Source: an uncultured Acidobacteriaceae bacterium
Lineage (GTDB): Bacteria > Acidobacteriota > Terriglobia > Bryobacterales > Bryobacteraceae
DNA: 64,000 nucleotides
Reading direction: 5' to 3'
Assembly (NCBI GenBank): GCA_963803455.1
Contig: CAWDMK010000009.1
Coordinates: 358-64,357 of the forward strand
In this document: positions 1 through 64,000 of the stretch, one piece after another
How the letters are laid out: each line of letters starts with the position of its first letter
Position numbering within the stretch: position 1 is the first letter of the stretch
Program-made: the position numbers and the translations under genes
The notes under the pieces: generated by a model
Database searches by the model: none
What the model was told of the DNA's origin: nothing
Seen by the model: the letters and a program-made list of their open reading frames with translations, nothing else

Positions 1-290
1 ATCTATTGGCCTATTGCCCATTCGTATGCGGTGTGGTCTTCGAGCTGGACGGGACGGCAAAGAGACCGTGCTGTACAGTTTACAGGAACGGATGGGGCAA
101 GCCTTTCAACGGTCTGGTCGCGGATCAGGAGGGCAACCTGTACGGCACCACGGGATACGGCGGCGACTTAGCGAGTACCAAGCCAGCGTGCGATACGGCT
201 GCGGAGTGGTGTTCCAGCTCAAGCTTCACGGGGGACGCGGGGACGACTCCGCTGGGGAGAGCTCAACCGGCGTGACTGCGGCACCGGGCA
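1..290 (+). pseudogene. 3' end of a second Gloeo_Verruco (GloVer) repeat gene, frame broken at least 3 times
   Basis: It is similar to the 3' end of the intact gene at about 2290-2555 (GCGVVF.LD, GKETVLYS, PFNGLVAD.EGNLYGTTG.GGD, GCGVVFQLK.H). The matching peptides are scattered over two frames (ORFs 6..275 and 14..445). The window starts inside the gene. Confidence 0.5.
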
Positions 291-478
291 CAGCTTCGAT
301 TCCATCCGGTCTTGTGCGGATGCTATTCCCCGATGGCACGCCTCGTGGACCGTGGTATCGCATTCCGGGACCGGGGCTGGAGCGCCGAAGTAGCCGTTCC
401 ATAGATCCATCCATCGGCGGGCGATATAGAAGCCTGAAGATCTAGTAAACGGTCCCAGTCGCTTCGATAGCGTGCAAT

Positions 479-504
479 CGGAGCCATGAGCGAGCGATTG
501 GGGC
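479..504 (+). repeat. Copy 1 of a 24-bp REP-like motif CGGAGCCATGAGCGA(A)GCGATTGG, at the 3' flank of the RAYT gene
   Basis: It matches copy 3 (1110-1133) except for one missing A and one substitution. It lies immediately downstream of the RAYT stop. Confidence 0.7.
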
Positions 505-505
505 T

Positions 506-1039
506 TTACGCCATCGATTCGCATATCCACAGTTCCATACGAACTCCTTGCCGGTTCATCACGTAATCCAAGGCGGCCGCCAGCGATGCGCGATTCCACA
601 GATAGCGAGTGCTTCCATGTTTAGTCCAGAACCGCTGGCGATCCGGATGATGTGTCTTCAGCACGAACGTCGCGCGAGCTTTCAGGTACGTCAGAGCCCG
701 GTCCACCGGGACATCGGTTTGCAAAATGGCATGAACGTGATTCGTTCGGATATGGGCGCAGAACAGATGCCAGGCACGATGTGCGCACGTATCAAGAACG
801 GAGTTCAGAACAGCAAGGCGGTCCTGCGGGCCGAGGATAAACTCGGGTTCCGCCATGAGCCGCCGGGCTTGCTGCTGCCAAGCCGCGTTGGAGGGGATGA
901 CGGGAGATCCCCAGTTTCGATGATTGCGGGATACAGAACCTGTATCGGTGCCATGCAGGTGTGTGCCGTAAGTGGTGAAGGTGAGCAAGACACCAATCGC
1001 TTCGCTCATGGCTCCGAAACACAACTGTATCGCTCCCAT
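506..1039 (-). CDS. REP-associated tyrosine transposase (RAYT) / IS200-IS605-type Y1 HUH transposase domain protein
   Basis: N-terminal TFTTYGTHLHG, HUH motif TNHVHAIL and downstream Tyr in LDYVMNRQG. The likely true start is MSEAIG at 1009. Confidence 0.75.
   Translation of the reverse strand: MGAIQLCFGAMSEAIGVLLTFTTYGTHLHGTDTGSVSRNHRNWGSPVIPSNAAWQQQARRLMAEPEFILGPQDRLAVLNSVLDTCAHRAWHLFCAHIRTNHVHAILQTDVPVDRALTYLKARATFVLKTHHPDRQRFWTKHGSTRYLWNRASLAAALDYVMNRQGVRMELWICESMA
993..1016 (-). repeat. Copy 2 (inverted) of the 24-bp motif, covering the RAYT start codon
   Basis: ccaatcgcttcgctcatggctccg is the exact reverse complement of 1110-1133. It contains the ATG of MSEAIG. Confidence 0.8.
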
Positions 1040-1109
1040 CTGCGCGCTGCTTCGAGCCGTATCATCCGGTCGATGCAGCTCGCGGCTCTGAATGACCGCA
1101 ATCTCGATT

Positions 1110-1133
1110 CGGAGCCATGAGCGAAGCGATTGG
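1110..1133 (+). repeat. Copy 3 of the 24-bp motif, upstream of the RAYT gene
   Basis: cggagccatgagcgaagcgattgg forms a 24-bp perfect inverted repeat with 993-1016, separated by a 93-nt spacer. Confidence 0.8.
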
Positions 1134-1247
1134 AGCGACAGCCCACTAGATACGAAAGTTATCGCGCAATGTCCACTTTTGCCGCTGATTCACGCATGAG
1201 TAAGTAGAGCAGGAAATCAGGGCTGCTCGATTGAAAAGGAGAGATCC

Positions 1248-2555
1248 ATGCGTATTGCTGCGATAACACTGCTCGTCACGGCCATTCCGATGACCGTGCC
1301 TGCACAGGAAGGGAACGCGGCGAAACCGGCTTACCGCGTGCTCTATACGTTTACCGGCGGGGCCGATGGGGCGAGCCCCGGTTTGCCCAGTGACGAGGCG
1401 CTGACATTAGACCGGAGGGGCAACCTGTATGGCACCGCTTACGCCGGGGGCGATGCCAGCTGCGTGGCATACCCATACGTCTCTGCTCCCGGCTGCGGAG
1501 TCGTGTTCCAGGTGGACAGGGATGGCAAAGAGGTCACGCTTCACACTTTCACCGGGCCCGACGGGGCTAACCCCGTGACGGGTCTGGTCCGCGGCTGGGA
1601 GGGCAATCTCTACGGCAGTACAGCGTATGGCGGCGCCTATGGCAACGGGGCGGTGTTCAAGGTGGACCGGAATGGCAAGGAAACCGTGCTGTACAGCTTT
1701 ACTGGCGGGGCGGATGGGAACCGACCCCTAGCGGGCTTGATCCACGACGAACAAGGCAACCTGTACGGCACCGCTTCAGAAGGCGGCGCTTCCGACGATG
1801 GAGTTGTGTTCAAAGTGGACCGCTGGGGCAAGGAAACCGTGCTGTACAGTTTCACTGGCGCGGATGGGAACAGTCCTCAAGCGGGTCTGATCCGGGACGA
1901 GCAGGGCAACCTGTATGGCACTACTTCCGCGGGCGGCGCCTCCGGTCACGGAGTGGTGTTCAAGCTGGACCGGGAGGGTAATGAGACCGTGCTGTACAGC
2001 TTCACTGGCGGGGCGGATGGGAACCAACCCCTAGCCGGCTTGATCCACGACGAACAGGGCAATCTGTATGGCACCACGACATACGGCGGCGACATAGCCG
2101 CCTACGGATTGTGCTCCCCCATGTTCGGCGGGGGCTGCGGGGTGGTGTTCAAACTGGACCGGGCCGGTAAGGAAACCGTGCTGTACACGTTCACCGGCGG
2201 AGCGGATGGGGCACGTCCTTATGGACGTTTGCTTCGCCGCGAAGGCAATCTCTACGGCACGACTAACGGGGGCGGTATCTGCGGCAACTATGGCTGCGGC
2301 GTTGTGTTCAAGCTGGACCCGGCCGGCAATGAGACCGTGCTGTACAGCTTCACAGGGTTTGCGGACGGGGCTGGCCCCTTCAACGGCTTGGTCGCGGACG
2401 AGGAGGGCAACCTGTATGGCACCACGGGAGGCGGCGGCGACGTAGCCAGCCCCGATTGCTATGGAAACGGCTGCGGAGTCGTGTTCCAGCTCAAGGTTCA
2501 CGACGACAGAAACGGGGAAGAAGGGAACCAAGCTTTGCCGGCTCAGAGCAACTGA
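1248..2555 (+). CDS. Secreted tandem-repeat protein, Gloeo_Verruco (GloVer) repeat family
   Basis: Signal peptide MRIAAITLLVTAIPMTVPAQE, then about 9 units of G.NLYGT..GG...GVVFK.D..GKETVLYSFTG..DG..P..GL. Confidence 0.85.
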   Translation: MRIAAITLLVTAIPMTVPAQEGNAAKPAYRVLYTFTGGADGASPGLPSDEALTLDRRGNLYGTAYAGGDASCVAYPYVSAPGCGVVFQVDRDGKEVTLHTFTGPDGANPVTGLVRGWEGNLYGSTAYGGAYGNGAVFKVDRNGKETVLYSFTGGADGNRPLAGLIHDEQGNLYGTASEGGASDDGVVFKVDRWGKETVLYSFTGADGNSPQAGLIRDEQGNLYGTTSAGGASGHGVVFKLDREGNETVLYSFTGGADGNQPLAGLIHDEQGNLYGTTTYGGDIAAYGLCSPMFGGGCGVVFKLDRAGKETVLYTFTGGADGARPYGRLLRREGNLYGTTNGGGICGNYGCGVVFKLDPAGNETVLYSFTGFADGAGPFNGLVADEEGNLYGTTGGGGDVASPDCYGNGCGVVFQLKVHDDRNGEEGNQALPAQSN

Positions 2556-2608
2556 AGGGGGACGGCAATTCACAGTGGAACGGAGGAATAGCAAAGGAGA
2601 AAAGCAAT

Positions 2609-2830
2609 ATGAGTAAACAAATTTCGTTGGCGCTCGTGGCGTCAGCGATTCTTGTCGCCGGATTACCCGGCCTAGCAGTTGCTCAGAGCAATGGATCGCA
2701 GACGGCGGCTTTCGAAAACTTGCCACGAGCGATCCCGGGACGCAGGAATGCTCAGGACCCGAGGATGCCGTCCCTGGCCACGAAAGCGCGCGTCGGGCCG
2801 CTAACCAAGAATCGTACAAATCGTAGCTAG
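2609..2830 (+). CDS. Small ORF carrying a signal peptide, possibly the displaced leader of the downstream repeat gene
   Basis: MSKQISLALVASAILVAGLPGLAVAQS follows the RBS aaaggaga. The rest has no recognisable domain. Stops in two frames separate it from 2851. Confidence 0.25.
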   Translation: MSKQISLALVASAILVAGLPGLAVAQSNGSQTAAFENLPRAIPGRRNAQDPRMPSLATKARVGPLTKNRTNRS

Positions 2831-2850
2831 AGTCAGAAGCGAACCAGGGG

Positions 2851-3839
2851 TTGAAGCTGGCATATTTCGCTGAGTTCGACGCCCCGGGGGTCGGCACGGC
2901 AATTAATCAAGGCACCTTTCCTGTCGACATTAATTCGAATGGGGATGTCACGGGCCGTTACACCGACGAAAACAACGTGTCGCATGGTTTCTTCCTCGAT
3001 CGCGATGGCAGTATCACGCCGTTCGATCCTGAGGGCTCCATATTCACCTACCCTGGCGGCATAAATTCGGATGGGGTGGTCACGGGATTCTACTGTGACG
3101 CAAACGTTGTGTGCCATGGATTTTGCGAGATCGCGACGGCAACACGACGTTCTTCGATGCCCCCGGGGCCGGTGCAGTTTCCGGTCAGGGTGAAGGCACC
3201 TTCCCGGACGCCATCAATGCCGAGGGCGCGATCACGGGATACGAATATGACGCAAACTTCGTGATCCACGGCTTCGTACGGGCGGCTGATGGCATCATCA
3301 CGACGGTCGACGTCTTGGGCGCGGGCACAGGCCAATTCCAAGGAACCAACCCTGAAGGTATCAATCCGGAGGGAGAGATCTCGGGATTCTACATTGACCC
3401 AAATAATCAGGGTCACGGCTTCGTGCGGGCGAGTGACGGCGCCATAACAACGTTTGACCCTCCAGGCCCGCTGAGCGTCTACGGCGGATTCGGTGTCGGG
3501 CCTGGCCTAGATATCAACCCGGCCGGGGAGATCCCTGGATCTTACTTTGCGACCATCGCGGGGAACCCATTCGGGGGCAACTATCGCGGCTTCGTGCGGA
3601 ATCGCGATGACAGCTTTGCGACTTTCGATGCGGCGACTTATCCCCCGTGCTGTATTTGGACGTTTGCCGTTGCGATCAACTCCGCCGGAGCGGTCGTAGG
3701 AGAGTACAACGATGAGTTCAACGTGAACCACGGCTTCCTGCGCGCGCGTAACGGCGATATCACCGGCTCTTACAACGATAAGAATTATGTGTATCACGGT
3801 TTCGCGGTTTATCACGCCTCCGTGCGGACAAGGAGGTAA
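2851..3839 (+). CDS. Extracellular repeat protein (HAF-like repeats), frameshifted as assembled
   Basis: It has units IN..G.vTG.Y.D.N.V.HGF.R..DG.ITTFD.PG. ORFs 2851..3264 and 3111..3839 join at CHGF|LRDRDG if one T is added to the T4 run near 3118. The start is TTG and there is no in-frame signal peptide. Confidence 0.6.
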
Positions 3840-3921
3840 CGTCCGCGCGGACCCGGGGAGTACGCTCTGGTAAGAAATGCGCAAAAAAGAGCGATCTACG
3901 GGGCGCGAGTGGAGAATTCCG

Positions 3922-4301
3922 ATGCGGGGCCTATTGAGTACGATCCTTATCGGATTTTTGGTAATGGACCAGATTCCGGCTCAGCAGCCCGTAGCGAATA
4001 CTTCAGTGAAGCAGGACGTCGCCGCGCTCCCTTCGACTTCGCTGGTCGAGGTCGGATGCAAGGCGGGAACAGACTACGCGGGCATATTGTCAGCCGTGGC
4101 GAGTCAGATTTCACAGTGCAACGCGAGAAGCGAGGCGGCGCGCAAACGATTGCGTACGACCAGGTACTCTCGATTTCGCAAGCTAAGGCTGGGCATTCAC
4201 ATAAGAAGTGGATCATCATCGGCATCGTTGTAGGAGCAGTGGTCGTAAGGGTTGTCGTTATCGTTGCCATCGCAAAGACGCAAGGTCCTTTCGCGTTGTA
4301 G
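3922..4301 (+). CDS. Small secreted, C-terminally membrane-anchored hypothetical protein, frameshifted near 4053
   Basis: The leader MRGLLSTILIGFLVMDQIPAQQ in one frame (ORF 3877..4233) continues as RMQGGNRLRGHIVSRGESDFTVQ...KKWIIIGIVVGAVVV in ORF 3909..4301. Confidence 0.45.
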
Positions 4302-4333
4302 GGCCTCGATTGCGCTCAGTACACCGGCAAAGC

Positions 4334-4704
4334 TCAGCTTCCCAGCAGAGAGCCGGGACGCGCAGCAATCTCGGGAAACGCCGAGAGCACTTTGGAATCG
4401 AATGTGGCCAGCGGAAGGCGCCGGCGTATCGCAAGTTCGACGAACAAAGTATCGTAAACAGCGACGCCAGACGCCACCGCGCGCAAGAGGGCTCCTTGCC
4501 AAAGCGCTTTATTCGACACGGAATGCACGCCCAGGCGAGCGGCGAGACGGAGCCGCTGCGGTCCCTCCTCGGCCGGGAGAAAACGGGTCCGAATCGCCAT
4601 CCAAATTACATTGGCCAACTGCGCTTCCCAGATCGCCGGCGCGACTGTCTCGGTGGCTTCGCTCCAAAACTGATGTACTTCTTCGATAAAAGGACGAGTG
4701 TCAC
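4334..4704 (-). pseudogene. PIN-domain (VapC-like) toxin remnant lacking its N-terminal acidic motif
   Basis: C-terminal PIN signature GVAVYDTLFVELAIRRRLPLATFDSKVL and central APAIWEAQLANVIW. The upstream in-frame extension has no start codon. No antitoxin ORF lies upstream; only 18 codons are open. Confidence 0.5.
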
Positions 4705-5128
4705 TTGTGGTACTCGAATACAGAAATCAAATCAAAGACGGTCGGTCGGATTTCAGCCTAGGTGGTGTCTTGCCTTGCATCGGCCTAATCGGGGTCGTCA
4801 TGTACATAGGCTGCGTGTCTTATGACATTTAGGGCCGCAACGACGTGTCGATAAGCTTGGGCTTGAGATTTTAAACCGGAATCAAAATGCAACACGCCGC
4901 GCCAAGTCAGACGAGAATGGCCGCGTCTTTGATTTCGATACGGACCATGCGCCAAGTGCGGAATGTCCCAGCGGATACTACGAAGAACGGCAAACCTTTT
5001 CTGGTGCTAGAGTAATGGATGCCTCGGGCAGCCCCTTCCCACTCTTCGCCTGAGCGTAGCGCGAGAAGGAGGCTGGCTCGCATCAGTTCCAACCAGGCTC
5101 TGCAAGCAAAATTGCTCAAAGGACAACT

Positions 5129-6148
5129 ATGGCCCATTCAAGACGAGAATTTTTGAAGACGGCAGCCGCTACCGGTGCTCTCAGTTCGGCGCCGGTCGCA
5201 GCGGTGGCGAGTGTAACAGCGGACAGAACGATCACGCCGGACCAGATCGTTGACCTCTTTGAACATTTGCCTGACGACAAGGCGTTCAAGATTTTCGCGC
5301 CAGCGGCAGAGGGCAAGGCCGAGTTCTTGGCGCAGTTTAACTCGGACGAGATGCTGTTCGTCGCTAGTGCGATCAAGACCTTTGTACTTTGCGAGGCGTT
5401 GCGACAAGCAGATGCGCGCGATGTCGTCGAAGCGCTGGAAAAACGGGAGCTTGCGCTTGACTCGAGCGTTTGGTCGTTCGGCAGCCCCACTTTTAATCCT
5501 CCAAATCTCAGCGGTGTGGTTTCTGAGCGAACCGCTCTGGAAGCCATGATCACGCGCAGCGACAATACTGCCACCGACATGGCTTTCAAACTGGTAGGGG
5601 CAGAGAACGTGCGTAAGTTCATTGCGTCAGCAGGCCTGAAGCACACGCTCGTCCCGGACAGCACTCGTGCCTTTACCGGGTATTTATTTGGCGCGAAAGA
5701 TTACAAGACACTCACCTGGGAACAAGTTCTGGAGCTAGTCGAGGGGCCGCTCGTGAAACCGTTCCTGAATGATGTCGAGACACTTGCGTCTTCGGCAGAC
5801 GATTTCATCTCCTACTATTCGCGCGCATTGCACGGCAGGTTCTTCAAACACAAACAGACATTGAACGAATTTCGGCGAATCCTCACATTGTGCGATTTCA
5901 TTTACCTCGTGCCACTTCCGTTAGGCGTGAGCGCGTTTGCCAAGAGTGGCAACGCCGACACTCCGGGTTTTCATGCCCGGTCCATTGCCGGGGCCATGTA
6001 CTTTTCCGGTCGCTGGGTATATTTCGCGTTCATTATCAATTGGTATGCCGCAAGCGGAGAGGACCCTCAAACAGTAAACCGGTTCTTTTGCGCAATCCAT
6101 CAGGCTCTGACGCTTATTAAAGATTCGCTATCGATCGACTGTGCGTAG
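5129..6148 (+). CDS. TAT-exported class A beta-lactamase-fold serine hydrolase
   Basis: Twin-arginine leader SRREFLKTAAATGAL, S-x-x-K (SAIK), S-D-N (RSDNTA) and K-S-G (AKSGNA). Confidence 0.75.
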   Translation: MAHSRREFLKTAAATGALSSAPVAAVASVTADRTITPDQIVDLFEHLPDDKAFKIFAPAAEGKAEFLAQFNSDEMLFVASAIKTFVLCEALRQADARDVVEALEKRELALDSSVWSFGSPTFNPPNLSGVVSERTALEAMITRSDNTATDMAFKLVGAENVRKFIASAGLKHTLVPDSTRAFTGYLFGAKDYKTLTWEQVLELVEGPLVKPFLNDVETLASSADDFISYYSRALHGRFFKHKQTLNEFRRILTLCDFIYLVPLPLGVSAFAKSGNADTPGFHARSIAGAMYFSGRWVYFAFIINWYAASGEDPQTVNRFFCAIHQALTLIKDSLSIDCA

Positions 6149-6288
6149 GCGTACTAGGCCTCCCGGCGTATCCCGGTTTTCAACCGTTTGCGTTGCCCCG
6201 CAATCAAACGCTTCCTGAAACATCGTTATGGGCGATCTCATTTAGCAAGGACAACGGCCTTGCAAAGCCAGTTCTGCCCCAGATCTGC

Positions 6289-7710
6289 TTACGGAAAGAG
6301 CTTCAGAATGTCGTCGTAGAGTTGGATGTCCCAAGCGTTGAAGCGCCGGATGAGCTCCGTGGTCGCTACGTCCAACCGCTCTTTGGAAGAATACGATCCT
6401 CGATTCTTCATCTCGGTACGAAGGGTCGGGTCCCATCCCATTTTTGCCTGAAGCATTGAGTAAGCTTCATCGAGGCGCTCCTGTCGCCCCACATATAGAA
6501 AAGCGCTTTCTAGATGACCTTTGGCGAGCTCGTAAATCTCGGCGTTGATCGATCCCGGAGGAAACTTCTTTTCATTGATCCCCGAAAAACAGCGGACCAT
6601 CAGATTGTCAAGATTCGCAGTCACTCTGCCCTCGAGTGTTTCTTGAAGACCTTTGAGTTTCGCACCGCGGAGAATAGGCGCATTCTTGGAATCGACGAGA
6701 TAGTGATAGTGCGACCAAACCCTTTCAACGGGATGCCGCACGACCGTAAAGTACCAATACTCATTGGGCATTTCCTCGTGGATACCGTATTGAAAGTGTC
6801 CGACCACGAATCGGAATTGACTCCGCTGTGATAACGGCAGATCGCGCAAATTCGGTGAGGGGAATCCGGGTGGCTCTGGATAAAGATACGCCACCTCGCT
6901 TTTTCTGTAATTCTTAAGTATGGTTTGCCGCAATGCGGTGCCCGCCGTTTTCGGAATATGCATGAACAACAGCGTGGGCCCGGGCGTTCGCTTACGACAG
7001 GGTATATGGGCCTGCAGCGGAGCGCCTTCCACAGATTTTCCATTTGAGAGCCGCACGTCGACCAGCGCGTCTGTTTCGACGTCCCGGGTTTGACTTACAT
7101 CCAAGAAAAAGCCGTGGCTTCCTGAGCAGCGCAATTGTTCTGCGACGTCCGGGCGATAATACACGGCCAATGCCTCCGCGACCGGGCGTTTGTCGATCGT
7201 AGCCGTTACTCTTGCCGGCCGTGCCGGATTCTCGGGATCAATGGCCCACCCGAAGACTTCACCTTCCCTTACTCCATCAAGGTGGCCATAACCTGCAAGC
7301 GCAAGGTTTGCCGCCGGGAGTACGCGAACCCGTCTCTGCCGAAAAACGGCATAACTTACGAGTGCGATTGCGCCGTATTTCGCTGCCAATATCCACGTCG
7401 CCTGATCGAGATTGATCGCCCAAATCGGCGGCAAAAAAAAGAAGTCACAAGCGAGGGTGGAAAGTATAACGGAGAAGGCTGCGCCAAGAATACCTGCAGA
7501 CCTTGAGGCTGTGATAATTGCGGCGGCAAACAGGCCGAGAGGCACGGAGCCGAAAATCACTTCGCCTAATCCGATGAGCACAAGCGCCGCAAGCACCACG
7601 AGAACTGAAAACAAAGAGCGCGAATACCGGCTCGACCGAACGAGACTTCTATTTGACTCGATAAACGGAGCGAACTCGAACCATTGAAGTTTGGGGAAGC
7701 CCATCTTCAC
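6289..7710 (-). CDS. Membrane-anchored sulfotransferase-family protein
   Basis: An N-terminal block of TM helices (DUF4118-like, FFFLPPIW), a middle soluble domain, and C-terminal LLFMHIPKTAGTAL, which matches the HIPKTGGT sulfotransferase signature. Confidence 0.7.
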   Translation of the reverse strand: MKMGFPKLQWFEFAPFIESNRSLVRSSRYSRSLFSVLVVLAALVLIGLGEVIFGSVPLGLFAAAIITASRSAGILGAAFSVILSTLACDFFFLPPIWAINLDQATWILAAKYGAIALVSYAVFRQRRVRVLPAANLALAGYGHLDGVREGEVFGWAIDPENPARPARVTATIDKRPVAEALAVYYRPDVAEQLRCSGSHGFFLDVSQTRDVETDALVDVRLSNGKSVEGAPLQAHIPCRKRTPGPTLLFMHIPKTAGTALRQTILKNYRKSEVAYLYPEPPGFPSPNLRDLPLSQRSQFRFVVGHFQYGIHEEMPNEYWYFTVVRHPVERVWSHYHYLVDSKNAPILRGAKLKGLQETLEGRVTANLDNLMVRCFSGINEKKFPPGSINAEIYELAKGHLESAFLYVGRQERLDEAYSMLQAKMGWDPTLRTEMKNRGSYSSKERLDVATTELIRRFNAWDIQLYDDILKLFP

Positions 7711-7832
7711 TTATTCCCGTGCAGGTTGCGCCGAGCGGCCTGTGATCGTGCAATTGTAAATGACGTAAAGCCAATCCTTAATTAACCGATTGTATCTTTC
7801 GGGTCGGGACAGTGAGCGAGTTACTCGTTTGC

Positions 7833-7845
7833 TTTGCTAATGTAG
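7833..7845. repeat. 13-bp direct repeat TTTGCTAATGTAG, left copy flanking vapBC
   Basis: An identical 13-mer occurs at 8669-8681. Confidence 0.6.
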
Positions 7846-7946
7846 CGACCATGCATCTGTATTGCGCCGGAAATTCTATTTGATCTCAGCCGAAACATGA
7901 TGCGTCTACGGTGATCCAACTGCGATCACCACCTGTCCGCACATTG

Positions 7947-8342
7947 TTACTCCACTGCCGCCGCTCTGATATCGGTTTTGCTGAAATCTTCCCCCTTAAA
8001 CAAGAGTGGTTCCTGCATAGCTTTTGCTAGCGCATACGCGAAACAATCACCGAAGTTCAATTGCGCGGCGTGGCGGCCCTTCCCGAAATCAACAAACGCT
8101 TGCCGGGCCAAGTACGCTTGCTCGGTCGTAACTGGCTCAATTAGGATTTCCGCACGGCGGATGAACACGTCACACTGACGACCGGCATCAGGACCAATCT
8201 GAGTCTCGAGTACAATCGAGAGTTCGATAAGGGTTGCCGCGCTAATCCGGCATCGATCGGCACCTTGAATCATCTCGATGTAGCGATCCGCTTCAGGTTC
8301 TCCAAAGAAGATTGCCACCAACGCTGACGTGTCGAGAATCAT
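7947..8342 (-). CDS. vapC: Type II toxin VapC (PIN-domain ribonuclease)
   Basis: MILDTSALVA..., ...NFGDCFAYALA... give the PIN acidic residues. The ATG overlaps the vapB stop (ATGA). Confidence 0.9.
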   Translation of the reverse strand: MILDTSALVAIFFGEPEADRYIEMIQGADRCRISAATLIELSIVLETQIGPDAGRQCDVFIRRAEILIEPVTTEQAYLARQAFVDFGKGRHAAQLNFGDCFAYALAKAMQEPLLFKGEDFSKTDIRAAAVE

Positions 8343-8591
8343 CTAGGAAGGCCGCGTTCGTCATACAGAAGTTCTGCATGATCGAGGTACGGGTATTTGA
8401 CTTGTACGGCGACTCGCTTCGCGATAGCGCGGAGCTCATCCACCGGAGCTTTGGCGCGACGGCTCTTCAGGCGCTCAAAGCGCTCGCGCAGGGCTTGAAT
8501 GACTGCAGCGAGTCATGCTCTCTCCAGTTTCCTGAGCGATCGTGCTTGCGAGTCGGTATGCCTCGGGATCTTTTATGTTAAGAGTTTTCAC
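8339..8591 (-). CDS. vapB: Type II antitoxin VapB (FitA/Rv0623-like), frameshifted near 8508
   Basis: The GTG start gives VKTLNIKDPEAYRLASTIAQETGESMT. After a 1-nt shift it continues AAVIQALRERFERLKSRRAKAPVDELRAIAKRV...ERGLPR, ending at the TGA that overlaps vapC. Confidence 0.7.
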
Positions 8592-8668
8592 TCCGGCTTC
8601 TACCTTTCTAGCTTGCTTTCTACCATTCTACCTACAGCGGCGAGTGCACGACCGGCTCCCGCGTATAG

Positions 8669-8681
8669 TTTGCTAATGTAG
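8669..8681. repeat. 13-bp direct repeat TTTGCTAATGTAG, right copy, 5 nt upstream of the malQ start
   Basis: Identical to 7833-7845. Confidence 0.6.
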
Positions 8682-8685
8682 TCGC

Positions 8686-10234
8686 GTGAATCTGCCCCGA
8701 TGCAGCGGCGTCTTGCTGCACCCGACGTGCTTGCCGTCTCGCTACGGCATCGGCGATTTTGGGGCTGGAGCGTTCCGTTTTGTAGACCAACTCGCCGCCG
8801 CCGGCCAAACGATTTGGCAGATGTTGCCGCTCGGGCCGACCGGCTATGGCGACTCGCCATATCAGTTGTTCTCGGCTTTTGCAGGCAACCCTTTGTTCAT
8901 TAGCCTGGAGCCGCTTGTCCACTGGGAATTGCTGCGCAACAGCGATCTCGATGATCGCTCCGCAGTTTCCGCCCGACACTGTGGATTATGAGCGGGTAAG
9001 CGAGTGGAAGCTGCCCTTGCTCACCAAGGCTTATCGAGCTTTTCGGGGCCAGCGGTCTGTGACGGAGAGGCGGGCCTTCGAGAAGTTCTGCGCCGAGGAA
9101 GCGGACTGGCTGGACGACTACGCCCTCTTTACCGCGCTGAAGAATGCTTTTGGACCTGAAAAGGACTGGACTGCTTGGGATAGGGACCTGGTGACGCGCA
9201 AGCTCGAAGCCTTAAGCCGGTGGCGCGAAAAGCTCGCGGACGAAATCGACTGCCAGAAGTACTGGCAATTCGAGTTCTATCGTCAGTGGAATGCGCTTCG
9301 GAAGCACTCGCAGCAGCGCGGCCTGCGTCTGATGGGCGACATTCCTATCTACGTTGCTCACGACAGCAGCGATGTGTGGGCTCACCCGGAGCAGTTCTGC
9401 CTCGACGAACGAGGTAGACCGGCTGCAATCTCCGGAGTTCCGCCGGATTACTTCAGCGCCACGGGCCAGTTGTGGGGCAACCCGATCTACCGGTGGGCCG
9501 AGATGAAGCAGTCAGAATTCGCATGGTGGAGCGAACGCTTTCGCGCGATGTTCCGGCTGTTCGATATCGTGAGGCTCGATCATTTTCGCGGCTTTCAGGC
9601 CTACTGGGAAGTGCCTGCGGGCGAACACACGGCCATAAACGGCCGCTGGGTCGAGGGGCCGGGGCCCGCACTATTTCGAGCCGTGAAAAAACGGCTCGGT
9701 GAGCTCGAGATCGTGGCTGAGAATTTGGGGGTGATTACGCCTGAAGTAGAGGCGATGCGGCACGAGTTCGGATTCCCCGGGATGGCGATCCTGCAGTTTG
9801 CCTTCGGCGCTGACCCGCAGGCCTGCAGCTTCAGGCCGCACAACTATGATCGCGACGTGTTTGCCTATACCGGCACTCACGATAACGACACAGTAATGGG
9901 CTGGTGGAACAGCGAAGGCGGCGACAGCACTCGCAGTTCCGACGAGGTGCGAAGGGAGAAAGCATTCACGCTCGAGTATCTCGGCCCAAGCAGCGAGCCC
10001 ATGAACTGGAAAATGATTCGCACTCTGCTCGCGTCGGTTGCACGCGCCGCGATCATGCCAATGCAGGACATCCTCGGCCTGGGCAGCGAATCAAGAATGA
10101 ATAAGCCCGCTACTCTCGGCGGGAACTGGCGCTGGCGCATGCGCCGTGATGCATTCACGCAGGAGTATCAGGCGCGTCTTCGCCGGCTTACGGCCGCATA
10201 CGGCCGGATTCCAGCAGACTCCGAATCCTGCTGA
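8686..10234 (+). CDS. malQ: 4-alpha-glucanotransferase (amylomaltase, GH77), frameshifted near 8950
   Basis: The N-terminus CSGVLLHPTCLPSRYGIGDFG...GDSPYQLFSAFAGNPLFISLE is in ORF 8686..8991. The remainder (LDHFRGF, YTGTHDNDT) is in ORF 8846..10234. Confidence 0.85.
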
Positions 10235-11118
10235 TGGGCCCGCTCATTCGGCATTTCAGCGTCAAACGCATCAACGGCGGGAACTCCGAGCGGGTTCTGG
10301 ACAGCGTGGCGAATGAGGAGCCGCTCGAAATTCGCGTCAGTTACTGCTTCAAAGAGGCGCGCATAACCGGGAGCCTTGCGGTTACTATGCGGACGCCGGG
10401 TCACGATCGAGAACTTGCGGCAGGCTTTCTGCTATCCGAAGGAGTGATTCGCAGCCGGGAAGATCTTGTCGATATTCGCGCGCTTGGCACGCATCCGTCG
10501 AATGAAATTGTTGCCGAGCTCCAACCAAATGTCGATTTCGAAGACTGGCGAACTGCACGCGCGAGCGTTGTGAACTCGAGTTGCGGCATTTGCGGAAAGC
10601 GCACCCTCGAAGCGATTACGAGCCAAGTTTCTCGCCCCCTGAACACCCTACTGCGAATGGATCGGGCGCTGATTCCGACACTGCCGGAGTTGCTGCGAGA
10701 GCGTCAGGAGGGCTTCGCGAAAACAGGAGGTTTACATGCCGCGGCGTTAGTGAATCGAGCGGGCCAGATCGAAACCGTGTTTGAGGACATCGGCCGTCAC
10801 AACGCGCTGGACAAGCTGATCGGCGACTGCGTTCTGAACAATCGCATCCCGCTCGACGACGGCCTTCTGTTCCTGAGCAGCCGCAGCAGCTTCGAGCTGG
10901 TGCAAAAGGCCGTACTGGCGGGCGCCCCCGTCTTAGCCACGGTGGGAGGACCGTCCAGTTTCGCCATCGAAGCCGCGCGGAAATATGGGCTGACACTGAT
11001 CGGATTCATTCGCGATAACCATTTCAACATTTACTCGGGTGAGTGGCGGATAGACTCAGTAGAAGGTGAAGCTGCGGTTTCGGAACAACAGCCTGCGCGT
11101 CCGGGTAAACCGGCCTGA
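10234..11118 (+). CDS. fdhD: Formate dehydrogenase accessory sulfurtransferase FdhD
   Basis: NSSCGICGK, GGLHAAAL and EDIGRHNALDKLIG. Confidence 0.9.
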   Translation: MGPLIRHFSVKRINGGNSERVLDSVANEEPLEIRVSYCFKEARITGSLAVTMRTPGHDRELAAGFLLSEGVIRSREDLVDIRALGTHPSNEIVAELQPNVDFEDWRTARASVVNSSCGICGKRTLEAITSQVSRPLNTLLRMDRALIPTLPELLRERQEGFAKTGGLHAAALVNRAGQIETVFEDIGRHNALDKLIGDCVLNNRIPLDDGLLFLSSRSSFELVQKAVLAGAPVLATVGGPSSFAIEAARKYGLTLIGFIRDNHFNIYSGEWRIDSVEGEAAVSEQQPARPGKPA

Positions 11119-11434
11119 AGTCGAGGGCCTCGCAAAGGGTGCTGCTCTTGAAGAGCAGGTTTGCTTCCCCGGCGGCGAGTGTATCCGTTACGTGCTCGAA
11201 CCCTGCGTTGGCTCCGCCGCTCGAGCTTCTTTCGAAAACGGAACGATTCGCCTCTGCGCGCCCTACGAATTGGTTTGCAATTGGGCCGGGAATGAAAACA
11301 TCGGGATGTACTTCGATCTGCCGGCGAATGGCAGTAGTCTCAAAGTCGCCATAGAAAAGGACCTGGAATGCACGGAAGCGCCGGCGCAAGAGCAGGACCC
11401 GGACGCGTTTCCACGCCCTACACAAAAGTGCTGA
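11066..11434 (+). CDS. Conserved small hypothetical protein
   Basis: The 122-aa ORF starts MKLRFRNNSLRVRVNRPEVEGL, which resembles a conserved DUF family (recalled as DUF7009, unverified). It overlaps the fdhD tail by 53 nt. Confidence 0.5.
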   Translation: MKLRFRNNSLRVRVNRPEVEGLAKGAALEEQVCFPGGECIRYVLEPCVGSAARASFENGTIRLCAPYELVCNWAGNENIGMYFDLPANGSSLKVAIEKDLECTEAPAQEQDPDAFPRPTQKC

Positions 11435-11443
11435 GTTGCTAGC

Positions 11444-12355
11444 TTAGTGGCTATTTACGTCACGATGGCTGGCTTTTACCGTAAAGCCTGCCTTGCTCAA
11501 TCGTTTCTGAATCTCGTTCGCAATCAGCACGGAGCGGTGCTGCCCACCCGTGCACCCGAACGAGATTGTCAGATAACTTTTCCCTTCGCGGATGTAGTGG
11601 GGCAAAAGGTAAATCAGTAATTCCGAAATGCGATTGATAAATTCAACGGTCTGTGGGAAGGATCGAATGTATCGAGCCACTCTCGGGTGCCGCCCGCTAA
11701 GCTTCTTGAACTCCGGAATGTAATTTGGATTCGGAAGAAAGCGGACGTCGAATACGAGATCGCTGTCGGCCGGTATGCCATAACGGAAACCGAAGCTGTT
11801 CACATAAACCAAAATCTTTTTGGCATCCTGGGCGTCCTGAAACTTGCCCGTGATCAGCCGCCGCAGTTCGTGTACGTTCAATTTCGATGTGTCGATGTAA
11901 AGATCAGCCAGCGCTCGAATCGGAGCCAGCTGATCGCGCTCGTCTCGAATGCTGGTCAAGACCGTGGCTTCAGCGCCCAGCGGATGCGGACGCCGGGTCT
12001 CGCTGAACCTTCTCTGCAGAACGTCATCATCGGCATCCATAAATAGGAGCGTCGAGTTGACTTGCTTCTTCAACTCCCGGTACATCTTTGGAAATTGCTT
12101 CAGGTCTTCCCCTTCGCGAATGTCCACAACCAGCGCCGCGCGCCTGCGGCTTTTTGAATCGTGAGTCAGATCGGCGAATTTTGGGACCAGCGAAATCGGA
12201 AGATTATCGACTGCGTAGAATCCTGCATCCTCGAACGCATTCAGAGCAGTCAGCTTTCCGGAGCCGCTAATTCCCGTAATAATGACGAGATCGGGTTTCA
12301 AGGCATGGTCATCGCCTGAAGTGGCGGGTTTGGCCACGTGCTTCGGCTTCGGCAT
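11444..12355 (-). CDS. rapZ: RNase adapter / nucleotide-binding protein RapZ
   Basis: Walker A GISGSGKLTA and C-terminal FGCTGGQHRSV. The start is placed at MPKPKH (12355) to avoid overlapping hpf. Confidence 0.9.
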   Translation of the reverse strand: MPKPKHVAKPATSGDDHALKPDLVIITGISGSGKLTALNAFEDAGFYAVDNLPISLVPKFADLTHDSKSRRRAALVVDIREGEDLKQFPKMYRELKKQVNSTLLFMDADDDVLQRRFSETRRPHPLGAEATVLTSIRDERDQLAPIRALADLYIDTSKLNVHELRRLITGKFQDAQDAKKILVYVNSFGFRYGIPADSDLVFDVRFLPNPNYIPEFKKLSGRHPRVARYIRSFPQTVEFINRISELLIYLLPHYIREGKSYLTISFGCTGGQHRSVLIANEIQKRLSKAGFTVKASHRDVNSH

Positions 12356-12426
12356 TTGTAAAATCGCTCGCCGGAATTTTTCTACTGTTCGCGGCGAACG
12401 TTTACCAGTGTAACTAGTGCGGAAGA

Positions 12427-13006
12427 TTACGACTCGATCAGATCGAAGTTTCCATCCGGACGCCGGACTAACACCGAGAGGCAATCTCGATCAGAATCGC
12501 GATACACGACATAATCGGCTTGATTTTCCATTTCGATCATTGCTTCATCGAGGGTCATAGGCTTGCGGCCGTCGTAGTTTACGCGGAAAATCTTCGGTTT
12601 CCCTGCTATGACGCTCGCTCGCGGGCGCGGAGTTGCCGCTGGCGCTCTGCCGCGGGCCGGGGACCTCATTTCCCCAATCTTCCTTGCTCTCTCGAACGCT
12701 CTTCGGGTCGCGATGCGTATCACGCCACCGGCGGCGCAGCTTTACGACCTGCTTCTCGAGATTATCCACTGCCTGTTGAAACGCAACCGCAAGCTCCGCA
12801 TCCGCCGCCTCGCCTATCAGAGCGTGATCGTACACATTCGTCACGATCTCGACTTTATGAAGGTGCCGTTCCATACGATGCGTGACGTGGGCTTCGCGCT
12901 CGCCGCGCTGTTCTATCATCTTGCTCAGCTTCGCGAGCTTCGTTCCCACTTTCTTCTCAAGCTCAGGAGTGAACTCTTTTGTTTTGCCGGTATAGATGAG
13001 CTTCAT
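12427..13006 (-). CDS. hpf: Ribosome hibernation promoting factor (long HPF), frameshifted in the linker (about 12600-12700)
   Basis: The N-terminal domain MKLIYTGK...HKVEIV is in ORF 12545..13006. The C-terminal dimerisation domain KIFRVNYDGRKPMTLDEAMIEME...VLVRRPDGNFDLIES is in ORF 12427..12723. Confidence 0.85.
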
Positions 13007-13071
13007 CGTTCCCTCAAATAGATGGGCATGCGGAATGTCTTCCTGGCCGAACGCGATGGGTTCTGCGTTAT

Positions 13072-14649
13072 TCAGGCCCGCAGGCGGCGCTGGTGTGTCG
13101 ACGGGATTTTCATGTCCTCCCGATACTTTGCGACTGTACGCCGGGTGACTTGGATTCCCTCGGATTGCAAACGGACTGTTATCTGCTCATCGGTGAGCGG
13201 ATGCGAGGTATTCTCCTCTTCAATCATCTTTTTGACGCGGCGCTTTACGATCAACAGCGGTGTACCGCTCCCCGACGGTCCCTGAACGGCTTCCGAGAAG
13301 AAATACCGCAATTCGAACACACCCTGCGGCGTGTGCGCGTATTTGCTGGCTACTGCGCGGCTCACGGTCGACGGGTGTACTCCGATTTCTTCCGCTACCT
13401 CTTTGATCATCATGGGCCTTAAACGGTCGATGCCAAATTCCAGGAACTCGGGCTGCCTTCGCACAATGGTTTGGCAAACGCGCAGGATGGTTTGCTTTCT
13501 CTGCTCGATGTTTTTAATCAGTTGAAGGGCCGAGGCATAGCGCTCTTTCACATAGTTGCGCACGTCTTTGTTCGGCTCCTGCTCGCGGTCGATCATCCGC
13601 TTGTACTCGCCGTTGAGACGAAGCTGCGGAATATCGTCGTCATTCAAACTGATGACGTAATCGTCGCCATCTTTTGAGATGTAGACGTCTGGCTCAACCT
13701 GACGCGCACCCGCTCCCGAATACCTGAGCCCCGGCGCAGGATCGAGATGCCGAATGACATGGACTGCAATCTGGATGTGCTCGAGGGGCCGGCCCAAAAC
13801 GCGAGCCAGTTGCGACATTTGCCGCGTCTCGAGCAGCTTCAAATGGTCGTGAACGATTTTCCAGGCAACACTATCCCGTGACCCGCGCGCTTCGAGCTGC
13901 AGGAGCAGACATTCTCGCAGCGTAGTGGCGCCGATTCCGGTCGGGTCGAGCATCTGAACGGCCCGCAAGCCGGCTTGCATATCCTCAATGCCGATGCCTT
14001 CCGCCGCCGCAATCTCCTCGATTCGTGTAGTCAGATAGCCGCTTTCCTCGAGGTTGCCGATGATGCTGTTCGCAGCCTGCCGCACGGCGTCGGGCAATAC
14101 GGCCACGCTTAGCTGCGCTTCCAGGTGATCGCTTAAGGTAACCGGTGACGACAAAAACGTTTCAAACGAGGGCTTGTCAACCGGCTCTGAGGCTGGGCTC
14201 TTGAATCCGGGATCGAGATAATCGTCGAAAAATGTGCCGAAATCGATTTCATCGAAAGGGTCTGTTTCAGCCTTCGGTTCTTCAACCGCGGCGGCTGCGC
14301 CGGTCCCGTCGCTTGCGTTCTCCGGCAAAGCTATGGTGATGACCTCCCCGTCAGAGGCTAAATCTATTCCTTCAGTAGAATCCTCTGGCTCGGCTTTGTC
14401 GAGAATCGCCTGATCCGCCGGATCCGTCTGACGTTCGCGCTCGAGTAGCGCCTGCACTTCCTCGGGAGTCAATTCCTCCCCAGCCTCAGTTGCCTCCTCC
14501 AGCACGGGATTCTCGGCAATCTCGTTTAAGATCATGTCCTTCAGCTCCATCCGGTTGAGCTGGAGGACGGTGACCATTTGCACCAGGCCCGGCGTGAGTA
14601 TCTGCTTTTGCTGTACTCCTAAGTGCAGGCGTTGCGAAAGCGAACTCAT
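13072..14649 (-). CDS. rpoN: RNA polymerase sigma-54 factor
   Basis: N-terminal LGVQQKQILTPGLVQMVTVLQL, an acidic region II, and the RpoN box TRRTVAKYRE. Confidence 0.95.
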   Translation of the reverse strand: MSSLSQRLHLGVQQKQILTPGLVQMVTVLQLNRMELKDMILNEIAENPVLEEATEAGEELTPEEVQALLERERQTDPADQAILDKAEPEDSTEGIDLASDGEVITIALPENASDGTGAAAAVEEPKAETDPFDEIDFGTFFDDYLDPGFKSPASEPVDKPSFETFLSSPVTLSDHLEAQLSVAVLPDAVRQAANSIIGNLEESGYLTTRIEEIAAAEGIGIEDMQAGLRAVQMLDPTGIGATTLRECLLLQLEARGSRDSVAWKIVHDHLKLLETRQMSQLARVLGRPLEHIQIAVHVIRHLDPAPGLRYSGAGARQVEPDVYISKDGDDYVISLNDDDIPQLRLNGEYKRMIDREQEPNKDVRNYVKERYASALQLIKNIEQRKQTILRVCQTIVRRQPEFLEFGIDRLRPMMIKEVAEEIGVHPSTVSRAVASKYAHTPQGVFELRYFFSEAVQGPSGSGTPLLIVKRRVKKMIEEENTSHPLTDEQITVRLQSEGIQVTRRTVAKYREDMKIPSTHQRRLRA

Positions 14650-14867
14650 TTGGCTTCAGTGTAGCACCGGAAAACGCGTGTGCCGGACGAGAAGAAGGTG
14701 CCGAATCTAGCCGGTTTTTCGCAGTTTTAGGTGCTAATGCGGCACTCTGCTGAGCATGAGTCCGAGCCTAGCCGTGTCCTGAAACACAACACGTTTCGCA
14801 TGGGCGCACACCGGCCCAAACCCTGCTTTGTTGTCGTAGGATGTGTATAACGCCGTTGCAAATTCGA

Positions 14868-14951
14868 ATGGCAGATAATGGCGAAGAAATCATCCGCATC
14901 ATCTCGGCCCGTAAAGCTAGTCAGAGCGAGAGCCGAAGATATTTTAAGTAG
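14868..14951 (+). pseudogene. Remnant of the brnT toxin (only the last 27 codons)
   Basis: It reads MADNGEEIIRIISARKASQSESRRYFK*. The IRIISARKA...Y signature is the BrnT C-terminus, and the rest of the toxin is absent. It overlaps the 5' end of the brnA ORF in another frame. Confidence 0.55.
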
Positions 14952-15201
14952 ACCGCCAACGAAGCGGCAGAAGGAAGCGCTCGAGCGGGTACGCAACATC
15001 CCGGATTCCGAGATCGACTTTTCGGATATACCGCCTTTGAGTGAGGAACAACTCGCGTCAGCATTCCGCCGGGGCGCGAAAGAGCTCATTGCGGTGCGGC
15101 TGGACCGGGATGTCCTCACATGGCTGAAACAGTTCGGAACCGGCTACTCGATCCGCATTAACGGTATCTTGCGCACCGTAATGGAGCATCAGCGTCGATA
15201 G
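14878..15201 (+). CDS. brnA: BrnA-family antitoxin (DUF4415)
   Basis: DSEIDFSDIPPLSEEQL...ELIAVRLDRDVLTWLKQFGTGYSIRINGILR. The true start is uncertain because the 5' end overlaps the brnT remnant. Confidence 0.75.
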   Translation: MAKKSSASSRPVKLVRARAEDILSRPPTKRQKEALERVRNIPDSEIDFSDIPPLSEEQLASAFRRGAKELIAVRLDRDVLTWLKQFGTGYSIRINGILRTVMEHQRR

Positions 15202-15226
15202 CAGCCTGCGTATCGTGAGGGGAGAC

Positions 15227-16024
15227 TTAGCTGGCCAGGCCCGGCGGAAAGTAAAAGTTGTCCCCGAGATAGATCCGGCGCACTTCGGGATCGTTGCCCA
15301 GTGACTCGGGAGACCCCGCCCGGAAAATGCGGCCGCTGCTGATGATGTAAGCGCGATCCGTTACTGCCAGCGTCTCGCGCACGTTGTGGTCCGTAATCAA
15401 AACCCCGATGCCCTTCCGCTTGAGATCGCCGATGATGCGCTGCAACTCGAGCACCTGAATCGGATCGATGCCGGAAAACGGTTCATCCAACAGAATGAAA
15501 TCGGGCTGTAACACGAGTGACCGCGCAATCTCGACGCGCCGCCGCTCGCCGCCCGACAGCATGTAGCCTTTGCTGTGCCGCACGGTTTCGAGCCCCATGT
15601 CACTGATCAGATTCTTCATGCGCTCACGCCGCTCGCGCGCATTCAACGGCAACGTTTGCAGAATCGCCATCAGATTGTCTTCGACGCTGAGCTTTCGAAA
15701 GACCGATGGCTCCTGCGGAAGATAGCTGACCCCGCGGCGCGCCCGCAAGTACATGGGCAGCCGGGTCACGGGCTGATTGTCGAGGAGAACTTCTCCGGCT
15801 TCAGGGCTCACCAGCCCGACGATGATATAGAAAGAAGTCGTCTTGCCGGCGCCATTTGGCCCAAGCAGCCCAACTACCTCGCCCTGTTCCACTCGAACGG
15901 ATACGTTATCGACTACCCTGCGCCCGTTATAGGATTTCGAAATCTCAACCGTCTGCAGAGTTCGGATGCGCTGTGGGCTAGGCACTGATTCGTCTACACG
16001 GGCCGGGTTCAGTCTTCGGCCCAT
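15227..16024 (-). CDS. lptB: LPS export ABC transporter ATP-binding protein LptB
   Basis: Walker [10 protein letters not shown], signature LSGGERRR and Walker B ILLDEP. Its position next to rpoN-hpf-rapZ fits. Confidence 0.9.
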
Positions 16025-16043
16025 GTCCTATCATACGCGGTGA

Positions 16044-17468
16044 ATGCGTTGGGCGATTCCGTCTCTTGTGGTGGTTATCGCCAGCCTTCGCCTCTGTCAT
16101 ATTCACTTGCTCTGGGCTGATGAAGACTACCATCTTGCGGCGGCAATCCATATCCTGAACGGGAAAATCCCTTACCGCGATTTCTGGTACGACAAGCCGC
16201 CTCTCTGCGCAGCATTTTACCTTCTCATCGGCGGATACTCCGGATGGCCGCTCCGGCTCTGGGATATTGCTTACGTTCTAGCGGCCTGCCGTCTCGCGTA
16301 CCTCCTCGCGCGCGACTGGTGGGGCGACGAAGTGGAAGGATACGCCGCCGCTCTCCTGGTTGCATTTTTCACGACCTTCTATTTACCATCTGCGGTCATT
16401 CCGTTCGCCGCGGACGCACTGATGCTCCTTCCCCATCTCGCGGCCATCTACTACATCCGTCGAAAGCGCGCCCTTTGGTCCGGAGTGTGGGCCGGAATCG
16501 CGTTTCTGGTAAACGCGAAGGCGCTTTTCGTACTCGCCACATGCGGCCTCATTCTCCTTCCGCAGTTGCTCGAGCTGCTCGCCGGGTTTGCTTTGCCGGT
16601 CGCCATCGGCGCGATCACCGCCCTCGCCTCCGGCGCCTGGGCCGACTACTACGAACAGGTGTGGCGCTGGGGTTTGATCTATGCAGAACGCTCGCCTGTG
16701 GTGAATCCTCTGAAGACGGGCCTGATCAGAACCCTCGACTGGACCGGCTTCCATTCGGCGCTAGTCGCGGGTGCAATTTACGGATGGTTCCGCGCTACTC
16801 GAACGGACCGCGCTCAGCTTCTCATCTGGATTGCGCTCTCATTCGCGGCGGTTTGCCTCGGCTTCAGATTTGCGCCTCATTACTTTCTCCAGGTGCTGCC
16901 GCCGCTCACCATCGCCGCATCTCACGGAGTCGTTTTGGCTCTCCGGAGATTTCCAAGGCCGGCGACGGTAGCGCTGGCCCTCCTTTTACTGGTCCCGCTG
17001 ATTCGCTTCGGCCCTCGCTATGCCTTGCTTGCGCTCGATAACTTATCTCATCGCGATCCTAATTGGTCCGACGTCATTATGGATTTAGACAGCCAGCACG
17101 CGGCGGCGAAAATCCGCACCTTGGCGCATCCCGGCGACACATTGTTCGTGTGGGGTTACCGGCCCGATCTCTACGTCTATACCCGCATGAGCTCCGATAG
17201 CCTCTTCTGGGATTCGCAGCCACTCACCGGCGTTCCAGCCGACCGGCACCTGTCAGCGACTAGCGCGATCTACGCCGGCCCTGCGGTTGCCAACCGTCAA
17301 GAACTGGCCCGGTCACATCCAACTTTTTTGGTCGACGGCTTAGGACTCCTCAATCCAAAGCTGCGCCTGGACACGTTTCCGGATCTCACGCGCTGGGAGG
17401 CCTCGTATGCGCCCGTCGCGCGTACGAAACTTTGCTTGATCTACCGCAGAGTGGATGCGCGGCGCTGA
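16044..17468 (+). CDS. Polytopic membrane protein, GT-C (ArnT/PMT-like) glycosyltransferase candidate
   Basis: It has at least 9 hydrophobic helices. The first loop, ADEDYHLAAAIHILNGKIPYRDFWYDKPPL, resembles the acidic loop of GT39/GT83 enzymes. Confidence 0.5.
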   Translation: MRWAIPSLVVVIASLRLCHIHLLWADEDYHLAAAIHILNGKIPYRDFWYDKPPLCAAFYLLIGGYSGWPLRLWDIAYVLAACRLAYLLARDWWGDEVEGYAAALLVAFFTTFYLPSAVIPFAADALMLLPHLAAIYYIRRKRALWSGVWAGIAFLVNAKALFVLATCGLILLPQLLELLAGFALPVAIGAITALASGAWADYYEQVWRWGLIYAERSPVVNPLKTGLIRTLDWTGFHSALVAGAIYGWFRATRTDRAQLLIWIALSFAAVCLGFRFAPHYFLQVLPPLTIAASHGVVLALRRFPRPATVALALLLLVPLIRFGPRYALLALDNLSHRDPNWSDVIMDLDSQHAAAKIRTLAHPGDTLFVWGYRPDLYVYTRMSSDSLFWDSQPLTGVPADRHLSATSAIYAGPAVANRQELARSHPTFLVDGLGLLNPKLRLDTFPDLTRWEASYAPVARTKLCLIYRRVDARR

Positions 17469-19853
17469 TCACTTCTTCTTCATCTGCGTGTAAGCCAACT
17501 GCGTCTTTTGGCCTTCCACAACCAGGTGATCGTCGTCGCTGTAATAGGTAAGCTGGCGGCCCTTGGTGATTCCTTTGTAACTGTCGAGCATCTGCGGGCT
17601 GCCGCCATTCAGAATCACCTTGTTCTCTTTGGTGTAGTACTCGCAATGCTCAGATTTTCCCGTGCGGGTTCTGTCGGGTTTCACTTCAACAACCACTACG
17701 TTGCCATCGGCAATCGCATGGTCAAGTGAAGATTCGTCGTTCTTCTTTTGGCTCTTCGGTGTAAGAAAAGCGCGCAGCTCCTTAGAGTTCACCGTCATTG
17801 TGTCCCGAACCAGCTTCACCCCGCCCGTATACAGAGCGATCCGCGTCTCATCGCTGTAAGACAGCTCCGGTGCGCGCACGATTGTGAACACTGGCGCCGA
17901 ATCGGCCTTTGTAGCCTGCGTGGCTTGGGTCCCGGCGGTCGCGGTCTGCGTTTGGGATTTGTCGTCCGAGCGGTTGTCCACCAACTCGCTCACAACGTTT
18001 CCAACCGCGTGCAGCGTCTCCTGGTCGCGATCTACATCGATGACGTCCGCCGAGATTCGATTCGCGCCCTGCCACATCACGGCATGCCCCTGGTAATGAA
18101 CCTTGGTGTTGTTTTCACGCGTGATCATGTTATCGGCGGTCGCCTGCATGGCCTGAGTATCGTCCAGCATCGATGTCCCGGCTTTCGCATTCCGGTCCGG
18201 TTCATGCGTCGATACGATGTGCCCGGCGGCATCCATATCGCCATTCGCCTGATTCATCACGATCTTGTCCGCAATCGTCGCGCCGGTATCGTCCGAAACG
18301 CGAGCGTTATCAGTCAGCGTGATCCGGTTAATTGTCTGCTCGAGAAAGGCCTTCTTCGCGTGGGCCTGCCGCACACCTTCCTGGTACCGGAAGTTGCCCG
18401 TCTGCTCAATCGTCGCGATCTGGTTGGTGTTGGGCGTGAACTTGGCCGTTAGCTGGTCGCTCCAGGTGAGCGCTGGAACCGGCGCTGCCGCGTTTGCGTT
18501 CGAGCCCGCTGCTGGTTTGATTTTCGCGGCCGTGGGCGGCTTGTCGGTGTGCGTCGAAACGTTCCATGCCAGAAACGTATCGACATAGCTTCCCGTGCCA
18601 TACAAGATGCGCAATCGCGAAGCGTTCAGCGTTCGATGCGACTGCTCCGGCCGATTAGGCTTGAACTCCAATTGGGCCTGAGAGGGAGCGCGAATCTCCT
18701 GGATCTCCTGCCCTCCCGGCTTCATCTCTAGCTCGATGTGCTCGCTGCGCAGAATGCGCGTTTCCGCCAACTGCACCCCCGGCTGCGGCAGAGGAACCGA
18801 CTCGGCGTTCGCATGGCCGTCCGCTAGCACCAGGTGGAGAACGCTATTGTCCTGCGCCTGCCCGTTCACCTGCTTGGTATCGACCGTAAATCTGAGATCG
18901 GCGCGCTCCCCTGTCACCGTGGTTCGCGATCCCGGCTGTGTCGAAGTGATTCGGGCGTTCTTTTCCCCAATGATGTTGACCATCACACCGTTTTCGTCAA
19001 ACAGTGCCGTCATCTTGTCGGCCGAATATTCGGTTCGCCGGTCATCACGCACATCCGTCCCAAAAGGATGATCCGAGTCGATTTGATGCAGAATTCCATC
19101 GGCCAGGGTCACTACTGAATTCTTTCCCTGAATGGTCGTGTCTTGCCGCTGCAGCTTCGACCAGGGCGAAAGATAGATCTTCTGCTGCGCCTCGTTATAC
19201 ACCAGGTCTCCGGTCTCGATGTGCATCTTGTTTTCGAGCGGTCCTTTGCCGATCCAATCGAGCGCGACTTGCGATCTCAGGTGCAGGTCTCGCGTGTTCG
19301 GATCGTAGTCGACGCCCACCGCTTGGCCATCCCCTTCGGCAAAGTGGAAGGAAGCCGGCCGGTCGGTCCTCGCCTTCCCGGTTTTCGTTTCGTAGGTTAC
19401 GCCGGAGGTTTCAACGCGAACGCGCTTCGCTACTTCGTCCTCGTTCTCTGCGTTCTTGTCGGCAGGCACATTGATCACAATCGAAACCGGGCCGTCCGAT
19501 TTCAGGACCTCCGATTTCTCATCGAAGAATGCCTGGCCGCTGCTGACATACGTGTAGGAACCGGCATTCTTGTCGTACAGCCGTAACCGCACGTCCTTCA
19601 ACTCAAACGTCGACGGCTGATGGGCCCCCTCGAAAGACTTCGCCTTCACGTCTACAATCGGACGGTTGGTTTGCGGGTCGTCCTTCCACCAGTGCCATCC
19701 GGAGTTGGCCATGGCGTCAAGTGCTGTGTCGATGGCCGGCACCGCAGCCACGGGCCGCTTTCTTTCTTTGTCCACGCGCAGCTTGTACGTGTAACCGACG
19801 ACTGCCGAGAGAAGCATCGCGGCGAAGGCGAGCAAAACCGAAATGCGCCGCAT
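17469..19853 (-). CDS. Large LptC/LptA (OstA_N)-type LPS-transport domain protein with an N-terminal anchor
   Basis: TM anchor MRRISVLLAFAAMLLSAVVGYTY. LptA-like strands recur (VHYQGHAVMWQGANRISADVIDVDRD..LHAVGNV; ADGNVVVVE...ILNG...). It is part of the lptB neighbourhood. Confidence 0.55.
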   Translation of the reverse strand: MRRISVLLAFAAMLLSAVVGYTYKLRVDKERKRPVAAVPAIDTALDAMANSGWHWWKDDPQTNRPIVDVKAKSFEGAHQPSTFELKDVRLRLYDKNAGSYTYVSSGQAFFDEKSEVLKSDGPVSIVINVPADKNAENEDEVAKRVRVETSGVTYETKTGKARTDRPASFHFAEGDGQAVGVDYDPNTRDLHLRSQVALDWIGKGPLENKMHIETGDLVYNEAQQKIYLSPWSKLQRQDTTIQGKNSVVTLADGILHQIDSDHPFGTDVRDDRRTEYSADKMTALFDENGVMVNIIGEKNARITSTQPGSRTTVTGERADLRFTVDTKQVNGQAQDNSVLHLVLADGHANAESVPLPQPGVQLAETRILRSEHIELEMKPGGQEIQEIRAPSQAQLEFKPNRPEQSHRTLNASRLRILYGTGSYVDTFLAWNVSTHTDKPPTAAKIKPAAGSNANAAAPVPALTWSDQLTAKFTPNTNQIATIEQTGNFRYQEGVRQAHAKKAFLEQTINRITLTDNARVSDDTGATIADKIVMNQANGDMDAAGHIVSTHEPDRNAKAGTSMLDDTQAMQATADNMITRENNTKVHYQGHAVMWQGANRISADVIDVDRDQETLHAVGNVVSELVDNRSDDKSQTQTATAGTQATQATKADSAPVFTIVRAPELSYSDETRIALYTGGVKLVRDTMTVNSKELRAFLTPKSQKKNDESSLDHAIADGNVVVVEVKPDRTRTGKSEHCEYYTKENKVILNGGSPQMLDSYKGITKGRQLTYYSDDDHLVVEGQKTQLAYTQMKKK

Positions 19854-20001
19854 TGTTTAGAGAAACACGCAGATTTCATCATAACAAGCGCGATTTCTTT
19901 GGTGTAGCGAACCAGACCCGAAAGAAATGTGAGTGGCAAACTATCAAGCCAGTCGCGTTAATGTTGTAAGAGACGCATTATCAATAACTTACAAATACCA
20001 C

Positions 20002-20028
20002 TTGTCACTCTACCCTCGACTGTGCTAA
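20002..20028 (+). promoter_or_regulatory. Degenerate CIRCE-like element upstream of groES
   Basis: TTGTCACTC-N9-CTGTGCTAA compared with consensus TTAGCACTC-N9-GAGTGCTAA. Each half matches 7/9, but the two halves are poorly complementary to each other. Confidence 0.35.
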
Positions 20029-20108
20029 AACATCCTTTGGGCGTTTCCCAATACGAATCGCCCCATCTCAAAACAGCTCAACGCTAGCTCGACACTGGAG
20101 GTTTTAGT

Positions 20109-22087
<1,979 letters not shown>

Positions 22088-22110
22088 TCCGCTTTACATC
22101 AAAACTGATG

Positions 22111-22146
22111 AGCCCGCCAGGTACGCGCCTGGCGGGCTTTTTGTTT
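22111..22146 (+). terminator. Rho-independent terminator of groESL
   Basis: agcccgccagg-tacgcg-cctggcgggct followed by ttttgttt. Confidence 0.85.
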
Positions 22147-22347
22147 AACGGCCCGCGGATCGTATGCCTATGTGCCAGTCACGGGCAGGCCCGTCCCCCA
22201 ACTCGACCCCGTTTTTGACCCGCTGACCTGTAAGCAGTTCCACAGAGCGATAAAAAACTTGAGAATGTTAGCCAACTTGAGAAATTATTCCGGCCCGCAT
22301 TTCACTCTCTTCTGAGCAGTGTCCGGGCACTGTTTCGCAGCCGCGAA

Positions 22348-24858
22348 ATGAAACGTGCAGAAGCGCATACAACGACAGACTTAGCCCCTGCAAGTGCCGC
22401 CCGCACCACCGGCGAACCCGCGAAAGCGCTTCCGGCCGGCAACCTGGAGTTTCTATGGCAGGATCTGCGCTATGCAGTCCGGGTGCTCCGCAAAAAACCC
22501 GGCTTCACGATTACAGCGGTGCTGACACTAGCCCTCGGCATGGGCGCAAACACTGCCATTTTCAGTGTGGTGAATGCGGCTCTCCTGACCCCGATTCCCA
22601 TCCCCGATCCCGAGCGTGTCGTCATGCTCTGGACGGACAACGTGGCCCTTAGCTCCCAAGGGTTCCCAGCCTCTGCTCCCGACTTTGTCGACTGGCAAGC
22701 CAGCGGGGTTTTTGAACACCTCGCCGGATTCACAACCAATGGCTTCAACTTGCTGATCGGAACCAGGCCGGAGCGGATCGAGGGCGCTTCGGTCACTCGC
22801 GACTGGTTCGATATCCAACGCCTCAAACCGTACTTGGGCCGTCTATTTCGGGCGGAAGATATGCAGCCAGGTCACGATCAAGTGGCGCTTCTCACTCTCA
22901 ATTTCTGGCATGCTCGGTTTCACGCCGACCCGTCAGTTGTTGGGCGGACCCTCATCATCAATAGCTCTCCTTACACAATCATCGGCGTACTGCCAAAGAA
23001 AATTGCCAACCTAGAGGATGAACAAATCTACTTCCCGCTGATCTTCGAGCCGCCCCTGTCCAATGAGCGCGGCATTCGGTACATCAATACAATTGGGCGC
23101 CTTTCTCCGAATCTTAGCTTCGCTGCCGCTCGGAACAGGATCCGGGATCTCAGCACTCGCCTTTCCAATCAATATCCAAAAGAAGATGGCGCATATAGAA
23201 CGCGCTTGCAGCCCGTTGAAGAGGCCTATGTAGAAGACGTCCACACTCTCCTCTGGGTGCTGTTCGGGGCTGTGGGATTTGTGCTTCTCGTCGCTTGCGC
23301 CAATGTCGCAGGTTTACTGCTGGTCCGCGGTACAGCCCGTCAGCGAGAGATCGCGATTCGCACCGCCCTCGGAGCCAGTAAGTATAGGGTAGTCCGGCAA
23401 CTCCTTACAGAAAGCGTCCTGCTGTCGGTTCTGGCAGCGGTTACCGGGATCATTCCGGCTTTTTGCGGAATCCGCATTCTTTCCAAGTTTCAGCTTACGG
23501 AGCTGCCGAATCCGGATCTCGTGACGCTGAATGCAACCGTTTTGATCTTCACTCTGCTTGTGGCGCTCGCCACCGGTGTGCTGTTCGGATTGGTTCCCGC
23601 ATCCCAAGCCTGGAGAACGGATGCGAGCTCGCCGCTGAGGGAACGCTCCCAGATTTCAGCCGCGCACCGGCGATTCGGCAACCTATTTGTTACCGGCCAA
23701 GTTGCTTTAACCGTAATCCTGGTGATCGGAGCAGGCTTGATGCTGAGAAGTTTCATTCGCCTGTGCGCAACGGATCCCGGGTATGCCTCGCAACACGTGC
23801 TTACGATGCGCATCGCGCTCACCGGAAAACAATATGATGCGGCCGGTAAACAGGCAGCGTTTTTCAAACAACTGATTAACCGTATCACTCCCCTGCCCGG
23901 GGTCGATGCCGCCGCAGCCATCGATTCTCTGCCTACCAGTAACGACGTCGAGGGCGGCCATCTGCATTTCACCGATCGTCCTGAGCCAAGGGCGAGCGAT
24001 CTCCCCGCCGTGGTGATCGGCTCGATCACTCCCGATTACTTTCGCGTGATGCGTATTCCGCTCGTCACAGGCCGCTTCTTCACCGATGCCGACGGCGCGA
24101 GCGATCCGCTCGTCGTGATTGTCGACAGGGACCTTGCCCGCCAATACTGGCCAGATCACGATCCGACGGGTAGATTCGTGAAACTGCGCCTCCACTCTCC
24201 CGCGCGCAAGATCGTCGGCGTCGTCGGCGCCGTCGAGCTCAGCGTCGCAGCCAAAATGAAGGGCCGCGTGGGCCAGGTCTATATCCCTTTGGCGCAATCG
24301 CCCGATCTCGATCCAAGCTCTGGAATGTCACTCGCGATTTCTACGCGGCTCAATCCGCTCAGCCTCAGTTCCGCCGTCCGCGGCGAAATCGCGAGTCTCG
24401 CGCCGGATCAGCCCATCTTTCAGATCGAAAGCCTGGAAGATGCGCGGGCAAGAGGCCGGGCTTCTGCCCGCCTTGCTACCTGGCTGCTCGGTTTCTTTGC
24501 GGTATTGGCGCTTTTGCTCGCCGCAGTCGGCGTGTATGGCGTTGTCTCCTACAGCGTAGGCGAACGAACGCGCGAAATCGGCGTCCGCATGGCGCTTGGC
24601 GCAGACCAGTCCGATGTGTTGCGCATGGTGCTCGGGCGTGGAGTCTTGCTCATCCTGCTCGGAATCGTCCTCGGCGTGGCCGGCGCAATCGCGCTCACGA
24701 GATTGATGGGCAGCTTGTTACACGGCGTCAGCGCAAGCGATCCCCTTACCTTCCTCGCCGTGAGCCTATTACTCATGGCCGTAGGTATGTTGGCCAGCTA
24801 CATCCCCGCCCGCCGCGCCAGCCGCATCGATCCCATCATCGCCTTACGCTACGAATAG
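22348..24858 (+). CDS. ADOP-family duplicated orphan permease (MacB/FtsX-like, two halves)
   Basis: Hallmark N-terminus LWQDLRYAVRVLRKKPGFTITAVLTLALGMGANTAIFSVVNA and two FtsX-type 4-TM halves. There is no adjacent ATPase gene. Confidence 0.85.
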   Translation: MKRAEAHTTTDLAPASAARTTGEPAKALPAGNLEFLWQDLRYAVRVLRKKPGFTITAVLTLALGMGANTAIFSVVNAALLTPIPIPDPERVVMLWTDNVALSSQGFPASAPDFVDWQASGVFEHLAGFTTNGFNLLIGTRPERIEGASVTRDWFDIQRLKPYLGRLFRAEDMQPGHDQVALLTLNFWHARFHADPSVVGRTLIINSSPYTIIGVLPKKIANLEDEQIYFPLIFEPPLSNERGIRYINTIGRLSPNLSFAAARNRIRDLSTRLSNQYPKEDGAYRTRLQPVEEAYVEDVHTLLWVLFGAVGFVLLVACANVAGLLLVRGTARQREIAIRTALGASKYRVVRQLLTESVLLSVLAAVTGIIPAFCGIRILSKFQLTELPNPDLVTLNATVLIFTLLVALATGVLFGLVPASQAWRTDASSPLRERSQISAAHRRFGNLFVTGQVALTVILVIGAGLMLRSFIRLCATDPGYASQHVLTMRIALTGKQYDAAGKQAAFFKQLINRITPLPGVDAAAAIDSLPTSNDVEGGHLHFTDRPEPRASDLPAVVIGSITPDYFRVMRIPLVTGRFFTDADGASDPLVVIVDRDLARQYWPDHDPTGRFVKLRLHSPARKIVGVVGAVELSVAAKMKGRVGQVYIPLAQSPDLDPSSGMSLAISTRLNPLSLSSAVRGEIASLAPDQPIFQIESLEDARARGRASARLATWLLGFFAVLALLLAAVGVYGVVSYSVGERTREIGVRMALGADQSDVLRMVLGRGVLLILLGIVLGVAGAIALTRLMGSLLHGVSASDPLTFLAVSLLLMAVGMLASYIPARRASRIDPIIALRYE

Positions 24859-24895
24859 GCACCTTATTCGGCGGAACGCATGTGCTCCTGATCGC

Positions 24896-25534
24896 CTATA
24901 GCTGATCGTAGATCTGTTTCAGCTCCAGCATGAACCCGGCGATCGGCCCTTCGCCGAACACACGCTCTGGCCCTATCAGCTCAATCGGCGCTTCTCGATC
25001 GCAGCTATAGATCCATACGCTTCTCAATTGCGGATCAATTAGCCACCCCAGCTCAACCTTATTCCGCAAATAATTCCGCATTTTCTCGTGCAAATCGTTC
25101 TTGCGTTCATTCGATGCGCGTATCTCGATCACGAACGCAGGCACAACCGCGCCAAAACCCTGCCGCTGCTTGCGGGACAACGCTTTCCATCTGCCCCTCG
25201 GAATCCAGCACGCGCCCGGTGAAACAACGCTCTTATCGGGCAATGTCATTCCCGCGCCCGGCCCGACAACCACACCCTGCCCGTCTGTCCTGGCCCATTC
25301 CCGTAGTTGCGCCAGCACTTCGACTCCTATGAAGCCGCTTTCCAACCCCGCCGGAGCCATGATAATTACTTCTCCCTCAGCGCCCCGCTCCATTCGCAAC
25401 GCAGAGTGCTCCTGGCAAAATGCAAAGAAGTCATCGTCCGTAAACTCCGGGCCAAGCCGCACAACCACTCGGTCGACCGTCGCGAGATCCAATGTTATCG
25501 GGATTACTGCGGTCACCTCTGTGCCTATTGCCAT
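24896..25534 (-). CDS. Uma2-family (DUF820) PD-(D/E)xK endonuclease
   Basis: ...SPGACWIP..., VPAFVIEIRASNE...KMRNYLRNKVELGWLIDP matches the Uma2 pattern. Confidence 0.75.
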   Translation of the reverse strand: MAIGTEVTAVIPITLDLATVDRVVVRLGPEFTDDDFFAFCQEHSALRMERGAEGEVIIMAPAGLESGFIGVEVLAQLREWARTDGQGVVVGPGAGMTLPDKSVVSPGACWIPRGRWKALSRKQRQGFGAVVPAFVIEIRASNERKNDLHEKMRNYLRNKVELGWLIDPQLRSVWIYSCDREAPIELIGPERVFGEGPIAGFMLELKQIYDQL

Positions 25535-25817
25535 TTCTTACGATCTCGGCCAGCGCGAAAGCAACTGGAAAGCCCAAAAGCAGAGGGCCGCGGACGCGAT
25601 AGTGATGAGAATAAACCAGGGTTGAGTCGCCAATCCCGGCCCCTCAACAATGCCCGCCAGATATGCGTGATGAATATATATGGTCGCTCCCACCCTATCG
25701 CAGTTCGGCGGACAGCTGGTAAGCGATGCTATCCGACCTCTCCCCGAGTACTCACCGTACGGCATAACTCTTTTCCATTCACCTAAATCCGGCTATATAC
25801 TTTGACGAAGGACCCTT

Positions 25818-26057
25818 TTGACCGGCTGCGGAGACATCACCGTTCTGTTGCGCAAATGAACAGACGGTGACAGCGGCGCCTTTGAACCGCTCTTCGAAAC
25901 CATCTATCCACAACTGCGGCGCATGGAGGGAGCGATCTTGCGCGGCGAACGCCCGGCCGCGGTCATGCAACCCACCAGTCTCGTCAATGAGCTTTATCTG
26001 AAACTGATTCAGCAGCCCCGGCTGCCGTCACTGATCATGTCGCTCCGTGCGATCTGA
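25818..26057 (+). pseudogene. 5' fragment of an ECF sigma factor (TIGR02999-like) with an internal TGA
   Basis: It reads LTGCGDITVLLRK*TDGDSGAFEPLFETIYPQLRRMEGAILRGE...MQPTSLVNELYLKL. The stop (25857-25859) sits where the family has Trp (LL..W..GD). Only region 2 is present, and it is truncated by the Rhs immunity gene. Confidence 0.6.
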
Positions 26058-26564
26058 ACGACGGAGTTGTCGCGGTCGCCGACGAGCGCGGAGAAAGGGA
26101 TAAAGCAGCGGATTTGAAATGAAGGTCAAAAACCCACCTGGGAATAGGTTCTGAGGACGAAACGCCCAGTGCATCGCGATGTAAACGGCGTACAGTAGCA
26201 TCAAGCTCGTAAGGACCATCGAGAGTGCTCTTTCTGCACCGACCCAATTCTCCCAGGCAAACGCGACAAGAGTGCAAACCACAAAGTTCGCTGTGACTAC
26301 TGCCAAGAAGAACTTGGCCATACGAATTCGCTCGGGTGTAATTCGCAGCACGGGAAGCCATGGATCTCGCACCGGACGCCGCTGAAACGTGATCACCATC
26401 GTGATTGCAAAGACTGCGGCGATGCTCTCCACAGCCCAGACGTTCCCCGGAAGACCCGCACGGCCAGCTAACGCCGCTAGATACCAAACCAGGGCACCGA
26501 CTGAAGCCACGCAGCCGTAGATAAAGCAATACCGCTCGACCCGCTTCCTCATATTTACTGCCAA
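26028..26564 (-). CDS. Four-TM membrane protein, putative immunity protein for the upstream Rhs toxin
   Basis: The start overlaps the Rhs stop by 10 nt. It has four hydrophobic helices and a basic tail, and no recognisable domain. Confidence 0.6.
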   Translation of the reverse strand: MAVNMRKRVERYCFIYGCVASVGALVWYLAALAGRAGLPGNVWAVESIAAVFAITMVITFQRRPVRDPWLPVLRITPERIRMAKFFLAVVTANFVVCTLVAFAWENWVGAERALSMVLTSLMLLYAVYIAMHWAFRPQNLFPGGFLTFISNPLLYPFLRARRRPRQLRRSDRTERHDQ

Positions 26565-29095
26565 CAGTTGTAGACGTCGTACGCAAAGCTGGCGGCGTTC
26601 AACAAATTGGCAATCGTCCCGGCACTGGATACGGCCTGTTCCAGAGTTTCTAGATCCCCCAACCGGCGCAAAATGTTCGCTTGTGTACTCGCGGATTGCC
26701 TTCCAAACCCGCTACGCATGGCGAGATTGGAGAGTCTATTGAGGGCACTCTCACCGCCCGCCGCCGCGTAGGCTGGATCCGCAAAGAACGTTCTGTACGC
26801 GTCCGCCAAACCCGCTCCGGCCTGAAATAGTGTGGGATCGGCAGTTACCCCGGCCCTATCGCTGAAGTACCATTCAAAGGGATGAAAATTCACCCCCGCT
26901 AAGTCCCCGACGAATTTCACGGCGTTGTATCCGGGTACGAAGCCCAAACCAAAATTTAACGCCGCATCGGCGGAGCATGCGAGTTTTTTCGTCTTGTCCG
27001 TTCCTGTGGGATCAAAATTGTCGATTGGGTCGTTCCCCGTGTAAGCGTAAAAATTGACATCGCCACCACTTAGACCCATCGGGTCTTCGCTGATAAATCT
27101 TTGGAAGGCGGGGTTGTGATACCTGGCGCGATAGAAATACAGCCCGGTTCCATCATTCTCCCGGCCTGTATATTGCGTCGCGCTGCTGCTCGATGCGCCG
27201 CTAGTGCTCGTATTGCCAAACGGCTCGTAACTGTATTGGATCTGGACAGTGCCCGAGGAATCCACCAAAGCCAGCACCGATCCCAGCGCATCGGTTAGCG
27301 GCGTCATGCTGCCGCTACTGTCAGTTCTCTGAAAGAACTCGTCCACGCCCCCGGTCAGGATGTTTGCGGCCCCGGAGTTCTCTTGAATCGAATTCACGCC
27401 CTCATAAAGGAAATTAGTAGCGCCGCCGCTAACTGTTTTGTTGGTTCGGCGGCTTACTGCGTCATATTGGAAGCTCGCGCCCCCGCCAATGCCGCTTAAT
27501 TGATTACGGGCATTCCAAGTAAACGCCCGGCTGCCATCGCTGGTCATATTCCCATTGGCATCGTAAGTGATCGCCGTTCCGTTCCAGTTTGTCAGTTCGT
27601 TGGCGGTGTCGTAGGTTGCTGAAGTCAGGGTGCTCGGGAATTCAGTGCGTGCAAGAGTACCCGAAACCTGAGTTCGCCGGCCCACTGCATCGTAGGTGTA
27701 ATTCAGAGTTCCTAACGAGTTCGAACCTAACTGATAATTGAGTCCTGTTAGCCGCGAATCGGTATCGTAAGTATAAGTAGCAGTTACACCGTTCGGCAGG
27801 GTCAACACGGAACGCCGATTGGCGTCGTCGTAAGTGAAGCCGACGGAAGAAGCGCCCTGGGTAATTTGAGTCAAGCGAGTAGCATCATCCCAAGCATAGG
27901 TCACATCGGGCTGCCCGGCGAGGGAGCGCTTGATTCGGCGCCCTGCAAGGTCATACGTGTATGACAAAGTGCCTTGCGGCGTCGTCTCGGTCAGTGGACG
28001 GCCCAGGCCATCATAGGCGTAAGAAATCGCACCCGAAGCAGAATCGGTGGCTTGGGTCAACCGGTCGCCTCCGTCATAAGTATAAGAAATCGTACTCTCG
28101 TAAGTCGTCGCGCCGCCGTTCACGACTTTATTGAATCCAGCGAATGTCACCCGGTTGAGCGAATCGTAGCTGTACGCGGTGACTTGTCCCTTGCGATCCG
28201 TTCTCGAAAGCACGTTCCCAAATAGATCGCGCTGTACGCTCTCAACCCTTTGAAGCGGGTCTGTGCGCGTCGTCCGCCGGTCCATGCCGTCATACGTGTA
28301 ACTTGTTATGCCATTTTTCGGGTCCGTAACGCTCAGCAGATTCCCATTCGGATCATAGGCGAACGAGACCACATGGCCTGCTGGATCGGTGGTCTTCAGC
28401 ATTTGATCCAGGTTGTCGTATTGAGAGCTTGTCACCTGCCCTATCGCATCGGTGATGGAAACGAGTCTACCTGCGCCATCTACAACACGAGAGGTTTTGT
28501 TCGACAGTGGGTCAGTGGTGCTGGTGAGATCGCCTCCAAAATAGTCCAACTGAGTCGAGTTTCCTACCCCATCGGTAAGGGTCGTCACTTGCCCGGCCGA
28601 ATTGTACGCCATCGTGGTCTGGTGCCCTAACGGATCAGTCGCAGCCGTCAAATTGCCGCTGGCATCGTATGTAAACGTCGCGGTGTGGTTCAAAGGATCG
28701 GTCACGCTCGCGACTCCGCTATAGGGCGAAGCGTACGTAGCCGTGGTAGTCGCCGCCTGGGGCGTGCCGTCCAGGAGTGTCGCCCGTGTGCAATTGCCGT
28801 TCGCGTCGAAATCGTAGCTTGTCTTATTCCCAAGCGGATCGGTGGCCGATTTTAGTAAGTTGTCTGCGTAGTACTCATATGTCGTCGCTTGTTGCTCGGG
28901 CTGTCCCAAAGCTCGGATGTCGTTCACCGTATAGCCGGCCCCATTGAAGATCACTCTGCGCACGTATCCTCTAATCGCGATGCGCGTGATTTGAAACCAT
29001 AGCTTGCGGAAATAGTGCGCCGTCGTTAAGCGGTCGGGCAAACTCGCATCCGCAACCTGATAGAACCGGCCCGCCACTGCCGCCGCGGGCAACAT
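26555..29095 (-). CDS. Rhs/YD-repeat polymorphic toxin with an unassigned C-terminal domain
   Basis: Dozens of YD repeats (YDANGN, Y.YD..GR). The Rhs core end is YTGRENDGTGLYFYRARYHNPAFQRFISEDPMG...NFYAYTGNDPIDNFDPTG, followed by a 148-aa tail. Confidence 0.9.
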   Translation of the reverse strand: MLPAAAVAGRFYQVADASLPDRLTTAHYFRKLWFQITRIAIRGYVRRVIFNGAGYTVNDIRALGQPEQQATTYEYYADNLLKSATDPLGNKTSYDFDANGNCTRATLLDGTPQAATTTATYASPYSGVASVTDPLNHTATFTYDASGNLTAATDPLGHQTTMAYNSAGQVTTLTDGVGNSTQLDYFGGDLTSTTDPLSNKTSRVVDGAGRLVSITDAIGQVTSSQYDNLDQMLKTTDPAGHVVSFAYDPNGNLLSVTDPKNGITSYTYDGMDRRTTRTDPLQRVESVQRDLFGNVLSRTDRKGQVTAYSYDSLNRVTFAGFNKVVNGGATTYESTISYTYDGGDRLTQATDSASGAISYAYDGLGRPLTETTPQGTLSYTYDLAGRRIKRSLAGQPDVTYAWDDATRLTQITQGASSVGFTYDDANRRSVLTLPNGVTATYTYDTDSRLTGLNYQLGSNSLGTLNYTYDAVGRRTQVSGTLARTEFPSTLTSATYDTANELTNWNGTAITYDANGNMTSDGSRAFTWNARNQLSGIGGGASFQYDAVSRRTNKTVSGGATNFLYEGVNSIQENSGAANILTGGVDEFFQRTDSSGSMTPLTDALGSVLALVDSSGTVQIQYSYEPFGNTSTSGASSSSATQYTGRENDGTGLYFYRARYHNPAFQRFISEDPMGLSGGDVNFYAYTGNDPIDNFDPTGTDKTKKLACSADAALNFGLGFVPGYNAVKFVGDLAGVNFHPFEWYFSDRAGVTADPTLFQAGAGLADAYRTFFADPAYAAAGGESALNRLSNLAMRSGFGRQSASTQANILRRLGDLETLEQAVSSAGTIANLLNAASFAYDVYNCWQ

Positions 29096-29669
29096 GGCCG
29101 CCGGAAACCCGAATCGAAAGAGTGACCAGTAAGTTCAGCGCCAGCATCATAAAAACAGCGCCTCGGGCGTCTTTGCCATGTTTTGCTCGCCGCCGATCGC
29201 GTAAGTCAGGCAGCTGAATCCGGCCAGAACGACCCCTGTCAGAATCACAAGGAAAATACCACGAACACGAACATCCACACATAGAATTCAGTTCTAGGGA
29301 CCTCGCCGGCCATGGCTGCCAGCTCCGCCTTCTCTGGTTCGCTGTAGCCGAACCCTGGCCAGTTGCTTCCACGGTTATGAATCAGAGTCATGTTGAAGGA
29401 CCAGTAGCGTACGACCAACGCGAGCCAGCGCTCGAGCGTCGACCGCGAATCGGAAACGGAACTCATAGATGAAATCCTCAACTGCGGCGCTTGTCGGAGC
29501 GCCTTCACCTCAGAACGCGACAACCGCCATGAAAATGAATCACGCCGCCTGTCCCCACGCTCCCTTCGTACAATACGTCTTGAGCTGCCTTCGCGCGCTC
29601 TGAACCCAACACAGGGAGTCGAACATTCTCGCTAAACCATCACTCGCAACCGCATCTTCACTGATCCTC

Positions 29670-30581
29670 ATGCTCTCTGCTGCGCGAATTGCAGCAACGC
29701 AGGCCCCTCAATCGCCGCCCGCCGCTCCTGCTCCCGCTCCCGCTCCCGCTCCCGGAACGCAGACGCCCGGTACGCAAAACATCTCTCCCCCCAACGAGCC
29801 CGTCCGCAGAGGACGATTCGTGCCAGGACAGAGGCGTCCGCCCGGCGATCCCGCACAAATCGCGCGCGGCAAAATGTTGTTTGCCATTAGCTGCCGCGGC
29901 TGCCACGGTGCCGACCTGCGCGGCGGCGATCTGGGCGGCCCGAACCTTCTGCGCTCCCAAGTCGCCTTGAGCGATCAGAACGGCGAGTTGATCGTCCCCA
30001 TCATTCACGGGAGCCGTCAAAAAATGGGAATGCCGGCAATCGGCTTAAGTGATGCGGACGCAAACGCCGTGGCCGCCTATGTGCGCAGCGTCATCGAAAC
30101 GATTCAGGTACAGGGCGCTCCGCCTTCTGCTGCCAAGCCGCCGCCCAGCATTCTCATCGGCAACGCCGACGAAGGCAAAGCCTACTTCGCGACCAAGTGC
30201 CGCACCTGCCATTCCGAGGCGGGCGATCTCAGCAAAATAGCGACCCGCATACCGGATCCCAAGCGGCTCCAAAACGCTTGGCTAGCCGGAGGCACACTCG
30301 AGGAAGAGGACCCGCCCGAAGGCACAGCCGCAACTCCCCGTACCGTGACCGCCACCGTCACTCTTTCTTCCGGAGAAACCGTCGAAGGCAAGTTGGTCCG
30401 CGTGGATGACTTCTTGATCACCCTCGCTCTCGCCGACGGATCCGAAAAAACCTTTCGCCGCACCGGAGACACGCCGCGCGTGGTCATTCACGATCCTCTG
30501 AAGGTCCATCGCGATCTGCTCTCGCAATACAGCGACAAAGACATTCACGACGTAACCGCCTATCTGGTGACGCTCAAATGA
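29670..30581 (+). CDS. Dihaem c-type cytochrome
   Basis: Two CxxCH motifs (CRGCH, CRTCH) and a Pro/Ala-rich N-terminal linker. Its stop overlaps the start of the PQQ-propeller gene (ATGA). Confidence 0.8.
   Translation: MLSAARIAATQAPQSPPAAPAPAPAPAPGTQTPGTQNISPPNEPVRRGRFVPGQRRPPGDPAQIARGKMLFAISCRGCHGADLRGGDLGGPNLLRSQVALSDQNGELIVPIIHGSRQKMGMPAIGLSDADANAVAAYVRSVIETIQVQGAPPSAAKPPPSILIGNADEGKAYFATKCRTCHSEAGDLSKIATRIPDPKRLQNAWLAGGTLEEEDPPEGTAATPRTVTATVTLSSGETVEGKLVRVDDFLITLALADGSEKTFRRTGDTPRVVIHDPLKVHRDLLSQYSDKDIHDVTAYLVTLK
29724..29753 (+). repeat. Hexanucleotide microsatellite (GCTCCY)5 encoding (AP)n
   Basis: gctcct gctccc gctccc gctccc gctccc, inside the cytochrome c linker. Confidence 0.9.
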
Positions 30582-32266
30582 AGCTCAATCAACTCGCTCT
30601 CGCCGCATCTCTGCTCATTTCTCCGCTTCTCCTTCACGCGCAAGCCAACGGCTTGAATCCGGCCGACATTCTCAAGCCGCTCTCCAATTCCTGGCCCACC
30701 TATAGCGGCGACTACTCCGGCAAGCGCTACAGCGCGTTGAAGCAGGTGAATCGTTCCAACGTCCAACACCTCACGCTCGCCTGGATGATGCAGGTCACCC
30801 CTGGAACCGGCGAACCCAGCGAGCACCACCGGCACCGGCACTACGATGAATCAACTCCGCCGGTAATTGTCGGAGGCGAGGGCCCCGGCGACATCAACAT
30901 TCGCGGCGGCACCATCAAATCGTCGGCGCTCGAAGTCGATGGCACGCTCTACTTCACAATGCCCGACAATGCCTGGGCAGTCGACGCCCGCGACGGCCGT
31001 GAGCTCTGGCATTACTTCTGGAAAACCAAAGGTGGCACCCACATCGGCAATCGCGGCCTCGGCATGTGGCACGGCTATCTCTTCATGGAAACGCCCGACG
31101 ATTACCTCGTCTCGCTCGACGCCAAAACCGGCAAGGAGCGCTGGCACAAGGTCATCGCCAATGTCGACGACGGCTATTTCTCGACACCCGCTCCCGTCAT
31201 CATCGGCAACCACGTGCTGGTCGGAACGGGAAACGATATCGATTCTCCCGGCTTCCTCGATTCGTTTGATCCCGAAACAGGCGAACTGCAGTGGAAGCAC
31301 TACACAGTCCCCATGCAGAAGGGCGATCCCGGCCTCGATACCTGGGCGAGTCTCGATGCTGCGCGGCACGGCGGCGCCCAAACCTGGATTCCCGGTGCAT
31401 ACGATCCCGAAACCAACCTTTATATATTCGGTACCGGCAATCCCACTCCGGCTTTCACCAACGGTACGCGCGGCCCCGGCGACAACCTGTACACTTGCTC
31501 CCTGATCGCGGTCAATGTCGACACGGGCAAGATGGCCTGGTATTTCCAGACCTCGCCGCACGACATGCACGACTACGATTCAGCGCAAACGCCCGTACTA
31601 ATAGATGCACCGTTCGGCGGCAAAATGCGAAAGCTCGCAGTGACGGCAACGCGCAACGGCTACTACTTCACGATTGACCGCACCACCGGCGAGCATCTCG
31701 TAACCAGTAAGTGGGGTCTGTTGACGAACTGGGCCACGGGCCTGACGAAGTCTGGCGGACCCAAGCTCAACCCCGAAAAGGACGCGACCGTCGGCGGATC
31801 GCTGGTTTCACCTGGCTCAGACGGCGTCATCAACTGGGAGCCGCCCGCTTTCTCCCCGCAAACCGGCCTGCTCTATGTCTCCGAGCACAACACCTTCTCC
31901 GAGTTCTACCTCACCGACCTCGATCCGCGCGGCTCCATGGGCCTCGGCGGCAAGGAAGAGGCCGAGATCGGTTCAGGCGGCACCTACCTGACCGCGATCG
32001 ATTACAAAACCGGAAAAATCGCCTGGCGGCATCCTTATTACAGTGACGGAGGTGGTGGCGGCGGCCTATTGGCCACAGCGGGCGGACTGGTCTTTGGAGG
32101 CGACGGCGCAGGCAGCCTGGTCGCTCACGACTCCGCGACTGGCAAGCCTCTCTGGAACACGCGCATCGGCGAGGTCACGAATCCGCCCCAGACCTACATG
32201 CTCGACGGCCGTCAATACGTAATCGCAGCAACCGGCGATACACTCTGGGCCTTCGTCATGTATTGA
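30578..32266 (+). CDS. PQQ-type eight-bladed beta-propeller dehydrogenase homologue (quinoprotein ADH-like)
   Basis: WPTYSGDYSGKRYSALKQVN, repeated W-motif blades and a GGGGG loop near the C-terminus. It lacks the vicinal Cys-Cys of classical quinoprotein ADHs. Confidence 0.8.
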   Translation: MKLNQLALAASLLISPLLLHAQANGLNPADILKPLSNSWPTYSGDYSGKRYSALKQVNRSNVQHLTLAWMMQVTPGTGEPSEHHRHRHYDESTPPVIVGGEGPGDINIRGGTIKSSALEVDGTLYFTMPDNAWAVDARDGRELWHYFWKTKGGTHIGNRGLGMWHGYLFMETPDDYLVSLDAKTGKERWHKVIANVDDGYFSTPAPVIIGNHVLVGTGNDIDSPGFLDSFDPETGELQWKHYTVPMQKGDPGLDTWASLDAARHGGAQTWIPGAYDPETNLYIFGTGNPTPAFTNGTRGPGDNLYTCSLIAVNVDTGKMAWYFQTSPHDMHDYDSAQTPVLIDAPFGGKMRKLAVTATRNGYYFTIDRTTGEHLVTSKWGLLTNWATGLTKSGGPKLNPEKDATVGGSLVSPGSDGVINWEPPAFSPQTGLLYVSEHNTFSEFYLTDLDPRGSMGLGGKEEAEIGSGGTYLTAIDYKTGKIAWRHPYYSDGGGGGGLLATAGGLVFGGDGAGSLVAHDSATGKPLWNTRIGEVTNPPQTYMLDGRQYVIAATGDTLWAFVMY

Positions 32267-32313
32267 TCGATCCCAGGGAGTGGTTTCGCCAGAGACTTGC
32301 CGGCCGCCCGCTC

Positions 32314-32866
32314 TTACCCTCGTCGCCCTTTATGCGCTAACCGGCTGCACGCGTCGGGAGTCTTCAGCATTTTGATCGCATCGCCTCCGGATTCGATGGT
32401 GTCGATCTTGCCAGCGGTATCGATCACAAACGTGACGCGGTTCGCGACTCCGTATTTCGGCAGATACACTCCGTATTCCTGAGATACTTTGCGGTCCAGA
32501 AAGTCACTCAAGAGCGGAAACGTCAACCCGAGTTGCTCCGCGAATGCCTTCTGCGATGGGCCGTTATCGGTCGCTGATGCCGAACACTTTCGCCCCCGTC
32601 TCCTGAAAATGTTGCATACCAGCCTGGTACGCTTTCATCTCCGCCGTTCAACCGCCTGTGAACGCGGCCGGGAAAAACGCCAGAACGATGGTGCTCTTGC
32701 CGATGAAGTCCGCAAGGTGGACCGTCCCGCCATCCGTCGAAGGAAGCGTGAAATCAGGAGCTTTGTCCCCCACCTTTAGCGTGCTTGACGGCGGCCCCGA
32801 CTCTTGCGCGAACACGCTGAACGCACCCGCGAGCGTTGCAACCAGAAGTCTTCTGTTGATTCTCAC
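32314..32866 (-). CDS. Secreted peroxiredoxin (AhpC/TSA-redoxin family) with TGA at the peroxidatic Cys position; candidate selenoprotein; also frameshifted near 32572
   Basis: The signal peptide plus [12 protein letters not shown]...[13 protein letters not shown] is followed by TGA (complement of 32648-32650), then [25 protein letters not shown]. After a 1-nt shift it continues [25 protein letters not shown]... (ORF 32314..32526). Confidence 0.65.
32614..32632 (-). promoter_or_regulatory. Putative bacterial SECIS upper stem-loop
   Basis: The mRNA GCGUACC-AGGCU-GGUAUGC gives 7 bp and a 5-nt G-containing loop, starting 15 nt after the UGA. A lower stem GAAA/UUUC starts 11 nt after the UGA. 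Confidence 0.4.
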
Positions 32867-32958
32867 TATGCTGCCCCCGAGACTACGACCTTAGCACGAA
32901 AACGCACACTTCGCCCCCTTACGTATATAGTGGTTGGGACCGCCTTGAGGAGAAGTGA

Positions 32959-34906
32959 ATGCCAAATCGAAAATTTGAACTGATTGCAGCTGCCCTGGTA
33001 GTGTTCGCAGCCGTAGCCGCGAACGCCTCGGCACAGGACGCCTCATCGCAGGCAGCCTCTGAAGCTCGGGACCATAACTACGCGTGGCTGCAAATTAGCG
33101 CGTTCACCGACATTCCTCTCGCCCGGGCCGACGTGCGCGTGTACGACACCGCGGGACATCTTCTCTTCGAAAAGTGCTCGGCCACGAACACGCAAGGGGT
33201 TTTCCCCGCGCGAGTCCGGGCGCTTCCGAGAGACTTTCGCGTCACGGTGACCTGGGATGCAAGCAAGCAAGACGACTTTGATCACATCTTCTTAGGCAAA
33301 TTCAAGCTCAGCGCCGACGAGCGGAACTTCAATCCGGTCCACGGCGTCGTGTACGTGAATCCCGTCACCACCATCGTGAGCCGCCTTATCGATCGCTTTC
33401 CACATTTGAAGCTGCACGAAGCGAGAGCGCTCGTCCGGCGCGCTCTGGGTCTCCCGCCCAACGCCAGCCTCGGGGCGGCCCTCCGTCAAGGGAAATTCTT
33501 CACCCCTCAGTATTTCTCCGTCAAGGAGTTTCTGAAAAAGGCGAACGAGTACGGCGGAGTCGAGGAGTACATCAAGTTCCTCATCACCGAGATGCTGGAC
33601 CATCCAGGCAAGAGATTTCTCTTTGCTCCCGCGCCGAAGAGTTCGCTCGGCGGCGCCTTGAGTTTCGTCGCTGAAAATCTCGCCAAAGGCGCGCTGTCCT
33701 GGGCCGCCGGGCAAGGATGCGGCTGGGCTTTAGAGAGTGCCGGGATCACCACCCCGGATGCAACCGCGGAAGACATCGCCAATCTCCAAGCAGGGCTGAC
33801 GGATTTGCAAAGCAGCGTTGACCAGCTCAGCAAGCAAATCGACGCACTCACGAACCAGGTTCTTGCTCAGTTCACTACAACCCAGTACAACCAGATTGTC
33901 GTGCCGGCTCTGCAGCTGGCATCCCTAGTTAACGGTGTCGAGGAGGACATAGCTTACTTCAATTCCGCATGCCCACCCGGCCCATACGATCCCGAGTCGG
34001 TGAATGTCGATTTTTGTACCAGCCGGAAGGCATACATTATCGGCGAGCTCAGTGATGTCACGATCAGCCAATCCTTTGGGACACTCTCGACCTACGTGCT
34101 CGACAATCCGACCCTGAGCTATAAGGGCCTGGTTCACCTGTTCAGCCAATCGCTCGGCCAAACAGTGCGTTTTTTCCGGCCGGCTGATTCGACGAAGGTT
34201 CAAAATATGTTCGACTACTGGGATGCGGTGCAAACGCAAGCCGCGAATCTCAAAGTGGAGCTCCTGCATATGCAGGGCGCGCAAAACAGCCCGGCCACCA
34301 GCGGCCAGTTAACGGGTTTCCTTGGCGACCCGAATGCCAACCCGCCCACGCAGGGGACTTTTCAAAACACGCGCGCTGCCGAACAGAAATTGATGTTCCC
34401 GGCGGTTCCGGTAGGCACCGTGGTCGATACGAAGACCAGGTTGATGTGGAGAACGGACATTCCAACAGACCGGAACGCCTGCTACTTGAGATGGCCGTAC
34501 AGCGCCTCCAACTATCCGTACACTGACAACACGTTCTCAAACGGATTGTGGGGCTGGAGCTCTCCGTTTTTCGCGGACTTCCAGACTTTGGTGGACGGCG
34601 GCGGCAGCGATCCGATGGGATGGCTGATCGCTCAAACCAAAGCGGTCACTCCAGACACCCCGCAGAGCGCGGGTTTCCCTGACATCGTGTATGCGGGTAC
34701 TCATTATGCAGAGAACCCTGGGTATGTGCGTCGATAACACAGCGGTGTGGTCAGTAGACACAGCACCCCCTATCAATGGCTCTTCGGCCTGGTACGTGTT
34801 TGACTTCAAGAATGCAACGAAAGTAGCCGGTGCCACGGGGTATCAATTTTGGCTTTTCCTTAGACGCCCCCTCGAAAGGGATGAGCAGTACTATTGGTAT
34901 CCATAA
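32959..34906 (+). CDS. Large secreted hypothetical protein (coiled-coil segment, DUF1566-like C-terminus), frameshifted near 34715
   Basis: Signal peptide MPNRKFELIAAALVVFAAVAANASAQ and coiled coil AEDIANLQAGLTDLQSSVDQLSKQIDALTNQV. The C-terminal TRLMWRTD...WGWSSPFFADFQTLV continues in ORF 34691..34906. Confidence 0.6.
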
Positions 34907-34979
34907 CGTGGCGCAGGCCATCGTTTTTTGTGGCCTGCGGAGCGATGGGTGATGCTAAAGAAATCTATACGACACGCCA

Positions 34980-36533
34980 CTAACCCCGCACATTGCGCGC
35001 CAGCGTGAGCGATCCGTCGGCGTTCGTCTTCTGCCGGCACGCCCAGGTCACCGGATAGCGAACGCCTTTCACTTCCAGTTCCGCTTTCAGTCGCAAGCCC
35101 TTCCAGTCTGTTCCGGGCGGCAGCATCAACATCGCCTGTCGAATCCCCGTGGGCTTCGGGTATCCCGCATCAACACATCCGCTGACGTTGACGGCCCCGT
35201 TCTCGCTAAACACTGTCAGTCGCAACACACCCGGCACGCCCGCGACCCCATTATTCGCCAGCCCAATGACCAGCCCCGGCGTCCCCTCCCGCTCGAAGCT
35301 CCATATAAAGGACGGCCGAACCCGATACCCGATGTGCCGCGCAATATAATCGATCGGCTCCGGATATTTGTCGTAATAGCTCAGCACGTTTTTCGCCGCT
35401 TCGTTATGCCAGTTCCACACCGACCAGTAGTTCGCGCCGACATCGAGCACGTGCGAAGTGATCTTCTCGTTGTAGGTGACTCCCTCATCCAGTCCCACGC
35501 GCTGCGGATCGCCCGTCGTCATGCCCACCTCGCAAACCGCCGCCGTCCACGACGGCCGGTTGCTTAACGCTTCGATCTGCGTGTTCTCGATAAAGATCGT
35601 GTCCGTGCGAATCCAGTTATGACTGCGAATCGTCCGGTCGAGCAGGTCAGAATTGCCCACATGGCTAAAGTCCGGCTGTGTATTGGTGACCAGAGGCACT
35701 TTGGTCCAGATTTCGAGCTGCGTCTCGAACATCTTCATCCACGTCTGCTCGGCGACGACATCGCTCGGAAAGATGTTGCCTTCAAACGGCCACGTGTGCC
35801 CCTCGCCCCAGAAGCCGTACATCATCGTGTCCATGTACTCGATCCGGGGATTTCCATTCAACTCAGCCGCCAGTAGCTCGTTCAGCTCGCGAAACGCCGC
35901 CTGATACGCCGGGTGATCGTAACGCGGCATGCGGTGCTCTTTCCGGTAACGCGTCTCCGAGCGGTTGCCTTTCCACTCGCCCTTGAGCTTCACGTAGGGA
36001 ACCTTGGCCATGAGGAACTCCGGCATCCCCGGCTCTGGGAAATCCGGGTTCTCCAGCATGATGCGAAACCCGACCCGCTTGTTGTACCGTTCCGCCAGAT
36101 CGAACGTGATCTTCCACCAGTCGGGCAAGTCCAGCCTGCCCGGACTCTTCTGAACCTCTCTCCAATTAGGCCGGATATAAATCTTCTGAGTAAAGGGAAG
36201 CTTCACCAGATCTTCGATCGATTTCTCGAGCGTTTCTCCTGGCAGCCGCGGCGGTCCGGTATCGCCCGAAACGTAAACCACAAGACCCATGCCGTAGTTA
36301 GGAACGATCTCCGTCGACGGCGTGGTCACCATCACGACATCGCTGTTGGGAACGACGGCATCAGCGGAGTATTGCGGGAACGGCCCCTGGTACAACCGGT
36401 CGCTGACGGGCGGCCCGGAGCCGAAATCATACTTTTCCCAGTTGTGCTCCGGAATGACGGCCTGCGCCGCCACAGGAACCACCGCCGCCGCCGATCCGGC
36501 CCCTAGCGCATGCAAAAATCCTCGCCGATTCAA
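34980..36533 (-). CDS. TAT-exported hypothetical protein (a glycoside-hydrolase-like TIM barrel is only a guess)
   Basis: TTG start after GGAGAG and twin-arginine leader NRRGFLHALGAGSAAAVVPVAAQA. It is a long, well-behaved ORF with no motif I can name. Confidence 0.6.
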   Translation of the reverse strand: MNRRGFLHALGAGSAAAVVPVAAQAVIPEHNWEKYDFGSGPPVSDRLYQGPFPQYSADAVVPNSDVVMVTTPSTEIVPNYGMGLVVYVSGDTGPPRLPGETLEKSIEDLVKLPFTQKIYIRPNWREVQKSPGRLDLPDWWKITFDLAERYNKRVGFRIMLENPDFPEPGMPEFLMAKVPYVKLKGEWKGNRSETRYRKEHRMPRYDHPAYQAAFRELNELLAAELNGNPRIEYMDTMMYGFWGEGHTWPFEGNIFPSDVVAEQTWMKMFETQLEIWTKVPLVTNTQPDFSHVGNSDLLDRTIRSHNWIRTDTIFIENTQIEALSNRPSWTAAVCEVGMTTGDPQRVGLDEGVTYNEKITSHVLDVGANYWSVWNWHNEAAKNVLSYYDKYPEPIDYIARHIGYRVRPSFIWSFEREGTPGLVIGLANNGVAGVPGVLRLTVFSENGAVNVSGCVDAGYPKPTGIRQAMLMLPPGTDWKGLRLKAELEVKGVRYPVTWACRQKTNADGSLTLARNVRG

Positions 36534-36596
36534 CCTCTCCTCCCTTGCGCTACCTGCATCTGTTAGCTTTTCAGTGTAATTCCAGCCGCGCTGTTC
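36398..36596. repeat. Direct repeat copy A (about 200 bp): promoter, 5'UTR, TAT leader and first ~45 codons of gene 34980-36533
   Basis: It aligns colinearly with 39048-39246 at an offset of 2650 bp, roughly 80-85% identical by eye. Confidence 0.8.
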
Positions 36597-36693
36597 CGAT
36601 TGCTTTACGAGTTACTATTCGGGCCAAGCCTTGGCACCTGTCCGGAATAGGCCTCTCATCGTACTGGATTGAGCAGCGTCGGACAACTGGCCG

Positions 36694-38362
36694 TTATTGG
36701 TTAAGCGCGTCTGGGTGAAGCGTCAAGTAGCGGTGGACGTCTGAGATGACAACCGAGCCTTCACCTACGGCAGAGGCCACGCGCTTCACGGAGGCGGTTC
36801 TCACATCTCCTACGGCGTAAATGCCGGCGATATTGGTTGCATAAGGCGTGCTATCGAATCCTTGCGGGCCGCCCGTGATGACGAAGCCCTTCTCGTCCAG
36901 GGCAACGACCCCCTTGAGCCACGACGTGTTGGGTTGAGCACCGATCATGACGAACAGGTCTTCGATAGGCTTGGTCGTTTCCGATCCGTCGCGGCGATTC
37001 ACCCATCTTACTTGTTCCAGGTGCGATCTGCCTTCAAGCGACACGATTTCGGTCTCGGTCAGAACTGTGATGCGCCGCGATTGTTCGATTCGCGAGAGCA
37101 GATATTGCGACATGGTGGCGGCGAGTGACTTGCCGCGAACCATGATGTAGACGCACGCCGCGCTTTGCGCGAGAAACAGAGCAGCCTGTCCGGCGGAGTT
37201 GCCGCCGCCTACGACAACGACCTCTTTGTCGCGACAGTAGGCCGTCTCCATGCCCGTTGCTGCATAGTAGATTCCCTGATTTTCAAACCTCTCGAAGTTC
37301 TCGAGCGGCAGCTTGCGGTATTGTGCGCCGGTGGCGATGACGACCGCTCGGGAGCACAAGGAAATGTGGTCTTCAAGGGTGATCTTGTGAACATCACCAT
37401 AGCGTTCTAGGGTAAGCGCGTCGCGGGACACGGCGAAGCGCACGCCGAATTTCAGTGCTTGCACAAAGGCACGGTTCGCGAGTCTTTGCCCCGAGATGCC
37501 GGTGGGAAAGCCGAGATAGTTTTCGATTTTGGAACTTGTGCCCGCCTGTCCTCCAGGCGCAATGCCTTCTATGACGACCGTGGAGAGACCCTCCGAAGAG
37601 GCGTAGACGGCGGCAGCGAGACCGGCAGGACCGGCCCCGACCACAGCGACATCATAGACGGTGCTTTTGTCCGGCAACTCCGAGATACCGAGTTCGTCGG
37701 CGAGCTTGGAAACCGTGGGACGATGCAGCACTCGACCATCGCTGAAGACCACAGCGGGCCAGGAGTCCGCATCCAGTGGAGATAGCACGGAGGAGCTTTT
37801 GTAACCTTCGACCGAAGCCACGTGATGGGGATAGCCGTTGCGCCGCAGGAAGCGTTGCAGCTTGAGGGTCTCGGCCCCGCCTTCATAACCGATTAGCGTC
37901 ACGCCGACTTTGGTCTGGTACGCCAAACCGATGCGACGCCAGATGAACGCCTGCATGATTAGGTTTGCGATTTCGCCTTCGGCACGCATAAGGCGCCGCA
38001 AGTCGCCGCGTGTGACGCGCAGTAACACGCTCGGGACGGTCGTGCGGGCGCCCACCAGGGTCGGCTGGTCGTTCAGCATGTCGAGCTCGCCCGTGAACTG
38101 GTGCTCGCCGAGATCGATCACGGTTTCGCTCGTGTTCTCTTCGTTGCCGGTGTAGATGTTGACATTGCCTTCGAGCGACAACGAACATGTCAGTGCCGCG
38201 CTCGCCACGCGCAAAGATCGTCACGCCGGCGGGTTGCGTGACCTCAGACGCGTAGGCGCGGATGGTTTCGACCATGGCGTCCGTCAGGGGCGGGAACGCC
38301 ATTTCCGGCCGGAAGGCCGGGAAGTCGAGTTGAGCTGAGGGGTCGCTGAACGCGCTCGCCAT
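36694..38362 (-). CDS. Cyclic-nucleotide-binding domain fused to a thioredoxin-reductase-like flavoprotein, frameshifted near 38178
   Basis: The cNMP-like N-terminus GVTIFARGERGTDMFVV | LEGNVNIY...GELDML comes first. Then DVAVVGAGPAGLAAAVYA, GGGNSAGQAALFL and AVGDV. Confidence 0.8.
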
Positions 38363-38480
38363 GGTTCTATTGTCGGGGTTTGGGTTGAGTGGATGATAGC
38401 GCCTCGGGTTTGCGAGCGCATTTGAGAGTTAGCAAGCGCCCGATTATCAATCCCCTTGGTGACCTAAAGCACGAGCACGG

Positions 38481-39009
38481 CTACGCGGGGCCAGTCTCAT
38501 ACTCACTCTGCACCAGGCCACCCTTATAGGAACGCGTCGCAACGTGGCGGAGGCTGATATCGTGCGGCACTGGGCCAAACAACGGGATGCCGGCTCCGAT
38601 CAACACCGGCACGCGCGTGATCACCAATCGATCGATAAGTCCGGCCGCCAGGAATCGCTGAATGGTCACGCCGCCGTCTACATAAGCATGCTTGAAGCCG
38701 CGCGCTTTGAGCTGCACTACAATTTCGGCCGGTTCGCCCCACGAGCTGCTCAACCACTCCGCCGGCCACTGATGAGAAATCGAGCGAACGGCTGCTCAGC
38801 ACGATAACCGGTTTCTTGCCGTAAGGCCAGTTACCGAATGTCAGTACGACTTCGAACGTCTTGCGTCCGATAACGACCACGTCAACGCTGGCATAAAATT
38901 CTTCGAAGCCGTGGGGCTCTTGCTCGCCCGTTTCCAAGAAATCGAGCGCGTGGTTCGGCCGGGCAAGAAAGCCATCCACGCTCACTCCACAAAATACTGA
39001 TAGCTTCAT
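38481..39009 (-). CDS. RibD C-terminal / dihydrofolate-reductase-family protein, frameshifted near 38750
   Basis: MKLSVFCGVSVDGFLARPN...VVVIGRKTFE is in ORF 38524..39009. ...AYVDGGVTIQRFLAAGLIDRLVITRVPVLIGAGIPLF is in ORF 38481..38753. Confidence 0.75.
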
Positions 39010-39044
39010 TGGCGCACTTTCCTTGAGTAGTGATTCTAAGCCGT

Positions 39045-39183
39045 GACTGTCGGTGATCGGCGGGCCGGCACCGAAATTATATTTTTCTCAGTTGTGCTCC
39101 GGAGCGACCGCCTGCGCCGCCACAGGGGCCACCGCCGCAGCCGACCAGGCGCCCAGCGCGTGCAAAAAACCTCGCCGATTCAA
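39045..39183 (-). pseudogene. 5' fragment of a paralogue of gene 34980-36533 (TAT leader plus ~15 codons) with an internal TGA
   Basis: It reads LNRRGFLHALGAWSAAAVAPVAAQAVAPEHN*EKYNFGAGPPITD. The TGA at complement 39088-39090 replaces the Trp of HNWEKY. Homology ends about 35 nt before the RibD_C start. Confidence 0.75.
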
Positions 39184-39246
39184 GCTCTCCTCCCTTCCGC
39201 TACTCCCACCTGTCTGCCATCCAGTGTCATTCTAGCCGCGCGGTTT
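39048..39246. repeat. Direct repeat copy B (about 200 bp)
   Basis: See copy A at 36398-36596. Confidence 0.8.
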
Positions 39247-39329
39247 CGCCGCATGACCACGCACCGAGGGAATTCATCTGGACGCGGAGATGGTCGCCGC
39301 GCGGGGGTAGATTAGAATAGCGTATTTTC

Positions 39330-41009
39330 ATGAGGCCACGACCCGGGTTCAAGAAGGGCCGCCCGTTCGCCGCCACAGGCCTCGTCATCGTGTGTGCCTT
39401 CCCCGCGTTTTCCGCCCAGCCCTGTAGCGCCTGTCACCCAAGAGAAGTGCAGGGTTTCCTCGCGACGCCGATGGGTCAATCCATAGGACCGCCTGGGCGC
39501 GGACGTTCCGGCACCTTCTACCACAGCCTTTCCGGAACTCGCTTCACCATTCGTTCATTCCCCGGTCACATGACCCAGCGCATGGAGCGTGACGGTCTCG
39601 CATCGCAGTACTCCATCGCCTATTCGCTCGGCTCCGGGGCGCATGCCGTCGCTTATCTCATCGAGGTTGGCAACCACCTCTTTGAGTCGCCCTTGAGCTA
39701 TTACGCAACGTCCGGATGGGGCATGTCACCCGGCTACGAGAATTTGAAGGCTCCGGATTTCTACCGCGCTGTTCGGCCGCAGTGCCTTTTTTGCCACGTC
39801 GGGGAGGCGCGTCCGATAGCCGGTACAGTAAACGCCTACCGCAACCCGCCGTTTGCAGCGGAAGCCATTACCTGCGAGCGATGCCACGGCCCCACGACGG
39901 CGCACCTCCGCAATCCAGTGCCAGGATCGATCATCAATCCTGCAAAGCTCCCGCCGCGCGCCCGCGACAGCGTTTGCGAGCAGTGCCATTTGAGCGGCGA
40001 AGTCGGCATTCCGAATCCTGGCAAACAGATTACTGATTTTCACGCTGGTGAGAATCTCGAAGACGTCTACACGGTTTACGTTTATCAGTCGTCGCGACGC
40101 CCTGCGCACCCGAACGCTCTCACGATCATCAGCCAGTCGCAGCAACTCGCGTTGAGTAAATGTGCGCGGAAGAGCGGCGATAAGCTATGGTGCGGCACTT
40201 GCCACGATCCGCATGCGCTCCCGCAGAATCCAGTCGCCTATTTTCGCGCCCGCTGCCTCCAGTGCCACGGCGCGGCGCTCTTGGCGTCGCATCCCAAGCC
40301 CAACCAAAATTGCTTCGGCTGCCACATGCCGCGCCTGCCCGCAGGACAAGGCGGGCACACCATCTTCACCGACCATCGCATCGCCATCTATACCCCGCGA
40401 GAACTGGCCGAATTGCGTGCCCCCTCCCTTTTGAACGGCAGCGCCCCGGCAACCAATGAAGATGAGCTGGTACCGTGGCACAATCCTCCGCCCCAGTTTG
40501 CGGAACGCAACTTGGGCCTTGCCTATGCACGGGTCGGCACTCAATTGGAGTCCTTTCCGTTCGTTAGCCGCGGTTATCAGCTGTTGCTTTCGGCATCGAA
40601 TGATTTTCCGAACGATCCGGTTTTGCTGAGGGCGATGGGCAAGGTTATAAGTGGGACAAAAGCAGAGACAGACGCGGAGGCCCTATTCGAAAAAGCGCTT
40701 GCCGCCGAACCCGACTCAGCTTTGATCTACGATGACATGGCTGCTGCCGCGGAAAACGCCGGAGATACTGAGAACGCGATCAAATATCTCGAGAAGACAC
40801 TGCAGCTCGATCCTTTCCTCGTACCTCCTTACGAGCATCTCGCCCGGCTTTATGCCGCCAATCACCAATTAGCGCTCGCACACCAAACTTACGTACGCTT
40901 CCTTAAGGCTTTCCCCGAAAATATCGAAGCCAAGCGGCACATACTTCGCAGCTCCGACGGTTTCCACACCGATAACGCCAGGCCGGGGGCCCCGCCATCA
41001 CGACCGTGA
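39330..41009 (+). CDS. Heptahaem c-type cytochrome with a C-terminal TPR domain
   Basis: Seven CxxCH motifs (CSACH, CLFCH, CERCH, CEQCH, CGTCH, CLQCH, CFGCH), a signal peptide, and TPR-like repeats in the last ~170 aa. Confidence 0.85.
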   Translation: MRPRPGFKKGRPFAATGLVIVCAFPAFSAQPCSACHPREVQGFLATPMGQSIGPPGRGRSGTFYHSLSGTRFTIRSFPGHMTQRMERDGLASQYSIAYSLGSGAHAVAYLIEVGNHLFESPLSYYATSGWGMSPGYENLKAPDFYRAVRPQCLFCHVGEARPIAGTVNAYRNPPFAAEAITCERCHGPTTAHLRNPVPGSIINPAKLPPRARDSVCEQCHLSGEVGIPNPGKQITDFHAGENLEDVYTVYVYQSSRRPAHPNALTIISQSQQLALSKCARKSGDKLWCGTCHDPHALPQNPVAYFRARCLQCHGAALLASHPKPNQNCFGCHMPRLPAGQGGHTIFTDHRIAIYTPRELAELRAPSLLNGSAPATNEDELVPWHNPPPQFAERNLGLAYARVGTQLESFPFVSRGYQLLLSASNDFPNDPVLLRAMGKVISGTKAETDAEALFEKALAAEPDSALIYDDMAAAAENAGDTENAIKYLEKTLQLDPFLVPPYEHLARLYAANHQLALAHQTYVRFLKAFPENIEAKRHILRSSDGFHTDNARPGAPPSRP

Positions 41010-41148
41010 GGCGGGCTGGCGCAAGCGGACCATTGCGATTGGCAGTGCTGGTACTGCGAGTCACAACCCCATTCGTGCCCATTACCGCCCTCCCCTCCGA
41101 TAAAATATTCCCGGAGCAATAGTTACGTTCACCGCCACAGCCGATCTC

Positions 41149-42337
41149 ATGTTGCCGAGCACCACTACCGGATCGTTTCCACGCCCGCGCTGGTTTGACG
41201 TGAGCATGTGGGGGCGGCCTCTGGACACCTGCATGCTCGATGTTCGCTTTCGCGAGAAATTCCAGGATGCGCTAGCGTTGGTGATCAGCGATCAACAACG
41301 TGCCGGGCTCGACGTTTTAAGTACCGGCGATTTCCACCTCGATGAGGACCTCGCCGGCCGCGCCTGGCATCACTATCCCCTGCAGCGCTGGGCAGGATTC
41401 GAGGGCGACTATCTGCAACCCGAAGAGACCACCGCGCCCTGGCTGCACTATCCCCCCGGCACGCTTCTGAACGAAATCTATACCGGCTGGCGTTGGCCTC
41501 ACGTTGTCGACAAAATCGAGCACCGCCCGCTCTCTTACGCAAAGATTTGGCGTCTCGCGCAAGCGCGGGCCAACAAACCCGTGAGGTTCGGAACCTGCTC
41601 CTCACAGGTGATGGCCTTATTCCTCGACATTCACACGCCGAAATATAAGGACAAGCGTGAAGTCATTTGGGATATGGCCCTCGCGATGAACAAGGAGCTA
41701 CTCGAGCTGCGCGACGCGGGCTGCCGCTGCATCCAGATTGAAGAGCCGACGTTCCACTTCATGGCCAACACTTACGGCAAAGACCATGAGGAGGTTCAGT
41801 TCATGGTCGATGCGTTCAACCGCGAGGTGCAGGGCCTAGATGACGTCGAGCTTTGGATTCACACCTGTTGGGGAAATCCAAACATGCAGCGCGTGATGGA
41901 AGACACGAGCTATGCGAATTCCATCGAGATCTATCTTGAGCGCTGCCGGGGCGATATCTGGACTCTCGAGATGAAGGATCGCAACCAGAAAGACCTCGAA
42001 TTGTTTGCGGCCATTCCGCAACTCCCTGAAGAAAAAGATATGCATTGGAGTGGTCAGCCATCGCGTGCTGCAGGCAGATCGGCCCGACGACGTTGCGAGT
42101 GAGATCCGCAAGGCCCTCCAGTACATACCGGCCGAGAAACTCATCCTTTCGAGCGATTGCGGATTCGGCCGGCAAGGCTGTAACCGGGAGATTGCTTTCT
42201 ATAAGTCCAGTGCCATCGCGCAAGGGTGCAATATCGTGCGGCGCGAGCTTGGATTTCGAGTCACGGACGTACCGGCAGCCAATGCGATGCTGCAAGTAGA
42301 CACAGTTCCGGGACGAGCTCGCGCCGAGAGCGCCTGA
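41149..42337 (+). CDS. Cobalamin-independent methionine synthase II family (MetE C-terminal-like) protein, frameshifted near 42030
   Basis: TTGSFPRPRWF, IQIEEPTFH and HTCWGN. After the shift it continues ICIGVVSHRVLQADRPDDVASEIRKALQYIPAEKLILSSDCGFG (ORF 42005..42337). Confidence 0.75.
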
Positions 42338-42392
42338 CTCGATTTGTTGCGCAGTTTCAATTACACAGAAGAATTTCGCGAACGGCTTCGTA

Positions 42393-42921
42393 TCATTTGC
42401 CGCGAATTGGTTGGGTACGTTGGCCAACTTCAAAACCTACCGCTCCTTGGGCGGTGCCGCGCACTTCTGCGATCACCGAGAGATTCTTCCGCATAGTTTG
42501 AACGCGTCGCCGGCCTGCCTCAGATCCCTCCACAAGCCGCTCAATACTGATTAGAAACTCAGGCAAATTCATTTTCTCCCGGAACTCCGCCAGGTATGGT
42601 TGGATCTTGGCGTATTGGAAATACATCTCCTGGCAAGTGTCATAGACAAGGGCCTCGTCGAGTGCACCGCTCGACACGAATGCAGCCACCATGTCCCAAT
42701 ACCCATAGACCTGAAGAATGAAGCCGGTTCGTCTGCCTCCGGCACTAACGAGTTCGACAAACTCACTCGGCGGACCGGGGCATAAACTCCCCACCGACGT
42801 AAGAGCGCGCTTCCCGCATTACGGTCTCGCGCCGCAGTTCGTACAGCTTCACAATCAGTTCCGCTTGCCGGATCGAATCGTTGCCTGTCGTTTTCTCTGT
42901 CGCCCTCTTTTGTGCTCCCAT
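42393..42921 (-). CDS. Conserved hypothetical protein, frameshifted near 42775
   Basis: MGAQKRATEKTTGNDSIRQAELIVKLYELRRETVMREARSYVGGEF (start 42921) continues in ORF 42393..42794 as PPSEFVELVSAGG... Confidence 0.45.
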
Positions 42922-42944
42922 CGATTATCCGTTCCCCCATCTCT

Positions 42945-43448
42945 TCAGTCTGCCGGCAGCCTGAGTTCCGCGTAGGAACATCCCAATTCGCCGCACAGCA
43001 CTTCTACCACGAGCTCATGATCGGCGCGCTGCGGCAGTCCCGAAACCGCTACCGATCCAATCACGCCCGATCCTGCGACTGCAATTGGAAATGATCCGCC
43101 ATGCGCCGCAAAGTCCGTCAGAGCCAGCCCGAAACGGTCAGCCAAGGTCGTGTTCTTTTGCTGCAGTTCGAGCCCCAATCCATAAGAGCTCCGATGAAAT
43201 CGCGCGACCACATTCGATTTCCGCTTCGCCCAATCCGCATTATCGGGCGTGCTGCCCACCAGTGCGCAGAAAAAGAGTAGCTGCCCGAATCGCCGCACAT
43301 CGATGACCAGTGGCGCACTCCGCGCAACCGCCATGTCACGCAGCCGGCAACCCATCTTCCACGCTGCTTCTTCGTCGAATTTCTGAAACTTCAGCCGCTG
43401 TTCCTGCTTGGCGATGATTGCAAGATCTTCGCTAACGCCCACAGTCAC
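42945..43448 (-). CDS. UPF0303 / GlcG-like haem-degrading-domain protein
   Basis: ...AAHGGSFPIAVAGSGVIGSVAVSGLPQRADHELVVE... is typical of the family. Confidence 0.7.
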   Translation of the reverse strand: MTVGVSEDLAIIAKQEQRLKFQKFDEEAAWKMGCRLRDMAVARSAPLVIDVRRFGQLLFFCALVGSTPDNADWAKRKSNVVARFHRSSYGLGLELQQKNTTLADRFGLALTDFAAHGGSFPIAVAGSGVIGSVAVSGLPQRADHELVVEVLCGELGCSYAELRLPAD

Positions 43449-43868
43449 TCACGATATCGCAGATCGCCCACTCGAGAACGACATCGCGCGTTCAGACAGC
43501 CGGATACGGGTATTTCCGACAGGTGACCCGTCGCCCCGATGAAGTCCACTTCCAGAACGGAGTTCGTCAAATCACGATTGCCGATATGTGACAGCGCCGC
43601 TCGGAATAAGCCTCGTTGGCGGGACTGCGTAACGTTGGGAACGAGAATAACCGGCCCAGCATGCACTTCTTCTCGCGCATAGAGTGCACTGAAATCGAAG
43701 CGGTTGTTCGTGACGAATGTGTAATCCTCGTTTTCGGATTTTGGCCATCAATTGCCAGTCCTTCTGCCCACCCAGCCCGAGAAAATTGACGTGATCGCAG
43801 ATGTGCCCTGCGTCATGTGCGAGCCCAATCAGTGACGTGTGAAGACACTCATCGATCAGGAACCGCAT
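43445..43868 (-). CDS. DUF5615 (PIN-like/Mut7-C) toxin candidate, frameshifted near 43730
   Basis: MRFLIDECLHTSLIGLAHDAGHICDHV...DWQLMAKIRK | EDYTFVTNNRFDFSALYAREEVHAGPVILVPN joins ORFs 43572..43868 and 43445..43666. Its start overlaps the stop of the DUF433 gene. Confidence 0.6.
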
Positions 43869-44443
43869 TAAGTCGCGGGTTGCTGAGTAGAGCGACGTGG
43901 CCTATGCTTGGTCCACGGACGCGCAGCAGGTCTACCCCGCCGAGGAAACGCCCTCACATACATCGGCGCCAGTTCGATCTTTTGCCGGGTCAGAGCCGGA
44001 TAACCTTCTAAGATCTCCTCAACCGTCGCGCCTTGCGAAAGCATGTCAGCAACGGCATCCACAGGGATGCGAGTCCCCTTATATACCGGCGTACCGCGCA
44101 TGATTTCCGCATCCGACTCCACCATCCGGGCCGCCTGAGCCAAGCGCCGCAGCCCTGTATCGACCTCCCTGCGCGCCGATTTACATTCAATCAAGACGAC
44201 ACTCCCCTCTGAAAGGGCCATGAAATCGAGGCTCGGATCTCGTTCGACCGCTTTCGCCACCCGTCGTCGAGTAGCCAGAGGTAGCGCTTTCAAGCCTTTG
44301 GCTTCCATGCGCAGGTATACCGCCTGGGATTTTGACAGGACGCGCTGAATGGCACACCCCTTGCGGACCCACTTCGGGCGGATCAACTTATACTCAATCG
44401 TCTTGTGCACGGCTGGTAACGGAAGGTCGGTAATAGCAGACAC
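43868..44443 (-). CDS. DUF433 antitoxin-like protein with an unusual ~115-aa N-terminal extension
   Basis: The C-terminal MRGTPVYKGTRIPVDAVADMLSQGATVEEILEGYPALTRQKIE is the DUF433 core. The N-terminal part is unassigned. Confidence 0.65.
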   Translation of the reverse strand: MSAITDLPLPAVHKTIEYKLIRPKWVRKGCAIQRVLSKSQAVYLRMEAKGLKALPLATRRRVAKAVERDPSLDFMALSEGSVVLIECKSARREVDTGLRRLAQAARMVESDAEIMRGTPVYKGTRIPVDAVADMLSQGATVEEILEGYPALTRQKIELAPMYVRAFPRRGRPAARPWTKHRPRRSTQQPAT

Positions 44444-44882
44444 TTGAGCGGGGGTATAGCCTCCTTGTCGGTGGTCATCTCTATAATTCTACCCTGATTC
44501 GGGATAGATTAGCCCCTCAGGCCGCTCCAAGCTGTCGGTTGTTTCGACCTGAATAACGGAGGGACCAGCGCGAGCGCGAATCGAAGATTCTCGAAGCAAG
44601 CTCACGGCCACGTAATACGTTCAAGCGTAAGTCCCCATCTGAATATGGGGATTTTAAGCCGAAAAAGGCTCACTCGCCTCCGCAAGCTGGATAATTTAGG
44701 GGTTGCCGATCACTTCGGAGCAATTCGTCAACTAAACACGTCACCATTTGTTCAGACGTGTTCGGCAGCTTTTAGATACGCGAGCGCCGAAAACGTCGTG
44801 ACGGAAGTGTTTGTGTTATGCTCTGCGAAGCCTGCTCCTAACCACATACGCGCGATTCTGAGTTAGCGCAGGAAAGGCTTCA

Positions 44883-46589
44883 GTGGAATACATTCCTATT
44901 CGGGTCAGCGACATTATCCGGCAGGTAAATCGGGATCTCTACATCCCGGCCATTCAGCGGGAGTTCGAGTGGGGCACTGACCGTATCGAACGCCTCTTCG
45001 ACTCGATATTATCCGACTTTCCGATTGGATCGTTTCTCTACTGGCAACTGGGGCAGGAGAACAAGGACCAGTGGCCCGTCTATGAATTCATTCGCGACTT
45101 CAACGCCGAATGCCCGCACAATTCTCCTGCCGATATGGCTGGGATAGTAAAGGACACCACGCTCGTTTTGGACGGCCAGCAGCGAATAACTTCTTTATTC
45201 ATAGGTCTGCGGGGCTCGTATCGCCATTTCTACTATCGCTGGCGAAGGACCCGGCTCTACCTCAATCTCCTGAAACCGCCCATTCCGAACGAGGACAATC
45301 CAGAAGAACTGACCTACGGCTTTAAATTTCGAGAGACTGCCGAGCCAGAAGCAGACAAGCCTCAGTTATGGTATCCAGTGAGTCGGATTCTGGACTTCCC
45401 GAACGACGCAGAGGATGCGAAGTCAAATATCAGGCCCCAACTGGCGGCGTTGCCGGAAGCTCAGCGGGAGAATGCCTATAGGCTTATCGGCCGCTTGCAC
45501 AATCGCATTCACACGACCCTGGTAGGCAACTACTATCTGGAGAGATCGCAGGACTACGACAAGGTATTGCAAATTTTCGTGCGGGCAAACTCGGCGGGAA
45601 AAGCACTTGAATACTCCGATCTTTTGCTTGCGACGGCCACGGCGAAATGGGAGGCGCTGGATGCACGAAGCGAAATCTATACTTTTACGGATTCCCTGAA
45701 CAGGATAGGCACCGGATACAGCTTCGGCAAAGACTTCGTGTTGAAGGCCTGTCTGTACCTCAGCGAGAATCTACCCATCCAGTACAAAGTAAAGAACTTC
45801 AACAGAAAGAATCTTCGCACTATTGAACAAAATTGGGAGAAGATTAAGGAGTATCTATCGACGACGATACGGCTCATCGCCCGGTTCGGCTTCAACGCAA
45901 AGAACATCGTAGCTCCGCTAGCATTGCTTCCAATTGCTTTCTACCTCATGAAGCGTGGCAACTCGTCACTCGATACATCTTCGAACGCCGAGGATGCCCT
46001 TGTTCAGGTTGCGGTCCGTAAATGGTTCATTTTTTCGACTCTAAAGAACGCTTTCGGAGCATCAACTGATACCACCCTAACTCGATTGCGGGATGTTTTG
46101 ACTGCCTGCGGCCCTACAACGCCATTTCCCGCGGATACTCTCTTCAAGTCTGTAGGAATCGAACCAAGCCTCAGCGATCCCGAGATCGACCGCATACTGC
46201 AGTTTGGGTATCAGGGGCGGTACACGAACCTAGTATTGTCATTGCTCTATCCTGACCGCGATTGGAAGGATGCCGTCTTCCACGAGGATCACATATTCCT
46301 GCAGTCAGAGTTCCAAGTAGGCGCGCTCAGCAAGCGTGGATACGACGAAGCGAAGGTACAGTCCTATCTGGCTAAGTTGAATGCCCTGTCTAACCTTGAA
46401 TTGCTTACCGAAGCAGAGAACTTATCAAAAAACGCAACGCCTTTTGATAGCTGGATTCAGACACGAGACGTGGCTTTCCGTAAACGCCACTTGATTCCCG
46501 ATTTGCCCAGTTATGCGTTCGATTCCTTTGAGGAGTTCTCTCAGCGGCGAGGAGATCTGATAACGGCGGCTTTGAAAACGTTACACTGA
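44883..46589 (+). CDS. GmrSD-like type IV (modification-dependent) restriction endonuclease, DUF262 + DUF1524
   Basis: DUF262 motifs are IPAIQREFEW and LDGQQRITS. The C-terminal His-Me finger is FHEDHIF...NLELLTEAENLSKN. Sampled GC is about 33-50%, against about 60% in the flanks. Confidence 0.8.
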   Translation: MEYIPIRVSDIIRQVNRDLYIPAIQREFEWGTDRIERLFDSILSDFPIGSFLYWQLGQENKDQWPVYEFIRDFNAECPHNSPADMAGIVKDTTLVLDGQQRITSLFIGLRGSYRHFYYRWRRTRLYLNLLKPPIPNEDNPEELTYGFKFRETAEPEADKPQLWYPVSRILDFPNDAEDAKSNIRPQLAALPEAQRENAYRLIGRLHNRIHTTLVGNYYLERSQDYDKVLQIFVRANSAGKALEYSDLLLATATAKWEALDARSEIYTFTDSLNRIGTGYSFGKDFVLKACLYLSENLPIQYKVKNFNRKNLRTIEQNWEKIKEYLSTTIRLIARFGFNAKNIVAPLALLPIAFYLMKRGNSSLDTSSNAEDALVQVAVRKWFIFSTLKNAFGASTDTTLTRLRDVLTACGPTTPFPADTLFKSVGIEPSLSDPEIDRILQFGYQGRYTNLVLSLLYPDRDWKDAVFHEDHIFLQSEFQVGALSKRGYDEAKVQSYLAKLNALSNLELLTEAENLSKNATPFDSWIQTRDVAFRKRHLIPDLPSYAFDSFEEFSQRRGDLITAALKTLH

Positions 46590-46672
46590 CCCACACCCCG
46601 GAGAACGCTCTCGCCCAAGAACCCGGTTCGAGAGGAAAGCCCTCCACTCCCCCTACGCTAAACTTCCCTAGA

Positions 46673-48124
46673 ATGCTCGCCGAGCAATCCGCCGAAAATC
46701 CCCAAACCAACCCCACCCTGATCTCCGTTCTCGTCCCTCTCTACAACGAGGAAACCTACGTCACCGAATGCCTCAACCGCGTCCTGCGCGCCCCCTTCCC
46801 GCCCGGCACTTCGTTCGAAATCATCGTCGTTGACGACGGCTCAACCGATCAATCCCCCGACTTAGTCCTCGATCTCCAGCGCACCCAGCCCGCCATCCGC
46901 CTCATCCGTCAACCCCGCAATCGCGGAAAAGGCGCGGCGATCCGCACTGCAATCGACCACGCCGCGGGCGAATTCTGCATCATCCAAGACGCCGACCTCG
47001 AGTATTCTCCCGACGACTATCCCAAGCTTCTGAAGCCGCTCCTCGCCGGCGACGCCGATGCCGTATTCGGCTCCCGCTTCGCCTTCACGGGCGAGCGCCG
47101 CGTTCTTTACTTCTGGCACGCAGTCGCAAACCGCATTCTCACGACCGTCTGCAACATGGCCGCCGACGTGAATCTGTCCGACATGGAAACCTGTTACAAG
47201 GCCGCGCGTACCGCGCTACTGAAAAGCATTCCGCTTCGCTGTAACCGTTTCGGCATCGAGCCTGAGCTGACCATCAAGCTCGCTCAGCGTCGCGCGCGCA
47301 TGTACGAAACCTCCATCAGTTATCACGGCCGCACTTACGAAGAAGGCAAAAAAATCGGGTTCAAGGACGCCTGCCAGGCCTTGCTGGTGATTCTCTACTT
47401 CGGTCTCCTCAAGCGCGACATATATAAGGAGCGCGGCGCTGAGATCCTCGACACCCTCGCCGCCGCCCCGCGCTTCAACCGCTGGATGGCGGATACGGTT
47501 CGCCCCTTCCTCGGCAACTCCGTCATGGAAGTGGGTGCCGGCATCGGCAATTTGTCGGCACTGTTGTGCGCACGTCGAAAGCGCTACATCGCCTCCGATT
47601 TCGATCCCGAACATTTGGCTCATCTCAAGTCGCGCCTCGAGCACGCACCCAGCGTTCAAGTCGTCCGCGCCGACCTCGAGCGCACTGAAGATTTCCTGCC
47701 TTTCGAAGGCGAGCTCGAATCCGTCCTCTGCCTGAACGTCCTCGAGCACGTGAAAGACGATCGAGCCGGTCTGTCGAATATCTTCCGCGTCCTCCGTCCC
47801 GGCGGCAAAGCCATCGTCCTCGTGCCCGAGGGCATGGCCGTCTATGGCACTCTCGATGAGATCCTTGGTCACTACCGCCGCTATTCGGAGGAAGAACTAC
47901 GCGCTAAATTCGCCGAAACCGGCTTTCATCTCGAGACCACAATTCCCTTCAATCGGCCAACCCGGCCGGCCTGGTTCATGAACGGCCGCGTCTTGAAGCG
48001 CCGCAGATTCAGCCGCTTTCAAATCCTCGTGTTCGATCGCCTTGTGTGGCTATGGCGAAAAATCGACCGGCGCTTGCCCTGGAAACCCACGTCTATCATC
48101 GCCATCGGCGTGCGCCCCTCTTAG
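46673..48124 (+). CDS. Bifunctional GT2 glycosyltransferase / class I SAM-dependent methyltransferase
   Basis: GT2 part: ISVLVPLYNEE, VVDDGSTDQSP, IIQDADLEY. MTase part: VMEVGAGIGNL, LNVLEHVKDD, LRPGGKAIVLVP. Confidence 0.85.
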   Translation: MLAEQSAENPQTNPTLISVLVPLYNEETYVTECLNRVLRAPFPPGTSFEIIVVDDGSTDQSPDLVLDLQRTQPAIRLIRQPRNRGKGAAIRTAIDHAAGEFCIIQDADLEYSPDDYPKLLKPLLAGDADAVFGSRFAFTGERRVLYFWHAVANRILTTVCNMAADVNLSDMETCYKAARTALLKSIPLRCNRFGIEPELTIKLAQRRARMYETSISYHGRTYEEGKKIGFKDACQALLVILYFGLLKRDIYKERGAEILDTLAAAPRFNRWMADTVRPFLGNSVMEVGAGIGNLSALLCARRKRYIASDFDPEHLAHLKSRLEHAPSVQVVRADLERTEDFLPFEGELESVLCLNVLEHVKDDRAGLSNIFRVLRPGGKAIVLVPEGMAVYGTLDEILGHYRRYSEEELRAKFAETGFHLETTIPFNRPTRPAWFMNGRVLKRRRFSRFQILVFDRLVWLWRKIDRRLPWKPTSIIAIGVRPS

Positions 48125-48125
48125 C

Positions 48126-50739
48126 ATGCAAGTCGCCGGTTCCTCGCCGCCTCGCGCCCGCGAATCGGTCCCGAGAAAAAAGCTCCTCGTCCTTCTTTTC
48201 CTCTCCATTCTCGCCGTCGCTGCCTATCTTTTCCTCCGCCCCCCGACTGTACAACTGACCCTCCAAATCTCGTCATCGGCGCGCGCCACAGCTCAATTGC
48301 TGTATGACCTCGGCCATGGATACAACTTCACCGATTACCAGGTCTTTCAAGTCAACTCCACTTCCCTGAACTCCTTCGAGGAGCTCACCTTCGATCTGCC
48401 GCCCACTACGGTTTCCGCCCGCCGCTTCGTCCTCCTTCCGCCCCCGGCCCGCTTCAAAATTCGAGACATCACGATCCGCAACTCAGGCATCCCGCTTTTG
48501 CGCATCCCGCCAGAAGATGTGCTTCCACTGATCGAGACCGCGACCCGCATCCAGAGCGGCGATACGGTTCTATTCACTACCCGGCCCACCGCAACCTTTG
48601 CGAATCTCGATTTCAGATTTACAGCGCCCCTCCATCTCAAGCGACGTATCTTCTTCCAGAACGTCCGGCTGCTCCTCATCGCAACAGGCTTGCTATGCCT
48701 GGCAGCAATTCTCGTCTTGTGGCCGCCTCATCTGCTCGTCGCTCTGACGAGAGCCTTCGCGACCGCGATCGGCCGCATCGATTCCCGCTTCCGCCTCATA
48801 GCGCGCGGCCTCTCCTCGGCTGAATTTATTCAATTCGATTCCTACGCAATCTGGTTTTACGCTATCTGCCTGATGCTTTTTCTCGTCAGCAGTCTCGCTG
48901 ACTTAAATGGCTCGTCCCTCGCCGCATTTTATTCAGTCAATGGGCACGGAGCCGCGCAGAAGATTTGGCTCGGCGAGCCTCGCGTCACTCGCTCGGACGA
49001 ATGGGCATACGCTACTCCCGACATACTCAACCAATGCCTTCGCCCGGATCGATTCGAAGTGAAGACGTCGCCTCTCGGTGGCGACTCGATCGCGCTCCTC
49101 GGCAATATCCCGGTCCGCCATTTCACTGCCTTATTCAGGCCGCAATACTGGACCTTCTTTTTCCTGCGCCTCGACTACGCCTTTGCCGTGTATTGGCAAT
49201 GTAAGGCCCTCATCCTGCTCACGGGCCTGTTCACGTGGCTTTTGCTGATCACTCGTTCGACCTTTTGGGCCGCCACCGGCGCGCTATGGTACTTCTTCTC
49301 GCCATTCACTCAGTGGACGTACTCCTGGCCCACCGGCTTCCCCGAGATGGTGGGACTGGTTTGCTTCACCATGGTCTTCACCTGCTATCTCACCATCGGA
49401 AGGAACGAGCTCGCTCTGTTTTGCTGCGCCGTCCTCGCCTCTGCGTGCGCCATTAACTTCGCTCTCTGCGCCTATCTGCCGCACATGCTTACGCTCATCT
49501 GGCTCGCGCTGTTTTTTTGCATCGCATGGTTCATCGGCGCTCGCCGTCTGATCTTTACCCGCCAAATGCTCGGCCCCAGAGTGTTTGCGGCGACCGCTGC
49601 CGTGCTTCTCGTCGCAACCGTCGGACTCCTCGTTTTCTTCCAACTGCGTCCAGCGTTGCTCGCCATCGCCGGTACCAGCTATCCAGCCGCCCGTGTGTTC
49701 CCCCCTGCAAACACGTCGCCCTTGCTATTCGCATCTCATTTCATGCAGTGGACGGAAACCGAAAAACACTTTCCGCCGGCTTTAGGCAACATGTCGGAAG
49801 CCTCCGGATACCTGTGGATTGCACCCGCAGCCTTATTCTGCGTTCGACGGATGACCCTGACCCGTATTCAGAAATGGATCCTCGCATCTTTATGCGTCTT
49901 TTCCGCTCTCCTCTTAGCTTGGTGGCTTCTCCCCGTACCCGCAGTCATCGGCAGTATCTTTGCGCTGAATAGGATTGCTGCCTCACGCGGACTCACCGGT
50001 CTCGGACTCGCGAACGTGAGCATCGTCGTCCTCACCGCAGCTTCCCTGCGGCGGCCTTCTGCTCTCGCCTATTACGTCCTATGTGGCGCCCCTCGCCTGC
50101 CTTCTGATGTTCTTTTTCCTCCGGCATGCAAACCAGCAATTAGACTTCTTTTTCACTCCCGGCCAGGTCTTGTTTGCCACTTTTTTTACGGTCGCCCTGA
50201 TCATGCTGCTCGTAACCGGGCAGCGCCTCGCCTTGGCTCTTGCTCTTGTCGTCCCGCAAGCCCTTGTATTCGGTACCGTAAATCCCCTCGAGCGCGGATT
50301 ACACACTTTCACCGCATCTCCACTCTTTAAATTTGTTCGAGAGCGTCCTGATCTTTTGCAGGGTAAATGGATCGTGTTTTCTCCATCCGCGAGCACCTCC
50401 GGCTTTGTTGCGGCAACCGGCTGCGATGTCTACACCGGTATGCACTACGTCCCCGACATCCATCACTTCCCGCTCTTTGCCGCAAGCGGTATCGATCCTG
50501 CGGCTTTCAACAGGCTCGGGTATTTAAACGCTCATCCCATTTCAGCGCGCGAAAGGCCGAAGGTCGAATTTAATGCCCCCGTGCTTGAATGGAGCGTCAG
50601 CCCAACCGACCCCATCCTTCCCCGGCTCGGAATAAAGTATCTCGCTTTCGATGAGCCCCCACCGCCCGCACTCATTGCGAATCTCCTGCCGCTTTCGCCG
50701 CAACCGGTCGACGGCTTCTGGCTCTATCGCTTCCCTTGA
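48126..50739 (+). CDS. Large polytopic membrane protein of unknown function, frameshifted near 50075
   Basis: The start is 1 nt after the GT2-MTase stop. It has an N-terminal anchor, a soluble segment, then more than 10 TM helices. ORF 50083..50739 continues the reading frame. Confidence 0.6.
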
Positions 50740-50786
50740 ATCGTTATAGATTCCGCCCAAATCGCTATAATCAAATCCGAATACGT

Positions 50787-50863
50787 GCCGGTGTAGCTCA
50801 GGTGGTTAGAGCGACGGTCTCATAATCCGTAGGTCGCAGGTTCAACTCCTGCCGCCGGCACCA
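50787..50863 (+). tRNA. tRNA with CAU anticodon (Met; an Ile2/lysidine identity is not excluded)
   Basis: Cloverleaf: gccggtg ta gctc aggtggttaga gcga c ggtct cataa tccgt aggtc gcagg ttcaact cctgc cgccggc a cca. Confidence 0.9.
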
Positions 50864-50922
50864 CATCTCAGTTGTGATGAGTGGGGCAGACGATCGTTTT
50901 CTGTCGTCTGCCAACATCATCT

Positions 50923-51852
50923 CTATTGCTTCACAATCGCCGAATAGATCCGGTCAAGATCGTCTTGCGAATAGTATTCAATCTCGAGCCGCCCCGCCGA
51001 CCCCGATCTCGGAACCAGTCTGACTTTCGTCCCCAGCGCGGCTGACATCTCTTCGAGAGCGGCCCGCACATTCGGATCGGTGTTTTCTTCTTTCTTCAAG
51101 CCCTCGCGATCATGCGGCTGCGCTGCATCCTTTACTAACTTCTCCGTCGCCCGCACCGACAACTGGCCTGCGATGATTCTCCGGCACGCCTTGACCTGCG
51201 CCTCCGCATCCTCCAGGTTCAGAAGCGCTCGCGCATGCCCCACCGTAATCGTGCCGCGTTTCAATTCATTCAGCACGATCGGCGATAACTTCAGCAGCCG
51301 CAGAAAGTTCGTCACCGTCGAGCGATCCTTCCCCGTGCGCTCCGCAACCTGCTCATGGCTCAGTCCGTGCTCAGAGACGAGCCGCGCAAAAGCCGTCGCC
51401 GTCTCGACCGGATTCAGATCTTCGCGCTGCAGATTCTCAATCAACGCGAGCTCGAGCACTCGATCCTGCTCGACACTGCGCACAAGCGCCGGGATTTCCT
51501 TGAGCCCCGCCATGCGCGCCGCTCGCCAGCGCCGCTCTCCCGCAATCACGGTGTACGTTCCGTTCCCTTCCTTCCGCACCGTAATCGGCTGCAGCAGCCC
51601 ATGCGCCTGAATCGACTGCGCGAGTTCATGCAGCTTCTCCGCGTCAAACGTGTCTCGCGGCTGCTCCTCGTTCGGCCGCAGCTGCTCGAGCGAAATATTC
51701 TGGAAATTCTCGAAATGCTCCGGCAGTTCGCTGCGGCCTCGATCCACCGCCGCTGGCTCCGGGACGCTCGCAGTTTCTTCCCGCGGCGATAACAGGCTCG
51801 ATAAACCCTTACCCAGCGCTCTGCGCGGACTCCGGTCTGGCTCTCTGTTCAT
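50923..51852 (-). CDS. parB: Chromosome partitioning protein ParB
   Basis: GKGLSSLL, ParB box IAGERRWRAARMAG, an HTH and a C-terminal dimerisation region. Confidence 0.92.
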   Translation of the reverse strand: MNREPDRSPRRALGKGLSSLLSPREETASVPEPAAVDRGRSELPEHFENFQNISLEQLRPNEEQPRDTFDAEKLHELAQSIQAHGLLQPITVRKEGNGTYTVIAGERRWRAARMAGLKEIPALVRSVEQDRVLELALIENLQREDLNPVETATAFARLVSEHGLSHEQVAERTGKDRSTVTNFLRLLKLSPIVLNELKRGTITVGHARALLNLEDAEAQVKACRRIIAGQLSVRATEKLVKDAAQPHDREGLKKEENTDPNVRAALEEMSAALGTKVRLVPRSGSAGRLEIEYYSQDDLDRIYSAIVKQ

Positions 51853-52605
51853 GGGCCATGATTTCCTTTGCTAGTTGTATATAGCTTTCCGCGCCTCGAG
51901 AACGCGGATCGTACGCCAAAATCGTCTTCCCAAAACTCGGCGCTTCCGCCAGCCGGATGCTTCGCGGGATTACCGTCTCAAACACCTCGCGTCCGAAAAA
52001 CTCCCGCAAATCCGCCTCAACCTGCCGTGTCAGATTCGTCCGGTCGTCATACATCGTAAGCAAAACTCCCTCAATGCGCAGCCCGGGATTGAACGCTTTC
52101 CGCACACGGTCAATCGTGTCCATCAGCTGCGAAATTCCTTCCAGCGCGAAAAATTCGCACTGAATCGGAACCAGCACCGCATCCGAGGCGACCAGCGCGT
52201 TCAGAGTGAGTAGATCCAGAGCCGGCGGACAGTCGATCAACACGTAATCATACCCGTCCTTATCTGCGCAAGAGCATTCCGCAGCCGAGATTCCCTATTA
52301 TGTTGATCGACTAAGTCAAGATTGCTGGCGACCACGTTTTGATCTGAGGGAACGATGAAAAGTCCTTCATTATTTGTCGAGAGCGTGACGTCGGGAATGG
52401 AGGCCTGTTCAATCAGCACGTCATACAAGGTCTTACGATCCGGCGATTTCTGTACGCCGACCCCGCTCGTTGAATTGCCCTGAGGGTCCGAGTCGACAAG
52501 AAGAACTCTCAATTCCGAGGCGGCCAGCGCAGCAGCGAGATTTACAGCCGTCGTGGTCTTCCCCACCCCGCCCTTCTGGTTCGCTATGGAAATGACTCGT
52601 GCCAT
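51809..52605 (-). CDS. parA: Chromosome partitioning ATPase ParA/Soj, frameshifted near 52245
   Basis: [19 protein letters not shown]...(ORF 52237..52605) joins [20 protein letters not shown]... (ORF 51809..52243). Confidence 0.88.
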
Positions 52606-52609
52606 TGTT

Positions 52610-54465
52610 TCACGTGAAACGTTGTTCCAGACTCAAATACACGTCCAGAACCGCTATCGCGGCAGGCGTTACCCCGGGGATCCGCCCCGCCTGCCCCAAT
52701 GTCGTCGGTCGCACCCGGGAAAGCTTTTGCCTCACTTCCGTCGACAGCCCCGGAATCTGATCGTACTCCATCACAGCCGGAATCCGCCGACCCTCAGCCT
52801 CTTTCAACTGCTCCACTCGCCGATCCTGCTGAGCAATGTACCCCGTATACTTCGTCTCAGTCTCAATCGTAGCCAAAACCCCACGCGCTGGCGGCGACCC
52901 GATCTGGGCCGAGATCCAGGCCTCAAGTTGCGAAATCCGGGCTTCCGGTCTCCGCAGCCATTGCAAGAGGTCGGATTATCCGTCGCGGCCTGAAGCCCAG
53001 CCTCATTCGCCCGAACCCGGCCCAGCAACTCACCAATCCGCTTCTTTTGTTCCTTCTTCTTCAGAAACTCCGCCCAGCGGCGATCATCCACCAGCCCGGC
53101 TTCCCTCCCCACAGGCGTCAACCGCTCATCTGCGTTATCAATTCGCAGGTTCAGCCGGAACTCCGCCCGCGACGTAAACATCCGGTACGGCTCGTCTGCG
53201 CCTTTGTTGATCAAATCGTCAATCAGGATCCCCACATACCCGGTTTGCCGCCCCACAACAACCGGCTGCAACCCTTTCACCTTGAGCGCCGCATTCAGAC
53301 CCGCGAGCAACCCCTGGCACCCCGCCTCCTCATACCCGGAGGTCCCATTGATCTGACCCGCCAGGAACAAACCCCGAATCGATTTCACTTCAAGCGAATG
53401 CTCCAGCTCGCGCGGATCGACGGCATCGTACTCAATCGCATAACCGGGCCGGATCATCTCCGCGCTCTCAAGACCCGGAATCGATGCGATCATCGCGCTT
53501 TGTACGTCAATCGGCATGCTGGTCGACATGCCATTCACGTAAATCTCATGCGTGTCCAAACCCTCCGGCTCAAGAAAAATCTGGTGCCTCTTCTTGTCCG
53601 GAAACTTTACAATTTTGTCCTCAATTGACGGACAGTACCGCGGCCCGACGCCCTCAATTTGTCCACTATAAAGCGGGGATCGGGCTATGCTTTCACTTAG
53701 AATCCGGTGCGTCTCGTCCGTGGTATACGCCAAGTGACAGCAGACTTGTTCGCGGTCAATTCGCTCCGTCAGAAAAGAAAACGGAGTCGGAACCGGATCT
53801 CCGGGCTGCTTCTCGAACCGGGACCAGTCGATTGTCCGCCCGTCCAGACGAGGCGGGGTGCCCGTCTTTAAGCGCGTCCATGCCAAATCGAGAGTCCGAA
53901 GCTGCCCTCCCAACGTATTCGAAGGTGCCTCTCCGTTCCGGCCACACGCATACTTCTGTTCGCCGACATGCGCCAGTCCGTTCAGAAATGTCCCGGTCGT
54001 CACCACCAGCGCCCCAGCGGCCAGTTCGCGCCCGTCCTTTAAACGCACTCCCGACACTTTGCGGGGGAGTTCGTTTGGTAAAAACAGCAGTTCGGCGACT
54101 TCGGCCTGCAAAATTCGTAAATTCGGCTCATTTTCCAGCCACTCCCGCATCTTGATCCGGTACTGCTTCTTATCGCATTGCGCCCTGGGCGACCAAACCG
54201 CCGGACCCCGGCTCGTGTTCAGCAGCCGAAACTGGATCCCAACCGCATCCGTGAGCTCGCCCATGATGCCGCCCAACGCATCAATTTCGCGCACCAGGTG
54301 CCCCTTGGCAATTCCGCCAATCGCCGGGTTGCACGACATCTGTGCGATCAGGTCCAGGTTCATGGTGACCATGGCCGTGTTCAGCCCCAGTCGCGCCGAA
54401 GCGCGCGCTGCCTCACACCCCGCGTGCCCCGCGCCGATCACGATGACGTCATACTTCCGCTGCAT
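52610..54465 (-). CDS. mnmG: tRNA uridine 5-carboxymethylaminomethyl modification enzyme MnmG (GidA), frameshifted near 52965
   Basis: The start [20 protein letters not shown] is at 54465. The C-terminal [18 protein letters not shown]...[14 protein letters not shown] is in ORF 52610..52966. Confidence 0.9.
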
Positions 54466-54490
54466 ACCTTTATCGGTTATTCTAGCTTTC

Positions 54491-55687
54491 TTGAATGTTC
54501 TAGTCATCGGGGGCGGAGGACGCGAACACGCTCTCGTCTGGCGGCTCTCAAAATCGCCCTCAGTAAAGCGGCTCGTCGCTTCGCCGGGTAACCCCGGAAT
54601 CGCGCAGCTCGCAACCTGTGTTCCCGCACCGGCCGACATCTCTGGTTACCTCGATATCGCGCAAGCACACGATATCGATCTGACGATCATCGGACCCGAG
54701 GCTCCGCTGGTCGGCGGAGTTGTGGACGCTTTCCGGGCCCGAAATCTGAAAATCATTGGTCCCACACAAGCGGCGGCACGCCTGGAAGGCTCTAAACTCT
54801 TCGCCAAAAAGTTCTTTGCCAGAGCTGGAATACCCACGGCTCGCTCGGGCGACAGCCTCAGCGAGTTCTCCTATCCCGTTGTCATCAAAGCCGACGGCCT
54901 CGCGGCGGGCAAAGGCGTCGTGATCGCAAACAATGAATCGGAAGCCAAACACGCCATCGAACAATTCGGCCCCCGCGTCGTTATCGAAGAATTCCTCGAC
55001 GGCGAAGAGGTCAGCTTCATCGGCCTAAGCAACGGCGAGACGCTCATTCCGTTTGCTCCCACTCAGGATCACAAACGCATCTTCGACGGAGATCGCGGGC
55101 CGAACACCGGCGGCATGGGCGCCTACTGTGACAATCGGATTCTCACGCCGGAGCAGAGCGGGGAAGTCATGCAGCGCATCATGCTTCCCGCGATCACTCA
55201 AATGCGAAAAGAAGGCACGCCCTTCACTGGCTTTCTGTACGCCGGCCTCATGATGACTGCCGAGGGACCGAAAGTACTCGAATTCAATGTTCGTCTAGGC
55301 GACCCGGAGACCCAAGCGTTGATGCACAGCTTTGAAGGAGATTTCGCGGAAGTCCTGACTGCTGGAACCATGAATCCCGGATCCTGGGCACGTTGTTCCG
55401 TTTCGGTCGTTGTCGCGGCACAGGGATACCCCGGCGAAGCGCGGACGGGCGACATCACCACGGGTATCGAAGAAGCTGAAGCCACCGGAGCGACGGTCTT
55501 CCAAGCAGGGACAAAGCAGAGCGGCCGGCACCTGGTCACGAACGGAGGTCGCGTCCTCTCGGTCACCGCAAGCGCCGAAACGCTGCCTTCAGCCATCGCA
55601 GCAGCGTATCGCGCGGCCAAGAAAATTCACTTCGACGGAATGCAATACCGCACAGACATCGGACAAAAGGGCCTACGCCGCTGGTAG
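54491..55687 (+). CDS. purD: Phosphoribosylamine-glycine ligase PurD
   Basis: The TTG start gives [19 protein letters not shown], followed by ATP-grasp motifs. The 5' part of ORF 53858..55687 is antisense to mnmG. Confidence 0.88.
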
Positions 55688-55702
55688 ACTTCAAAACAGA
55701 GA

Positions 55703-55779
55703 GGGGACGTAGCTCAGATGGATAGAGCAGCCGCCTCCTAAGCGGCAGGTCGGCAGTTCGAATCTGCCCGTCCCTACCA
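55703..55779 (+). tRNA. tRNA-Arg (CCU)
   Basis: Cloverleaf: ggggacg ta gctc agatggata gagc a gccgc ctcctaa gcggc aggtc ggcag ttcgaat ctgcc cgtccct a cca. Confidence 0.92.
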
Positions 55780-55801
55780 CCCACCCTGCACAAAAAAATA
55801 C

Positions 55802-55829
55802 GGCTGATCGAGGGGAACCCCGATCAGCC
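55802..55829 (+). terminator. Hairpin downstream of tRNA-Arg (terminator-like)
   Basis: ggctgatc-gaggggaacccc-gatcagcc has an 8-bp outer stem. Only a weak T tract follows. Confidence 0.4.
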
Positions 55830-56058
55830 TACCTAAGTTTTGGGTTGGAGGAGAACTCTAGCGGTACCGGACCGCGCTCATAATTCTTACTGACGCCAGG
55901 GCCATCGCCTCGGGGGCCGCACATTGCGATCAGACAACTGCATGCGTCTATTAAATTTTCTTCAGTATGATCCTACTAGTCCGGCGTTGTCAACATGAAA
56001 ATTGGGGTTTGTAGCTGGAAATCGAAAGAACCACCCCGGCTGACGCACTTATTTCCTA

Positions 56059-58560
56059 GTGCGCCGAGAGCCTCTGTTAATCCCTGCTGCCGCCCTAAGT
56101 GCAGGAATCTTAATGGCGCATTTCGTGTATTTCAGGCTGTCCGACCTCTTTGTACCCGGCGCTTTCGGTCTCATGCTCGCCAGCATAGTACTCGCCCTTC
56201 CCGGAGCTCGGCGCATGCGTCTCGCGGTTGTCTGCATCCTTATGTCTGTAGCGGGAATTGGCGTGCAAGTCCTTCATCGTCAAGGAAGAACACCCCGGCT
56301 CAATGCCGACGATGCCGAAACGGTCCTGCTCTCCGGGTGCGTAACGAACCCGCCGGTATTCTCTCCCAATCGCGAGCAGTTCACGCTCGAGCTGGCGCCA
56401 AGAGCGTCAGCCCGCATCTCAGTCAACCTAAAGCCGAGTGAAAACCTGCCGCTCGTTTACGGCCAGCGCGTCGAAGTTGCCGCTAAGATTCGGTCACCCC
56501 GCAACTATCAAAACCCGGGCGCATTCGACCTGGTCACGTATCTTGCGAACCAGCACATCTATTGGAGCGGCTCCGTTTCGGGAGCAAGCGGCGTTCGGGT
56601 CGTGCCGGGCCGGTGCGGTTCGCGAGTCGTGGGGTGGCTCTACGCGGTTCGAACCTGCGCGCTGGGCAGACTAGCTCAGCTTTATCCCGACGATCTCCAC
56701 ACGCGCGGCCTTCTCCAAGCCACGTTGATCGGCGAAACGAGCGGGGTCGAACGGCGCTGGACAAACGACTTCCGCGTCACCAGCACCTATCACGCGATCG
56801 TCATCTCCGGCCTGCATATTTCAGTCCTCGCGATCAGCCTGTTGTGGCTGTTCCGGCTGCTTTGGCTCAGGCGGATACCCGGCCTGATCGCCGCGTCGGG
56901 TGCCTCCTGGCTGTACGCTTTCGTCTCGGGTTTCAACTCACCGGCCGTCCGCGCCGCAGCTGGCTTCACCTTGTTTATGGGGGCAAGCTTTTGCTTCCGA
57001 AAAACGCGAACTCTGAACCTGCTCGCCGCAATTGGCATTGTGTATCTGGTGCTCGATCCAGACCAGCTCTTTGACCCGAGCTTCCAACTTTCCTTCCTTT
57101 CCTGCGCCATTATCGGCGCGTTTGCGGTTCCCGCGATGGACCGCTTCACTCATCCACTCCGCGCCGCGCTGAAAAGATTCGATCAAGTCGCCTACGATCC
57201 GCAAGTGGAAGCGAGGGCTGCCCAGTGGCGCGTGGAACTGCGCCTACTGGCTGAAACGCTCCATGCATGGAGCGGCCTCCGGCTCCCCGCCGCGCGATTC
57301 CTCGTTTCGAAGGCATCCCTGTTGGCGGCATTCATCGCGGAAGTCGTGATCGTCTCGGCCTGCGTGCAATTCGGGCTGGCATTGCCCATGATCAGCTATT
57401 TCCACCGCCTTTCACTCACCGGGCTTTCGGCGAACATCATTGTGGTTCCACTGCTTTGCCTCGTCGTGCCATTCGGATTCGCGTCGATCCTCACGGGCTG
57501 GCATCCACTCGCGGTCGTAACCAGGCTCCTGTTGCAGTGGGCAGAGATCACCGCAGCTTGGCACGCACGGTTCGAGCCTGCCTGGCGAATGGCTGGCATC
57601 CCGGTTTCGATCGCGCTCGCCTTTGCGATATCGCTCGTGCTGCTGGGAATCGCGATCCGCCGTAACCGGGCATGGACACCGCCGGCTCTCGCTTGCTCTG
57701 TCGCTTTATTTATCCTGATCTGCTGGCAACCCTGGAAACCAGAGATCCGTCGAGGTGAACTCGAGGTGACCGCTATTGATGTGAGCCAAGGTGACAGCCT
57801 CCTGCTGGTATTTCCAGATGGCGAAACGATGCTAGTCGACGCCGGGGGTTTCCCCGGAATGGGCCGTATGACTCGAAAGCCCCAGCTTGATGTCGGCGAA
57901 GATGTTGTATCACCTTACTTATGGAGCCGCCGGATACGGCGCTTGGATTACGCCGTGTTGACTCACGGACACTCCGATCACATGGGCGGACTCGCTTCAG
58001 TTCTCGATAATTTCCGGCCTCGAGCGTTATGGGTTGGCGCAGAGCCGGAGACCGCGGAGTGGGAAACCGTTAAGCAGCATGCGGCAGCTGACCGCGTGCG
58101 TATCGTCGCGCTGAACCGCACCGCCGCGCCGATGACAATCGGCCGGGCTGAGGTGCGCGTTCTCGCCCCCTCCCCGGACTACGTTGCGGGCGAAGCGCCG
58201 CATAATAACGATTCGTTGGTGCTGCAGGTGACCTACGGCAAGCGCAGCGTGCTTCTTACCGGAGACGCAGAACGCCCCATCGAAGATGACATGCTCGCCG
58301 ATAACGAGCTGCACCGCGTCACACTTCTGAAAGTGGGGCACCACGGCAGCAAGACGTCTTCCTCAGAAGAATTCATCGACCAGGTGAGCCCCCAATTCGC
58401 GTTTATATCGGACGGATATAAGAACCAGTTCCATCATCCGAATCCCGCTGTATTGGACCGCTTGGCAGAACATCACGTCATCGTGTTCCGCACCGATCAG
58501 CGCGGACTGATCACGTTCCGTACGGATGGAGACAAGGTCGAGCTCGACCCATTCCGGTAG
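56059..58560 (+). CDS. comEC: DNA internalisation competence protein ComEC/Rec2
   Basis: Competence domain TYHAIVISGLHISVLA. C-terminal metallo-beta-lactamase IDVSQGDSLLL, VLTHGHSDHMGG, VGHHGS. Confidence 0.9.
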   Translation: MRREPLLIPAAALSAGILMAHFVYFRLSDLFVPGAFGLMLASIVLALPGARRMRLAVVCILMSVAGIGVQVLHRQGRTPRLNADDAETVLLSGCVTNPPVFSPNREQFTLELAPRASARISVNLKPSENLPLVYGQRVEVAAKIRSPRNYQNPGAFDLVTYLANQHIYWSGSVSGASGVRVVPGRCGSRVVGWLYAVRTCALGRLAQLYPDDLHTRGLLQATLIGETSGVERRWTNDFRVTSTYHAIVISGLHISVLAISLLWLFRLLWLRRIPGLIAASGASWLYAFVSGFNSPAVRAAAGFTLFMGASFCFRKTRTLNLLAAIGIVYLVLDPDQLFDPSFQLSFLSCAIIGAFAVPAMDRFTHPLRAALKRFDQVAYDPQVEARAAQWRVELRLLAETLHAWSGLRLPAARFLVSKASLLAAFIAEVVIVSACVQFGLALPMISYFHRLSLTGLSANIIVVPLLCLVVPFGFASILTGWHPLAVVTRLLLQWAEITAAWHARFEPAWRMAGIPVSIALAFAISLVLLGIAIRRNRAWTPPALACSVALFILICWQPWKPEIRRGELEVTAIDVSQGDSLLLVFPDGETMLVDAGGFPGMGRMTRKPQLDVGEDVVSPYLWSRRIRRLDYAVLTHGHSDHMGGLASVLDNFRPRALWVGAEPETAEWETVKQHAAADRVRIVALNRTAAPMTIGRAEVRVLAPSPDYVAGEAPHNNDSLVLQVTYGKRSVLLTGDAERPIEDDMLADNELHRVTLLKVGHHGSKTSSSEEFIDQVSPQFAFISDGYKNQFHHPNPAVLDRLAEHHVIVFRTDQRGLITFRTDGDKVELDPFR

Positions 58561-58609
58561 AAACGATTCATCCACTGCCGCCACAGCATAGAATGAAGGC
58601 TGAGGAATC

Positions 58610-58891
58610 ATGGCACGGGACCGTAGCATCGCTGTAATTTGGTTTATTGCGGGAATCGCCGCGGGTGCAGGCGCGGCACTGGTGTTAGCACCCGAAGCGG
58701 GCGAGAAGACAAGAAACATGATTGGCGAACAGGTCGAGCGCGGGCGCAAAACGATCCTCGACTCCGGTCGTGAACTTTACGAACACGGGCGCGAGATGTA
58801 CGAGCGTGGCCGCGAGATCGCCGAAGAGGCAGCAGATATGTTCGAGCGCGCCCGCAGCATCGCGGAAAAGAAGATCGACGAAAGAATTTGA
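58610..58891 (+). CDS. YtxH-domain protein
   Basis: N-terminal TM FIAGIAAGAGAALVLAPEAGEKTR followed by a charged helical repeat. Confidence 0.75.
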   Translation: MARDRSIAVIWFIAGIAAGAGAALVLAPEAGEKTRNMIGEQVERGRKTILDSGRELYEHGREMYERGREIAEEAADMFERARSIAEKKIDERI

Positions 58892-58900
58892 AATAGGCCT

Positions 58901-60478
58901 ATGTCTGCTCTTGCGACCCCCTCCACTGAATTAGCTCCCTTCAACAACGAGCCGTACACCGACTTCACAAAGCCGGACAAGGCATCTGCCGCGCGCGCCG
59001 TGCTTTCAAAAATTCGCGCCGACTTCGGAAAAGAATACGATCTTCTAATCGCCGGCGAGCGTCGCAAATCTTCTTCGAAGCTCGAATCCGCGAATCCGTC
59101 TAGGCCTTCTGAAATCGTCGGCATTCATCAAAAGGGATCTGAACAGGACGCGCGGGACGCGATTGAAGCGGCCTATTCGTATTTCCCGAAGTGGAGCGAA
59201 GTTCCTATAGACGAGCGCGCCAGGTTGCTGCTGCGGCTCGGTGAAGTTCTTCGCGAGCGCAAATACGAATTCGATGCCTGGCTGGTAGTCGAAGCCGGTA
59301 AGACGTGGGCGGAAGCCGAAGCCGACGTATCGGAAGCCATCGACTTCTGTGAATACTACGCCCGCCAAGCGCTCAAACTCGCGTCACCCGAGCCGACAGT
59401 CCAGCTTTCGGGCGAGCGCGACGAGATGGTGTATCTGCCGCTCGGCGTGGGCGTGATCATTCCGCCCTGGAATTTTCCTCTGGCGATACTGCTGGGAATG
59501 ACAACCGCCGCGCTCGTAACCGGCAACACAGTCGTGATCAAGCCTTCGAGCGAGACACCGACCGTTGCGGCTAAATTCGCCGAGGCGCTGCTCGAGGCAG
59601 GATTCCCACCGCAGAGCTTTTCTCTATTCACCGGTAGCGGTGCTGCCATCGGAGACATTCTTGTTTCGCATCCCAAGACCCGCTTTATTTCATTCACCGG
59701 ATCGCGCGATGTCGGGCTTCACATAAACGAACTCGCTGCGAAGACACCCAAAGGCCAGCTCTGGATCAAGCGTGTCATCGCGGAGATGGGCGGCAAAGAC
59801 GCCATCATTGTCGACCGCGAAACGGATCTCGATCAGGCCGTGGTTGGCGTCCTTTACTCCGCATTTGGCTATCAAGGGCAGAAGTGTTCGGCGTGTTCGC
59901 GCGCGATTGTCGACGAAGCTGTGTACGACGAGTTTCTGAATAAACTGAAGGCCAAAGCCGAGGCGCTCACGCTTGGCCCTTCGGATGAGCTCGGCAACTA
60001 CCTGGGGCCGGTCATTAGCAAGCGCGCGCAAAAGAGCATTCTCGATTACATCGAGACCGGCAAAAAAGAGGGGCGGCTGATTACAGGCGGTGAGCCTGCG
60101 AAAGGCGAAGGATATTTCATCAAGCCGACCGTTATCGCCGATGTAGATTCGAAGGCGCGTATCTTTCAGGAAGAGATCTTTGGACCTGTTCTCGCGGTGA
60201 CGAAAGCGCGCGATTTCGATCACGCTTTGCAGCTCGCGAACGATTCTGAGTACGGGCTGACGGGCGCGGTCTTCACAACCAATCCCGAAAAGATAAAAAA
60301 AGCCAAGCGGCAGTTCTTTGTCGGGAATCTGTACATCAACCGCAAATGCACCGGCGCCATGGTTGGGGCGCATCCGTTCGGCGGCTTTAATATGTCAGGG
60401 ACCGATTCGAAGGCCGGCGGCCCCGATTACCTGCTGCAGTTCGTGCAAGCCAAATCAATCGCCGAGAAGGTGAGCTGA
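58901..60478 (+). CDS. pruA: L-glutamate gamma-semialdehyde (1-pyrroline-5-carboxylate) dehydrogenase
   Basis: ALDH fold with EMGGKD and FGYQGQKCSACSR. The N-terminal FNNEPYTDF is typical of the RocA/PruA type. Confidence 0.85.
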   Translation: MSALATPSTELAPFNNEPYTDFTKPDKASAARAVLSKIRADFGKEYDLLIAGERRKSSSKLESANPSRPSEIVGIHQKGSEQDARDAIEAAYSYFPKWSEVPIDERARLLLRLGEVLRERKYEFDAWLVVEAGKTWAEAEADVSEAIDFCEYYARQALKLASPEPTVQLSGERDEMVYLPLGVGVIIPPWNFPLAILLGMTTAALVTGNTVVIKPSSETPTVAAKFAEALLEAGFPPQSFSLFTGSGAAIGDILVSHPKTRFISFTGSRDVGLHINELAAKTPKGQLWIKRVIAEMGGKDAIIVDRETDLDQAVVGVLYSAFGYQGQKCSACSRAIVDEAVYDEFLNKLKAKAEALTLGPSDELGNYLGPVISKRAQKSILDYIETGKKEGRLITGGEPAKGEGYFIKPTVIADVDSKARIFQEEIFGPVLAVTKARDFDHALQLANDSEYGLTGAVFTTNPEKIKKAKRQFFVGNLYINRKCTGAMVGAHPFGGFNMSGTDSKAGGPDYLLQFVQAKSIAEKVS

Positions 60479-60560
60479 TCAGGCGTTATACTCGATAATG
60501 CCCCGACACGAAGGGGACCATCTAGTCACAACTCTAGGGTCGAACACGATCGACGCGACA

Positions 60561-60584
60561 AAAGGGGACGCAAGTCCCCTTTTC
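60561..60584 (+). terminator. Rho-independent terminator after pruA
   Basis: aaaggggac-gcaa-gtcccctttt followed by tcgc. Confidence 0.75.
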
Positions 60585-60624
60585 GCTGATTTGACGTGTT
60601 GCAATCTTTAAGTGAGAAAGAATC

Positions 60625-61407
60625 TTGCATCGATCGTTCCCGGATTTGCACTCTCATATGAGGGTCGGCAGGTTGGAGTGGCTGGACACGGATAAGCCGA
60701 TGAGGAATAGGGCGAGCGCAACACAACTATGCCTATTGAAGCGGGTCGAATCCGCATACGAACCGATTAGCAGCGTGTGGGAGGGGAGCGACGGAGATCT
60801 GCTCGAAGCGATGTTTGAGTTCTACGCAACGATCCCGCCAGAGCCGATCTTGGATGCTACGTACAATGCAGGGCGGTTCTGGAAAGGCTCCACGCGCCGT
60901 GTAGTGTCGATGGACGTCGACCCGCAATACAAAACTGCGATCGTCGGCGACAATCGCAACATGATTGGTGTTCCGTCGGCACACTTTGGAGTCGTCGTTT
61001 ACGATCCTCCGCACGTTGGACCACAGGGACGGGACAAAAGCACGAAGCGCTTCGATGTAGATTTCGGAGCGAAAGTTGAGTGCGGCAAGAATCAGGATTG
61101 GAATTTGAGCTATCTGTACCCACCATTTCTGAAACAGGCCAAAAGAGTACTGAAACCTGACGGCCTACTGCTTGCAAAGATCACCGATATGGTCAACAAT
61201 CACAAATCGAAATGGCCGCACTGTGATTTCATGCGTATGGCTGAACACGCCGGGTTCACGGTATGCGATCTCATCGTGAAGATCAGGAATGGGCCGATGG
61301 TTTCTACAAAATGGAAGGAAGCTCATCACGCCAGAAAACGGCACTGCTTCTGGATCATCTGCCGCAACAGTGATGAGTGCGAACGACGATCATCGCCTCG
61401 GAAATAA
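60625..61407 (+). CDS. DNA amino-methyltransferase (N6-adenine or N4-cytosine), M subunit of a type II R-M pair
   Basis: Motif I-like ILDATYNAGRFW precedes motif IV VVYDPPH. The start is uncertain (TTG 60625, ATG 60658 or 60700). Sampled GC is about 47%. Confidence 0.65.
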   Translation: MHRSFPDLHSHMRVGRLEWLDTDKPMRNRASATQLCLLKRVESAYEPISSVWEGSDGDLLEAMFEFYATIPPEPILDATYNAGRFWKGSTRRVVSMDVDPQYKTAIVGDNRNMIGVPSAHFGVVVYDPPHVGPQGRDKSTKRFDVDFGAKVECGKNQDWNLSYLYPPFLKQAKRVLKPDGLLLAKITDMVNNHKSKWPHCDFMRMAEHAGFTVCDLIVKIRNGPMVSTKWKEAHHARKRHCFWIICRNSDECERRSSPRK

Positions 61408-61845
61408 CTCGTTCCATCTGCTCACACGGTGGGTGCCGGGACGCCCTTTGCCGGGCACCTTGCTCCCGAATCCACTTTCGTTCCATTCAGGGCGATAGTG
61501 TGTGATGAGCGCAAATTCGGCGGCGAATACCCACCACTCGCTCGAGAACGTCAGGTAGCGACACTTCATGTCCTCGAGTGTGATGTTCTGGCGGCCCTGG
61601 ATTTTTGCCGCATGTTCAGACAGCCGGGCGCGGAGAGTCCGTTTGCTTTTAGTCGTGCCCTTCGAAGCTTTGCCTACATAAACGATTTCTCCCTTGAAGT
61701 AAAGCGCATAAATTCCGCTGGCGTTCGGCCCAGTACGCTTGGTCAAAGCCAGTAACGGACTACCTTCTAATTTTTCGACAACCTGAGTTCTGATCCCGCG
61801 GTCAAGGTCGAAATCAAAATGATGTGAATCGCTTCGGGCATTCAC
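61390..61845 (-). CDS. GIY-YIG restriction endonuclease, Eco29kI-like
   Basis: SGIYALYF, GEIVYVGKA, RARLSEH, AAEFALITHYRPEWN then GFGSKVPGKGR..G: GIY-YIG catalytic residues in the arrangement I recall for the Eco29kI family. It converges on the MTase gene and overlaps it by 18 bp. Confidence 0.65.
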   Translation of the reverse strand: MNARSDSHHFDFDLDRGIRTQVVEKLEGSPLLALTKRTGPNASGIYALYFKGEIVYVGKASKGTTKSKRTLRARLSEHAAKIQGRQNITLEDMKCRYLTFSSEWWVFAAEFALITHYRPEWNESGFGSKVPGKGRPGTHRVSRWNELFPRR

Positions 61846-61975
61846 CCGCAGATCCTATCACGTTCCGAAGCATGTATTGACGCAACCGTTCAGAACACCC
61901 TCACGCCTCGCTATGGAGCCGCAACAATTCCCCTGATATAATGGCCGGGCTCTACCGAGTACAACAGAGGAAACT

Positions 61976-63349
61976 ATGCACCGTGCTTCCCCAGCTCGTT
62001 TTTTGCGAGCTTTTTCACTCTCCTGCGTTGCGGCCGCGATGCTCATCACATGCAGCACGACAGCCAATGCAGAATCACCCCGCCACGACCGTGACAAGGA
62101 CCGCGCCAAAATTCTCGCCGGATTTTTCGAAGAATGGAGTATCTATTACGCGGGTTACAACATCGCGAATTTACAGCAAAACGGCGTAGCCGACAAACTC
62201 ACGCATCTGATTTACGCCTTCGCGAACGTGTCCGCCGCGAGCGGTGCAACGCCGGGCGGATGCGTTATCGCAGATCCGTATGCCGACTATGGATCGCAGT
62301 ATCTGCCAAGCGTCAACGGACAGCCGTACACAGCGCCGCTGTATGGAAACTTCGGCGCGCTGCAGCAACTGAAGGGGCTGCACCCGAAACTCAAGCTGCT
62401 GATTTCAATCGGTGGCGCATCCGCGGTGAACACCGCAAACTTCGCGCAGGCTGCGAGCACGCAAGCCGGTCGAAGAGCGCTCGCGTCTTCCTGCATTGAC
62501 ATGTTCGTGAAGGGCAATATTGCACCCAAGATCACCGCTCCGAATTTTTTCGACGGTTTCAACATTGATTGGGAATTTCCGACCGCAGCCGACAAAGAGA
62601 ACTTCACGCTCCTGATCGATGAATTCCGCGATCAGTTAGACGCGTTGAGCGAGAAGACGGGCAAGAGATACGAATTGTCGTTCGACGGACCGGCAGGCTC
62701 GCAGAACTACACAAACATCGACCTCGCCGCCGCGGCCAGGCAAGTTGATTTCATCACGATCGATGGCTATAACTACGCGGGGTCGTGGGAGGATACCACC
62801 GACCATGCCTCGCCGCTTTTCGATTCGAGGCAGAATCCGTTTTACGGGCAGAAGCTCGATATTAATGACACGGTGAATGCGTATCTGAGGGCCGGCGTGC
62901 CCGGAAGGAAGTACGTCATGGGTGTGCCGCTCTACGGCGCGGGCTGGGCGGGCGTCCCCAGCACCAATCATGGCCTGTATCAGATGGCGACCGGCCCCTC
63001 GCCAGTTCCCAATGCGAACGGAGTCGGCACCTGCACGGATCTCTCAGGAAACACGCCTGGATGCGATCCTCTGCTCACGCCCGGCCTCGCGACCTTCGCG
63101 ACACTCGAAAATTTAACCTCTAACGGGTACAACCAGTATTTCGACGAGAAACGAATCGCCGTCTGGCTATATGATCCGACGAGCCAAATCTTCTATACCT
63201 ACGACGATCCGGTAACAGCGACTCTGAAGATGGTCTATGTCGATCTCAGAGGCTTGGGCGGCGGATTCGTGTGGGCGTTGAAAGATGACGATAAGAACGG
63301 AACCATGGTGAAGGCCATGTCAGAAGGTCTGTCTCTCGATCTTCGCTGA
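61976..63349 (+). CDS. Secreted GH18 chitinase
   Basis: Signal peptide and catalytic motif FDGFNIDWEFP (DGxDxDWE). Confidence 0.88.
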   Translation: MHRASPARFLRAFSLSCVAAAMLITCSTTANAESPRHDRDKDRAKILAGFFEEWSIYYAGYNIANLQQNGVADKLTHLIYAFANVSAASGATPGGCVIADPYADYGSQYLPSVNGQPYTAPLYGNFGALQQLKGLHPKLKLLISIGGASAVNTANFAQAASTQAGRRALASSCIDMFVKGNIAPKITAPNFFDGFNIDWEFPTAADKENFTLLIDEFRDQLDALSEKTGKRYELSFDGPAGSQNYTNIDLAAAARQVDFITIDGYNYAGSWEDTTDHASPLFDSRQNPFYGQKLDINDTVNAYLRAGVPGRKYVMGVPLYGAGWAGVPSTNHGLYQMATGPSPVPNANGVGTCTDLSGNTPGCDPLLTPGLATFATLENLTSNGYNQYFDEKRIAVWLYDPTSQIFYTYDDPVTATLKMVYVDLRGLGGGFVWALKDDDKNGTMVKAMSEGLSLDLR

Positions 63350-63388
63350 CCTTAACACCCATCCGAATTTCGCAGCGCATCCGGCAGC

Positions 63389-64000
63389 ATGGAAACCGGT
63401 CTAGCGAATCGCGTTGCCATTGTGGCTGCCGGAAGCCAGGGTATCGGGCGCGCAGCTGCGTTTGCATTAGCGGCTGAGCGCGCCCAAATCGCACTGTGTG
63501 CTCGGGGAAGAGAAGCTCTCGAAGAAACTTCCACCGCTATTCGCGAGCGCTTCGGTGTCAAGGTGCACGCCGAGACGCTCGACGTCGGCAACACGCCCGC
63601 GGTCAACGATTTTGTAAAGCGGGTCGACAAAGAGTTCGGCCGCGTCGATGTGTGCGTTACGAATGCGGGTGGGCCGCCCGCTAAATCGTTTTTGGAAACG
63701 ACGGACGAAGAGTGGGATCAGGCATTTTACCTGAATCTTCGCAGTGCGGCTGCGTTCTCTCGAGCTGTGATTCCGCGCATGCAACGCAACCGATGGGGCC
63801 GCATCATCACGATCAGCTCGATCACCGTTCGCCAGCCTCAGCCGCAACTGGTGCTTTCAAACGCCATTCGCGCAGGAGTGATGGGCCTCGTGCGGAGCCT
63901 TGCGAATGAATTCGGCAAAGACAACATTCTGGTCAATAATGTTGCGCCTGGCTACACCGCGACGGAGCGTCTAAAAGAGCTTTCCGCGCGGCGCGCATCG
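63389..64000 (+). CDS. SDR-family oxidoreductase (5' part, runs off the window)
   Basis: My own translation from ATG 63389 gives METGLANRVAIVAAGSQGIGRAAA...VTNAGG...NNVAPGYTATERL. It is open to the window end and absent from the supplied ORF track. Confidence 0.8.
   Translation, partial: METGLANRVAIVAAGSQGIGRAAAFALAAERAQIALCARGREALEETSTAIRERFGVKVHAETLDVGNTPAVNDFVKRVDKEFGRVDVCVTNAGGPPAKSFLETTDEEWDQAFYLNLRSAAAFSRAVIPRMQRNRWGRIITISSITVRQPQPQLVLSNAIRAGVMGLVRSLANEFGKDNILVNNVAPGYTATERLKELSARRAS

Follow-up and report, generated by a model that had tools for sequence, protein, structure and literature searches.

A probable selenocysteine-containing, secreted peroxiredoxin with a covarying SECIS-like hairpin in an uncultured member of the Acidobacteriaceae

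Introduction

Peroxiredoxins (Prx) with selenocysteine (Sec) in a T/SxxU active site are one of 25 bacterial selenoprotein families (Zhang et al. 2006, PMC1794560). The supplement of that study lists, under the name Anaeromyxobacter_dehalogenans_2, a protein reading ...AFYTKAFTPGUTRELSAYRDRY...SCPLHKGKKG, whereas the motif F-T-G-G-U, which characterizes the acidobacterial genes treated here, is absent from the catalogue. A search of the literature for an acidobacterial clade of Sec-Prx likewise returned no specific description. Sec usage as such has been reported from the Acidobacteriota. SelA, SelB, and two Sec-FdhA sequences were described from the acidobacterium Solibacter usitatus (Zhang et al. 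2006, PMC1794560), and Occallatibacter riparius (Acidobacteriaceae) is listed as a Sec user in the supplement of the deep-Sep paper, its Sec proteins being AhpD-like, deiodinase-like, and FdhA (PMC12013277).

Here we analyze a peroxiredoxin gene of an uncultured Acidobacteriaceae bacterium, which lies within a stretch of 64,000 nucleotides (GenBank assembly GCA_963803455.1, contig CAWDMK010000009.1; the whole stretch is referred to as the window). An initial annotation of this DNA had proposed a candidate selenoprotein, and had treated Sec-containing Prx as an established bacterial class, which the catalogue cited above bears out. The proposal is supported by a TGA that is shared across the gene family, by coding constraint on both sides of this TGA, and by a covarying downstream hairpin that is specific to TGA-containing genes. 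We consider it very likely that the gene encodes a secreted AhpE/BCP-like peroxiredoxin with Sec as the peroxidatic residue and a SECIS hairpin, and that it carries a frame break which is probably erroneous. That the family is Sec-decoded is a conclusion in which we place high confidence.

Results and discussion

Gene structure and assignment to the peroxiredoxins

The gene starts with a GTG at 32866 on the minus strand and ends with a TAA at 32316..32314 (Table 1). Its first open reading frame (32866..32648) is present as described in the initial annotation, runs to ...FFPAAFTGG, and stops at the TGA. Beyond the TGA, translation continues until the frame is lost at 32572, and the −1-shifted frame from 32571 runs on to the terminal TAA. 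When the TGA is read as Cys and the extra base is left out, the reconstructed product comprises 183 amino acids.

Table 1 Features of the peroxiredoxin gene, with positions counted from the first nucleotide of the window.
Feature	Position	Strand	Evidence
Peroxiredoxin gene (AhpC/TSA, AhpE/BCP-like), complete	32314..32866	minus	sequence, translations, Pfam, AhpE alignment
N-terminal signal peptide, predicted, cleavage before QE (...VFA/QE)	32807..32866	minus	by eye and hydrophobicity
In-frame TGA, proposed Sec codon, residue 73	32650..32648	minus	at peroxidatic Cys of P-x3-T-x2-[C/U]
SECIS-like hairpin, GCGUACC-AGGCU-GGUAUGC	32632..32614	minus	fold z, covariation, third-position entropy
Optional lower helix GGAGAUG/CAUUUUC	32605..32642	minus	MFE fold; weak, not conserved
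Single extra G, breaks frame (GIS-TDN)	32572	minus	alignment with relatives
Conserved C-terminal Cys codon, PDA-C-SRLAH, candidate resolving Cys	32347..32349	minus	conserved in homologues

The 183-aa product was matched end to end by the Pfam family AhpC-TSA (PF00578; E = 1.6e-38, 131.9 bits vs. a cutoff of 26, profile positions 1–122 of 124), and the matching residues 32–155 cover both the TGA and the frame break. The closest solved structure was AhpE of Mycobacterium tuberculosis (Rv2238c; E = 7e-25), with BCP-type peroxiredoxins next. In the alignment to AhpE the TGA stands opposite the peroxidatic Cys (ffplaftgiC), exactly where the initial annotation had located it. The active-site motif P-AAF-T-GG-[TGA] fits the pattern P-x3-T/S-x2-Cp, and the catalytic Arg is conserved (ANRVTFVID in the window protein vs. 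ANRGTFVVD in AhpE). None of the NCBIfam models reached its cutoff for the window protein, so that there is no ready-made selenoprotein family name for it. The best NCBIfam match was the BCP/thioredoxin-dependent thiol peroxidase model (NF006960; 86.3 bits vs. a cutoff of 140), and the protein falls outside the PrxU equivalog (NF040737 peroxi_PrxU; 69 bits vs. a curated cutoff of 270).

The N-terminus of the window protein and of most TGA-type homologues combines positive charge, a hydrophobic stretch, and an A-x-A-like site (...VFA/QE, ...LLA/Q). A hydrophobic 12-mer (mean Kyte-Doolittle value ≥1.8) occurs within the first 40 amino acids in 89 of the 120 TGA-type homologues, typically ending in ...LLAQ or ...ALAQ, and some second paralogues of the tandem gene pairs described below are without such an N-terminus. 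These features suggest that the window protein would be exported. Toward the other end of the protein, the C-terminal Cys is kept in the Sec-type fragments, in the Cys-type homologues, and in the Anaeromyxobacter member (...SCPLHKG, PMC1794560 supplement); it is a candidate resolving Cys that could form a selenenylsulfide. A scan for promoter and terminator consensus sequences around the gene found none.

Conservation of the TGA and constraint on both sides of it

We scanned one genome per species and a metagenome collection, locating the homologous codon by motif and by tblastn. Across 190 sites this codon was TGA in 120, TGC in 50, and TGT in 19. The carriers of TGA-type genes are mostly Acidobacteriota, with MAGs labelled as Acidobacteriaceae, Bryobacteraceae/Bryobacterales, Solibacteraceae, Terriglobia, Blastocatellia, Pyrinomonadaceae, and Chloracidobacterium; further TGA-type genes were found in Anaeromyxobacter (including the complete A. 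oryzae genome) and in a few planctomycete and other bins. TGA-type copies are also present on the complete chromosomes OY969780.1 and OZ241991.1, and many acidobacterial loci contain two adjacent paralogues, each with its own TGA. A check for Cys codons among close relatives found none: all genome or metagenome loci that exceed 70% identity to the window protein have TGA.

Protein databases reflect the same codon in distorted form. Our protein search retrieved about 15 clusters of 106–108 aa and 86–91% identity, all of which start with the Met that follows next after the TGA (MKAYQ...). In the best full-length match (P0001, 82%) the gene caller had rendered the TGA as Trp (FTGG-W-TAEMK), and Cys forms (FTGG-C-TNEMK) appeared only at ≤78% identity. 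On three independent contigs the DNA shows TGA at the homologous codon, and the gene calls either break it into a 71-aa and a 108-aa piece, each of them AhpC-TSA, or contain Trp. The original remark that gene callers usually miss Sec-Prx genes thus holds for this family, whose members are split into two fragments or given a Trp.

Codon-position entropies were determined for 24 distinct sequences of the window's own clade. They amounted to 0.26, 0.12, and 1.35 bits at the first, second, and third position in the 40 codons before the TGA, and to 0.43, 0.28, and 1.26 bits in the 100 codons after it. On both sides of the TGA, the pattern is therefore that of a protein under purifying selection.

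A split gene with two separately translated halves was also considered. In most family members no start codon follows the TGA: ATG, GTG, and TTG are all missing from the eight codons past it in 63 of the 120 TGA-type genes. The C-terminal half is therefore not an independently initiated gene, and this arrangement was ruled out.

Under standard translation the window copy has two lesions, and neighbouring genes are frame-broken, too. Both observations would suit a plain pseudogene, in which a Cys codon has mutated to the stop codon TGA, the frameshift at 32572 is a second lesion, and the downstream hairpin is a coincidence. That 120 homologous genes from several classes share the TGA at this codon speaks against this explanation, as does the purifying selection that remains intact up- and downstream of the TGA: a nonsense mutation would not stay under constraint across a phylum. 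The hairpin bears on this alternative as well.

A conserved hairpin downstream of the TGA

The hairpin consists of an 8-bp stem (GCGUACCA/UGGUAUGC), whose eighth pair (A-U) was added by the folding tool, and a GGC apical loop. It spans 15–33 nt after the UGA, with the stem starting at 15 nt and the loop at 24 nt. The 51 nt from the UGA have a folding energy of −16 kcal/mol (z = −3.42), which 0 of 200 dinucleotide shuffles reached; the comparison with shuffled sequence thus came out in favor of the hairpin (z = −3.4). Published consensus features of bacterial SECIS elements are an apical loop located 16–37 nt from the UGA and a G within this loop. The loop found here (GGC or GUC, 24 nt from the UGA) agrees with them. 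Rfam searches at the gathering threshold and at permissive settings returned no match to a SECIS family and only two tRNAs in the window; near the TGA site there was a single chance match on the opposite strand (E = 7.2).

Third-position entropy was 0.28 bits in the hairpin codons +6..+12 vs. 1.34 bits elsewhere (24 sequences). The synonymous sites are frozen, and the hairpin is under constraint at the RNA level. This structure distinguishes the two gene types: the mean fold z of the 48 nt after the codon was −2.3 for 43 TGA-type loci vs. +0.2 for 37 Cys-type loci, and the nearest Cys-type genes (L164 and L165, with the peptides EMKNYQAS and EMKTYQTE) are without the hairpin (z = +1.5 and +0.1, respectively).

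Base pairing was further assessed in alignments of the homologues. When 88 distinct sequences were aligned without gaps, pairing over the five apical base pairs was 97.7% vs. 88.3% after shuffling (0 of 500 shuffles reached the observed value), a contrast whose significance is overstated by the shuffle controls because the covariation alignments contain related sequences; this concern is lessened by the many pair types and by the slid-partner controls, in which pairing fell to 11–55%. Compensatory changes occur at three of these five pairs, for example at pair 24-32 (UA in 48 sequences, CG in 40, unpaired in 0) and at pair 23-33 (AU in 80, UA in 8). A variant with a bulged U, represented by 62 sequences, showed 96.2% pairing over nine pairs, five of them with compensatory changes (e.g., pair 21-36 with GC in 46, AU in 10, UA in 1, and GU in 2 sequences). 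Within the window's clade (26 sequences) the 8-bp stem was 100% paired, with compensatory changes at four of the eight pairs. The double changes couple a synonymous or conservative change on one arm with a substitution that affects another codon on the opposite arm, such as Tyr UAC/UAU with Gly GGU/Asp GAU or Tyr UAC/Phe UUC with Gly GGU/GGA, and are not explained by protein selection alone.

The hairpin that the initial annotation had drawn at 32614-32632 is thus present, conserved, marked by compensatory substitutions, and absent from Cys-type homologues; it is a selected RNA structure specific to TGA-type genes. An outer GAAA/UUUC pairing, which had been placed eleven nt after the UGA, is not conserved, and the conserved stem starts at 15 nt. 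The lower or outer helix was accordingly rejected as part of the element: in the closest clade its pairing reached 73%, and five loci (L009, L010, L012, L016, and L088) do not form it in their MFE folds.

With a downstream hairpin that covaries and that the Cys forms lack, the chance that the window gene is a plain pseudogene appears to us very small.

Decoding of the UGA and selenocysteine machinery

ARAGORN detected no tRNA-Sec in the window or in 27 related loci. Similarly, tblastn searches with SelA of Solibacter, the N-domain of Solibacter SelB, and SelD of Treponema gave no match for selA, selB, or selD in the window plus 169 loci (1.59 Mb). A search for SelA homologues yielded 8000 matches at E ≤ 1e-30, with identities to Solibacter SelA of 69% or more throughout the best 120 of the 8000. 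One of these best 120 was labelled as an acidobacterial (Acidobacteriia) MAG. Two chromosomes with TGA-type Prx genes (L004, 5,018,718 bp, and L019, 6,301,730 bp) were not among the best 120 of the 8000 matches, because SelA is too abundant in acidobacterial data.

The lack of Sec machinery in the window and related loci (1.59 Mb), together with the public gene call P0001 that gives W, would be compatible with a different decoding of the UGA, be it near-cognate suppression by Trp or Cys or a reassigned code, in which case the hairpin would only stimulate read-through. TGA is the commonest stop codon in the window, however, ending 15 of the 30 ORFs of at least 300 aa, and the genetic code is therefore not reassigned. 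A Trp at the peroxidatic site would be catalytically dead, whereas the codon in question replaces a redox-active Cys, as in the classic Sec/Cys pair. Moreover, the hairpin resembles the fdhF SECIS in where it lies, in having a G in its loop, and in the A-U pair that closes this loop, and the same subfamily is catalogued as a selenoprotein in Anaeromyxobacter. We therefore regard decoding by anything other than Sec as highly improbable.

Under the preferred reading as a Sec-decoded gene, the UGA at 32650..32648 would not be read as a stop in translation. Instead, the mRNA hairpin at 32632..32614 would act as a bacterial SECIS and recruit SelB-GTP-Sec-tRNA(Sec). Once complete and exported, the protein may reduce peroxides via a selenenic acid intermediate, which the conserved C-terminal Cys would possibly resolve.

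The frame break at position 32572

The frame break that had been noted near 32572 is real in the given sequence and consists of precisely one inserted G. The window reads ATCAGC-G-ACCGA, whereas all 27 close relatives read ...ATCAGCACCGA... (or AGTAC-) without the extra G, that is, AGCACC or AGTACC where the window has AGC-G-ACC. Since none of these 27 relatives has the additional base, a programmed frameshift at this position was ruled out. The frame break does not characterize the gene family and, if real, would be a very recent lesion in one genome.

The closest genome is the MAG chromosome OY969780.1 (L004, Acidobacteriaceae). Over 4 kb it is syntenic with the window, with a nucleotide identity of about 94%, and once the G is removed the two proteins agree in 94% of positions across the best aligned segment. 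Compared with this chromosome, the window contains four private single-base insertions within a stretch of 4.6 kb (at 38741, 38374, 38176, and 32572), none of them in a homopolymer. Three of four syntenic genes that L004 has intact are broken by them; L004 possesses ORFs of 226, 584, and 517 aa, the first two of which are split in the window. The initial annotation had noted frame breaks in many genes of the window, and private 1-nt insertions do occur in genes neighbouring the peroxiredoxin gene. Because the extra G at 32572 is one of four such insertions in 4.6 kb, a consensus error of the assembly is its likeliest cause, and we infer that it is probably of this kind.

The alternative is that the Sec-Prx family is real and that this particular copy has recently decayed, being truly inactivated by a real insertion at 32572. 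The insertion is, after all, present in the sequence as given and lies outside any homopolymer. Yet so high a density of fresh frameshifts, with three of four syntenic genes broken, is in a free-living bacterium more typical of consensus error. Two further copies from MAGs of a long-read project (L015 and L016), which belong to a MAG series with the same sample prefix as L004 (MFD09603), have private frame breaks of their own, and the 94% identity to the L004 protein after removal of the G is accompanied by no other signs of decay. True inactivation of the window copy is thus unlikely, if clearly less so than the other alternatives discussed here. Whether this particular copy is functional depends on whether the extra G is real.

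Implications

Taken further, the data tentatively point to a phylum-wide and largely unannotated clade of exported Sec-peroxiredoxins in aerobic soil Acidobacteriota, often encoded in tandem and with their own conserved SECIS variant, although we would not yet favor this broader view over more restricted ones. If true, a periplasmic defence against peroxides that depends on selenium would be common to the members of a phylum that ranks among the most abundant in soil, and a class of Sec-type selenoproteins would be exported without a Tat-dependent cofactor. The breadth of the carriers (Acidobacteriaceae, Bryobacteraceae, Terriglobia, and Blastocatellia) suggests that selenium supply may matter for oxidative-stress defence in dominant soil bacteria.

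On the level of annotation, standard gene callers split the gene or insert Trp, which leaves hundreds of truncated copies and at least one mistranslated copy in the databases. Recognizing the gene restores a complete antioxidant enzyme and marks the organism as a probable selenium user. The covarying alignment of 88 sequences could seed a covariance model for Sec genes in Acidobacteriota.

Comparison with known systems

Among characterized peroxiredoxins, the window protein is most similar to M. tuberculosis AhpE (PDB 1xvw, 1xxu, 4x0x, and 5id2) and to BCP/PrxQ, with which it shares the FFP-x-AFTG-x-C context and the Arg of RxTFV(I/V)D. AhpE and the archaeal and bacterial BCP/PrxQ proteins are Cys enzymes without a signal peptide, whereas the window protein has a proposed Sec, a predicted signal peptide, and an additional C-terminal tail with a Cys. 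The classical Sec-peroxiredoxin PrxU (Eubacterium acidaminophilum type) likewise has Sec at the peroxidatic position, but belongs to another Prx subfamily (2-Cys/AhpC-like) with the active site D-F-T-F-V-U.

The SECIS of E. coli fdhF is, like the hairpin described here, located in the coding sequence just 3' of the UGA and has an apical loop closed by A-U. The loops read A-GGUC-U in fdhF and A-GGC-U or A-GUC-U in the acidobacterial hairpins. In fdhF, where the UGA is codon 140, the upper stem starts 11 nt and the loop 19 nt after the UGA, compared to 15 and 24 nt in the window. A bulged U is found in many family members as in fdhF, on the 5' strand in fdhF but on the 3' strand in the type-B variants of the family, whereas the variant in the window is without a bulge. 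Of the close match to fdhF geometry that the initial annotation had claimed, the loop motif and the A-U closing pair are retained, but the hairpin lies about 5 nt further from the UGA. Hence, the hairpin resembles a bacterial SECIS in placement and loop chemistry and not in fdhF geometry.

The closest described selenoprotein is the catalogued Anaeromyxobacter_dehalogenans_2, which, judged by its sequence, plainly belongs to the same subfamily as the window gene. Both have the AhpC/TSA fold, the T-x-x-U site, a similar peptide downstream of it (U-T-R-E-L-S-A-Y-R-D-R-Y in Anaeromyxobacter), and a Cys-x-x-H-K-G tail, and the Anaeromyxobacter loci L049, L062, and L070 possess the TGA and a hairpin at the same offset as in the window. 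The hairpin sequences differ (CCA-GGC-UGG in the acidobacterial branch vs. CCG-GGAU-CGG in Anaeromyxobacter), and the acidobacterial branch is far more widespread in the data examined than the catalogued member and often occurs as tandem pairs. Since this kind of gene is well established, our results extend existing knowledge and do not overturn it: the window gene is best described as a new member, and as part of a large unannotated branch, of the known Sec-Prx kind.

Frame breaks and assembly quality

Compared with the closest genome (L004, the syntenic MAG chromosome OY969780.1), the window carries private single-base insertions at positions 38741, 38374, 38176 and 32572, none of which (0 of 4) lies in a homopolymer context. 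The insertions split a 226-aa ORF and a 584-aa flavoprotein with cNMP-binding and thioredoxin-reductase-like regions, both of which are unbroken in L004. This pattern suggests that the window sequence derives from an error-prone consensus, and the remaining frame breaks in the window are therefore equally suspect. Two MAG copies of the peroxiredoxin gene with the sample prefix MFD09603 (L015 and L016) each contain their own private frame break in the 3′ part of the gene, near the C-terminus. These breaks are consistent with indel errors in MFD09603-type assemblies.

Genomic neighbourhood of the peroxiredoxin gene

Features in the neighbourhood of the peroxiredoxin gene (window coordinates unless stated otherwise)
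Feature	Position	Strand	Remarks
Fusion of a cyclic-nucleotide-binding domain and a pyridine nucleotide-disulphide oxidoreductase (thioredoxin-reductase-like)	36694-38362; L004 6476-8230	- (window)	Upstream of the peroxiredoxin gene, same strand
RHS-repeat protein (846 aa); cytochrome c then PQQ-dependent dehydrogenase	26555-29095; 29670-32266	-; +	Neighbourhood genes
Segment of ~2 kb with 592-aa ORF	32909-34979; ORF 32959..34737	+	Between the peroxiredoxin gene and the 517-aa ORF
Direct repeat (199 nt)	36400-36598; 39050-39248

The fusion protein may be a redox partner of the peroxiredoxin or the product of a co-regulated gene; in L004, one gene lies between the two. The PQQ-dependent dehydrogenase gene is convergent with the peroxiredoxin gene in the window. 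The ~2 kb segment is a lineage-specific insertion: the syntenic region of L004 lacks it, and the peroxiredoxin gene and the 517-aa ORF are direct neighbours there, in the same orientation. Its 592-aa ORF encodes a hydrophobic segment at the N-terminus and had no Pfam match. The two copies of the direct repeat share 82% identity; one covers the 5′ end of the 517-aa ORF and its upstream region, and the other lies outside the 226-aa gene, past its 5′ end. The repeat may have arisen by duplication of an N-terminus, or it may be a common leader or promoter.

Tandem and divergent TGA-type peroxiredoxins

In locus L021, two peroxiredoxin paralogues lie in tandem (9270-9542 and 10013-10288); both have TGA as the peroxidatic codon, and each is accompanied by a separate hairpin. 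Tandem TGA-type pairs with one hairpin per copy were also found in L023, L024, L026-L033, L095, L101, L103, L104, L106 and L108, and in some pairs (e.g. L095, L024 and L101) the second copy has no signal-like N-terminus.

Further TGA-type peroxiredoxins (L116, L118, L133; L126; L054, L163; L045, L074, L124; L061; L068) differ in their downstream sequences and candidate hairpins; one example is a long-loop candidate (CUUCCAG...CUGGAAG) in L116, L118 and L133. The bin labels among these divergent copies include Planctomycetota, Thermoanaerobaculia, Burkholderiales and Zixiibacteriota. Such copies could stem from separate changes of Cys to Sec, or they may be examples of other SECIS variants. One TGA-type copy with 79% identity to the window protein (L008, CBAAAA010000110.1) comes from a contig that binning assigned to Solirubrobacteraceae (Actinomycetota); because of its similarity to the acidobacterial copies, this placement could reflect a binning error or lateral transfer.

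Annotation in public databases

The peroxiredoxin family is systematically mis-annotated in public databases. In the record of the closest full-length protein (P0001; L002 267-815, L003 757-1305), the Sec codon is translated as Trp (FTGGWTAEMK), and approximately 15 protein clusters, with as many as 73 members in some, consist of C-terminal fragments that start from the first Met after the TGA.
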